Source of the DNA: Octopus sinensis
Lineage: Eukaryota
Direction of reading: 5' to 3'
Length of the DNA stretch: 64,000 nt
NCBI RefSeq assembly: GCF_006345805.1
Contig: NC_042999.1
Location: forward strand, 125,364,001-125,428,000
A program made the translations under genes and the position numbers. The notes beneath the pieces are model-generated. The model worked only from the letters and a program-made list of their open reading frames with translations, did no database searches and had not been told where the DNA came from. Of this stretch, positions 1 to 64,000 are shown in pieces. The stretch's first letter is position 1. Every line of letters starts with the position of its first letter.

Positions 1-3
1 CAG

Positions 4-56
<53 letters not shown>

Positions 57-69
57 CTCTCTCTTATAT

Positions 70-112
<43 letters not shown>

Positions 113-449
113 TGCCTCCTCCTTCCTTTTTTGTATCATTTTGTTGTTGATTTCACTGACGTTTAACAGATATTTTCTTTTACGTTCTACATTCTTTCCT
201 GCATATTTATCTTCATGCTTGTTTGAGTTCATATGTCACCGAGATCGACTTTGTCTTTCATCCTTTCGGGGTCTATAAAAATAAGTACCAGTTGATCACT
301 TGAGTCATTGTAATCGACTAGCCTTCTTCTCTAAATTTCGAGCCTTGGTGCCTGCAAGAGAAAGGATTATTAATTCCCTTTTCATCTCTAAATCTATCCT
401 CGTTCCATCAGGTGCTCATTCATTGTTTGTCACTTGCGCTTTACTTATG

Positions 450-1655
450 ATTATTATTACTTGATTATGAAAACTCAGCTTATTTTGCTGGGTATGGTGG
501 AAAATGTCAGCTGTCTACAGCCAGCAGACTAAGGTGACACTTGTTCACTGGTCATTCTTTCAAGAACTCTACGAAGAATTCTTACAGTTTCAAGCAATGC
601 TGATTTTTGTAAGTGTTCTACCTTTACATCTGTACCAATCTTTTTGAGCCATGTTGGTAGTTGAGTGCTAATACTTCCAAGTGCACTAATTACTATTAGT
701 ATCACGTCTACTCTCCTCATTGACCACAATCTTCGTATTTCCCACTTCAAATTGTCGTAGTTGTTCAGTTTTTCTTCTTTCTCTTTGATCCGGGAGATAT
801 AAGTGCTTCTGTTTCTATCTTCAGGTCACTCCTCATCCATAGCCACCGGTCTTCAGTATCTGTTCGTATCTCTTGCAAACTGACCGTACATTTTTTCTCC
901 TTCCATACTGTTTCTTTTTTATGTGTTCTTTTCCTCTTTAAGTTTTTTTCTTTCTTTACACAATTATCAGTTTTAATGACTCCGAACTCCTTCACATATT
1001 CAACAATGGTTCCACGATATTTGTTACATACCACCTTAAGTTGTTTCCCTCTGTTTCGATACAATCCTGGCAACTGGTCGAACCTCTTCCACCGTTTCTT
1101 CTGGACAAGTACAGCCTATCGGTGTCACTGTTAGTGTGGAAGGCTCCGTGCACAGTCAATATTTTTCTTGTCTTCGTATCCATGTTCATCAGTTCTTTCT
1201 TTTGCCATTTTATGGTTCTAGCTCCATACCAAAGTGATGCTATTGCCCATGAATTAACTCCCTGGATTTTATTCCATCCTGTCAATTTTGAGCGCAACAC
1301 CAGTTTTAGTCTTCGGAAATATTCCATCCTCAGTTATTCTTTCATTTCCTTCTCCATGATTTCGTTGAACTCTAGTATGCCAAGGGATTTGTAGCTTTCC
1401 TTGTCAATTTGTTTAATCGGTTCTCTATTACATAATTCTATCCCTGCTAGGGACTGTACCTTGCCCCTTTTCAGGTACATTATACCACACTTCTTGAGTT
1501 CGAATTCCATTCTAATATCAGTACTAAAACAGTGGACCGTGTTCACCAAAGAAATCACTTGTGCCTCATCTTTGCCATCCAGCTTCAACTCATCCATGAA
1601 GAGGATGTGATTGATTGTTTGAGATTTTCCCTTTAACTGATATCCCAGGATACCT
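450..1655 (-). mobile_element. Degenerate R4/Dong-like non-LTR retrotransposon, 3' half (RT end plus restriction-like endonuclease C-terminus)
   Basis: Broken minus-strand ORFs: HILFMDELKL..IRMEFELKKC (RT, YMDD-like), EYFRRLKLVLRSKL..DRLYLSRRNGGRG, and WEIRRLW..ISALG..LQKSALLETVRILRRVL, typical of RLE-type LINE C-termini; frameshifts and an internal deletion. Confidence 0.8.
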
Positions 1656-2354
1656 TCCTCATCGTCGTCGTCGTTGTAACCGTCATCATCATCATCATCA
1701 TCATCATCTTCATCTTCATCATCAGTCGACTATACTCCTACTCCAAATTTAAGGCTTTGTGCCTATTTAAGACATCATCATCATCATCACAAGAAGAAGA
1801 ATTTTTATTTGATTTTGCAATCGTAGGATGTGCTTTCGCTTCACTCATAAATTGAAACGCGGAAAAAGAAAAAGAATTCAATTTAATTCAATGAAAACTT
1901 GAATGTAATATTTTATTGAATTTTTATTTGAGAGTCATTTTGTATTTCAATTCACACCACCCATGCCATCACCTCCGCAGTTTTGTTTATAAATATATTG
2001 CCCCCTCTCTCTCTCACCCTCGCGCTCTCTCTTCCTTTCTCTTTCTCTCTCTCCCTCTCCATCTTCCTCTCTCTCCCCTCTCATGCTATATCTTTCTCCT
2101 GCATAAAAATCATGTAAGCTATAAGAACTTAAATGAAAGTTTCCAGCTGTAGTTGATAAAACTCGCAATTATTATTATTGTCCTGCTTGTACCCAGCAGG
2201 TCGAGCTGACTTGGTAACAGCAAACAGATGTAAAATAATCAATATTATATCTGTTGGCTTGATAGTCACAAGGGAAGTTTGACCAGAACTTAGCAACAGC
2301 ACAGCATCGTGTCTGTCATGCGCCATAAATATCAGTGTGATAACAGATTTTTTT

Positions 2355-2357
<3 letters not shown>

Positions 2358-2391
<34 letters not shown>

Positions 2392-2394
2392 CAT

Positions 2395-2478
<84 letters not shown>
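2358..2478. repeat. (GATA)n microsatellite; a related (GACA)n/(GATA)n array lies at about 2695-2771
   Basis: Direct reading; source of the spurious LSIY-repeat ORFs. Confidence 0.95.
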
Positions 2479-2479
<1 letters not shown>

Positions 2480-2693
2480 CAGAGACAGAAAGACAGGCAG
2501 AGACACACAGACACAGGGACGAAGATAAACTTGCATATATATTCCATATATAGAGAGAGACAGACAGACAGAGATTGAATGGTACTGCCCAGGTGTCGAA
2601 ACCATAATGATATCTGTGGGGCAGCTGATGATGGAGATATGTTGGATCGTTGGTATGGCTGTGGAATAGTATCATAACACATTCTTTTGACAT

Positions 2694-2771
<78 letters not shown>

Positions 2772-3496
2772 GTGTGTTTGGTGTATAAAGGGTTGAGTAC
2801 ACATACTACCTTGTTTACAAAGTAGAGAATATTCTGGAATATTTGTCAATGCAGAGTAGAAGAGTATACCAAGATTTTGTGAATATTCATGTATTTGTTC
2901 TTGACTAAATAATCTTTTCTGCTATAGATAAGAGGCATGCAATTTCGGGGGAGGGGACTAGTCGATTACACCGACCCCAGTGCTCAACTGATACTTATTT
3001 CATCGACCCCCGAAAGAATGAAAAGCAATGTCGACCAGGCCGTGATTTAAAGGCAGAAGAAATGCCATTTCTTGGTTAAATAATTTTGGTCTATTTACGG
3101 TCCTATAACTTAGCGGTTCGACAAAAGAGACTGATAGAATAAGTGCCGGGGTCGATTTGTTCGATTAAACCCTTCAAGGCGCAGGTCACTAGCTGAAACT
3201 AGTAAAAGATAAGATATCTAAGTCAGAGAAGGAAGAACGGTGCCCAGCATTTTTATCACAGCTTCCGAGGTTGGTGGGAGGAAGGGAGAAAAACACCCTC
3301 CAATTGTAGATATGGCTGGAAAGCTTACAACAGTTTGTGCTCCTCTAAAGGCACCCAAAGGTCATGTGGTACTGTTAAACCACGTGAGACAGATTAAATC
3401 TACCAACCAAGAACAAAAACAGCTTCACACTTGCACCAATCTTTTTCAGCTATGCTAGTAGTTGAGTGCTGATACTTCCAAGTGCACCAGTACTTT

Positions 3497-3534
3497 TATT
3501 ATTATTATTATCATTATCATTATTATTATTATTA

Positions 3535-3577
<43 letters not shown>

Positions 3578-3850
3578 GTTTTACTTTTGCTTTGCATTTG
3601 TACAAGTTGGTTCCAAGTCTCAACCAGAGACTTCAAAAGACAAGTTAGAAGTTCATGTTGGTGTTATGCCCAGGGAGTCATATATTTGATTTTGCACATA
3701 GTATTGTTCTAGAGAATGTTTAAGAAAACATAAGAAAATTATAAGTTTGTTTTAAAATTTGAGATTACATAGTATTTTACGTAGGATATGGGCAGTTCTC
3801 ATGAGCACTATCTTTTGAATTTCTGCCATGTGGGGGTTTCCTTGTATCTG
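3497..3850 (-). mobile_element. 3' end of a second R4/Dong-like LINE with (TAA)n tail
   Basis: Minus strand reads EIQKIVLMRTAHILRKIL near 3770-3830, then a 3' UTR and a long (TAA)n tract at 3497-3576. Confidence 0.65.
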
Positions 3851-5202
3851 AGATATTATTATCATTATTATTATTATTATTATTATCATATAATTGTTCA
3901 AGATTTGGTAGTGTGGAGGCAAATTGCTACGGCATCATTTACTACACCTCCGTGTTGCTGGGGTGTGTGCAGCATTGTGTATTCTTTTCTATTTTGGGAA
4001 ATACGCAAACTCTTTCCAGTATTGTTTTGTGTTACTAGTTTTTCCCTTGAGGTGTGGTGCAGTATTTTGTTGTGTTACTGCTTGTATTGTTTTGAGTGTG
4101 TAATGCGTTGGTTATCTAGCTTGCTGGTGGAAGTTTATTTCACTGGGTAATTACTGTCTATTATTGTTGTTGTTGTTATGCTTCTTCTTCTTTAATCCCT
4201 AGCTGACGACTGGAAAGGGAAGCTGTCTTCTCAACCAGTACGTAACTGTGGATACTGCTTAATGACGCATTCCGATCCATGGCGCTGGCCTTAACATGCT
4301 CGAGTTCGTGACACTGTGACTTCAGGCCTTCTTCAATTCGTTTCGCCCATGTCTTCTTTGTATTCTTCTTCACCACCCGATCATTAAGATAGTTGCATTT
4401 GATTTGAGGAATATCATGCTGCTATTTCAGGGAGGCCTAGCAACCATGTAGAGCATCTCAACCACCCACCCCACCCGGCTGCTTCATTGGTTTAAAGTGT
4501 TTGTCATGATTGTTGTAAGTGAGGATGGAAGCATTAATGATGGTTGCAGCTCTAGAGGTGTGAGATGTAATGATATGTGTAGTATTACACCTGACGGCAG
4601 CGGTGATGTTGGTGGTTTCAAAGTTGGCTTACAGAAAATAGATTGAAGCTGCGAACCGCCAGCTAAAATTTCAGTCAAAGTGATAAAGCTGGAAAACGTG
4701 CTAAATATGATATCGTGATTCACACCTTAGCAGCAGGTCTCTAGGAGGCTGCAATGAAGAAGCTTAGAGTTCCACTTATGATAACATTTATGTAGAATGT
4801 TATATCAGATTTTGTTGCACCTTTGGTGGGTAAGACTGCCAATAAAACACTCTAGTTCATTTCACTATTGATAATTGTTTAATTAATTAATAATAAAAGA
4901 AGCTACAATCCATGTGAGCGTTTTTAGTGACAGAATTTCCATATAATAGTATCTATCTCAACACATGGCTTTATATCACGAATCTTACAACACAAATACA
5001 AAAACTAAATACAAAGTCTTAAATTTGACTGTAGAAGACAATTAAATAGACCTCGAGTCACAAGATTTTTAAAAGTTTCAATACATAAAATATATATAAA
5101 ATTTAAAAACCAAAAATATGTTAGTTTTAACCCTACAGACACTCCTTTAGGGAATTGGAAAAATTTAGATAACATTCTGAATGAGACGAATTCAATTGAA
5201 GA

Positions 5203-5233
<31 letters not shown>

Positions 5234-6848
5234 ATGATAAAATTTGTTACTCATGAAAGGCATTTTTTTTTAATTTATTAGTTTGGTATGGAGAACGGGC
5301 TGTACCCATGACCATCACAAGCTCTCTAAGACCGATGAGATTAATGCCTTTCACATGATCGTTATTTAACGTTCATGTTCCATGCTGTCATGGGTTGGAC
5401 GGTTTTATAGCATCCGATGTGTTCAAGAACTGCATCGTGCTCCGGTGTCCTTGCGTTCGTCAAAGATGCGTGTAAGTGATGAAAGTAGTTAACGTAGAGA
5501 GCTAGAGATAGTAAAAGATTCGGTTTCTGGACCGGAGCATCACTTTAGGAGAGGCCCAATAGTTAAGATTTACGATAATTGAAGTTACTGAGGACGATAA
5601 CATCAAGGAACAGTAAAGTGTAATAGATGACCTAGATACAGAAATACGAGAAATGATTAAAGAATTGGTAATGGTTCAAGGAGTTCTGAGAGCAGTAGAA
5701 GAAACAGATGTAGGGAAGATTTGAACCAGAGTCACTGAAAGTCATTGTCGCTGATATCCAGAAGAGTGAGGTGGGTGGCGGGAAGAGTAGAAATTACTAT
5801 GCACATACATCACCTTTCGTTGTTTGATAGGGTTAAGAATTTATATTTTAATGAAGAATAATAGGGTGTGTAGTTTGTATGTTGATAGGAGGTGATTTGT
5901 GATGGAAGGGTGGTCGACATCGAACTTTGTTCTGTTGCAAGCATTTGGATCGGGATTCCGATCAGTTTTTCAAAGAATACTTTGGTGATTATCTATCAGT
6001 GTTTCTCTCTTCATGTATTGGTGAGAACAACAACAACAATAATACAAGAATAGAAGTACAAATGTTATGACACTTAAAACAGAATTTAGAAGATAGCAAC
6101 AGAAGGAAAAGGAGACAGCAGGAAGTAACGACAACAACAGTTTCTGCAAAGTCAATTAACTATTCTATAAATAAGTTTACCTTGTTTCAGTCATTGGACT
6201 GTGGCCATACTGGGGCACTGCCTTCAATGGTTTAGTAGAATAAATCGATCCCAGTACTTACGTTTAAGTCTGGTACTATTTTCTTTTGAGGGTCTCTGTT
6301 ACCGAAACCTAATGGGGACGTAAACAAATCAACACCGGTTATCAAGCGGGTTAGGGGGTACACACACTCACACATACACACGCATACATACATACATACA
6401 TACATACATACATACATACATACATACATACATACATTCGTACGTACGTACGTACGTGTGTGCGCGCGTGTGTGTGTGTGTGTGTGTGTGTGTGAACGAT
6501 GGACTTCCATAGAGTTTGCAGCTCCCAAATTCACTTACAAGGCATTGGTTGGCCCGGGGCGGGGTATAAAAAATATGGCAAAAATAGTTGGTCATGTGAC
6601 TAAATCTACTGAAAACTAAAAAAATGATCGTCTCAGCTTCTGTAGTCTTGTAGTGTCATATAAAGTTCTTAGTGTTACTTGTTAAGGTTATCTCTACAGA
6701 TATTCTATAGAAATTATAAGCAGCACTGATTGTTGCTACATTTCGTATACGAGGCGTCAGATGTAAACAAACAATGAGATCGAAGATAAGAAAAGGGTAA
6801 TGGGTGTATGGTTGCATAACGAAATACCGCGTACCTAAAAATCATTAG

Positions 6849-7558
6849 TTACCTCCGCCAAGGAAGAAGGTTATGTTTTCATTGACGTTGGTTTGTCCGT
6901 CTGTCCGTCTGTGTGCAAAATAACTCAAAAAGTTGCGAACGGTATTCGATGAAACTCGCAGGAAAAGTTGGTGATGACACAAGAAACAAGTGATGAAATT
7001 TTGGTAGTGATCCAGGAATTTTTATGGATTCTTGAAGGATTTGTCATTATATTTACTTTACATGAAGTATTACCATGTTACGTTCTTTGTTTATCTCCCT
7101 TGAAAACACGTTTTATTTTCGTTTCTCTATAAGTAATTTTACTCACGTATCTATCTTACTGGAAACCGATGGATAAAGAGATCAAACTACATAAACAAAC
7201 GGCGGCGAAACAGTTCAGAAGTTAAATGACACTAACATATTCAAGGGTTTCTAAAAGCAGCAGCAGCAGAGGAGGAAGCAGTGGTAGCAACAACTGATGC
7301 TGAACCCTTGAGGGATGATTGATACTATACTGACCACAGAGGGATGTAAAGTAGGTAGGTAGATTTAGTTTGGTAAGGTTAGGATTAGGGTTTTTTTTTA
7401 ATCATATGGCTGTGCTATTTTTTTGTTTTACCCCTTCCAAGAAGGTTATGTTTTTTCCGGCGTTGGTTTGGGAAATTGGGCGAATTTCAGCATGCGTGTA
7501 TATGGGTAGAAATGAGCTGCTTGGCGGAGGTCTGCTCTCCCCGAGTGCTTTTCTAGTT
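6849..7558 (+). mobile_element. Non-autonomous Helentron/DINE-1-like element
   Basis: Subterminal inverted repeat acctccgccaag (6851-6862) / cttggcggaggt (7520-7531), gtcc/gtct microsatellite near the 5' end, short 3' hairpin and ctagtt terminus; partial second 5' end near 7428. Confidence 0.7.
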
Positions 7559-8679
7559 CTTAATGTATCTCAAAAGAGTTTCCAATAACCTGCTTTCAAT
7601 ATTCAGCCAAACGTAGGAGTGTAGCTAGGGGATGCAGCAAGGGGTGGCCTTAGTGGTAAAGTGAGAGTCCAATGAAAGAGTAGGTATCCAGCGGGTCTAG
7701 CTCAGCAGAAACCATACTGAGAGTCACTGAGGAGAAACAGAGAGAGAGAGAGATTTAAATGGAGAGCAGGGAGAGAGAGAGAGAGATTTAAATGGAGAGC
7801 AGGGAGAGAGAGAGGGAGTAAGAGAAAGATACAGATCCAAGGTGGAGAGAGAGAGATTGTGTGTGTGTATGTGTGCGTGCGTGCGTGTGTGTGTGTGTGA
7901 GAGTGAGTGTTTGTGTGTGCACGCGTGTGTGTGTATATTTGTATGTGTGTGTATTGTACTGGTATGAACAATAAGTAAGATGTATGAGTCTATTGTTCTT
8001 TCCTGGCAATTGTGCTCCAAATGTCAACGTAATGACAATATGCATTACAATGACTTTCAGTCGTAGAAGCAGGACTTTGAAGAAACTGGATATATTGTTT
8101 TTAACATATAAAACCATAAAAGGCAGTGAACTGGCAGAATCGTTAGCACACAGGGCAAATCGCTTAGCGACACTGCATGCTCTGAGTTCAAATTCTGCTA
8201 TGGTTGACTTTGCCTTTCATCTTTTGGGGTTGATAAAATAAGTACCAGTTGAGCAATGGGGTCGATGTAACTGATTTAGTGCCTTCCCTGAAAATGCTTG
8301 TCTTTATTAAACCATATATGATATACTCCATAAGTTTTCCAAGTTACAAATGTTAGAAGAGGTATATAGTCAACTGAACTGAGCTAGTAATGACTGACTG
8401 TTACTAATTTTGTTGGTAAAAGAGGGAGAAAATGTATCATATAACATTATTAGCATTATGATACGGTATGATATATCTTTCATATTGTGATGTCATATTT
8501 GTAAGCTGATAGCCTAACCACAATGACATTTAGACCAAGTGGTTATTTGATCAACAGCATCAAATGTCAAATTGACGCATATTTAAGAAACGATTTTTGA
8601 AGACCAAGTGGTTGTCATCATCATCATCATCCTCATCACCATCATTATCAAAATTATGCTCTTGAGAGCATCCATAAGT

Positions 8680-9200
8680 TGGACCATGCTAACCTTATCT
8701 CTTTTAATGGCAAAAACAATTCAAGCATTACTTATATCAAGAAAGCACCACTGTACCCATGCTCCAACAAAATATGAGTGTTACTCAATTAAAAATCTTC
8801 ACAGTTGCTCTAAATGTTGGCCTCACTATCAGCAACGATCTCACCAAGCAAAAGCCATTCTTGGCATAACTAGGACCACTTCCTCCAAACTGGCCCTTCA
8901 TTTTAGAGCCAGCCAATACTTCAGTCCTCAACAGCTATTAACATTCTACAAGACTCAAGTGAGGCCCATAATAGAGTACTGCTCTCACATTTGGGACAGT
9001 ACTGCTGCTACACATACTGACATCCTGGATCCTATCCACTTGGCTGATTGGCACTCTATCACTTATGAGTCACACTCCAGCCTCTGGTCCACTGTCATGT
9101 TGTCTCCTCTTTCAGTCCTTTCCATCATTATTATGATAGTCTTTGCACTTCAGAGCTGGCTGGTTTCATACCTCTACCACTTCAGCATCCCCAACCCACT
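8680..9200 (+). mobile_element. Degenerate CR1/Jockey-group LINE fragment (post-RT region)
   Basis: SSKLALHFRASQYFSPQQLLTFYKTQVRPIIEYCSHIW motif within ORF 8608-9405. Confidence 0.7.
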
Positions 9201-11563
9201 CTCCCTTTCACATACTAACCACTATGCCCAATTCTTCATCCTCAAAACAATATCTTCCCTACTTGTATCACTCCTGTATCCTAAATGGAACATTACTCAG
9301 AGGGCCCACAGGTGTCATTGTCCCTACTCCTTACTCCAAACTCAGCAAGTAAAAGGGAAAAAATGCTTTTATACTGAGAAAACACTATTATGTATCCAAG
9401 TGTAATTATACTATATATGCAATATTGTCTATGAAACCAAGACTTCTATTATGTGATCAAATCAAGCATTTTCATCTTTAATATTATAGGAGATTGTGAG
9501 TGGTATCTTCTTCTTCATCCATCTCATATTATCTCAGAGTATTTCTTTCCTTCACGATGTATAATTAATTTACCTGTTCATATATTAGCCTTTGATGCTA
9601 AGCTGGTTTTACACTTTTACCAGCTCATTTACACTTATTAGTTCTCTCTCTCAATTTCATCATTGCACAGCCAATAGTTTAGACTCAATTCATCCTACAT
9701 CAATTGTATAAAATATCATACTTCATAAACATGCTGTCTACCTTATTTTGGCTTGAAAGAAAATCTCTTCATCATCTCAAAAGCACTTCCTTAACCCTTT
9801 TGATGTCAAAACACATGTTTTAATGAGTTTATACAGTCGAAAATCTCTAATCTGAAATTTCTGAAACTGAAAATGTCAATTTCAGATTTTTTTTTTATTT
9901 CAAAATATACTTATATATACACCTATACATTTCATAATATAGTTTATAAATAAACTATGAATGTAATGCCATATAAATCTTTAATAATTTTTCATACATA
10001 AAACCAAGAGAAAAACAAGATATCACTCTCCACCTATGATGTCCTGCTTTGATTAAAATGTTACAGTACTCGTACACTATTTGTATTTATCTTTTATTTT
10101 ACAGGTATTAGGTTTCATGTAAAGTGTAAATACAAACTATTGAAGATGATTACAAGTGAAATGTAAACTGAAAAAAAGGCTGCATCATATTTTTAAAGTA
10201 TAAACAAGTAATGATGCTAGTCATGTTACATTCGTACATAGAGGTCAAATTTAGATCTCATGTAAAAATAACATTTTGTTCTTCCTATACAAAACAAAAC
10301 ACAATGATCACTGCTTACAAACTCGTGGTAGACAGAAACTGAAAGAAACTTGTTGTCTGTCTGTATGTGAGTGTGTGTGAATATAAGTGTGTGTGTGTGT
10401 GTGTGTGTCCGTCCTTGTCCTGACCTTGCACAGTTGTTGTGAAATTCTGCCTGTCCAGGACCCCTGTACCTCAGTCTACATTTACTCTACATAGATATAT
10501 TACACCTTTTTGGAATCAGGATGATCCCAGGGTTGAAAATCTACCCTTCATTTGGTTCTTGAACATCCAGCATTGGGATCTGATTAAAAAGCATTTCAGT
10601 TGCTATTTCTAGCAGGTAAAACTTGGTTGATTCATACCATCTTGGCTGGCATTTGTCAGATGGCATCAGAGATCAAGGGGGAGATAGATGACATTTGCTT
10701 CATTAATTTTATGTGAAGACAAGAACTTTGGGACAAATTGGCCAACAGTTGGAGTTCAACTTGGGACTGGAACAATAGAATGATTGCATTACAGAATTAA
10801 TTCTCATCCATCCTTAACCTCTGATCAAACACCAGCAAGACACATAGTCATTATAGACATATTATAGTCATGCCATTTAACTCTCTTTAGCCTTCTGCAG
10901 GAATTAGCTTAAAAGTCCGCGTGAGCTTTTAAGTTAATTCTGGCAATAAGAAAATATTAGTTTGCTTGGAGTCCAACCCATGCAAATATAGAAAAGTAGA
11001 TGTTAAAATGATGATGCTGATGCAAAGAAAATAGTTCATATGACCACAAAGTATTAATGGTCTTACTTTGTAGTTATATAAACCAGAGGTATGAAAGAGT
11101 AAAATGCTTCTGGAAAACCTTGAACAAGTGACACAAATCTTCGAATTTAATTAATTAAAGCAATTAGTAAGAATCTTTACCTACATGTACATATGTATAC
11201 ATACACACATACATGCAGATATGCATACATATCATGTTCCTCCATTAGAGCAATGAGGACTCTCTAGTTATCCTTAAGGATGACTGATGACTTGCACAAT
11301 GACTTTCTTTAATCATTTAGCATTCAGATTACTCTGTCAAAAGCAATGCTTATTTATTCCCATTGTTTTGAATTAATCATGCTTTAACTTGTAGCTTTGC
11401 GATTTTGATGAGGTAACTGTTAATTTTCAGAATATTGTAGTGCTGGTGCGAGAAACCAGATCTGGCCAGTTTGAACATACAACAGGTGGAATATTTTGCC
11501 TCATCATGCTCTCTACACTCCACAGCTGCCTTCCTTCCATAAAGACATAAAGGTTTCTATTAA

Positions 11564-11787
11564 GGCGGCGAGCTGGCAGAAATATTAGTATGCCGGGCAA
11601 AATGCTTAGTGGTATTTCATCTGTCTTTACATTCTGAGTTCAAATTCCACCAAGGTTGACTTTGTCTTTCATCCTTTTGGGGTCGATAAATTACACACTG
11701 GGGTCTATGTAATCGACTTAATCCATTTGTCTGTCCTTGTTTGTCCCCTCTATGTTTAGCCCCTTGTGGGCAATAAAGAAATAAGAA
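11564..11787 (+). mobile_element. tRNA-derived SINE, family A (resembles octopus OR/OK-type SINEs). Other copies near 225, 2930(-), 8120, 12960(-), 21836, 23205, 30950(-), 35230(-), 36800(-), 41150, 41855, 47140(-), 47357, 62690(-)
   Basis: Recurring consensus ggcggcgagctggcagaa..gttctgagttcaaattcc (A/B boxes)..gactttgcctttcatcc..ggggtcgat..; imperfect target-site duplication on either side. Confidence 0.85.
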
Positions 11788-12040
11788 ACATGAAGGTTTC
11801 TTTCTCAGAGTTTGTCAAATCCAGTCTTCACATGCTTAGGTAGGTAAGTCCTAATATGCTAATTAACCCACAGCTGAAACCCTGATAGGTGCTACTGTTC
11901 TGAGTCAGAGAAGACCTGGAAACAATAGTGACTAAGAGGTGGTTCAACACTCCTTAAAACCCTGAAACTCCCAAACCAGTATCTAACTACCAGATGCTGC
12001 TTAAAGTTATCCCCAAGATTTATGCATACATATATAAACA

Positions 12041-12440
12041 TGTGGCAGTGTGGTAAGAAGCTTGCTTCTCAACCAGATGGCTCTGGGCTCGGTCCCACCA
12101 CATGACACCTTGAGCAAGTGTCTTTTATTAGAGCCTTAGGCCAACCAAAGTATTGTGGCTGGATTTTGTTGACGGAAACTGAAAGAAACTCATTGTATCA
12201 GTATATATATATCTGTGTGTGTGTGTGTGTTTATGTCTGTGTTTGTCCTCTACCATCACTTGACAACCAATGTTGGTGTGTTTATGTCCCCATAACTTAT
12301 CAGTTTGGCAAAACAGACTGATAGAATAAGTACCAGGCTTAACAAAAAAATAAGTATTGGGGTTGATTAATTTGACTAAAAATTCTTCAAGGTATTGCCC
12401 CAGCATGACCGCAGTCTAATGACTGAAACAAGTAAAGTAA
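12041..12440 (+). mobile_element. tRNA-derived SINE, family B, with internal (TG)n. Other copies near 6180(-), 24955(-), 28970, 29850, 37055, 51340+53888(-, interrupted), 58880(-)
   Basis: Recurring consensus gtgtggtaagaagcttgcttc..ggttcagtcccactg..ccttgggcaagtgtctt..(TG)n..gatagaataagtaccaggctt..gactgaaacaagtaaa. Confidence 0.85.
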
Positions 12441-13602
12441 CTGGATCACTGTTGGTTTCAATAATGAATATCTTAATAATTCAATCAACTGAACTATCTG
12501 CCCCATGCATTAGTATGGAAATGGTTGTGTATTCCACAGACTCATATATCTTAACATAATCTAGCATGGTATCATATGTGACAAAGCTGGGCCTTTGAAT
12601 TACAGTGAAAATCCAGCTGATGGGCTTCTAAACACTTTTTATCTACACAATTCCACTCACAAGTTTTAGGTAAACCTAGGGATATGTCAAATAACACACA
12701 TCCATGATGCCATGTAGTAGGATGAAGCCTAGAACCACATGATTGCAAAAGTAGCTTTTTAACTATTTGGCCATGCTACAAACACACACACTGATAATCA
12801 TACACATGCTCATGTGTGTACATGCAAACAGCTCTCATCAAACAAATTAGAATAAAACAATGGAAAAGATTTCAACCCTTTTTTGTTTCATCCAAAAAGA
12901 AATGAAAACAGAAAAATTCAATGACATATTCTAATAGATAAATAACGACCTCATATTTTGCCACAAAGCCACCAGTTTTCAAGGTGATGGGGAAGAGACT
13001 TGATGTAATTGATCCCAGTACTTGACTGGTACTTATCTTATCAACCCTGAAAGGATGAAAAGCAAAGTCAACTTCACCAGAGTTCAGAATGTAAATATGG
13101 ATGAAATGTCACTAAGCCCTTGTCCAGCATGCTAATGGTTCTACCAGCTTGCTGCCTTTAAAAGAAAAAAAATTGTAATAAATAATGTTTTTAGTAGAAT
13201 CTATGTCAAGCTCTAATAAGCAATATTTATTATAAACTGTGAAGCAAACTCAAAATGTGTCATAACCTACACTGTGTATTTAAAAAAATATAATAATGAG
13301 TTTAAACTAGACTATGAAACTGTAATTCTTGAAATCTTCAAGATAACTAGAATATAAAAATATTTCATGAATGGCAGTGAATAACACAGGGAAGTTAGTA
13401 TGTCAGCAGAGTTAGCTATCTTCTGTTTACATCTTGAATAATTTGGAGGTGTCTAAGAACAGTTAATATCTTATGTTTTAGTAGCTAACATATTTATTTT
13501 TTTAGCTTAATTATATTGTAGCATATTTTACTCGGTGGTTAGATGAAATGATATAAATCTGATTTTTAAAAAATAATAGCTGTGAGGTTAAGATACAGGA
13601 TT

Positions 13603-14003
13603 TTAACACTTTTATTTCCACATTTCAATTGAAATAAACTACTTTCGTTTCAGTTAACCCTTTCTTTACTGTATTTATTTTGAGATGCTGTGTTTCTTCC
13701 AATTATTTAAAATATAACAAAGAATTTAGTAAAATAACATCGTTATCATTAAGCTAGTGTTAGGAACATAAATTGTGACTAAGGTTTGGTGGAAGATTTG
13801 AATTCAAAACTTATAAAAACAAGACACTAAAGAGCCAGGGTTGGTAACGAAAAGGTTAATTTTCAAAATACTGAAGAATTTCTTAACATTTTGGTGTTTG
13901 GAATATAAATGAACATGAAATTTTGATTGGAGGATTTAATTTAGATCATTTTAAAACAGAAAGTTTATATTATATAACAAGAAGTGGCCTAAAAAATAGT
14001 TAA
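13603..14003. mobile_element. TTAA-targeting MITE (about 13654-13859) nested in a related older MITE
   Basis: Inner element bounded by ttaaccctttc / gaaaaggttaa; the flanks join into a similar element, with another relative near 26600-26830. Confidence 0.5.
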
Positions 14004-14590
14004 ACCACATTGTCATATGTTTAAGCTTCACATTGAGCATTAAATAGTGCTCCAACAAGTTTATGGTCAAGCCTATAGCAGTAGAAACATCCAGCATTCT
14101 TGGCTCCCAGACCATATCTCTACTCACCACTATCTGGGTGGAGATGGTTGTCCACAAGTGTGAGCCCCATGAGTCAGAAAGGCTGTTCCAGCACATCTCC
14201 CTCACCATCCACCAGGGCATCACCTTTTCCTTTTTGTCTGCTGGGGCCATGAGGCAGTCTGACTTACAGGAAATTATATATTCCACTCCTTAATGTAATG
14301 TTTCCACATCCATATTCTCACAATTCCATTTATGGTGAGTGAGAAATTGTGTGGCCAATCCTTAAGTTATTTCTTGTTTTGCCTTTATATCAAATTTTTA
14401 AAATAATCTTTGAATAATCAATTTTATCCGGACTTTTTACAAACCCCTAAACAATGTAAACTCTGGGCTTCATTCAGCCAAGCTAATAAGTAATTTCATT
14501 CCCACTTCTATGGGTGAGTGGTTAGCACTAGGAAATGTATCTCACTGTAAAAACAGTTACCTCAATATGTCCAAACTTCCAAAAATAGGT

Positions 14591-14642
<52 letters not shown>

Positions 14643-15668
14643 AGAGAGAGGGATTTAGAAAAAAAAATTTCTCCTTGCATTTTGTACAATATTTGATGTT
14701 AAACTATTTTTTATGCTGTCTGTTAACTCTGTTCATTTAACCAATCAAATAAGTAAGCAAGAATTATTAGGTTTTAAACTGATAATTTTGTAAGTAAAAT
14801 TTCAGTGAAGTTATTGGGGAGATTTATAGTGCAGAATATGGCAACAGTTGTGACCCATAGTTTTTCAGTTAACGTTATAGCTCTTCTTGCAATGAATACT
14901 GTAGTTCTTCAAAAAGGGTTAAGATTCTTTTCATTGACTTATTTTATAGGAAATTATATTTAGAAAATACAAATGCTTTAAAATTTTAAAATAAAGCAAT
15001 TTAAAATTTAAAAAAAGACTATAATTCAAATATTATCAACTTGGAAATTAGCTTCAACTAACTACTGAAAGAATAATAGTTTAAGACATTCAGCGTTTAA
15101 AGATAGAAAGTCAGCTCTTACACATTTAGATGGTTGAAGTAAAAGTCCAGCATCTTGAACAAAATTAGTTGCTTTGAGGGGATCAGAGGAAAAATCCCAG
15201 CTGTGTCAACGGCATAGCAGCAACACATGATTATTAAAGTGAACTTTCCCATTACCCCAGTCAGTTCTTCTTTGATGTCATACATTTTATATATACACTG
15301 ATGTAGATACAGATGGATTTTTGTTTATATAAGAGATAAAAAGTAATATCACTTTGTAGTAAAAGTTTTTTGATAAATACACTGGAAGTAGAGAGTTTCT
15401 CATGTCTTCTACATATTTATAGTAGACGTATTTATAGACTGGAGAAGAAACATTCGAATATTGAAGAATTTCAGTTAAATTAACAACACAGGAGTTGGAC
15501 AAAAATAATGGAAATACCACTTTTATTTAGCTATTTTTCCAATTGGCAATATGACTAATTCAGAACTGTTCTAGTCTTTTTATATGTGTTCATATGCTAT
15601 ATGTATGCCTTGTACTTCATGATATAGCCCTCTGGTTTTCCCTTTTTGCAGATATTTATATTTAAATA

Positions 15669-16924
15669 TTAGGTCGTCAAGTATGAAATTTGTAGTAAGG
15701 TATATGGTAAACTTTGACAGATACACATTTTGTGCCATTATTATATTTTGACAATCTTCATTTTTTGTTAGAAAGCTGATACATTTATTTCTTTATTCTC
15801 ATTTTGCGCTTTATTAAGTATTTATAAATCATTTTTTGCTATTTTTGTTTAGAGATAGATAAATCAGGAATTCGTGCAGTTTTGAAATTTGAGTTCTTTC
15901 TTGGAAATACAGCATCACAGACACCTCGGAATATTAATGGAGTATTTCATTCTATTGTTGTTACACAGCAGACAGTATCAAATTGGTTTGCAAAATTTCG
16001 TTCTGGCAACTTTGACCTCACAAATGAGCAACGCGGTCAACCAGAAACAAAGGTGGAAAATGACAAACTGAAAGCTATTGTCGAGTCAGATCCATCTCAA
16101 AGTGCCTGTGAATTATCGTTGTTGTTTGGTGTTAGCAAGCAAACAATACTGACTCACCTACTTCAAATTGGTAAAATGAAAAAGTTGGATAAGTGGGTTC
16201 TATATGAACACAAGGAAAATCAGAAACAGCAACGTTTAGAAGCCTGCATTATGCTACTTTCTCGTCACAAAAATGAATCATTTTGGAATTAAATTGTAAC
16301 ATGATAAGAAATGGATCCAATACAACTGTAAACGTTCAGTACAATGGTTGGACAAAGACAAGCCACCAAAACACAGTCTAAAAAGCAAAATTCATCAAAA
16401 GAAGCTGATGGTGTGTTTGGTGGTCTGGCGCAGGTGTGATCCATTATAATTTCATTAAACCTGGCTCATCAATCATGGCCAAAGTATACTACAGCCAACT
16501 GGACCAAATGATGCAGAAACTTACAAAAAAAAAGCAGCCTAGATTAGTCAACAGATCCACTCCTATTTTATTGCAAGACAATGCCAGACCACATATCGTA
16601 AAAATGACATTGGCGAAACGACAGGAGTTGAAATTGGAAGTTCTCCATCATCTATCATACTCACCTGATCTTGCCTCCACTGACTAATTTGGATAACTTT
16701 TTGATAGGAAAAAATTTGATTCTGATGATGCTATAAAACAGGCCTGCTAAGATTTTATTGACTCTAGATTGCCAGGCTTTTACAGTTCTGGGCTGGACAA
16801 GCTACCACTGAAATGGCAAAAGTGTATTGACAACATGGGTGCATACTTTGATGAATAAAACTATTTGTATTTATAAAACATTAGCAAACATTTTTTTCTA
16901 CAAATTTCATACTTGACGACCTGA
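15669..16924 (+). mobile_element. Full-length inactive mariner transposon (1256 bp)
   Basis: 27-bp TIRs ttaggtcgtcaagtatgaaatttgtag / ctacaaatttcatacttgacgacctga with TA on both sides; transposase pieces with WVLYEH (WVPHEL-like), LLQDNARPH and YSPDLASTD; stops and frameshifts. Confidence 0.93.
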
Positions 16925-16944
16925 TAAGTCAAAATACAAGACCA

Positions 16945-17505
16945 ATCTGATTTCCAAAGAGGACAGATTGTTGGAATGCAGGTGGCTAGAGCTTCAGTCA
17001 TGAAAATTGCTGGATTGTTTTATGTTTTGAGAGATCCAGTCTCTAAAACAATGTTGGTAGTGCAGATCCAAGGTAAAACCACCACTGGCAAGCATAATTC
17101 TGGATGGAAGACAAACTTTACGGAGAGGTACGCAGAATAATGAAACATATTGTTTAAAAACTATCAAACTGTAGCAGCAAAAGTGACAGCAGAACTGAAC
17201 CATCTTACCAGTGCTGTGTCACACAAAACTGTCCATTGTGAACTCAATAAAGGTGGCTATCATGGGAGGGCTGTAATTGCTAAATCTCTGTTGTCCTCCA
17301 TCAAAATTCATAGGTAGAACAAATGGTAACCAGGCTATCAGAAGTGGTCAATAGCTCAATGGAATCACCATTCACCATTTATCCCAGCTCAGGGAAAGTT
17401 TATGTCAGGAAACAGCCCAAAGAAATCTTCAATTCTGATTATGTGGTCCCCTACCATGATGCATGGAGGTGGCCCTGTGACGATTTGGGCAGTCATATCA
17501 CAGAA
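16945..17505 (+). mobile_element. Tc1-like transposase remnant
   Basis: Reads SDFQRGQIVGMQVARASVMKIAGLF, AAKVTAELN, GGYHGRAVIAKSLLS and ESPFTIYPSSGKVYVRKQPKE, typical of Tc1 N-terminal and core segments, with frameshifts. Confidence 0.75.
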
Positions 17506-17659
17506 TCCTCTCTCTCTATATACATATATAAAATTATAGTTAAGGGCATCTAAAAGATACCATCATGCTAGACATAGCAGTCAAAACTTGACTCTAAAGC
17601 CACATCAAATATTCATACAGCACCAGAAGAGAAGACAAAGGGACAAAATAAACTAGCAA

Positions 17660-18060
17660 AAATATTATTGGATAATTCCTACATCGGAAGCACATGAAAA
17701 CTGCATGTATACATTAAGGAACACATTCAGGCAGATACTTCCATGAAGAGACATCCACAGAAATGCTAGACCTGGGAGTTCACAGTGCACATCAAGGCAA
17801 CACAGCAAAACAGGGGCAACCTTAGAATCTCTGAGGCTATCCTCATACACCAAAAGAAACCCAAGATCAATAATATAAAGGAGTTACAGGAAGCTAGCTG
17901 GTTGCTATAGCAACACCCTTCTGTGCATGTCCACTCCACACTGCACATCGGCAACATTCGACAATATCTTGAAAATGGAGTCATAACCCCGAAATAGTGA
18001 ATACAAGGTAAGTCTACATTAATTCACATATTTGATTTCTTGTGATTTACCGTGCATTTA
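17660..18060 (+). mobile_element. Penelope-like element 3' remnant (GIY-YIG endonuclease plus pLTR)
   Basis: YIGST*KLHVYIKEHI..LRISEAILIHQKKPKINNIKE matches the PLE GIY-YIG pattern; followed by a hammerhead-like ttgaaaat-ggagt-cata-acccc-gaaa at about 17969-17994. Confidence 0.75.
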
Positions 18061-18099
18061 CTTCGCATTGTTTTGGCCTTACCCGCTATCTTTTATACA

Positions 18100-19030
18100 A
18101 TATTTTCTACACAATGCTTCACAGTAATTATTCCTTATACATATTCCCGAGAAAGTGGGGCTTATCCCTTGGTTCTGTTCTCATAACTGTTTCGCTAATC
18201 CAATAACAACAATACAGATATGTAGCCCTTAAAGCGGTTTTTGTGCATTTACAGAGAATACTGAACTATCTTACACAGGATCTTGTTTTTAGGAATTCCC
18301 AATAAGTTATGAATATCCAAATTGTGAAATCAATTATTTAACAACATGAAATTAGTTACCCAATAGTAAGAATTCAAATAAAGTAGCCCAAAAAGAGCTT
18401 TAATGCATTCCCAGAGTATCTAGAACATAGAGGAAATACTAACAAGGTATGTATACTAAAATCGTGAAGCATGTTATGTAATAATAGGCTAATCAAATAT
18501 GAGATAATAACAATTTAAAGTAAATAACTCTGAAAAGGGCTTTTTGCACTCACAGAGAATATTATCCTTGGGGGCACTAGTATTGGTATATTCGTGAATA
18601 AGTCACTAACCAAAATAAGTGGATGTATTGTTTAGGAAAATACTATTTACTTGTTTAAGGGTTGCACTGGATAAATTGCAAAAATAGCTCTAACAGTTCA
18701 AATACTAAGAGATAAGCATATTCAATTTGATTTATACCAAATAACTTAGGAAAATGAATGGGTTATTTCCCTTAGCTATATATAAGGATCCATTCCAGGA
18801 GCAAATGAGTTATTTCCCTTGGTTTTTAAAATAAAATATATTAGATATATATAAGGATCCCTTCCAGGGGCCCTATTATCGATATTTTTCAATAATCTGA
18901 GTATGCCATGAGGTTTCCAGGCATGAGTTCTACTCATGTGTCAAATTTCATCAAAATCGATAAAACGATGTAGAAGGAGTTAGCTAACAACTCCACAAAT
19001 ACACCCACAAACAGAATTTCCCACATATGT
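18100..19030 (+). mobile_element. Probable non-autonomous Helitron/Helentron-like element with internal repeats
   Basis: Repeated gttatttccctt / tatataaggatcc and ttttgcac..cagagaata units; ends aaatttcatcaaaatcg..ggagttag..cacaaac..tatata. Confidence 0.4.
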
Positions 19031-19225
19031 AATATATATATATATATACATATAGGGAAGGAACTATTCAGATATGAACATTCATAAAGATATTATTATT
19101 GTTAATATAATCTGTGGTAAATATAAGATATTGATAATAATAACAGCAATAATATAGGTGGTTACAGGTATTGAATAGCATCAAGTAGCTATAAAATTAA
19201 AATTAGCATTAAGTATAAGGATGTC

Positions 19226-19468
19226 CTGGGCATCTAACCTGTTTAGAAATAGGAATCAATACCCCAATAAACCACCAATGACACTGAAAATATGACAGAG
19301 AACAACAGTAAGCGGGTGAATGGTTAAGAATTAAAAACATACCATTAAAGATAATGGCATAATTCTTTAACCGTTTGCCTGATTATTGTTGTTCTCTGTC
19401 ATATTTTCAGTGTTAATGGTGGTTTATTGGGGTTTTGACTCCTACTTCTAAACAGGTTAGATGCCCAG
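19226..19468. repeat. Long imperfect inverted repeat (about 108-bp arms, about 27-nt spacer)
   Basis: ctgggcatctaacctgtttagaa..ggttaagaatta (19226-19333) is the reverse complement of taattctttaacc..ttctaaacaggttagatgcccag (19361-19468). Confidence 0.9.
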
Positions 19469-21096
19469 TCTGTCCTTTTGCTTAGTCCCTCTTTGCTTCT
19501 CATTTACCTCTACTATATCTCACTTCTAGTCTTACACTAATTATTTCCTCTGGTCTTTTCTTCCCAGAATATCAACTGTAATTCCCTCCTTGACAATGAT
19601 TTTCTTAAAGACATCAAAACTTACAGACATTCAATCTTAATGCAATGCAAACCACATCAGTTTTACCAGTCTCGGAGAGGTTGCAAAGGTCATAAGTATA
19701 GCTCCTTTAACTTGACCAAAAACAAAAGAAAAAGACTACACCACCCAATCCGCTTTTCCCCTCATACAGTATAAGATATATACCTGAAAGAGAGATTTAT
19801 TTGCTATATCAAGCAGGCCACACATTCTTTCTTTGGCTCATATTTTACATTGATTGTGAGCAGCTAAACTGACTAAAACTCAAGAAAATATTATGCACAA
19901 GATTAGAGAGTAATCTCCTCACAGACTAAGACCAACTCTCAGTATTTTAGCGACTATCCTTTAAAGGTTCTGCTAGTTTAATAAAAATCATCTTTTGTTG
20001 TATCACAGAAATAAGTTTCCAAAACCAATTCATATTGATCAGCAACTTTTCTTATAGATATTTTCATGTATGTGCGTGTGTGTATAGATATATAGATATA
20101 GGTAGATAGACAGATAGATATGTGTGTATTCATACACACACACATAATCATCATCATCATCATCGTTTATCATCCGTTTTCCATGCTGGCATGGATTGGA
20201 CAATTTGACTAGGATCTGGGAAGCTAGGAGGCTGCACTAGGTTCCAATCTGATTTAAAACACTGCCAGATCAGATTGGAGCCTGGTGCAGCCTCCTGGCT
20301 TCCCAGACCCCAGTCAAACTAGCCAACCCATGCCAGCATGGAAAACAGCCGTTAAACGATGACGATGATGATGATGTATGTGTGTGTGTATGTGCATGTT
20401 ACACACACACACACACACACATATACATAAATATATGCACACACACACACACATATACATATTCTCACTTGAACTCTCCTTGTCACTAATGTTGTCCAAG
20501 AGAAAAGTATGATAAAAAGTAAAGTTCAGACACTAAAAGGCATCCTGTCCAACACCCTTACAATTCTGCTGAACCATTACTTTAGACAAGTACTTTACTT
20601 TATCAACCCTGAATTTCCAAGGTGAACTGCAGCGGGACTCAACCTAAAACAACATGGCTGGAAAGCAAACTTCTTATCAACACAGCTATGCCTGCACTTA
20701 AAATCCAGCAATACCTCCCGCATCCAATAAGTTAAATAAAAATTGTGTTCAAGGGAAACCACCTCATCTACAGATGAGCCAACAAAGACTTTCACTATGC
20801 AGTCATTTGGCAGCAAGAAATAGCAACTAAATCTCCCTCAAATCCCCTCTTACATATTTTAAAAATGGAATGATATATTAGACAAAGTAGAGATGCAAAA
20901 CAGACAGAATGGTCACTGATAGAACACTTTCAGTCAAAAGTCTACTTAATCAGGATTAAACAATAACTAATCTCATTAATAAATCATTAATAACTCTTTG
21001 AATCATTTTAAGTTGTTAATATAATATTTAATTGGTCATTTAAGAGAATATCCTCTCTCAGAAAAACAATGATCATAACAACAGCTTTGATTGTTC

Positions 21097-21168
21097 TCAA
21101 ATAACATTAATTTCTCCTATAATGTTGACAACTCTGTTTTTGTATTTCTTGGACACTTCACCTTCAAT
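21097..21168 (-). CDS. CDK5RAP3: CDK5RAP3 (C53) coding exon 14 (last)
   Basis: IEGEVSKKYKNRVVNIIGEINVI*; ttttcag acceptor; similar to the human C-terminus IEADISKRYSGRPVNLMG. Confidence 0.93.
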   Translation of the reverse strand: MEGEVSKKYKNRVVNIIGEINVI

Positions 21169-21669
21169 CTGAAAAGAAAAGAAAGCATATTTAGTATTTT
21201 CTCTCATCTCTAAAATAATTTCATCTTCATAACAAAAAGAATATGTTCAGAAACTGTTATTCATTTTATTAACTTGAATTTATCTTTGACTTTCACATAT
21301 GGTGTAAATTTGGAGTTTTAATAACATTGTTAATTTATTTTTCCATGCTGGTATGTGTTGGACAAGAATTATTGAAGCAGTATCCTATGGCTGGGCATCC
21401 TTACTGTTGCTAATCTTACCCATATTTCAAGTTAGGTACTTTTATTTGACTTGTCTTCACATACTGAAACAGCCAAACATCGTCACTACCCAAATGGTGT
21501 CATGTGAAGACACACAAAAATGAACATGCACACACACATACATGCATGTGTTTTTTTGTTTTGTTTTTTAATTAATTTGTCCCAAACAAGGCTTGCAACC
21601 ACTATAGCTTAAGAGACTACAAAACAAACAAAAGATACAAGAAAAAAAAAGAAGAGGCCTACATATTCA

Positions 21670-22535
21670 AAAGATGTTGATCAATAGAAAGCTTAAAGAA
21701 ATGAATATCATAGGGCTGAAGAAAATAAAACAATGGTAGTAAGTTCCAGAGAACAGTAGTTGGAGGAAAGAAGCTATTAGAATTAAAGGAATTATGTTTA
21801 ATAGGAAACCTGATAAAGAAATGATATGACTGGAAGGCGGTGAGCTGGCAGAAACGTTGACATGCTGGGTGAAATGCTTAGCAGTATTTCGTCTGCCGTT
21901 ATGTTCTGAGTTTGAATTCTGCCGAGGTCGACTTTGCCTTTCATCCTTTCAGGGTCAATAAATTAAGTACCAGTTATGAACTGGGGTCGATATAATCGAC
22001 TTAATCCCTTTGTCTGTCCTTGTTTGTCCCCCTCTATGTTTAGCCTCTTGTGGGCAATAAAGAAATAAGAAATGATATGACTGGAAAGTAACAAGAGGCA
22101 GGTAACAAGTTTAAAGGTCCTGACAGAGGGTACCAGGTGAGAAATACCATCAGAGCAATGATCACTGAAATACTTATAGAAAAGATACAACGAAGATACA
22201 TTTCGATGATGAGCCAAAGACTCCAACCTAGCAAAAAGAAGAGGACTGACCATGTTAACAACACAATTCTGATTTTGATCAAGCAAGTTATTAAGGTTAC
22301 CAGAGGAGGCACCAGCCCAAAAATGACAGTAATATTCAATGTAAGGTTGAATGGTGGCCTTATAGGGATTCAAGCTATTTTCAGGCATTAGAAATTTGTG
22401 AGCATGGAAAAAAGATCCAACCTTCTTAGCAGATGACATGGCAATAAGCTGAACATATTTGTTCCAAAAGAGATCCTTAGTCCAGGTCAAACCAAGAAGT
22501 CAGACACTATAGCTTTCTGCAAGATCAACCCTCTC
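21670..22535 (-). mobile_element. CR1/Jockey-group LINE 3' fragment, interrupted by a family A SINE (about 21836-22066)
   Basis: YKATIQPYIEYYCHFWAGAS..LESLAHHRNVSSLYLFYKYF; SINE flanked by a duplicated agaaatgatatgactggaa. Confidence 0.75.
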
Positions 22536-22809
22536 CATAGCAACAAACACACACACACACACACACACACTACATCACATATATAACAGGTTTCAGTACA
22601 GTTTTCATTTACCAATTTTTACTCCCAAAATATTGGTCAGTCCAAGGAGGCTATAGTAGAAGACACTTACTCAAGGCGACATACAGTGGGATAGACCTTA
22701 AACCATGTGGTTATGAAGTAAACTTTGTTACCAATAGCCATGCCTGTGTAATGTATGTAGATGATATAAGCTGCATATATAAACTGTATACTAATATTCT
22801 AATCCTTAC

Positions 22810-22981
22810 CTGTTTTTTAAGCTCTTTTGTTTCACTCCGTAAGGCATCAAGTTTTGGTTGTAGCTCTCCTTCTTCTCTTTGAGCTTCTTGTCTTCTCCTT
22901 GCCATTTCCTTTTCTTGAAAGACCATCTTATCTGCCAGAATCAGGTTTTGTCGTAAACTCTCTTCCAATCTTTCAACATAC
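22810..22981 (-). CDS. CDK5RAP3: CDK5RAP3 coding exon 13
   Basis: YVERLEESLRQNLILADKM..LQPKLDALRSETKELKKQ; cag/gtaag boundaries, phase 2 to 0. Confidence 0.93.
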
Positions 22982-24070
22982 CTGAAAAATAATGAAACAT
23001 TGTTTATTCCTCAGCTACTTTTATAAACTTAGACTAAATATAACGAGTACTGTTGGAAGAATGATTGACACAGGGATAAGCTGGCACTATCAAAGATCAA
23101 GTAGAGCAGGAAGTAAAAACACTAAGCACATAAAAGTGACAAGAGCCTAAGAGGTGGAATATTGGTGTAATAATCCAATCTATATCCCAATTTATATGAA
23201 TGTAAGGCAATGAGGTGGCAGAATCATTAGCATGCTGGGTGAAATGCTTAGCGGCATTTCATCTATCTTCATTTCAGTTCAGATTCCGCTGATGTCAACT
23301 TTGCCTTTCATGCTTTCAGGATTGATAAAATAAATACCTTGTTGAGTACCAGGGTTGATGTAATTGACTTGCTCCCACATTAAAAAATGCCGGCCTTGTG
23401 CCAAAACTTGAAATTAATTTATATGAACAGGCGAATGAGAATAAAAATAGATATACTTCCTATTTCACAGTTGTACAACTTCCACCAATATAACAAGATG
23501 AAGATGATATCTGGATTGTGTAATCAAAATCTTTTAGGATATTCTCTAAAACCTAGAAACATTTTCTCCATATATATTCCACTGTTCCTGACTTGTTTTT
23601 TTTTCTAATTAAAGATTATCAATGTCCTTCAATTTTGATACTAACTCCACACTCTTATACAACAAACACATGATATTATAACTATATTTTTGTTGATTGA
23701 ATTTCTTAGATAATTTTTACCTTGCTGAAGTTTCTGTGACATACAGAACTACAGAATATTGTCCTGATATTTACACCATCCACAAATTTTTTTCACCATC
23801 TTAAGCAGAACCTATTATGTAACATCACAACGGGCGATTTTACATAAGGTAGATAACTCTACCATATGTCGAATTGTCTCTATTTACTTTTTCACTTGAG
23901 AGCAGATAGAGTTTTCAGGCAATATGGTGAATATTTTTATTCTAAAGAAATACCTTTTAGGTGAAATGAATCTTTGTCGTTAGCTAACTTAATATATGGT
24001 TTTAGCATCTAATTATAGGAAACTAACAGAGATAAAAATACAAATTTCAAGATTAAAGTTTGATTAAATA

Positions 24071-24134
<64 letters not shown>

Positions 24135-24245
24135 TATATATAATGTCCAACCCATGTCAACATAGAAAATGGATGTATGATGATGATGATGAATGTTAGC
24201 ATAGAATGTACAGAATGAAACAACAAAAAGAAAGCATGTCCTTAC

Positions 24246-24448
24246 TTTGGAGATCGTTTAATTTGCAATAAATGCTTCGTGTGTTCTAAAGCAAAGAGGT
24301 CCCAGGCTGTTTTTACTAGATTTATCATTGAAGAGATATCTTCAGGTGACAGAAGGATATCCTGTGATGCATTTTCAAACTGACTCATACTTAGGGTATT
24401 CACAGGCTCTCGGAGTTCATTTAAGCGTTGGTTGAGAAAAAATTCCAG
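24246..24448 (-). CDS. CDK5RAP3: CDK5RAP3 coding exon 12
   Basis: LEFFLNQRLNEL..LSMSQFENA..KHLLQIKRSP(K); cag/gtaag boundaries. Confidence 0.93.
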
Positions 24449-25716
24449 CTGTGGAAATACATATATTCATATACGGTACATTACATAGACTGACAAGGTA
24501 ATTATTTCAAGAGTAATGATTTCAAATCAGCGGCATTATTTCAATGTACATTTTTCCTTCTCATACTGGAACTGGTGCAGCTCTCCTGCTTACTAGCTGT
24601 GGTCAAACCATCCAACTTATGCCAGCATGAAAAGTGGACATTAAAGGAGGATGATAATGATGTTTCTTTTTTCCATTCTGATAAGAGTTGGATAGATCGA
24701 TAACACAGAATTGATATAATCACATCTGAAGCTTAGCATCATACTAGTTGACTCACTGCTACTTCTCATTCCCTAAATCATCAGTGTTGGCTTAATGACA
24801 CTGATGCAAGAGACATAGATTTCTATGGTATCAAGCTCAGTACTTTTAATTTATGAGTTTTGATTTCACCAAGCTTCACACTGCCTTTCATACATCGAAA
24901 ATAGATAAAACATGCTAATAATATAATAAGGACCATTCAATTGATCACCTTTTATCTTTTACTTGTTTCAGTCATTGGACTGCGACCATGCTGGGGCACC
25001 ACATTGAAGGGTTTAATTGAACAAATCAACCCCAGTACTTATTCTTTTTAAGTCTGTTGGTCTCTTTTGGCAAATCTGCTAAGTTACAAGGACATAAGCA
25101 AACCAACACCAGTTGTCAAATAGTGGTGGGGAAGCCACACACAAATACAAAGACACACAGACATACATACATATGATAGGCTTCTACACAGTTTCCATCT
25201 AACAAATTCACTCACAAGTCACTGGTCAGCCTAGAGCTATAGTAGAAGACACTTGCCCAAGGTGCTACAAAGTTGGATTGAACCTAAAACCATTTAGCTG
25301 CAAAGCAAGTTTCTTATCCACACAAACATGCCTGCACCTATAGTATGTCTACTTTTCATTTTAAAAATATCCTAAGCCATTTCAAAAAGAAAAAAATCTT
25401 TATTGTTTCAGTCTCTTTTGTACTGTTGGTATCCATTGAATAAATACAATGAATAGATTTTTCAGATAATCTGAAAGACTGTTTATCTAATTTCAACCAG
25501 TTGTTTGTCTCTTGGAAGTAAAACTCCAATCAACTAGAAATTTTCTAAATTAGTTTAATTAGCACATATCTAAATTATTTTGAAATATCTGCAACTAGTT
25601 TTCTACAGAAATTTTATCAATAAACATATGCAGTCAGCAGAAATGAGTGGCTCTATATATTCCTACACAAATTTTCAAATTAAAAAATTAATTGTATTCA
25701 TTAGACTAAGAACTGT

Positions 25717-25942
25717 TTAAACCTTTAGCATTTAAACCAGCCATATCTGACTAAAATGTTCTCTCTGTTTTATGGCCAAACCAGCCACAACTGGCCTCTC
25801 ACACTTACCCTGCAATGTTATTCTAAAAATAAACAAACACATCATTAAAATCTCAAAGCTTTAAGATATTGCATGATTAATTCAAAACAATGAATTAATA
25901 AGTGTTAAATTTGTCAGAGTAATATGAATGTAAAAGGGTTAA
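25717..25942 (+). mobile_element. About 220-bp TTAA-flanked MITE (piggyBac-like ends). Copies at about 27688-27914, 38709-38893, 11313-11500(-), 35000-35175(-)
   Basis: Termini ttaa-ccctttagcatt / aatgctaaaggg-ttaa (cleanest at 38709-38893) and a shared internal sequence. Confidence 0.8.
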
Positions 25943-25972
25943 ATATAAAGACAGTACAAACAATACTTTTAC

Positions 25973-26058
25973 CTCCATCAAGTCTTCCATCAACAAATTT
26001 CTTGTATCCAGGGCCTCAAGAACTGTGAGGGCATCATTACCTCGGGCTACTCCACGTT
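25973..26058 (-). CDS. CDK5RAP3: CDK5RAP3 coding exon 11
   Basis: RGVARGNDALTVLEALDTRNLLMEDLME, similar to human GVARGPDALTLLEYTETRNQFLDELME. Confidence 0.95.
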
Positions 26059-26914
26059 CTAAATTAATGAAACAGTTAAGCTTGAAAGTCTGTGTTCTTA
26101 CCTATAATGCCAAACCAATATTCTTTCACCCTCACCTCCACTACCCTATAGATATGGTGAGAACTGAGGAAATAACTAACCTAATCCTCCTACTTTAATT
26201 TATCATTACTTTACAAGTGTGTGTGTATGTGCGTGCGTGCATGTGCAGGTATGTTCATCTGTATGTAATGATGTTATTATTTAGACCCTTGTAAGCCAAG
26301 ATCAAGCAGACTTATGATCAAAAACATCCATCTTATTGTACGTTAAGAATTTCATTGTCCAGAATGTCCTTCTTTACTTAAGATGGGATTTGGTTGCTAT
26401 TTCTAGCAGGATGAGCAACCTTATGCAGGCATGTGTGTGTGTGAGAGAGAGAGAGTGTGTGTGACATGTTTCACTTAAGCAGAACAATTAACTTAAAAGG
26501 TTTCAAATTTTGCAACAGTTCAATAAACCACAGAGAAACACACTTATATATCTAACTTGAAAGGACCATTTTTTAAGCTACTCAATTACTTTCATGGCTT
26601 TGAGCCTTTTGTTACTGTATTTCTCTGTTGAAATACACTGCCTTTCTGTCAGTTACATTTTAAAAACAATGAAAAATCTAATAAAATAACTTTGTCCTTG
26701 ATGACTTGATGTTTGGAACATACATTACCATGGAATCTTACTGGAAGGTTTCAATTTAGATCACTTGAAAACAGGAAGTTTGAATCATAGAACTAGGGGT
26801 GATTTTAGGAATGGGGTGTTAAAAGGATCAAAGGGAAACCATTCCCCTGTGAAATGTACTTCCAAGATGAACATCTTTCAAAAATGAATATTGTAAATCT
26901 GCCTTTAATAATTA

Positions 26915-27424
26915 GACTGTATAACGAAATTTTTATTTTTTTCATTTATTTATTTATTGTCTTTGGTCAGTAAGTGTTATTTCCTATTTGCTTCTATCTA
27001 GAAATCAAAGGAAATGACTACTACTCTACTATTCCCTTCAAACTTTGCTTTTGTGACCTGGACATCAATGTATTGAAACTGACTCATTTTCCATTACATT
27101 TCAGACAGATTCAGCACTGAGTTGCTGAAGCAGAAATATCATTATAGCAAATATTCTGCTCAATACCACAGATTTGCTTGCCAGTTGCTTGATCTTAACC
27201 ACCTGAGCATGTCTCTTCATGGCTGATAATATGTGCCTCTCTGATCATGAGCAGGAGCATTAGGAAAGCATCATAGCCATGTGTTAAGAGGGATTCTTTT
27301 GAGTTTGAATAAATGTAACAAAAGTATAGTTTGAAGGAAATATTAGCCATTATTCATACTTTCTAAGGGTAAGCAAATAGGAAATATCAGTTGCTACCCA
27401 AGGACAAAAATTGTGTTACACAGT
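26915..27424. mobile_element. Fold-back MITE with long imperfect terminal inverted repeats
   Basis: ttgtctttggtcagtaagtgttatttcctatttgctt pairs with aagcaaataggaaatatcagttgctacccaaggacaa; inner ttcccttcaaact / agtttgaaggaaa. Confidence 0.55.
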
Positions 27425-27514
27425 GTAATAGATACAATGGGTGACTATTAAGAAAGCATTCAGGACTAGAGACAAAGATTAGGGATGATAAATGTAAACA
27501 AAGGGAATACAAAC

Positions 27515-27590
27515 CTTTAATTTTAGCAGGTTCTTTAGATGTCTTATCAGTGGTTTCTGTGTCATCTCCCCAATCTATTCCACCATTTGT
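27515..27590 (-). CDS. CDK5RAP3: CDK5RAP3 coding exon 10
   Basis: TNGGIDWGDDTETTDKTSKEPAKIK; contains an IDWG motif; phase 0 to 1. Confidence 0.9.
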
Positions 27591-28185
27591 CTGTTAAAGT
27601 TAATTGAAAAATAGAAAAAAAATTATGAATTAGTCATGTTTCACAATTATTTATTTAAACATAACAAGCAAAGGTGACTTAATGGTGTTAACCTTTTAGC
27701 TTTTAAACCAGCCATATCTGGTCCGAATATTCTACTTGTTTTGTATTCAAACCAACCAGATCTGGTATCTCACACCTACCTTACAATGTCATTCTGGAAA
27801 TAAACAATCAATCATCAAAATCTTGAACCTACAAGATACTGCATGATTAATTCAAAACAATGTGAATAAATAAGCATTATTTTTGACAGAGTAATCTGAA
27901 TACTAAAGGGTTAAATGTATTTTTTGAAATATTAAGGCTCTGAAGTTTTAAAAAAAATGTTGCCCATAAGACAAGGTATCTCCTACTTAAGAATCAAGCA
28001 GTTTATAGTAAGCAGTAAAAACAATATAAAACAAAAAAATTTGAAATTATGTGAAATAGCTTAAAATCGAAGAACTTTCTTCAAACTAGTTGAGATAATT
28101 TTTACTTGGTATAAATAAAAAATCTCAACAGATGGCAGACTCAGTAAAGATCAGAAAATGAAAATAAAAGAAGACATAATCCTAC

Positions 28186-28284
28186 CTCATTATTTTCAGA
28201 AGATTCTACAGTTATCTGGGACATATCAAAATCAATATCTTCAAAATTAACTTCATTGCTTTCTTCAATATTTCCCCAATCAAT
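28186..28284 (-). CDS. CDK5RAP3: CDK5RAP3 coding exon 9
   Basis: IDWGNIEESNEVNFEDIDFDMSQITVESSENNE; 99 nt; tag/gtagg boundaries. Confidence 0.92.
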
Positions 28285-29520
28285 CTAAAATATGAGAAAT
28301 AAATCAAAGAATATTAAAACCCAGACAAATGTATAAATAAATATTCTCCCAGTTATCTACATTCAAGAAGGCCTGCAATGTATACATTGAATTCTCACTA
28401 GTTTAGTTTTGCTAACTGTAAATAGCTATAATATGAAGGGGTACAAAAAAGTTCCTGGGTTTGGGTAAAAAGAAAATACAGTTTCCTTCAACCAAATCCA
28501 CTCACAAGGCTTTGGTTGGTATGGCACTATAGCAGAAGGCACTTATGCAAGGTGCTAACAGTGGGAGTGAACATGAAACCATATGGTTGGGAAACAAGCT
28601 TCTAAACCACACAGCCACGTATGGTGTATGTGCACATGTGTGTGTGCGTGAATATATATGGGTGTATGGCTGAAAATTTTGCTCCTCAACCTACTGTAAT
28701 CCAGGACCAACCAAACCTTTATGAGTAGGTTTGGCGGACAGAAAATAAAAGAAGTTTAGAGAGAGTGTGAGAGTGAGTGAGAGAGAGAGAGAGTGAGTGA
28801 GTGTTACCTTGCCTTGACATTGCATGATAGTTGTAAATGAGTATTACTGTTATATTGTGCAAAAGCATGCCTAACTATGGGGCATAGGAAGATCTACCTC
28901 AATAAACTCCACCTGACCCTTGAAAGCACAGAAAAGTGGATGGTAAGAATCTTGGCCCCCTACCCCATAACTCCAGGTTCAGTCCCACTGCATGGCACCT
29001 TGGACAAGTGTCTTCTACTATAACCTCAGGCTAACCAAAGCCTTGGGAGTGGGTATAGCAGACAGAAACTGGAAGAAGCCTGTCACACACACATATATGT
29101 GTATTTAAAAAATTTCACAGAAACAACTAACAGAAAATTCGTAGCTAATTCCTCATCAGTCAACATCCAAAACATCCTTACAATTTCGCACCTTTAATGC
29201 GGATATTGTTCACTTTTGGTGGCGCCAGCAATAGAAAGTCACTGATAATAGCTAATGAACGTACAGGACAATGAAAAAGCAAACACGACAAAATAAAATA
29301 ATTGTTTGTGCGTGTGTGTGTCCTCCAATACCACTTGGCAACCTGTGTTGATGTGTTTATGCCCCTGTAACTTAGCAGTTTGGTTACATAGACTGATAGA
29401 ATAAGTACAAGGCTTAAAAAATAAGTATAGGGGGTTGATTCATTCAACTAAAAATTCTTCAAGGCAATGCCTCAGCATGGCTGCTGTCTAATGACCGAAA
29501 CAAACAAAAGATGAAAGATA

Positions 29521-29774
29521 AAAAAGAGTAAAGTGAAATTGCCATAAGGAATGGAAAATCCAATGTTTCAGACAGAGTCCTTCTTCAAGGGAAAAGTTGA
29601 AAGGAGAAAATAAGGGAGAAAAATAAAAGAGACAAAAGAGTTTTGTAACTTAGATTTTTAAAAAAACTCTGCTGACTCTCATTAATTTCTCTCCTTTCAA
29701 CTTTTTCTGAGGAAGGACCTTGCTCAAAACATTGGATCTCCCATTCCCCATGGCAACTATACTTTACTATTTTT
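29521..29774. repeat. Inverted repeat of a Penelope pLTR-like segment with degenerate hammerhead motifs
   Basis: Arms at about 29521-29613 and 29682-29774; minus arm reads cttgaagaa-ggac-tct-gtct-gaaacatt-gg, plus arm reads ctgagga-a-ggac-ctt-gctc-aaaacatt-gg. Confidence 0.7.
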
Positions 29775-30299
29775 ATTGATTTTACTAATTAATATGTCTT
29801 TTCAATGCAAAACAACAACACCAGCCTCTTTGGAATCTGTTTGATCAGTAGCTGTGTGGTAAGAAGCTTGCCTTCCAGCCACATGGTTCCAAGTTTAGTC
29901 CTACTGTGTGGCACTTTAGGCAAGTGTTTTCTACTATAGCCTCAGGCCAACCAAAGCTTTATGAGTGGATTTGGTAGACAGAAACTGAAAGATGCCCATT
30001 ATATATGCATATATATGTAAATAATTTAATGTGTTGTTTGTGTATGTGTCTGCCCCCCACTAACACTTGACAACCGGTGTCAGAGTGTTAATATTCCTGT
30101 AACTTAATGGTTTGGCAAAAGAGACTGCTAGAATAAGTACCAGGCTTTAAAAAAAAATTATAAAGTACTAGGGCTGATTCATTTGACTAAAATCCTTCAA
30201 GGCGATGCCCTAGCATGGCTGCATCTAATGACTGAAACAAATAAAAGAATATATATATATATATTCCAATTTACATGCGACAGACTTTAAATTATTTAC

Positions 30300-30462
30300 A
30301 CTATCATCTTGGGCACATTTGTCATTTTGTTCCTCAATGGTTAGCTGATGCTCATCTATTATAGTGATGGGTGGTTGACCTGTTCTCCATTCATACATAC
30401 TGCAGTTGCCTTTGTTGATGATAAACTTCACCATAGGTAGAGAATCTCCAGAGAAGTCATTT
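30300..30462 (-). CDS. CDK5RAP3: CDK5RAP3 coding exon 8
   Basis: NDFSGDSLPMVKFIINKGNCSMYEWRTGQPP.., similar to human LPMLRFVQKRGNSTVYEWRTG. Confidence 0.95.
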
Positions 30463-31566
30463 CTACAAAGAGAAAAGAAACAGCTGTACATTATGGTGCC
30501 AAAAAGAATTTGGAAGCCACTACCTTGTCACTTAAGTTACAATAAATAGCAACCAAATTATTCTCAAATCACATCTTATCACCTCAAAGGGAAGGACACA
30601 TTGGATATTGTAGTCTGAGATATACTATGTATGAAAAAAAGAGATGTGATCACAGCTGGAATGCATTTGATCATAAGTCTTACTAAGTTTCCATCTTCAT
30701 AATCCCTTACACAAAGTGGCTTCTCGCCTTGTTTAAGACTTTCATAATAAAAAAATAATCTGAGACTCAACAACAACATACAAAAATAAAGCCTTTTATA
30801 AAACATTTCACCGTTTGCTTCAAGGCAAGTGTTTTCTACTATAGCCTCAGGCCACTTGTATCTTTTTCGTGTGTCTAATATTAAAATAACCATTTAAAAA
30901 ATGTGTTTTTCTTATAAACCATAACTAGGCCTGGAGTATATTGATTTCGAATTTTGGCACAAGACCAGCAATTTCAGGGAGGGAGTAAGTCAATTGGATT
31001 GACTCCAGTGTTCAACTGGTATTTATTTTATTGACCCTGAAAAGCATGAAAGGCAAAGTCAACCTTGACAGAATCTGAATTCTGAACATAAAGATGGGTG
31101 AAAGGCTGTCAGTCTTACTCAAGCAAACCTATGACACTTTGGTAGTCAATCAATTTAATTAATTATATATGACCCACAAACCAGATATTTAATACTCAGG
31201 GCTGGCTGTGGATTATACTGTGCATTCCAATATACAGTATTGGTCATTGTTTAGCCCTGGTTAGGCTCCAATTGAGCAGGCCTAAAATCAAAGGTATTTC
31301 AGAAGTGACCATCCTGTCTGCTGCTTAGCAGAAATAATTAATCTATGACTATATTCATCCAATGCTGTCTGTGTTTTTAAGAATTAAAGTGTGGTTTGAG
31401 GGAGATTTGGTTGTACTTCTGATAGATTACATAGCCATGTAGTGGCTTCTTTGTTGATTGGCATTGTAGTGTAGCAGAGTCTTGTCTGTAAGAAGTTAAA
31501 TACAAATTAAGGGACATGAGAGGGTCATTAAAAACATTTCCCTATATGTTAGTTTAAATTACTGAC

Positions 31567-31703
31567 CTTTCAACAATGAAATCAATAAAATTCCCATAGT
31601 AGTCAACAACTGGGTTGAGTGATTTGACAGCATTTGTCAAATCACATAATAACTGTGGTAATTCTTTCGCCAATTCAAACAACTCCACCTTGATTTTATC
31701 ACC
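31567..31703 (-). CDS. CDK5RAP3: CDK5RAP3 coding exon 7
   Basis: GDKIKVELFELAKELPQLL..VVDYYGNFIDFIVE(R); cag/gtcagt boundaries. Confidence 0.92.
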
Positions 31704-32399
31704 CTGCAAGTAAAAAATTAGATATAACAATTAATACAGTTGGTGAGCTAAAGTAAAAATTAAACTGGTGGTAGTAATATTAATAGAGATGATGACAGTA
31801 ATGATCTTGGTGAAGTGGATGGTGATGGTGGTGGTAGTGAAGGAAATGGTGATAGTAATGGTTTTAGTAAAGTGGTGGTGGTAATATTGGTCTCAGTAAA
31901 GATGCTAATAGTGATAGTGATGGAGTTAGTGGTAGGGCTAAAACTAGTGGTGGTTAGTAATGGATTTGGTAAAGAATTGCAGTGATGGCGATGCTGTCAG
32001 TGCAATTGATGGAAGTGGTTTTAATAAAGATGAAAGCAGGAGTGTTAATGTTGCTAAGCAGTTCCAAGTCAACTTTAATAGAGTAGTCCTATGGTAACAC
32101 AGGTAGACAGCTCAGCAATGAGATATGATACATAGATCCACTAACCAACAGAGGCCTTAGATATAGATGTTTGCTACTCTTAAAATACACAGGCACCCCA
32201 TCTGTTACAACGATGAGTGGTCCAGTTGATCCAATCAACAGAACAGCCTGCTCATGAAATTAACATGCAAGTGGCTGAGCACTCTACAGATATGTGTACC
32301 CTTAATGTAATTCTCAGGGAGAATGATGCTACCTTACTGACCAAGCAGGTAGGCCAACATTCTACTTGGATGCCTAAACCATCCTCCACAGACCAACAA

Positions 32400-33095
32400 G
32401 ACTGGCAAGAGAGTTTGTTTGTGGGAGATGTGAGAAAGGAACTGGAGGGCTGGCGAAGTCAGTGGAAACACTATGCGACAAGGTAGAGACTGTGAGAGGG
32501 TTTTGTTATTTGGGAGAAAGGGAAGGTGTAAGTGGTGGATGTGAAGCAGCTGTGACAGCAAGAGCGAGACTTGGCTGGGTGAAGTTCAGGGAATGTGGAG
32601 CGTTGTTATATGGGAAAAGGTTCTCATTGAAGTTGAAAGGAAAGGTCTGTAGGAGTTGTGTGAGAGCTGCAATGCTGTATGGGAGTGAAAAATGGTGTTT
32701 GAGAGAGAGAGAGATGGCAATTTTGAGAAGGACTGAGAGAGTAATGGTGAGAGAAATGTGTGGCGTGAGGCTGTTTGATAAGAGGAGGACTGAGGACTTG
32801 ATGAGGATGCTGGGGTTGAAGGAATCAGTAGAATGGCTGACAAAGGTGAATGGAGTGCAGTTGTATGAGCATGTGTTGAGGAGGGATGAGGAGCATGTTC
32901 TGAAGAGGGTGCTTGAGTTTGGGGTGAATGGACAGCGAAAGCAGAGGCGATTGGTAGGGTTAAGGGAGGATACCCAAAACCGGGCAAGATGGCGAGGGTG
33001 ATTGCGATGGCATTGAGGTAGATCTGCCCCCCCTTCCCCCGTTAATGGAGACAAAACCCAGATTCAAAAGGTGGTGGAGGAGGAGGAGGAGGAGG
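32400..33095 (+). mobile_element. 5'-truncated RTE-clade LINE inserted into a SINE
   Basis: ORF 32462-33001: FCYLG..ARARLGWVKFRE..KGKVCRSCVRAAMLYGSEKW..YEHVLRR; (GAG)n tail. Confidence 0.88.
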
Positions 33096-33608
33096 ATCCA
33101 GTATGACACGGAATGTGACAAGGCTGGTCTTAAAGTGTCTTGCTCTAGGAGACAATGCACTGCCTGGAATCAAGTTCACACCTTTATGATCATGAGCTAA
33201 ATGCCCTAACCAGTAAACCATGTGCCTTCACTACTCTTAAAATAAATATGTATTTATATCACTGTATCACTGTACTGACCACATTGCTAGATGGTATTAT
33301 ACTTCATTGGTCACAATACACTTCCTCGCATTGTTGTAGTTTTTGAATGATGCTACCTTACTGGCCAAGTAGATAGGCCAACATTCTAACTGGATGCCTA
33401 AACCATCCTCCACAGACCAACAACTTTTTAAATGACTGAAAATATTTAGTCTTTCAATGTCACTTTTTATTCTGTCACACAAACAGTTCCAAACTACAAA
33501 ACCTCTTGTTGCTTTGAAGATTTGAGAAATAATAGGAAGATTTGATATAAACATAAAACAATTATATTTAATACAAAAAAGAAATGTAAAATAAAATATA
33601 AATCTTAC

Positions 33609-33698
33609 TTTGATACCATACTTTTTGCAACTATTCTGGTATTTGTGTTTATAATCTGCAGCTTTGCTAGTGTTGTCTGATTCCTTTTTAAAACAATC
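33609..33698 (-). CDS. CDK5RAP3: CDK5RAP3 coding exon 6
   Basis: DCFKKESDNTSKAADYKHKYQNSCKKYGIK; 90 nt; tag/gtaag boundaries. Confidence 0.92.
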
Positions 33699-35476
33699 CT
33701 ATTAAACGAAAGAAATTGTAAACAGTACAGATAATTTTCCCATCAGTTATTTCAATTATATCAACATATAAAACAAATATAATGTTATATCATAGCTTTT
33801 GAAGATGAGACCAGGTCAAAATATCAGACTCCAATGCTTCTCATTTCAAAGAAGTTTATTGCATTTTACAAATATTTGATATTGCACTATGAAAAAAAAT
33901 TGGTATAAAAATAATTAAACATTTCATTCATCCATATACACACACATGTATGAGTGTATGTACATATGTATGTATATATGTATGTACATACATATGTATG
34001 TATATCACTGTATATACATAAATACAGTGCACCATTGTGTCGACCAGTCTATCAAATGATGTAATACACTGCTGGTCTGGGAATTGAAACCACTATCTTA
34101 CAATTGTAAGTGCAACATCCTAATCACTAAGCTACACACATATACATATTGGAATAATTGGAATTCTTTTGTGAGAGACAGACCATAGCCAATTGAATTC
34201 CCACCCAATATGTTGTTACAAGTCTCTCAGCTCACTAATGGAATAAAAGGCCAAGTCAATACAAGCAGGATTTGAACTTGGAAAAAAGAGTAAAGTCCAG
34301 TCATTTACATAAGACATGAAAAGTTAAGATAACAGGCCTACAAACTCATGAGTCATGGACTTAGACATGCTGCAGGCATATTATAGAGTTTGTGGGTAAA
34401 GAAAAAGAGTTAAGTGAATTGAAGAAGATGCATGTTGTGAATATAAAGCCACAAATCATGGCTTGGTAGCCTGAAATTCTATCCTTTCAAGCAATAAGGA
34501 TTTTCTTTATTTTATGAAATAATTTAACGATTTAGTATTCAGATTCCTCTCCTTCGCTTCATCATCATCATCATTTAATATCTGTTTTCCATGCTGGCAT
34601 GGGTTGGATGGTTTGCCTGGAGCTTGTAAGGCCAGGAACTGCACCAGGCTCTATTGTCTGTTCTCACATGGTTGCTACAGCTAGATGCCCTTCCTAATAC
34701 CAACCACTCCATAGTGTATTGGGTGCTTTTTATATGGCACCAACACATGTGCTTTTAATGTAACACATGTGCTTTTAATGTAACACCAGTGCTTTTAATG
34801 TGCCACCAGTGCTTTTAATGTGGCACCAGCTCCAGTATCAATTCTGCTGTGGCAGATGGGTTTACTTATACAGCAAGGCACCAGTTAACTCAGCCCTCTG
34901 GCATCACCTTTGTATGGCTCAGTGGCTTGAGATAGGTCTTCAATACTTTGTCCCATGTCTTCCTGGATCTCCCTCTTCCACAAGTTTCATCCACTTTAAA
35001 GAATGTTTATTTCTTCATATTGTTTGGAATTAATCATACAAAATTTCATAGACATGATTGTTTATTTCTAGAATGACATTGTAAAGTAGGCGTGAGAGGC
35101 CAAATTGGGCCAGTATGAACATAAAACAGGTAGAAAATTTGGGCCAGATATGGCCAGTTTACATGCTAATGGGTCAAAAAATAAATTAAAAACTTTTAAA
35201 ATAATAACTATAACAATTATTTCTAATTTTTGCACAAGGCCAGCAATTTTGAGGAGAGAGTGTTAGTTGATGCAATCAACCCTAGTGTTTGACTGGTACT
35301 TTATTTTATCAACCCTGAAAGGATGAAAAGCAAAAAATTGCTTTTAGTGGGATTTGAACACAGAATATAAAGATCCAGAAGAAATGCAACTAAGCATTTT
35401 GGCCAACACGCTAATGATTCTGCCAGCTCACCATAATATTATTGATAATTAGAGAGGTAATAGATAAATGGATAAC

Positions 35477-35565
35477 CTTTTCAATCTGTTGACATCTGGC
35501 AATTTGACGTTTCAAATCTGGAATTTCATAATTTACATTTCTGGACATGATTTGGCCTGATTCAG
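35477..35565 (-). CDS. CDK5RAP3: CDK5RAP3 coding exon 5
   Basis: ESGQIMSRNVNYEIPDLKRQIARCQQIEK, similar to human RNVNYEIPSLKKQIAKCQQ. Confidence 0.95.
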
Positions 35566-35836
35566 CTGGTTAAATATTAAAAAAAAAAAGAATATAGTAT
35601 CAATTATCAACATAAGCAAATAAATTGCTTATAAAATCAACAATTATTAATTTTAAGGAACTGAAAGTTTTTGTTTCTATTTTTCATTTTAAAAATTACA
35701 AAATACTGAAAAGGTTTGTTTTTAATCAAAAGATTTAAGAAAGATAAAGCATAAATTATGCAAATAAGATAATTATCATCACCTTTTAATGTTGTTTTCC
35801 AGGCCAGCATGGGTTGGACATAATGAAAACACACTA

Positions 35837-35910
35837 CATCCCTGGGTGGGCTTGAACCACCAACCTTTCAGCTAGCAGCTCCACATGCTAACTGACTGCA
35901 CTACGGAGCT
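35837..35910 (-). pseudogene. tRNA-Asn(GTT)-derived pseudogene (anticodon position now GCT)
   Basis: 74 nt colinear with eukaryotic tRNA-Asn, including GAAAGGTTGGTGGTTCAAGCCCACCCAGGGA; many differences are CG>TG/CA and the acceptor stem is broken. Confidence 0.8.
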
Positions 35911-36064
35911 ACATTCTAACAATGATTTAGCAAACTTTCTATGAAGTCAGTACAATTTCTATAAAAATAGTATCCTGCAAGAATCCTTGAATTTGAGACA
36001 TTATTAAAAATTTTATGAAACACAAAAATATTAATAAATAGCGAGGTGTTACTGTTCAACTTAC

Positions 36065-36113
36065 CTAAATATAAGTTATTCTTTTCATATAAATTTAAAA
36101 TTTCTGACCATGC
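36065..36113 (-). CDS. CDK5RAP3: CDK5RAP3 coding exon 4
   Basis: AWSEILNLYEKNNLYL, similar to human DWQEIIALYEKDNTYL. Confidence 0.93.
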
Positions 36114-37621
36114 CTAAAAGCAAAATAAATAATAATAGTAACTTCTCAGATTGAGACAGGTTACACATAGAGAAAAGTATAGACAATTGAAAGAGTCACA
36201 GTATGAAGCTGATAGCTATTTTAACATAACTGGAGGGATGAAAGGCAAAAACAAACTATTGCAATGTAACAGTAATAACAAAAAAACAAAGAAGAGAAAA
36301 TCAGGCAACATATTTGCTCAACCTGCTAGAAATTGCAGTCAAATTTCCCTTAACTCATACCCTTTCTCCTTAAGGAAAGGGAAAGGCATACAAAATAATG
36401 TACTTCTATATGCCTTTAAAAAAACAGGCTGATCACTGCTGGACGCATGTTATTTAAGGTTAAATAACAAGAACAATAATATTAACAGTGATCAAAGTAT
36501 AAATGTCTTTTTTTTTTTTAAAGGTTCAAATCCCACCAGAATCAAGTTTGACTTTAATGCCTTTAGAAATCAATAAAAATAAGTGTTAATGATATATTGG
36601 ATTTAGTTTCGTGGTGGGATATAAACCACAAGTTTCATTTAAAAAATCACAAAAAAATGCTCCATAAAGTGGCAGCAAGAAAATGAGATTGTCATGACTT
36701 AAATACCTTTAGTCATAAGGCTGACCTAAACAACAATAACTGCAACAACATAATAAAGTGACAACACAATAACAATAAGTATTTCTAATATTAGTTTCAA
36801 ATTCTTGGCACAAGGCCAGCTATTTCGGGGAGGGGCTAAGTCAATTTCAACAACCACAGTGATCAACTGGTACTTATTTTATTGTCCCTAAAAGGATGAA
36901 AAGCAAGTCACTCTCAGAACATAAAGATAGACGAAATACCAAAAAGCATTTCGCCCAGCATGCTAACGATTCTGCGAGCTGGCTGCCTTTCAAGTGTTTC
37001 TAATATTGATACAAGATCACAAATTTGTAGAGAGAGAGCAACTATATAATTGACTTTTGTGGTAAAAAGTTTGCTTCCCAGCCACATTGGTTATGTGTTC
37101 AGTCCCACTGTGTGACACCAAGAGAAAGTGTCTTCTTTTAAAGCCCAAGGCCAACCAAAGCCTTGTGAGTGGATTTAGTAGATAGAAACTGAAAGAAGCC
37201 CATTGCATGCAGATGCACATGCATGCACGTGTGTGTGTGTGTTTTACTATCCCTTTGCCTTAACAGCAAGGCAAGTGGTATCTGTCATTACCAAACTTCC
37301 ATGAAAACATGTCTGGTGACAGGGAAATACTACCTTGGGAACAGGTGGGGGTTGGTAACACGAAAAACATCCCGCTGTAGAAAATCCACCTCTACAAATT
37401 CTGTCTGATCCAAACAAGTATGGAAAAGTGGATGCTAAAACAACAACAATGATGATGATGATGATGATCCTGAAGAAAATTAAATGTGTAAGTCAACAAT
37501 GTTGGGATTTCAACACAGAACATAACTAAATACAGTATGGTACTAAGTTCACTTCACTAGCAATTCTGCTTTCTGTCATCTTTAAAACAACACTATCAAA
37601 ATGAAATTTTTTAAAAATCAC

Positions 37622-37725
37622 CTTAGTTAATTCATTTGAATATTGTCCTAGGATGTTCTTCTTTCCTGACTCTGAGTCTTGAGACAATAATGACATTATT
37701 TCCTTCACATGGAAGTAAGTGATTT
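37622..37725 (-). CDS. CDK5RAP3: CDK5RAP3 coding exon 3
   Basis: ITYFHVKEIMSLLSQDSESGKKNILGQYSNELTK, similar to human IHYFHC..KNIFGRYSS; AAG acceptor. Confidence 0.9.
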
Positions 37726-37858
37726 CTTGTAATATTACAAATGTCACCAAGAAAGAAATAAAGAGAAAAAACATTTAATATATAATTGATCCTGATTAAA
37801 CATTTATGAAAGAAATTAATTTCCTGGAATATTACTTCAATGAAAATTATCGTGATTA

Positions 37859-38340
37859 TTAGGTCATTAAGAATAAAATGTCCAATTTTCTTATGCACCA
37901 AGTTGATGGTTCTTTGTTTTACAACATTGAAGAGTTACATCATCACTCTTCAAAATGCAGTTCATGGTATCTGATTATATTGTGAGTTTTCTCTTGTAAA
38001 ATCAATTTTTGTGAACCCATAGATAGATTAAAAATTCATGTTGTTTATGAATCTGAGTTCCATCATAGAATCAATGCATCCCAGACAGCTTGAAACATCA
38101 ATGAGGTGTTTCGTGAAGATGTGGTGAATGAGCGCACTGTACATCAATGGTTTGAGAAGTTCCAGTCTGGTGACTTCACTCTTGAAAATCATGCCCATGG
38201 TAGACCTGAGACCAAGGTGGATAATGATGAGCTGGAAACTGTAGTGGAAGTGGATACATTTCAAACTACATGTGAGTTAGCAGCAAAGTTTGATGTTTTG
38301 ATTCCAACTGTATTGGACCATCCAAAACAAATCAGCTGAG
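37859..38340 (+). mobile_element. 5' fragment of a mariner transposon inside CDK5RAP3 intron 2
   Basis: TA plus ttaggtc.. TIR-like start; VNERTVHQWFEKFQSGDFTLENHAHGRP (HTH and GRP linker). Confidence 0.85.
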
Positions 38341-38444
38341 TGTTCAATTTAACCCGAACAGCCTGCACATTTTGACCCTAAACATTTATGAGCTTTTAGC
38401 ACTCAAAAAAATAAAAATTCCAAAACAATATGAAATTTACTTAC

Positions 38445-38576
38445 TTGAATTTTTCATAATGTCAACAACTTCGTTAACATCTGGCAAAGTCTTAAGTGCT
38501 TGGTTAATCTTGTCTCGAACTACCAAAGCTGATGCTGGCCAGTTCTGCTGACAATGTCTTCGGTTTATCAACCAAT
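38445..38576 (-). CDS. CDK5RAP3: CDK5RAP3 coding exon 2
   Basis: WLINRRHCQQNWPASALVVRDKINQAL.., similar to human WLVDRRHC..W..IREKINAA. Confidence 0.95.
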
Positions 38577-39611
38577 CTACAAATAACAAAAAAATTCAAT
38601 GAACTGGATGTAGAGTAATATATATATTGAAGAATGCGTGGATGATGCCTTACACAAGAATGTTACAGCATTTCCCTTTCCACACTAGCACGGGCAAGAA
38701 AAGACTTCTTAACCCTTTAGCATTTAAACTTATCAGGTCTAACCTCTCACACCAACCCTACAATATCATTCTAAAAATTAACAGTTATCTCATCATAATC
38801 TCAAAGCTATAAGATAATGCATGATTAATTCAAAATAATGTGAATAAATAAGCATTACTTTTGACAGAATAAATGTGAATGCTAAAGGGTTAATTTAGTA
38901 TTCTTCCAGCTGATGCCAACACTTAGTTGTTTTCAGGTAAGGTACTTTACTCCACTAGGTTCTTGCATGTCAAACTGCCAAGCTGCAAAACAGATTGTTT
39001 ATGTAGAACATAAACAAACATCACTGTTACCCAAGTGATGTAAATGTAAAAACATATGGAGACACACATCATGCATCATTTAACATTCATTTTTCCATGC
39101 TTGCATGAATCAGATGGAATTTGTCAAGGCAGATATTTTATGGCTAGATTCCCTTTCTGTCACCAATGTGTGTGTGTGGGTGGGGGGAGGCAACTGAAAT
39201 AAGAGTTTTGACATTCATATTTACTGAATATTATTAGGTAAATAGAAATAGCTTAAAAGTGAATTCTAAAACATTTCAACCCTATTTAATCCCTAAATTC
39301 ATGCCCAGCCCCTTAAAATACCTAGATGTATCAACGCTTAAGGGGTTGGATAGAGGGAACCTATGACCTTTTCAAATACTTCCAAATTTGTGTTGATGAT
39401 GTTCAGTTTGAACTTCTTTGGGTTGATATCTGTAAGAAAAGAATAAGGGCAGCGGAAGACTTCAAGAGACTATATATAATCTTCTTGTTGATGAAGTCTG
39501 ACTTTAAAAGTTGCAGGGAGGATGACAAGAGTTTCATAAACATCTTTCTAAAATGAAAACTTCATAACAATAGCACAAAGGAAGTCAGTTAAAAGGTAAT
39601 TTTTCTCATAC

Positions 39612-39672
39612 CTGTAAGTTTGTTATAATGTATGTCAATTGGAAGGTTTTCATAATTAACTTCGTGAGCCAT
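39612..39672 (-). CDS. CDK5RAP3: CDK5RAP3 first coding exon (exon extends to an acceptor at 39693, implying an upstream 5'UTR exon)
   Basis: ACACCATGG Kozak context with an in-frame upstream TGA; MAHEVNYENLPIDIHYNKLT(D), similar to human VPIDIQTSKLLD; gtatga donor. Confidence 0.92.
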
Positions 39673-40143
39673 GGTGTCAACTCTTCAAAAAGACTATAAT
39701 TAAATAGAAAAACAAATAAATTAAAAATAAAATAAAGACAAATAAATAAAAATGAATAAAAAAAATATTCAATTGAAAATTTCAAAACCAGCAAATTCAC
39801 AAAACAGAAGGAACTAATTATGATATAACAATCCAACTCTTAGAAATTGAAAACATAATTCAGCTCTTTCATAACCAAATATTTAATTTCTTACACTGTT
39901 TAGGTATTTTAATAAATTTTGAAACTATTCAGGAATTTTGAGGTATTTACATGTTTTAGTAAAATAACCATCATATGGTCTGGTAACAAAATATGATAAA
40001 TGTTTTTATTTTTCATTCTCTTCAAAATTACCCTTAACTGTGGTTTGGATTTTGACTGGTCCTTCTAGCATGCTAGGTGTCCTGTCAAGGCACCTTTTAT
40101 GTGTTTAAATGTACACTAATTTTATATGCATGTATATATATAA

Positions 40144-40176
<33 letters not shown>

Positions 40177-40342
40177 GTGTGTATATTGGCAGGGCAAGAC
40201 TGCTAGGTAGTTGGCCGTATGCTAGAAATAGATCATCAACGATCAAACTACAAAGAAAGTTCTCTAGAGGAAAAATTCAGCGAACACCAGAACCAAATTT
40301 GGCGGGCAGGACAGATGAAAATTTATATAAAAAACAGAATTA

Positions 40343-40419
40343 ATTGCATACCTCGGTTTCGGCCTTTAACAAAAGAATTACTTACATAATTCAAATGTCC
40401 GTGGCTTCATCAGTGCAAT
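40343..40419 (-). ncRNA. Type I hammerhead ribozyme motif (Penelope type)
   Basis: AUUGCA-CUGAUGA-AGCC..GGCC-GAAACC-GA-GGUA-UGCAAU; 6-bp stem I, extended stem II with a GUAA tetraloop, GUA cleavage triplet. Confidence 0.75.
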
Positions 40420-41602
40420 CGTTCAGTGTAAATGCAATCTAATGTAAATCAAAATCTAATGATATAGTAGAAACAGCTGTGCAAACAACCAAGCCTGCAT
40501 TAAAAAGTTATTAGAAAGTTTGAGGAGTATTTGATAAAGATTCTTATCTATAATTACAGTAAACTAGTGCAAGTAAGTTATCTCCAGCTGAAAAATTACT
40601 TAATATACGACTGTGAATAGTAATAAACTCTCTCCATGAGGTTGAACAAATAGTTAATTCAAAAACAATATAATGAAATTTTCTATAGATGGACATTACA
40701 TCCAAATGCCAGAAACAGGGTCTAGATTATACTTGAATATGAAATAGTTCAATTGACATCAGTTGAACAAATAGCTCCTAAATATCCTACTCCAAGCATA
40801 TTTACAAATCACAATAATGTTATCAATGGGTCAATAATATCACCAGCATCTCCTACAGAGCTGCCAGATGATCATGTGATCCCCTGTAGTAATGTTTCTA
40901 ACAGGTTAAGAATACCAATTTCTCCAATTACCATTGTTGCAACTATTCAATCACTAACACCTCCCACACTACCAATACTAAATCCCATTTACACTCACAG
41001 CATTTTATTAAAAATAAAATCCCCATATAAGAGTTGTAGGATCACAAAGGGAATTCAGAAGCCATAAAGATAATGACTAAGCAAATTACATTTTGTGGTT
41101 AGAATAATATTTAGATAATAGTATTCTCTTATTAATATATAAATGTATCTCTGAGGTCAACTTTGCTTTTCATCCTTTTGGGGGTCAATAAATTAAGTAC
41201 CAGTCATGTACTGGGGTTGATCTAATTGACTGGCCCCCTCCCCCAAATTTTCAAGCCTTGTGCCTAGAGTAGAAAAGAATATATAGCACACTGTTATGCT
41301 GACATGGTGTTGTTTGTATGCTGCATGCTTTCCTGTGGTGATACCAGTTCAATGTCAGATACAGTCGTATGGCCATAAGACTGTGTCTGATAATGTTGGA
41401 GAATTACAATACTCAGTTAAAACAGTTGTTTGAAGTTTCAAATTTACTGTTGTGAATTTAAATAATGACTGAGGCACATTAACTGATCAAGTTCTTTCAT
41501 ATGGTCGACTAATATATACTAACAGCTACATCACAATCTATAACATTTTTTAGAATAAAATAAATTAGAAATGCCAGAGATAAGTTAATGTTATCTTCAA
41601 TA

Positions 41603-42605
41603 AGGGTGGGGCAAAATGAATAATCTTTGATTTCTTGTCACTTTCTTCCTACTTGTTTAAAACCATTACATTGAAAATATTGCATCGTCATTTTGTACAG
41701 TTGCATTATCGTTTTGGGGAGTACAAATTGGTCAGCAAAGTTGTTGCTGAAGTTGTCAGGTGGCAGGTACTTTTTCCCCAAGAAATTTTTCAATTTTGAC
41801 CCAATTTTGTAGTTAGAATAATGTTTAGATAATAAACATAAATAAATGTATCTCTGAGGTCGACTTTGCCTTTCATCCTTTTGGGGGTCAATAAATTAAG
41901 TACCAGTCATGTACTGGGGTCGATCTAATCGACTGGCCCCCTCCCCCAAAATTTCCCCAAGAAATTCAGTTAGCTAATAAAATATCTGGATAATTTTTTA
42001 TGTTTAACAATCGATATTCTTTTCTCTGTTGGATTCCAACTCAATCTATTTCCTACACTAATAACTAATTTGATAATTTTCAATTTAGAAAAAAATATGT
42101 CTGGAGTGGGGTAAAATGAGTAATGACTAATTCAAATAATTCCTTGCCTCAGTTGCGTGATGTATTTACATATCTGGAAGAGAGCCATCCCAGAAGACCA
42201 TAAAGAAGCTATAGAGAATATTTTATGCTGAGTTTTTAGATTTATTCGCGTATCATTTATTAATTATCATGTGTCATTTTCCATGACCCTCATTTTTTTT
42301 TTTTTGCATTTCTGATCTTTATGATGCATAAGGATGGATAGTAATCTGTATGAGCCTTTTCTCAAATGTAATTCTGGAGAATTGAAGAGACAAATTTACC
42401 TTATTTCGTCTTATTTTGCTCCACCTAAATGTCTTTTGTATACTCAAAGAGAATGAGGATAATTTTCTGAAATGTTTTTAATGCATTTAGAGAAGGTCAC
42501 TTTCTTACCCGATATGGTTTTTGTAAGGTAGTGAACAATTGTAAAAAAAAAACTTTTTTCCTCAAAGTAAAAAATACAGTAAATATTACTCATTGTGCCC
42601 CACAT
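41603..42605. mobile_element. Old non-autonomous DNA transposon with repeated GTGGGGYAAAATGAG-like termini
   Basis: gtggggcaaaatgaataat (about 41606) and gtggggtaaaatgagtaat (about 42106), with inverted copies at about 42410 and 42585. Confidence 0.45.
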
Positions 42606-43260
42606 CCATAATCATTTTATTAAAAACAGTAGCTTACCAGTGTTTAAGTGACTGGGCTACCGTTTCGTATATTATCATCGGGTAGACTGCAGGGTTTTTT
42701 TTCTTTATTAATTTTTTATTTCTTAACACAACCCCCAAATATTAGCACGTTAATGTTGTAAGATACGGAAATAGAATATAGAATCGAAAATAGATCATAG
42801 TGGATCGGAAATTCTCTCACATATGTGCCAAAGTTTGATTTCTAAATAATTCATTTGCATCATTTAAACAATGGTAACTTTTAAATAAAATTAAAAACCT
42901 GGCACCTAGAGAGTTAAACTGGGTGTTGAGCAGAAGATGCAGAAGAGATCTAAGACGAGAATGGAATTATAATAGAAAATAAACAACAATCATACATTCG
43001 GTAAATTCAACAACAAAAAAGAATATTTAGAACGTTAACTTTAACAACGCAAAATACTATAGTTGTAATAGTTGATAATAATTAAAATTAATATCCTACA
43101 AACTTCGTGTCATTTACCAATATAAATATAATTGGTTTCTTCTGCTTATGCTTTCATTGTTCAAAATAATCACAATCTGATATAATCAACCAACATATGG
43201 GATATTTTAGAAATAAAAATAACAGCATTCATCAAGTTAAAATCGTCTGATATACCTTAC

Positions 43261-43645
43261 TTTGCATATTTGTTGAAATAATTTCAATCTCTTGTCTAAA
43301 CAAAGTTTATAACAACTATATTACATTGTTTTAAAATAAATTGACACGTTGTAACTGAAGAGTAAACAATTTATAATCATGACGATTTTATGCCGGGTTT
43401 CTTTCAACAAAATAATGCTGTTTTATCCGATATGCTTATTTTAAAAACCGTTAGTAAATTATAACAAAAGAAACAGACCTTATACAGCAAGAATAGATGT
43501 GAAATTTCAGTAAATTTTATGTAGTGTATCCTAACATCAACAATACATCGCCATCAGGACCGCCGATTGCTAAGCAGACTGAATTATTTCCCTTAACACA
43601 ACATGAATTATCTTTCCTTGATTCTCCTTATCTCTCAGTCTTCAA
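43261..43645. promoter_or_regulatory. Probable bidirectional promoter / 5'UTR region shared by ILKAP (+) and CDK5RAP3 (-)
   Basis: Repeat-free, CpG-retaining stretch just upstream of the ILKAP ATG; candidate minus-strand GTAAG donor at 43260 for a CDK5RAP3 non-coding exon. Confidence 0.55.
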
Positions 43646-43676
43646 ATGGATCTTTTCGGAGATTTACCGGAGCCAG
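43646..43676 (+). CDS. ILKAP: ILKAP coding exon 1
   Basis: ATG GAT CTT TTC GGA GAT TTA CCG GAG CCA G|gtgata = MDLFGDLPEP, the same as the human ILKAP N-terminus as I recall it. Confidence 0.93.
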
Positions 43677-44485
43677 GTGATATGAATTTTTATTGAACTG
43701 TTAAAATATCTATTATATTCGTTCTTTCTCGTGTTATGAAGTATAAATACTTTACGTTACTTAATATATATGTAATTTACCTAATGAAATTTGATTTACA
43801 TCTTAGTTTAGAAATGAATCAATGAAGAAGCCTCTACGTGGTTATTTGACCTATTAGAAATTGCAGCACAATCTCCTTCAGATCACATTTATTTATCTTT
43901 TTAAAAAACGACAGCGTGTCATGTAAAACACTATATCGAGAAAAGTTGAGATTGTCACACCTGGAACGCAATTCATAATATATCTGTGCTATCTGTAGCG
44001 ACCTGGGACGAAACAATTTTGTCGTAATAGTAAAGATTTCCTTTACGAAAAAGGAAATAATTGATTCAACTCAGATACAGACTACATTATACCTTCACAA
44101 GATATCATAATACGCAGAAAGTTTTTTTTTTTCCTATAGCTATATAATTGCTTACCAAACTCTAGTGAAGAACAAACACGATGTTGACGAAGTAAGCGGA
44201 TCCAATGAAAAGCTAAACAAAAAATAACCAAATGTAAATCATTCATATTATCCAAGATTCCTTTTTAAAATATTTTAATGGCGAAGTTTCGCATACTCGG
44301 TGTATGTGTATATGTATGTCTGCATGTATGTGTGTGTGTGTGTATGTATCTATGTGTGTGTGTGTGTGTGTGTAAGTATGTGTGTGTGTGTGTATGTATG
44401 TGTGTGTGTGTATGTATCTATGTGTGTGTGTGTATGTATGTATGTATGGCCGATTCATAGTAATTTTTTACTCGGTGTATGTGTA

Positions 44486-46325
44486 TAATAATAATAATAA
44501 TAATAATAATAATTGTGTACAGTGCTCAGGTGCACTACAACTCATCTAAAGTGTATATATAATCAGGTGTAGTTTCGGCGGATTTCGGAAAGCATGAGGG
44601 CCTTAAAAGATGCAGTGTCATGGCAGTCAACAACTGACGCAGGCAGTTTATTCCATGCTTCAGCAACTCTGAGCGTGAAAAAATGTTTCCGAAAGTCATG
44701 AGAGCTGTATTGTTTTCTGACTTTGTAGGCATGTCCACGTGTGTTAGACACATGGAGATCAAAAAGGTGTTCAGTGTTGTTGTTGGTGAGGTGGTTGATA
44801 ACTTTGTGGGTGTTTACCAAGTCCGTCGCCAGACGCCGGAGCTTCAGTGAATCCATGCCCAGGGAAACAAGGCGCTCAGAATATGGTAGGTGTCTGATGG
44901 AGGGTATGCGTTTGGTTGCACGTCTCTGGACAGATTCCAGGAGGTCAATGTTCTGTGCAAGATAGGGGTTCCAAACTGATGATGCAAATTCCAAGTGTGG
45001 TCGTACCATAGCTGTATACAGTTTTAAATAGATGGCTGGAGAGCGGCTAACAAAAGACCTGCTGAGTGATGCCAAGACACCCTCGGCCTTCCTGACAATC
45101 TTAGAGATATGCTTTGTCCAACGCAAATCACTGCTGACAGTGATGCCTAGGTCACGCTCGCAAGAGGATTTCTTGATATCAGTGTTGTGGAGGGAGTATG
45201 TGAACGCAGGGTTTTTTCTCCCAAAATGCATGGTGGTACACTTGTCCACAGCCAGTTTCAGTTGCCAGTCTGTGATCCATTGCTGCATTGTGTCTAGGTC
45301 TGATTGCAGGAAAGAGTTGTAGACATCAGGATCTGTCCTCTTGATTTCAAGGTACAGCTTGATGTCGTCTGCATATTTCAATACTGTGGCATTCTTTAAA
45401 TTGGCATCTATGTCGTTAATGTATGCCACAAACAAGAGGGGACCAAGGACAGATCCCTGTGGTACACCCGATGACATCTCATATGGTGTAGAGTGCTGTC
45501 CTAGAACTGTGACAACCTCCTTTCGGCTGAGGATGAAGGATTTCAACCAGTTAAAAAGGTCATCCCCCACACCCATTGCAGAGAGTTTCACCATAAGCCT
45601 TTTGTGTGGCACAGAGTTGAAAGCCTTAGCAAAGTCAAGGTAGACAACATCCACCCATGAGCCACTGTCAGTAATCTGAGTAATGTCCTCAAGGAACTCG
45701 ACAAGCTGGTCACTGCAGCTGGAGTTAGGGACAAATCCATATTGTGAGGGTCGGATGAGACTGTGAGAGCTCCAGAAGTTCCAGAGTGTTTCTCTGACAC
45801 ACGATTCCATCAGTTTTGCAATACAGCTAGTGAGACTGACTGGGCGATAGTTGACAGGTGATGTGCGGTCGCCCTTTTTGAACAGAGGAATGACACTGGC
45901 AGTTTTCCACTGCTCCGGAGTAGTAGCACCATTGTTGAGACAGTACTGGAAGAAAATAGAAAGCTGGTGTAAAAGGAAGTGCCTGCCACGTTTGAGAAGC
46001 AGGTATGTAACTCCATCGAGACCAGGGGAGGCATAGTTGCGCTTATTTTGAAGGTGACGTCGCAGCATTGCAGGTGTAAATTCCATAGTTGTTATGGAGT
46101 TTGCTGTTAGTGATGGTGAAGATGGTACATCTTGACTTTCAACAGTGAATATGTTTGCATAGCACTCGGCAATGAGTTCTGCGCATTCCTTGGGGTCGTC
46201 AGTGATCTGGTTTGTGTGAGGGTTGCGAAGAGGGCCCACTGGAGAGTGAGGTCTCTGCTTTGAGTGCACATATTTCCAGAAAACCTTACTGTCAGGATTG
46301 GCTGCTATGCACTGTTCAAATGTCT
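44486..46325 (-). mobile_element. Young 5'-truncated CR1-clade LINE with an uninterrupted reverse transcriptase frame, antisense in ILKAP intron 1
   Basis: ORF 44563-46416 has NYRPVSLTS, QYGF, YLDFAKAF, SGVPQGSVLGP, YADD, ERDLG, VRPHLEFASSVW, TRGH and WNKLP; (ATT)n tail at about 44486-44513; no endonuclease domain; the first ~30 aa of the ORF look like read-in from flank. Confidence 0.95.
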
Positions 46326-47614
46326 GTCTCTTCACACACACTAACAGAAGCACTTCACTTACACAACATACTGTCTGTCTCCCACACCCCATCAAACACA
46401 CACAGGCCGACTTCAAAGTGAAACCTTCTCGTCGTAAAATCGCTTCCTCTTAGTCTCTTTCGCTCTCATTACTTATGTAAAAAAATAAAATTTTTTTACG
46501 GAAATCGACGGAAATCTGTGCTACTACAACCGAAACTATGCCATTTTAATGACATAGCCATGACCATAAAAACATAAAAATCGTATCTAATGAAGGCAGA
46601 ACCACAGCGCAATTATTCAATGTACATAAACTAAGATCAACTTATTAGCAAACAAACAACATGACTATATATATGTGTGTGTGTGTGTGTATATATAAGT
46701 AGTGCATTTTGTTTGTTTTTCTCTTTTTTTTTCTTTCTTTTGAACTTTCGTTTTAAGATAATCTTTATGTTACCAACATTGTATAATATACAATAGATGT
46801 TTACTCTAAGTGTTTACTCTTTGTGCTGCATAAATGATAAGCACAAAAGATAGAAATATAGTTTGCTTTTACTTATTTATTCACAAGCACGTTCTCAACA
46901 TATCGTATATCAGTAATAAAATTAGTCAAAGAGAAATAACAGCAACAAGTGAAAAATAACAACTTTAAAAAAAAATAGATTGATTATTTCAAAGGATAGC
47001 TCTAATTCCATTGACTGAAGCTTATTATAAATGGAGAGACGGCGATGCTGAGCACTGGGGATCGATGCGGTCAACTTTCTTCCACCCTTTAACATTGCTG
47101 GCTTTGTGCCAAAATTAGAAAGAATTAGTGTTGGTTTCGAATTTAAGCACAAGGACAGCAATTTCAGGGGTGGGAGTAAGTCGATTATATCGACCCCAGT
47201 GGTCAGCTGGTACTTATTTTATCGACTTCGAAAGGATGAAAGGCAAAGTTGAATTCGGCAGACGAATTTGAAAAACATGTCTGGCCAATACTACCTTGCT
47301 TGTAAATATTTTGCCAGCTTACCACTTTACTAAAAAGAATTATTATTGTTATCAAGACGGTGAGCTGGCAGAACAGTTAGAATTCCGGGCAAAAATGCTT
47401 AGTGGCATTTCACCCGTCCGTATTATACGTTCTGAGTTCAAATTCCGTCAAGGTCGACTAGGCGGCGAACTGACGGAATCGTTAACGCACCGAGTAAAAT
47501 GCTTGGCGGCATTTCGTCTGTCTTTACGTTCTGAGTTCGAATTTCGCCGTGGCCGACATTTGCTTTCATCCTTTCGGGGTCAATAAAATAAGTACCAGTA
47601 GAGCTCTGGGGTCG

Positions 47615-47870
47615 ATTATTTACATTTGACGGATATTTGTCTTCATCTTGTTTATTGTTAACACAACGTTTCGGCTGATATACCATCCAGCCTTCATCAG
47701 GTGTCTTAGGAAAATTTCGAACATGGGTTTTCGTTCCTAAGGTATTTTTCGATGTTGTTGCTGTTGTTGTTGTTATTATTATTATTATTATGGTCACTAC
47801 CTGGAATCGAACTCGGAATCTTGGGGTTAAGAGCGCAGACTACTAACCCCAAAATTCCGAGTTCGATTCC
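47615..47870 (-). mobile_element. tRNA-headed SINE-like element with an (AAT/AAC)n linker and a hammerhead-bearing Penelope-like tail; head partly duplicated in inverted orientation
   Basis: B-box GAGTTCGATTCC, microsatellite, then a hammerhead at 47660-47705; same architecture at about 62915-63122 (+). Confidence 0.7.
47660..47705 (-). ncRNA. Minimal type I hammerhead ribozyme motif
   Basis: GACAC-CUGAUGA-A-GGCUG(10-nt loop)CAGCC-GAAAC-GUU-GUGUU; palindromic ACGU stem III of the dimer-forming type. Confidence 0.75.
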
Positions 47871-48407
47871 GTCAATGGGTCACAACAAAAAAGTTTGACA
47901 AACGCAGGCTTAGAGCAATTGTCCACAAAGGTAGTATGTGGTCTCTGTTCAAAATTTCAAAAGGCTGCAGTGTGAAATGTATAAATATTCAGTTATATAT
48001 ATCTTTCAATAGGGAGATGAAACTGGGAAAATAAGTTTTGTTGATAAAATTGGCCTATTAAGAGGACAAAACTTTTAAAAGCCTGCGATCCATGGGAAAA
48101 TTCATTCAAATAAAAAGACTCTTTGGTAGTAAGAAAAGTTGGGGACCATTGGCAGAGAGACTTCCTGGCAAAGAGAAATGCCAAATGGCCGAGTTTTCTG
48201 TTCTGACACAAATATATACAAATATGTATGGGATAAGAGGACTGACCCTTCAGTTTTGCATGGAGTTAGAGCTAAAAGAGGGTGGTCGAGGAGTCCTCTT
48301 ATATTGGTGGGGACTTTATATGTCGTTTGTTGTTACAGAATGTTACTATATAAATATATTTCTGGTTTCTCACCATAAAGAGTATCATTATGGTGTATCA
48401 TCAGACC

Positions 48408-48461
<54 letters not shown>

Positions 48462-48477
48462 ATATGTATATATATAT

Positions 48478-48609
48478 ATATTTAGCAGAAGTAACAGAGT
48501 AACTGAAGGCCCGAGAGTTTCGTGTGTTGGCACTTATCAAACTAGTTTGATAAGTGCCAAAGCACGACACTCTCGGACCTTGAGTCACTCTGTAACTTCT
48601 GCTAAATAT
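48478..48609. repeat. Near-perfect 132-bp palindrome with a hammerhead variant in each arm
   Basis: Symmetry centre aact|agtt at 48543/48544; plus arm AGU-UUGAUAA-GUGC-CAAA-GCAC-GACA-CUC..GAG-UC-ACU; minus arm retains GAAA. Confidence 0.85.
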
Positions 48610-48936
48610 TAATAAAGATATACATATACTCATATTTTGAGTTCTATTTGTCTATTTGTTCGACTAAAAACCCTTCAAAGTGGTGCTCCAGCATAGCTGT
48701 AATAAAATGACTGAAGCAAATAAAAGAATATATATTGAATTGTTAATCCCTACAAATTTTTTTCTCTCTCCGTTTTTTTTTTTTTACCCTCTCAGTCCTT
48801 TCTGTCAAAAAGCATAAGCTCAAAACATCAAAGACGTTTCCATTCTTCCCAAGCGTTAAATTAATACACCTGCTTGTTGTTCCTTCACCTGTCTTCGTCT
48901 TTTGTTTTCTGTAAATTTGAACTCTATATATATATA

Positions 48937-50184
48937 TCAAGTTGGTGCAAGGGTAATGACCGATTTTAAGGTCTCTATTAAAATGAAAAGGTGCATGAAT
49001 AAGACAATATTTATTCATTAACATAATTTCTATCGCTTTCTAGAACTTCATTCCATCTGTCAACAAGCTTATAAATGCCACGCTTGTAAAATTGTTTAGG
49101 TTTACATACGAAATATGAATCCAACTCATTTTCATCCTCTTCTCTTGATGTCAACTTTAGACCATTCAAATGGTTCTGTAGTCCCTGAAACAAGTGATAA
49201 TCAGAAGGAGCAATGTCTGGAGAATATGGAAGATGAAAATATTTCCTAACCAAGCTCTTCCAAGAGATCTTAAGTCAGTTGAGCTGTGTGAGGACGAGCA
49301 TTATCATGGTGGAAGATGACACCTTTTATGTTGACTATGCAGGGTCACTTTCTGTTCAAAGCAGCTTTCAAATGATAAAGTTGATCACAGTAAAGATTAG
49401 CAGTTATTCTTTGATTGTTGTCTAACAGTTCATAATGGACAATTCCTTCAATATCCCACCATACACTCAACATGATCTTCCTTGGATGAAATCCTCTTGG
49501 TTGTTGAACAGGTCTTCCTCGACTGATCAACGATCAGTTAACATTAGAGTAAAATACCCACTTCTCATCACCTGTAACAAGCTTTCATAAAAAGTTCCTT
49601 AAGGTGTCATAAAAGCAATGACTGACAACAAACAACACGCTGTTGCAGATTCTCTGGAGATAGCTCGTGCACGACTCATTTTCCAGCCACTGAAACCTTT
49701 CCGATCCTTTTCAGTTGGTGTAGAACAGTTGTTTGGGCTATGTTAAACTGTTCTGCAATTTCTCTACAAGTAGCAGCTGGATTTTCTGTGACAACATTTT
49801 TCAACTTTTCAGAATCAAGTTGTTTTTAATTATCTTCTTTTGGTTCGTCTTTCAAACTCAAATCCCCCTCTTCTGAAGCAAAAAAAAACACCTCCTGCAA
49901 CTTCTTTCACTCATTACATCATCCCCATAAACTCTCTGAAGAAACTTTGCTGCTGTGCTTGCATTGACACCTTTATGAAACTCATGTTTAATGTGATCTT
50001 TAGATGGGTCAAACATGGGTGCAAATATAGCAGAAGATTGTGGCAATTACAATTAGAATCTGAAAGAAAAATCTATAAATTGCTCAATGTAACATTCTGA
50101 AAATATTGCAAGAGGCACTATTTAAAAAAATAATATTAAAAACTATTTTCTGACAAATCGGCCATTACCTTTGCACCAACCTGA
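48937..50184 (-). mobile_element. Full-length inactive mariner transposon (1248 bp)
   Basis: About 30-bp TIRs tcaagttggtgcaagggtaatgaccgattt / aaatcggccattacctttgcaccaacctga within TA repeats; TGDEKW, MLSVWWD, FHHDNARPH and YSPDIAPSDYHLF motifs; frameshifts. Confidence 0.93.
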
Positions 50185-50550
50185 TATATATATAAAAGAT
50201 AGTGGTACAACAATGCACCAATATTTACTGGAAATAGCAGTCAATGATATATCTAGAGAGAGAGAGAGAGAGAAAATTAATGTAGTTGTTGGTTATGGTT
50301 GATCAGGCCATAACAAGAAGTGTGGTGGAATAGTAGGAAGGTTAACAGAGAAAGTTGTGTTGGTATGTGGAAGATGTGCAAGAGCCATAAAGACTACAGA
50401 TTGAGAATTAAATGCATTGTCTTCATTACAGTATTTAAATATTTTATATTCTTGTAATTGTAGCAAAAAAGAAAGCTGGGGTTTTTTTTTTTTTCTTTTT
50501 TCAATTTTATAAATAATATCTGAGTCATTTTGATGTAGATCTAGTTCTGG

Positions 50551-51290
50551 GTGGCAAGACTTCCTTTTATACCCCATCCCCCAAAACACCCCTTTTTTTA
50601 TTATTTTTTTTTTCTACACAAACCCCCGTTTTCAGCTATGGAGAATACAAATCTGCAAAAAAAAATTGGCAAAAATCGACATTTCGAAATTACACCCCAC
50701 CTATCCACCACCACCACCCCTAAATTCTTTATTTTTAACTTTTTTCAGATTTTTTTTTTTTTTTTTTTCAAATTTGTGGAAAAATACAGAGATTATGATT
50801 CTGAAAAAGTTTTCTCATCATCATTGTTCGACTGTGATCAAGACAATGGAATTTACTATGTTACGCCAGACTTCACGGCCCATTATAGCATTACGGAGGT
50901 CCTGTTGCTGGATGCCTGTATCCCTGGAGATTACATCAGGGTAGGAGAGTGTGCGTCCTCTGGTATCACGAGCAGATGGCTTCCAGAGGAGAAGAGTAGA
51001 AATTACCTCGTTTTCAGCTCTACAACAATGTCCAGCAAACTGGACTCTTCTACCTTTTACAAGAGATGATACAGGTGGTAGTTTCCCATATATTTGTACT
51101 TTGGTTGGATGATGCTTCCACGAGAGATTTCTACTTAAGGTTAGGGTTAGGGTTATAGAAAAAAGTGGAAAATGAAGAAATGGGGGGGGGGTTCAAAATT
51201 CTGATTTTTGGCAATTTTCTGGAATTTTCGTATCTGAAAACGGTTTTTGGCAAAAAAAAATGGTGGAGAGACGGGAGGAAGACTTTCCAC
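50551..51290. mobile_element. Probable non-autonomous DNA element carrying a short (TTAGGG)n
   Basis: Imperfect termini gtggcaagacttcc / ggaagactttccac; ggttagggttagggtta at about 51139-51155. Confidence 0.4.
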
Positions 51291-51480
51291 ATGTAGTCCC
51301 AGGTTAGACCTGATTGAAGACATTGCACTCATCTATTATCTTTTACTTGTTTCTGTCATTAGACTGTGGCCATGCTGGAGGCACCACCTTGAAGAATTTT
51401 TAGGCTATCATTCCCTATATTTGTCTCTCTATTATCATTCCCTATATTTGTCTCAAATTATGTATATGAAATTATTTCCA

Positions 51481-53495
51481 TGGATGTGTAATGTCAGTGT
51501 TCATAATCGTCAGAGTGTAAGTTCCTTGAGAGAAAAGCTGAACCTAAGAAGCGTCAGTTGTGGCGTGCAAGAGAGACGGCTGCGCTGGTATGGTCATGTG
51601 ACAAGAAAGGCTGAAGATAGTTGTGTGCAAAAGTGCTACACCCTAGCAGTGGAGGGAACCTGTGGAAGAGGTAGACCCAGGAAAACCTGGGACGAGGTGG
51701 TGAAGCACGACCTTCGAACTTTAGGTCTCACTAAGGAAATGTCTAGAGACCGAGACCTATGGAAGTATGCTGTGCATGAGAAGACCCGGCAAGACTAGTC
51801 AGGCCATAACCCGTGGCCCCGACCTGGGACGTAGTCAGTCCTGTGCATACCTTCCTTCTTGTGACACTTATGAAGACCTGTTGAGGCAAGTGAAATCAAA
51901 TCAAATCAAAACAAATCAAAATAGATGAACATCAGTGGAATTGTATTCTTTGTGGTACCAGTGCCGGTGGCACACAAGAAAACCACCCAAACGTGGCCGT
52001 AACCAGTACCGCATCGACTGGCCTCCGTGCTGTGGGCACAACAAACACCATCCGATCGTGGCCGTTCGCCAGCCTCATCTGGCACCTGTGCCGGTGGCAC
52101 ATAAAGACACCATCCGAAGACCCGGCGACGTAGTCAGTCCACCTGTGCATACCTTCCCTCTTATGACACTTGTGAAGACCTGTTGAGGCAAGTGTGTGAC
52201 ACTTGTGAAGACCTGTTGAGGCAAGTGAAAATCAAACCAAATCAAAATAGATGAATATCAATGGAATTTGTATCTTTGTGGTTCCAGTACCGGTGGCACA
52301 CAAGAAAACCATCCGAAGTGGCCGTAGCTGGTACCGCATCGACTGGCCTCCGTGCTGTGGGCACAACAAACACCATCTGATCGTGGCCGTTCGCCAGCCT
52401 CACCTGGCACCTGTGTCGGTGGCACATAAAGACACCATCCGAAGACCCGGCGACGTAGTCAGTCCACCTGTGCATACCTTCCCTCTTATGACACTTGTGA
52501 AGACCTGTTGAGGCAGAGGCAAGTGTGTGACACTTGTGAAGACCTGTTGAGGCAGAGGCAAGTGTGTGACACTTGTGGAGACCTGTTGAGGCAAGTGTGT
52601 GACACGCGTGACACTTGTGAAGACCTGTTGAGGCAAGTGAAAATCAAACCAAATCAAAATAGATGAACATCAATGGAATTTGTATCTTTGTGGTTCCAGT
52701 ACCGGTGGCACACAAGAAAAAACCATCCGATCGTGGCCGTTCGCCAGCCACATCTGGCACCTGTGTCGGTGGCACATAAAGACACCATCCGAAGACCCGG
52801 CGACGTAGACAGTCCACCTGTGCATACCTTCCTTCTTGTGACACTTGTGAAGACCTGTTGAGGCAAGTGACACTTGTGAAGACCTGTTGAGGCAAGTGAA
52901 AATCAAATCAAATCAAAACAAATCAAAATAGATGAACATAAATGGAATTTGTATCTTTGTGGTACCAGTGCCGGTGGCACACAAGAAAATCATCCGAACG
53001 TGGCCGTAGCCAGTACCGCATAGACTGGCCTCCGTGCTTTGGGGACGTAACAAACACCATCCGATCGTGGCTGTCCGCCAGCCTCATCTGGCACCTGTGT
53101 CGGTGGCACATAAAAACACCATCCGAGCGTGGCCGTCTGCCAGCCTCGTCTGGCACCTGCCAGCCTCATCTGGCACCTGTGTCGGTGGCACATAAAAACA
53201 CCATCCGAGCGTGGCCGTCTGCCAGCCTCGTCTGGCACCTGTGTCGGTGGCACATAAAAACACCATCCGAGCGTGGCCGTTCGCCAGCCTCGTCTGGCAC
53301 CTGTGTCGGTGGCACATAAAATCACCCACTACACTCTCGGAGTGGTTGGCGTTAGGAAGGGCATCCAGCTGTAGAAACACTGCCAGATCTGACTGGCCTG
53401 GTGCAGCCTTCGGGCTCCCCAGACCCCAGTTGAACCGTCCAACCCATGCTAGCATGGAAAACGGACGCTAAATGATGATGATGATGATGATGATG
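51481..53495 (+). mobile_element. 5'-truncated RTE-clade LINE with a tandemly amplified 3' UTR and (TGA)n tail
   Basis: WMCNVS..RRLRWYGHV..GRGRPRKTW..DRDLWK, stop at 51798; then hierarchical tandem repeats and the tail ..catggaaaacggacgctaaa(tga)n. Confidence 0.88.
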
Positions 53496-53596
53496 AAAAA
53501 TATTAAGCTAAGTTAGCTGCATGATTATTAAGTCATTGATATATCTGTCTTTGTATGAAGTGATTAGTGGCTTCACAAAAATCATAACATGAAGAT

Positions 53597-53886
53597 ATCC
53601 GAGCGTGGCCGTCTGCCAGCCTCGTCTGGCACCTGTGTCGGTGGCACATAAAAACACCATCCGAGCGTGGCCGTTCGCCAGCCTCGTCTGGCACCTGTGT
53701 CGGTGGCACATAAAATCACCCACTACACTCTCGGAGTGGTTGGCGTTAGGAAGGGCATCCAGCTGTAGAAACACTGCCAGATCTGACTGGCCTGGTGCAG
53801 CCTTCGGGCTCCCCAGACCCCAGTTGAACCGTCCAACCCATGCTAGCATGGAAAACGGACGCTAAATGATGATGATGATGATGATG
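53597..53886 (+). repeat. Direct copy of the terminal ~290 bp of the RTE element
   Basis: Matches 53203-53495 at an offset of 394 bp; the ORF track gives identical 86-aa translations at 53211 and 53605. Confidence 0.92.
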
Positions 53887-54539
53887 AAGTGATCCCAGTA
53901 TCCTTTCTTTAAAGCCTGGTACTTATTCTATCGGCCTCTTTTGCCTAACTGATAAGTTACGGGGATATAAACACACCAACACCTGTTGTCATATGATAGG
54001 CCGCTTTCAGTTTTCATCTACCAAATCTATACAGTAGGCTTTGGTCGTCCTGGGGCTATAATAGAAGACACTTACCCTAGGTGCCATGCAATGGAACTGA
54101 ACCTGGAACTATGTGGTTACGAAGCAAGCTTCTTACTACACAGCTGGTCTTTTTTTTTTTTAGAGGGCAATTTAGCTGCTTTTTGTAGCAGGTTTGGAGA
54201 CATGACATGTCAGTCAGTAAAAAATAAAAAAAACACTTGTTGCTGAACATTTGGCAAGTGACATACCCTCTTAGTTATCGTATTTCTGCTGTGAACTGCC
54301 AATCACCAGCATGGAGAATGAATTTGCTGGTTGGGCTACGATAATCCTTCATACTGCCCCACCACTAAGTGATTGTAAGTTTGTTTTTATTTTTTATTTC
54401 TTCCCTCACCCTGGTTTGGACTGAAGGAAGGAGTTTATTATCATGTCCCGAAAGCGCAGTGGAATCGACTCACTCAGTGGTCTTCTTGAATAACTTGTCA
54501 GTTGTAACAAAAACATGAACCGAGAAAGAATTCCAGACA

Positions 54540-55130
54540 ATTGATGTTCAGAAGGGAGGATGGAGCATAGTACACAAACTCAGTGGGGAGGAACATAATA
54601 TGGGTGACGAGAAAAGAGACATGTGAACCAAAAATGCCTGGGTAGAGGTAGCATTAAGTGCAGCAGTCACTATAGTGTTAGAAAAGGCAAAGGACGTCTA
54701 TAGGTCAGAGGCTGATGTTGTCTGGCTACTTGATAACAATCAGTCTGGCCATCTTTTTTGGATGCAGTCTAGGATGTCTGGATGTAAAGCAGCAGGACCA
54801 TCCTAGATATGGATGCAGTATTCTATTGCTGTTCTCACTGTGCTCCATACAGTGTTTGTAGTTGCTAAGAGCTGATATTTCCTGGTCCTAAACAGGAAGT
54901 CTTGTCTTGGTTATGTTGAGTGTGTGTATGTTTGTCAGTAAAGATCTTCAGTGAAAGTAAGGCCTAGCATGTTCTTGTTGCATGTTGTTCATGTATGGAG
55001 TTGATGGGATACTATATTATTTTCATGACATGTGTAGTGATTGTATCTTTGTGCATTTGAAAGAGACACGTCTAACATAACACTGTTGGAAGAGAGCTAT
55101 CTGTACAAATTGATCTGGTTGGTCTACTGA
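54540..55130 (-). mobile_element. Degenerate CR1/Jockey-group LINE fragment
   Basis: Minus strand reads VRTAIEYCIHI*DGPAALHPDILDCIQKR, related to the 8680-9200 fragment. Confidence 0.6.
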
Positions 55131-55238
55131 ATAAGCCAATTGCAATTATTATCCTATTTGAAAAACTTGATCTCATTCATTATCTATTGTCTTTGTGTTG
55201 TGTTTGTTCAATTTGTTATTAATTTGAATCACTGCCAG

Positions 55239-55385
55239 GTCACCAGTCCAACTCAGTGGAAAATAAAGAATGCAACAATGAAGAGAAACAAACTAAAACA
55301 ACAAATGGTGCAGCGACAAAAAGGAAAGCCACACACTCATCTGCAGATGAAGTGTCTGCAACTGCAGCTAAACAAAGACAATCAA
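55239..55385 (+). CDS. ILKAP: ILKAP coding exon 2 (low-complexity N-terminal region with KRK basic patch)
   Basis: cag|GT CAC.. HQSNSVENKECNNEEKQ..TKRKATHSSADEVSATAAKQRQS A|gtatgt; phase 1 to 1 fits both neighbours. Confidence 0.75.
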
Positions 55386-56997
55386 GTATGTCATTGTAAT
55401 AATAATAATAATAATAATAATAATTTATTAGATAGGTGCAATGCTACAAATTTAGCAGGAGGCATACTGTTAACTGATTAAGTTTGATTCCAATATTTTA
55501 CTGATATTTTATTTAAAAATTAAAGATTAGAAAGCAAAGTTGATCTTGGTTGGATTTGAACTCTCAACATAAAGGATCTTAACTAGATACTATAAGGCAT
55601 TTTGAACAGCATTCTACTGATTCTGTCACTTTGTAATTAATGATATTGCCCAATATTACTGTATTTCAATGTATATTATATATACTCTAAGCTACTTAAC
55701 AATGCTGCATTCTCAGAGATCATGTATTTTAATTTTATGTTCATTTTGAACAGCCTAACTCTTACCTTTCATTCTTTTAACTCATTTTTGCAATTCCTTA
55801 CCCAGTTAATATGTCCTGTACATTAGTATTCTCATAAATGGACTATGTGAGTACTATGAAAGTAACAGACTATTGACTCATAGAAATTGAGAATTCAAAT
55901 CCACTACTAATATTTCAATAAACAGCACATGTCATTCTGCTGGTTTCAATAATCCTAGTTTTTAGTAATAGTTATAAAATTACCTGAACATATTCTTACA
56001 ATAGACTGGCATGCTACTTAAAGTAAGATTTATCCTTTCATGCACTCTTTATTGAAGAAACACGATTGAACTTAAAAGATGCCCTGGAAATATGTATATT
56101 TTAAAATACCCTCCTGCCTCCTTCTGGCTATTCCCTACTAAAAACCTCATAATTCTTCTTTGTCTTCTGTTGATATTTTCCAGTTTTAATATTCTTCAGT
56201 TTAGATTTGCTAAAAATTTATTGTTTTCAGTAATTTCCTGAAAATCATATATATAGTCAATATAACCTAACAAATACATGTTCTTTAAAATTTCAGCTTT
56301 TAAGAAAACTTGCTGTCTTTTGAAGTTAAAGATTGTAAACTATATACTAATTATAGTGTTTACTACTGGATTACCTGAGAGTTAGGAAATGCTATTTCAC
56401 TCTCCTATTAAAATTATATCACTCTTATTCTCTAGTTGCATTGCTAACATTCCAGATTCCTTCTAAGTCTAACACGTAAGGGATTTTTCTTGCTTTAAAT
56501 TTTTCTTGCAGTGAACATCAGCTTAGATTGAGTGTCTTCTGTTATAGCCTTGTGTTGACCAAGGCTTGATGAGTGAAATTTAGTAAACAGAAATTGTCAA
56601 ATACAGGAAGTCTTCCTGTATTTGGGTAGAAAAAGAGGAACACTCTCTTAGTACTACCTTCTGTGGTTCTTCTATGCCTCTATCAGAGTACACTCTGTTG
56701 CAGATATTTAGACTATATGTCTGAGCATATACTTTTCCCACCAGTCTTGGTGGCATTGAAAAGGCATGTGAGCACTACCATTGCTCCTCTGACTAAACAA
56801 TTAGAATTCTTATTAGGTGTCTCTCAACTCCGTCTCTGTTTTGTAGCCCCAGATCAATTTTGATTAAACAAACTGCTTAACTACCTTCTTTACAGGAATA
56901 AGTACTAGGAAAAGTAAATAATATATTAGTTACAGTTGGTCATCCATTCCATCCATCCATCTGTTTTATTTATCACTTTTCATCTTTGTCATTTCAG

Positions 56998-57115
56998 TTA
57001 ATTATTATTTAAAAGGTTATGTAAGAGAAATGAAAGGAGAAAGAGATGAAATGCAAGATGCACATATTGTACTTGACGGTTTTGCTACTGAGTTTGATGA
57101 TCTACATCCATCTGT
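56998..57115 (+). CDS. ILKAP: ILKAP coding exon 3
   Basis: YLKGYVREMKGERDEMQDAHIVL (PP2C RxxMQD motif), similar to human LKGYVAERKGEREEMQDAHVIL. Confidence 0.95.
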
Positions 57116-57309
57116 GTAAGTTTAATTCTCTCTTCTTAAAATTATTGAAATATACATGTAAAATAATTGGATAGCAGATGATACAACCAAAATATTTTCT
57201 GAACATTACATCTTTATATTTGATATATAAACATATTTAACTACTGTAATCTGTCTTTTAGTCAAATAGGATTTACATAAATATCAATGCAAATAATCCA
57301 AATATTCTA

Positions 57310-58235
57310 TAACATCTAAGAAAAGAAATTCAAAATGTGGAAAAAACACCTGAATTAGAGGATCTTAAAATTAACTCAGCAAACACCAAGGTTCTAGTAA
57401 GCAAGAAATAAGACAAGACTCTACCTCCTTCAGGTAACTGGCCCTGCTCAATATGTAAGAAAGGTGTAGGTGGAAATTTCATTTGGTGTACCCAGTGCAA
57501 GCTATGGACACACAAGAGGTGCAGTGGAATAGTAGGAAGGTTAACAGAGAGAGTCATGTTTGTGTGTGGAAGATATACAAGAATCATAGACTACAGATAC
57601 ATGGGAAACTGATTTCTTCAAATGTCCCAGAGGCTCTCTGAAAGTAACAGATAATTTCTGCTACCTAGGTGGCCTAATTAATAGAGGATGAGATGTACCA
57701 AAAATGTAATTGCTAGAATAAGAATAGGATGGAGAAAGTTCAGAGAGCTTTTTATTTCTGTTGGCAAACAAAGGTCGGTCTCTCTCTCTCTCTCTCTCTT
57801 TGAGTGAAAGGAAGGGTGTATGATGCATGTATATGAATAGCAATGCTACTTGGTAGTGAGATGTGGGCGTGAATGCAGAGGACATGTGAAAACTAGAGTG
57901 GAATGAAGCTGGTATGCTCCACTGGATGTGCAATGTCGGTGTACATATGTGATAGAGTGCAATCGTATGGAGATTGTTTTGATTTCATCATGTAATGTGT
58001 ATGGATGATGACAGTTGCATAAAGAAGTGCTTATCACATAAAGTAGTTGGATGTTGTGGAAGAGGGAGACCCAGTAAGATATGATGAAATATAGAGGGCC
58101 ATTCTCAAAATCCTATGTCTTACAAAAGAGGTGACAAAGAACTGAGATATATGACACATTGCTGTTCTCAGAAGACCCACCCACCCACATAAAAAGCACT
58201 GGTGCTGGTGCCACATAAAAAGCACTGGTGTATAT
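57310..58235 (+). mobile_element. Degenerate RTE-clade LINE fragment (smaller piece also near 50290-50400)
   Basis: WPCSICKKGVGGNFIWCTQCKLWTHKRCSG zinc-finger-like segment, FCYLG, RIRIGWRKFREL, MLHWMCNV. Confidence 0.75.
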
Positions 58236-58258
58236 ATATATATATATATATATACTCT

Positions 58259-58303
<45 letters not shown>

Positions 58304-58364
58304 TCTCACACACACACACACATTATATATATATATATATATACTCTCTCACACACACACTTAT

Positions 58365-58398
<34 letters not shown>

Positions 58399-59640
58399 CA
58401 CATACATACACACACACACAACAGACCTCTTTCAGTTTCCGTCAACCAAATCCACTCATAAAACTTTGGTCAGCCCAAGGCTATAAAAGAAAACACTTGT
58501 CCAGAATGTTTCAGTGGGAGTGAACTTAGACCATACAGTCAAGATGCCTGCACCTAGCCAATGATCTTGAGAAATGGCAACTGGATCTACTCAACCTTAA
58601 AATACTAAATTTCTAGTTTTTGAAAAGCATCATAAAAACATATAAATAATGATTTAATGGTTGGTGGATTGGTAGAATTGTGGACAAAATATCTTGCTAT
58701 CTTTAGTTATGACTCTTTATTTCTAAGTTCAAATTCACAAAGATCATCTTTGTCTTTCACCTCACTGACCTTGATAAAATAAGTACCAGTTAAATACTGA
58801 TATGAATATAATCAACTTCTGCTTAATTTCAGACCTTTTGACTCTTTGAGAAATCAATGTTACCTTATTTTTTATCTGTCACTTGTTTCAGGCATTTGAC
58901 TGCAGTCATCCTAGGACAGCACCTTGAAGGGTTTTAGTCAAACAAATTGACCCCACAACTTATTTTTTTAAGCCTGGTACTTATCCGATCAGTCTCTTTT
59001 GCTGAACTGCTAAGTTTCAGGGATGTAAACATACCAACACCAGTTATGGGGAGACAAACACAGACACAAAGACACACACATATAGATATATATATACACA
59101 CAATGAGCTTTTTTCAGTTTCCATCCGCCAAATCCACTCACAAGGCTTGTTGTGGAAGGATCTTGACCACCCACCACATGACTGAAAGTGGACTAATGTA
59201 TTTCAATAAATTAAAGAAACTGTGTGAACTGTCAGCAGTTGACAGCATTGATCGTCCGTGTTGGATTACTGTGTTAGTTTAATATTGTAACTGTGTTTGG
59301 AGTAGTACGAAATGCGTTCTGTGTAAACATATTAATTCATATTCAAATATTTATTTAGGTAATACTATTCTTACACACATGTTCAACCACGTCATAACAA
59401 GGCTATAGTAGAATACATTGGCCCAAGGTGCCACACAGTGGGACTGAACCAGAAACCATGTGGTTGAGAAACAAGCTTAACTTTTAAGAATTTAATTCTG
59501 TGTCCACCTGGGGAAAGAAAATCTAGAATTTAGATAAAATCTTCCTCATAAGTAAAATATATTTACTTTTATAAATAATTTTATCTCTTGCCTTTGTATA
59601 TTTACAGTTCATTTTTTTTTTTTTAATCTTTTTCTTTTAG

Positions 59641-59747
59641 TTGCAGACTGGCAGTGTATGGTGTGTTTGATGGCCATGGTGGATCCCGAGCCGCATGCTT
59701 TGCCTCCAAACACTTATACAAGAATCTGAGAACAGTTTTTCCCAAGG
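59641..59747 (+). CDS. ILKAP: ILKAP coding exon 4
   Basis: CRLAVYGVFDGHGGSRAACFASKHLYKNLRTVFPKG (PP2C DGHGG motif). Confidence 0.96.
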
Positions 59748-60400
59748 GTAATATACTGCCCATCAGGCTGCTGCAAACCACTGCTACTTTGGAACAAAAC
59801 AATCTTTCAATCTTTTCCCATTTTCATGTCCAGCTTTTATTTAAAAATAACTTTTTTTAAAAATATAAAAAAATGAAACGTTTAAAAAAAAATGTTAGCT
59901 TTATAATTATTTTATTGTTCATTATCCATGATTGGGAAGAAACTTGTCAAATAGCAAGATCTTCTGATACTTCGGGTTGTTGAGTTCAACATTTTGGTAA
60001 TGTAATTATTCGGAATATTATTTCCAATTTATTAAATTCTCTCTGTTTAACATACCATTCTAGTTTGCCAACATTAATGCTACATTCATCTTTTATTAAT
60101 AGCTTTAGTCTAATAGAAGTGATGATATCACCTGGAGATCTATTTATTCTTTAACTATATCCTGAAAATGAAACCTCTACATGGTATTTATCTTGTACAG
60201 CTGCAATAAACATACAATTTTCTCATATTTCTTAAGCATGTGACTATTATTTAACATTTGGTTAGTATTTTCTCCAAAAATTAAGTCCATCTAAATATTT
60301 AAAATAAACATTTATATTTATTGTACTTGATGTGCGTTACAAAAATACATACCCTTTATTGTTGCATCATGTATTTATTGCTGATGCGATATATTTTCAG

Positions 60401-60494
60401 GTGACATTAAACAAGTGGAAAAGGAAATTAAAAGATCTTTTATTGAAGCCTACAAACAGACAGACAGAGATTATCTGACAGTTGCTGCTAAAAA
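60401..60494 (+). CDS. ILKAP: ILKAP coding exon 5
   Basis: DIKQVEKEIKRSFIEAYKQTDRDYLTVAAK; cag/gtaat boundaries. Confidence 0.93.
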
Positions 60495-61257
60495 GTAATT
60501 TATTTCCATTACTTAATGATATTCTTTAGTTCTCCTTTGTGTTTAGATGTTTGAAATATAACAGTTTTGTAAATTCTTTTGGTGAATTGTCTTAGAAAGT
60601 AATTCTCTGGAAGTTTCTTCCTCAGGCTTGATTTGCATGATGACTAGTCTAAGAGTTTCTCATTACAATTTTTTCATCATCATTTACCATCCATTTTCCA
60701 TGCTGGCATAAGTTGGATGGTTTGACAGGAGCTGGCAAACCAGACAACTGCATCAATCTCTACTGTCTGTCCTGGTATTGTTTTTACAGCTGGATTCCTT
60801 TCCAAACATCAACTACTTTACAGAATGGGCTGGGTGTTTTCCATGTGACAAGATCTATTTTGGTATGGTTTTTATGGCTAGATGCCCTCCCTAATGCCAA
60901 ACACTTTTCAGAGTGGACTGTTTCAATATGTTATTTGGTGTTCATTGGTTTTTTTTTTAAATTTTACTGTATTTTTTAGATTGTAATTCTTATAAATGCA
61001 CCAAGTTATATAGTGCATTTTAAGTGGGGTGGGGTTCCTTTTAGTTTATGCAACTTTTCACAACAAATATAATACTGCAGAAGTTTCTGTTCAATTTCTT
61101 ATTCATGTGTAAAATCAGGAATATACAGGGTGTCCATAAATTATCTTTATCACTTCCACAATTTAGTGTGACATTGGTTGCTTGCAACCAAGAGCCCACA
61201 TGGAAGAGTTCTAGTATTTCTAATAAAACTTTTGTTTGCCTGTTTCTCAATGTGAAG

Positions 61258-61590
61258 GTGCATGGCTCAGTGGTTAGTGTTGGGTTCACAATCATGAGGT
61301 AGTGAGTTTGATTCCCAAACCAGATTGTGTGTTGTGTTCTTGAACAAGACAGTTTACTTCACATTGCTCCAGTTCACTCAGCTGTAGAAATGAGTTGTGA
61401 TGTCACTGGTGCCAAGCTAGATTGGCTTTACCAATATATTTGGATAACATCACTGGCATGGAGAGGGGAGGTTGGTATGCATGGACAACTGCTGGTTTTC
61501 TATAAACAGTCTTGCCCAGACTTGTGCCTAGGAAAGGAATTTTCTAGGTACAATCCATTCATGACTGAAGGGGGGTCTTTACCCTATGTT
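61258..61590 (+). mobile_element. tRNA-derived SINE, a third family
   Basis: tggctcagtggttag (A box), gagtttgattcc (B box), tgttcttgaacaagaca..cagttcactcagctgtagaaatgag body. Confidence 0.6.
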
Positions 61591-61751
61591 TTCCAATAAA
61601 CTCTGCTGAGTTATCCTTATTTTACTTTTTCCTTCTGAATCTTTCAAATGATAAAGGTAATTTATGGATACCCTGTATATTTTGTGGTTTTCCTTCTAAA
61701 ATCAAGCTTAATTTTTTTTATTTATATTCTTGTTTATTTTGTATTTTCTAG

Positions 61752-61839
61752 TAAACCAGCATGGAAAGATGGCTCCACTGCAACAGTTGTATTAGCAATA
61801 AATGATACCTTGTACATATCCAACTTAGGAGACAGCAAG
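61752..61839 (+). CDS. ILKAP: ILKAP coding exon 6
   Basis: KPAWKDGSTATVVLAINDTLYISNLGDSK, similar to human KPAWKDGSTATCVLAVDNILYIANLGDSR. Confidence 0.96.
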
Positions 61840-62082
61840 GTAAATTATTTTCAAACTCTCATCATCCTTTCATTTACATGACAGATTATTTTCAACCTCA
61901 GAAAATAGTTTTATTATAATTGAGGAAAATTAACCATTGTTAATTTAATTACAACAAAATGTTAAGTAAATTTATTTTGCTTTTACATTATACAATACAA
62001 TGTTGAATTCATTTTCTTTTACTTAATATTCTTGTGGGCCCTTTAAAAATATCATGAACTTGTATTTATATCTTACTTTCAG

Positions 62083-62204
62083 GCAATATTATGTCGATAC
62101 AAAGAAAATACTCAACAGTATGTAGCAGTACCACTAACTACTGAACACCACCCTACTGTTTATGAAGAAAGAATGCGAATTCAAAAGGCTGGAGGCCATG
62201 TTAA
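62083..62204 (+). CDS. ILKAP: ILKAP coding exon 7
   Basis: AILCRYKENTQQYVAVPLTTEHHPTVYEERMRIQKAGGHV(K). Confidence 0.96.
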
Positions 62205-62296
62205 GTAATATATCAGATTTAATCTGAAATATTTATTGGCAAACCCTCTTTTTATTACTTTTTTATTTTGTTAATGTTTCTTTTTATACTTTAAAG

Positions 62297-62416
62297 AGAT
62301 GGTCGTGTGATGGGTACTCTAGAGATCTCTCGCTCCCTAGGAGATGGACAATATAAGAATCATGGTGTCATCTGTGTACCTGATGTTAGGAAATGCCAGC
62401 TAACTGACAATGATCG
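62297..62416 (+). CDS. ILKAP: ILKAP coding exon 8 (later exons not found in this window)
   Basis: DGRVMGTLEISRSLGDGQYKNHGVICVPDVRKCQLTDND(R); follows a 92-nt intron with an AAG acceptor. Confidence 0.95.
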
Positions 62417-62538
62417 GTAAAAATACTCCATTTTCTTTTCTAAATTGCATTGAAAAATATTAAATAGGAGAGAAAATTAGAATTATATATTAGTAAGTAT
62501 TTTATAACTAATACAGTTCTATATTTGGGAGATGAGGA

Positions 62539-63120
62539 ATTATTTACATTTGACGGATATTTGTCCTCATCTTGTTTGTTGTGAACATGTTTCAGCTGAT
62601 ATACTCTCCAGCCTTCATTAGGTGTCTTGGAGGTATTTCAAACCTGGGTTCTTGTTCCTCAGGTATTTTTTGATGTTATTCTTTTCTACTCTAGGCACAA
62701 GGCCTGAATTTTTTTGGGGGGGGGGAGGGGCAATCAATTAGATAGACTCCAGTATGCAACTGGTACTTAATTTATCGACCCTGAAAGGATGAAAGATAAT
62801 GTTCACCTTGGCAGAGATTGAACTCAGAACATAAAGACAGACGAAACACTGGTAAGCATTTCGCCCAGCGTGCTAACATTTCAGCCAGCTCACCGCCTTT
62901 CACTCTCTGAAATCAAGCTCAATTCCAGGCAGTGACCTGAATAATAATGACGACGACGATGATGATGATGATGTCATCGTTGTCATCGAAAAATACCTTA
63001 GGAATGAGAACCAAGATTCAAAATTTCCCCAAGACACCTGACGAAGGCTGGAGAGTATATCAGCTGAAACATGTTAACAACAAACAAAATGAGGACAAAT
63101 ATCCGTCAAATGTAAATAAT
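62539..63120. repeat. Inverted pair (about 135-bp arms) of the hammerhead-SINE tail, enclosing a family A SINE
   Basis: 62539-62675 is the reverse complement of about 62984-63120; both arms carry gacac-ct(g/a)a(c/t)ga-aggctg..cagct-gaaacatgtt. Confidence 0.85.
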
Positions 63121-64000
63121 GTATTTTATAACTGTATATTTTTTTGGTTATTTTGTACAAGGTCACTTGACTGAAATAAATTAAATTGCCTAATGATATA
63201 ATAAAATTATGCATAGAAGAATTAGCAGCCAGAACTCCTATAAATTTTAAGACATACACATTGAGTGAAAAAAATATTAAGAACAGGCTTGTAAGGTTGA
63301 AACACTAATAGTTCAGTTCAATCAGGGCTGACCTGAGATTAAACATCAATAAATATATATATGTTATTTTGGTTTATAAAGATTTAAATTCAACCATTTG
63401 CTAATTTTTTTTCCATTTCATCTTCAACGTTAATGAGAAAATCGGTTTTACTTTTAGCAGAAGCAAGATATTACTAATTTCAATATCTTATCAGGGAAAA
63501 AAAAAAATCCAAAACAACATGGAATAATACTGGACACTTGCTGTTAAACTTAATGGAATGAATCTGTTAAAAGTATACATCAAGATTTTATTTCAATATA
63601 TAGTTAGTAGTCATTTTATGAAAAACACTGACCTGTTTATAAAATAATGAATCATATAAGAATGCAGTGAAATTCAGAAATTTATAATGCTGTAAGGGGG
63701 AGAGACTAATGTTTCAAGACACTTTTTGTCTGAGAAAAAACATTTTTTTTTCTTCTTAGTCTATCCAAAAACTTAAGATTTACTCTTAATTTCAATTTAA
63801 AGATAGATATCAAAGAATAGAAATTTAAACTTTATTCCAAGTTCGTCTAAATATTCCTTAAACAGAGAGATATTGAATGGGTTTACTAACTTACCTTTAT
63901 TTAATCATTCTTTTTTCTGACTTAGCTATTTCATCACTTCAGACACTCTTAAAGAAATTACATTTCTATGTCACATATCTTGTTTTATCATTTATATGAA

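Follow-up and report, generated by a model that had tools for sequence, protein, structure and literature searches.

The promoters of SINEs normally sit on non-coding parasites. Within terminal repeats, small-RNA-derived Pol III promoters are known from the TRIMp3 elements Cassandra, Helenus and Ajax (PMC10886601), which the accessible text of that paper presents as non-autonomous LTR elements whose autonomous partners are expected to be without such repeats; for LTR partners, it also states that autonomous retroelements are expected to depend on Pol II. In the octopus repeat described here, in contrast, an ORF-bearing Penelope-like element (PLE) itself carries the tRNA-like head.

The closest described systems are the EN+ PLEs of the Penelope/Poseidon type, in particular PAc of Anolis carolinensis (PMC11167929) and Adineta Pen2 (PMC3846280). 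Their descriptions, as far as accessible, share with the octopus element a reverse transcriptase (RT) followed by a GIY-YIG endonuclease, a partial tandem with a terminal repeat (pLTR), an ORF that starts in the pLTR around a hammerhead, two 3' ends about 30 nt apart, inverted 5' copies and a 9-13-bp duplication around the inverted unit. The octopus element differs in its tRNA-derived head with A and B boxes, its microsatellite linker and its solo pLTR pairs outnumbering the ORF copies, none of which is reported in the accessible parts of those two papers.

Two further systems resemble the short form of the repeat. Sm-alpha of Schistosoma, as summarised in the accessible part of a review (PMC6765202), likewise has a Pol III-type promoter followed by a hammerhead, whereas it is tandem and non-coding and the octopus unit is head-to-head and is the terminal repeat of the coding element itself. 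Non-LTR retrozymes (bioRxiv 10.64898/2026.07.22.740005; PMC7229834) are also short, hammerhead-bearing, related to pLTRs and dependent on PLE proteins; the accessible text defines them by head-to-tail arrays and circular RNA and mentions no tRNA head, whereas such arrays are nearly absent here. No description of a tRNA-headed PLE was found in the papers searched, and Repbase/Dfam, subscription papers and supplementary repeat libraries (PMC13282606, PMC8557442) may already contain the family.

Two Insertions in the Window

The window is the whole analysed stretch of 64,000 nt of the Octopus sinensis genome (NC_042999.1, positions 125,364,001 to 125,428,000), and the unit that motivated the analysis lies on its minus strand at 47870-47615. 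An earlier note on this DNA had listed there a B box, a linker, a body, a hammerhead and a 3' part, all of which are present (Table 1), and the inverted head arms that it had pointed out, 47803-47829 and 47844-47870, are identical at 26 of 27 nt. The sense head begins at head position 36, and thus this copy has no A box. Some 45 nt of 3' part follow hammerhead stem I, TTTT occurs upstream of the hammerhead (47709-47716), and neither a tail nor a recognisable target duplication was detected. At the unit, the Rfam scan matched neither a hammerhead nor a tRNA, and ARAGORN with default settings gave no tRNA; the hammerhead was identified by its motif and pairing, and the tRNA by relaxed ARAGORN and alignment with the host tRNA-Ser. 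The window copy is a dead, decayed short copy of a Penelope-type pLTR.

Table 1. Features of the two insertions, in positions of the window.
Feature	Position	Strand	Remark
Unrelated host SINE; the element is inserted in its 3' part	47380..47614	+	16 matches in window
Inner 3' end of the short form, lacking the optional ~30-nt tail	47615..47624	-	presumed inner RT start site
Penelope-type ORF, codons 1-40; open frame	47615..47734	-	ATG changed to ACG here; homologous to N-termini of P0003 and P0004
Minimal type I hammerhead motif, within the coding frame	47660..47705	-	motif and pairing; features as in the accessible part of PMC4209133
Hammerhead stem I, 5 bp	47701-47705/47660-47664	-	
Hammerhead core, plus extra A	47694-47700	-	
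Hammerhead stem II, 6 bp	47673-47692	-	
Palindromic ACGU replacing stem III; GAAAC-GUU; predicted cut 47665/47664		-	
Conserved 20 nt	47735..47754	-	upstream of predicted start codon
(AAT)/(AAC)n linker, 37 nt	47755..47791	-	
tRNA-Ser-like head, 3' half (positions 36-73)	47792..47829	-	B box 47803-47814; without A box
Inverted partial head, head positions 17-62	47825..47870	+	B box 47859-47870; second-arm remnant of a head-to-head insertion, remaining arm missing
Target-site duplication, left copy, 13 bp	62497..62509	+	
Left arm: body, damaged hammerhead, full tail	62512..62680	-	
Unrelated host SINE copy, between both arms	62687..62900	-	
Right arm: B-box remnant, linker, body, damaged hammerhead, short 3' end	62914..63123	+	
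Target-site duplication, right copy, 13 bp	63121..63133	+	

Further copies had been noticed near 62.5-63.1 kb, and these are real, but they are not separate copies: 62539-62675 and 62915-63122 are the two arms of a single head-to-head insertion (62512-63123) bounded by the 13-bp duplication. Since copies within the window share 84-86% identity across 140-145 nt and the body query found 3,857 first-look candidates genome-wide, the unit is not a chance arrangement.

Elsewhere in the window, an open frame of 628 codons (44566-46449, minus strand) looks LINE RT-like by eye. A near-perfect hairpin of about 100 nt occupies positions 20210-20312, and a tRNA-like match at 35837-35910 scores 27.9 bits versus the Rfam cut-off of 29 bits.

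Abundance of the Family and Nature of the Head

The copy-number check that the earlier note had proposed was carried out on the 2.72-Gb genome, where the head query returned 1,569 first-look candidates beside those of the body query. In 100 evenly spaced 10-kb samples (1 Mb), 11 clusters, probably representing 10 insertions, were found, from which about 30,000 short copies are extrapolated for the genome (95% range 15,000-54,000). The copies are about 92% similar to the reference copy. Head and hammerhead body are linked genome-wide, as the note had supposed, the body being present in cis at 27 of 29 head-picked loci and the head at 26 of 28 body-picked insertions. The linker measures 11-697 nt (median 52, 67 arms), its long versions containing later insertions; the (AAT)n linker is a repeated target of other repeats, with insertions of 240-700 nt at six loci (L016, L023, L054, L029, L215 and L228).

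The head contains A and B boxes in tRNA register. With relaxed settings (ps75), ARAGORN reported a pseudo-tRNA, mostly Ser, in 13 of the 42 heads and in 4 of 420 shuffled sequences, the copies not being independent of each other. The head also aligns with the host tRNA-Ser(GCT) gene, minus its variable arm, at a quality reached by 4 of 1000 shuffles; Rfam did not score it as a tRNA. Variation is 6.8% in the A box, 5.9% in the remainder of the head and 3.8% in the B box, so that the B box is the best-kept part and the A box is not specially kept. The head can be read from these comparisons as a decayed tRNA gene derived from tRNA-Ser, with a likely role as promoter. In the hammerhead core, N7 is the sole strongly variable site (T66/A22 among 90).

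Relationship to Autonomous Penelope-Like Elements

A search for the partner element with the Pfam GIY-YIG domain led to Neptune-type and other families, and none of the 61 loci had sequence in common with the tail; the same was true of a further PLE family. The Neptune-type and other families have minimal hammerheads of their own, which share no sequence with the unit. The partner was reached with an RT-motif pattern that we take to be Poseidon-type, which gave 107 matches (control, 0), nearly all of one family. A sense head or body lies downstream of the ORF at 21 of the 30 loci picked on this motif; among loci picked on the ORF end, the head directly follows the UTR, about 45 nt past the end of the ORF, in 28/29; and at 21 of 30 loci picked on the 5' part of the ORF, the body/tail repeat continues straight into the frame. 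The order of the element is thus head, linker, ATG, hammerhead, tail, rest of an RT/GIY-YIG frame of about 830 codons, UTR of about 45 nt, and again head, linker, hammerhead and tail.

From the ATG of the body, the frame stays open across hammerhead and tail and comprises 830 codons in the majority sequence, which shows RT motifs, with RVT_1 matches, followed by an endonuclease motif. The endonuclease region gave no Pfam GIY-YIG match of its own, although it can be aligned with its homologues. Identity to P0004 is 47%, the alignment beginning inside the hammerhead, and the peptide encoded by the hammerhead region is conserved in this protein. Most of the 32 homologues are RT-domain proteins; one of them, from Anolis, shares 34% identity and has an N-terminus that fits the description of PAc, and we infer that it corresponds to PAc. 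The segment joining RT to EN has no CxxC, i.e., no Neptune Zn finger. A metagenome scan with P0004 found no relative. None of the 150 best RT matches has an intact ORF, the longest frame being 646 aa, and the family looks inactive in the present genome.

By this architecture, as read from genomic copies, the unit is the pLTR of an autonomous Penelope/Poseidon-type element, the head being part of the pLTR and the so-called body encoding the N-terminus of the ORF. The tail accordingly has the Penelope homology that the earlier note had proposed to check, as part of this pLTR and of the ORF N-terminus. The separate SINE borrowing a Penelope RT/GIY-YIG that the note had envisaged is not borne out, since the head belongs to the autonomous element's own pLTR (28/29 ORF-end loci) and body, hammerhead and tail are the first codons of its ORF.

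The same follows from a comparison with the defining features of each class. As in EN+ PLEs, a single ORF encodes RT and then GIY-YIG, partial tandems serve as pLTRs (21/30), an inverted, 5'-truncated copy is accompanied by the optional tail (30-40 nt in this class) at one end (31/33), and the pLTR contains a hammerhead motif. As in the Penelope/Poseidon group, RT and EN are not separated by a Neptune/Nematis Zn finger, and homology to the Anolis protein is found. The A/B-box, tRNA-related head of SINE2 is present, whereas the head also occurs in the autonomous partner and the body is coding. The head-to-tail hammerhead arrays of non-LTR retrozymes appear in 1/59 clusters. The repeat would thus be classified as the pLTR of an EN+ PLE, and neither as a stand-alone SINE nor as a retrozyme.

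Insertion Footprints

After duplicate removal, 59 clusters were available, 33 of them with 3' ends on both arms. Two 3' end sites, about 30 nt apart, are used. Of the 33 head-to-head pairs, 31 have a single tailed arm, two have no tail and none has two; 23 are surrounded as a whole by a duplication of at least 10 matched nt (median 12), versus 1.0% of 492 mismatched pairs. The insertions therefore bear the marks of Penelope, as the earlier note had suspected, and the accessible parts of two papers describe the same features for PLEs (PMC8557442; PMC3846280). For PAc, cutting and extension at both strands together with two RT start sites explain such features, according to the accessible text of PMC11167929. 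The thousands of short two-armed insertions could provide a clean genomic test of this in vitro model of two start sites and both-strand priming.

In 24 of 27 pairs, the subfamily letter at N7 is identical on both arms (Fisher P 0.0006), and therefore the arms usually stem from one template type. The more truncated arm was that with the tail in 15 and the short one in 7 of the 31 pairs. A 10-nt near-palindrome that immediately precedes the head often forms the centre of head-to-head junctions, and cDNA ends may anneal or fold back there. A head-to-tail pair was observed in a single cluster.

Two observations concern locus L009. At 1590-1680, a 10-bp stem can be formed in the 3' region, with its 3' strand in the optional tail and the inner 3' end in the loop (z -2.2); this modelled stem may be an RT recognition signal. 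Between 1376 and 1418, a short insertion has caught a piece of the ORF 5' region between its two heads, which implies that its template extended beyond the tail into the ORF.

Hammerhead and Retrozyme Features

The motif resembles the minimal hammerheads of metazoan PLEs, as described in the accessible part of PMC4209133, in that stem I is short, stem II is long, an additional nucleotide stands between 9 and 10.1, and 15.2-16.2 are palindromic; it differs in its GUU triplet and is here a predicted ribozyme. In folding calculations, the open hammerhead form lies 0.6 kcal/mol above a fold that blocks the core. Minimal PLE hammerheads are described, in the accessible literature, as cleaving poorly and as dimers, and anole PAc as inserting from uncleaved RNA, cleavage not being needed (PMC11167929, accessible text).

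These data bear on the proposal of an independent tRNA-headed SINE or retrozyme lineage that would cut and circularise its own RNA and borrow the Penelope protein in trans. In its favour, short copies are far more numerous than ORF-bearing ones, the core of the hammerhead is preserved in the majority of copies and varies chiefly at N7, and Sm-alpha offers a precedent (PMC6765202, accessible part). Against it, the head lies inside an autonomous element, the common variants of the short copies are third-position changes also seen in ORF-linked copies, copies span the cut site, and head-to-tail arrays are restricted to one of the 59 clusters, with no circular permutation seen. Given copies that cross the cut site, few arrays, and insertion from uncleaved RNA in PAc, the retrozyme reading is not supported; nor is the self-processing RNA proposed in the earlier note, no pile-up of read ends occurring at the cut in fragmented libraries, which could miss it. 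An independent origin is largely refuted, and we consider it very improbable.

Which Polymerase Transcribes the Element

Our preferred reading, which we regard as likely, is that the unit is a pLTR with a tRNA-Ser-derived head and that the short copies are made by the element's own RT/GIY-YIG from RNAs started at the head, probably through its Pol III A and B boxes. The alternative is the same element with a Pol II promoter (TATA/initiator or internal), the tRNA-like piece being a passenger captured at the start of the pLTR and the short copies arising by Pol II transcription of the downstream repeat, or as long copies halting at the 5' palindrome.

The A and B boxes stand at tRNA spacing, and a TATA-like run is found about 28 nt upstream, which we count among the hints of Pol III but which would also suit Pol II. 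The promoters known for PLEs are Pol II-like: rotifer Penelopes, which have no tRNA heads, show 5' palindromes and TATA and initiator motifs at the start of the pLTR (PMC3846280, accessible text), and the Penelope of D. virilis has an internal LINE-like promoter (PMC2377424, accessible text). Thus, a pile-up of 5' ends is no proof of Pol III. In addition, the A box is not specially conserved, and a coding RNA normally requires a cap. On the other hand, the head is fixed, with its two boxes in register, at 28 of 29 ORF-end loci, the B box is its best-kept part, and the short form prevails although solo copies lose the TATA run, nothing lying upstream of the head in 9 of 11 random clusters.

T4 runs were counted as a further indicator. 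The majority frame of 2,490 nt has none versus 2.8-4.3 expected (P 0.014-0.03, three shuffles), and T4 is absent from the whole unit in the majority sequence, which speaks against Pol II; three intact Neptune-type ORFs contain 9, 9 and 10. In real copies, the same comparison gives 0.35 versus 1.6-3.7 per kb. A further hint of Pol III is that TTTT at body positions 41-44 was found on both arms in 0 of 39 pairs. However, the ORF of a head-less Penelope-like family of the same genome is equally poor in T4 (0.37-0.40 versus 0.35-0.55 per kb), and thus the scarcity is not specific, a point in favour of the Pol II alternative.

A search of run records listed 20 rows from 10 studies, under four organism codes, and no RNA run among them. 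In three raw RNA runs, reads map in both directions at about 1:1 and track the copy-number profile, the strandedness of the runs not being given; in one run, 8,924 of 12.9 million reads fall on the element. No end pile-up at the head or cut site was seen in these runs, whose fragmented libraries may miss short non-polyadenylated RNA. Run X22, which is labelled as another organism, shows on L009 a diverged variant set with a 30-50% share and a partial head-to-tail repeat supported by 22 reads.

Weighing this evidence, we find the Pol II alternative rather unlikely. That Pol III makes the short RNA seems somewhat probable, and that it makes the coding RNA doubtful. We can only tentatively suggest a coding retrotransposon transcribed end to end by Pol III from a captured tRNA gene, its unit of about 2.7 kb kept free of TTTT and the promoter of its downstream repeat acting as its own SINE factory, a LINE and a SINE in one. 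The element would offer a testable case of a coding RNA transcribed by Pol III.

Origin of the Short Copies

In short copies not selected on the body, two variants reach high frequency (42-45%). Both are third-codon changes, one silent and one Asp/Glu at hammerhead N7, and both segregate in ORF-linked copies. Variants at body positions 44, 47, 101 and 113 were discounted because the query selected for them, the count being redone without body selection, and position 144 was left out of both counts owing to tail-repeat ambiguity; three segmental duplicates and overlapping loci were removed beforehand. Across all body sites, the third-position excess is weak (P 0.057). The common variants being third-position and present in ORF-linked copies, the masters of the short copies are likely coding elements, and some solo copies may act as secondary masters.

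At body-picked loci, 28 of 35 head-bearing arms have their 5' end within -12..+9 of the head start. In the random 1-Mb samples, 4 of 6 head-reaching arms stop at the head and two extend 40-75 nt further, into the UTR; three of the four ORF-5' loci with an upstream head begin at the head. Since some arms continue past the head and include UTR sequence, a fraction of the short copies are plain truncated long copies. The simplest reading of the clustered 5' ends is a defined RNA start at the head, to which plain truncation adds its share.

Under the preferred reading of a head-started RNA, the promoter would be active in both repeats, the upstream one yielding the long coding RNA, and the downstream one, as well as solo copies, a short RNA that retains both RT start sites. 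Judging from the footprints and PAc biochemistry, the protein would cut both strands about 12 bp apart and, with uncleaved RNA as template, prime cDNA at either end, using the outer start site in one case and the inner in the other. Joining of these cDNA products near the self-complementary 5' end would leave two arms in head-to-head arrangement, one of them tailed, and a duplication of about 12 bp. The hammerhead is predicted to be weak, depending on dimers or protein, and would be dispensable for insertion. Because the putative promoter is internal, short copies would keep it, and the repeat would amplify in a SINE-like manner.

If the head is the start signal, a coding retrotransposon could release SINE-like copies of its terminus by the tens of thousands, and the presence of this head on an ORF-bearing Penelope would open a direct path by which a coding element can give rise to a SINE-like family and to repeats like Sm-alpha. 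Annotation is expected to mistake such copies for SINEs, tRNA pseudogenes or intronic ribozymes.

Other PLEs of the Genome

Neptune-type families (L118:1221-3563, L121:1253-3592, L104:2245-4569 and L120) have intact frames of 775-781 aa and are candidates for PLEs now active in this genome. Several of them carry a U3-A8 variant of the hammerhead core about 100 nt before the 3' end and have (TA)n targets. A further abundant PLE family (L193-L212; 8,019 first-look candidates) has a long, repeat-rich 3' UTR, a variant hammerhead, no tRNA head and very few T4 runs in its ORF.
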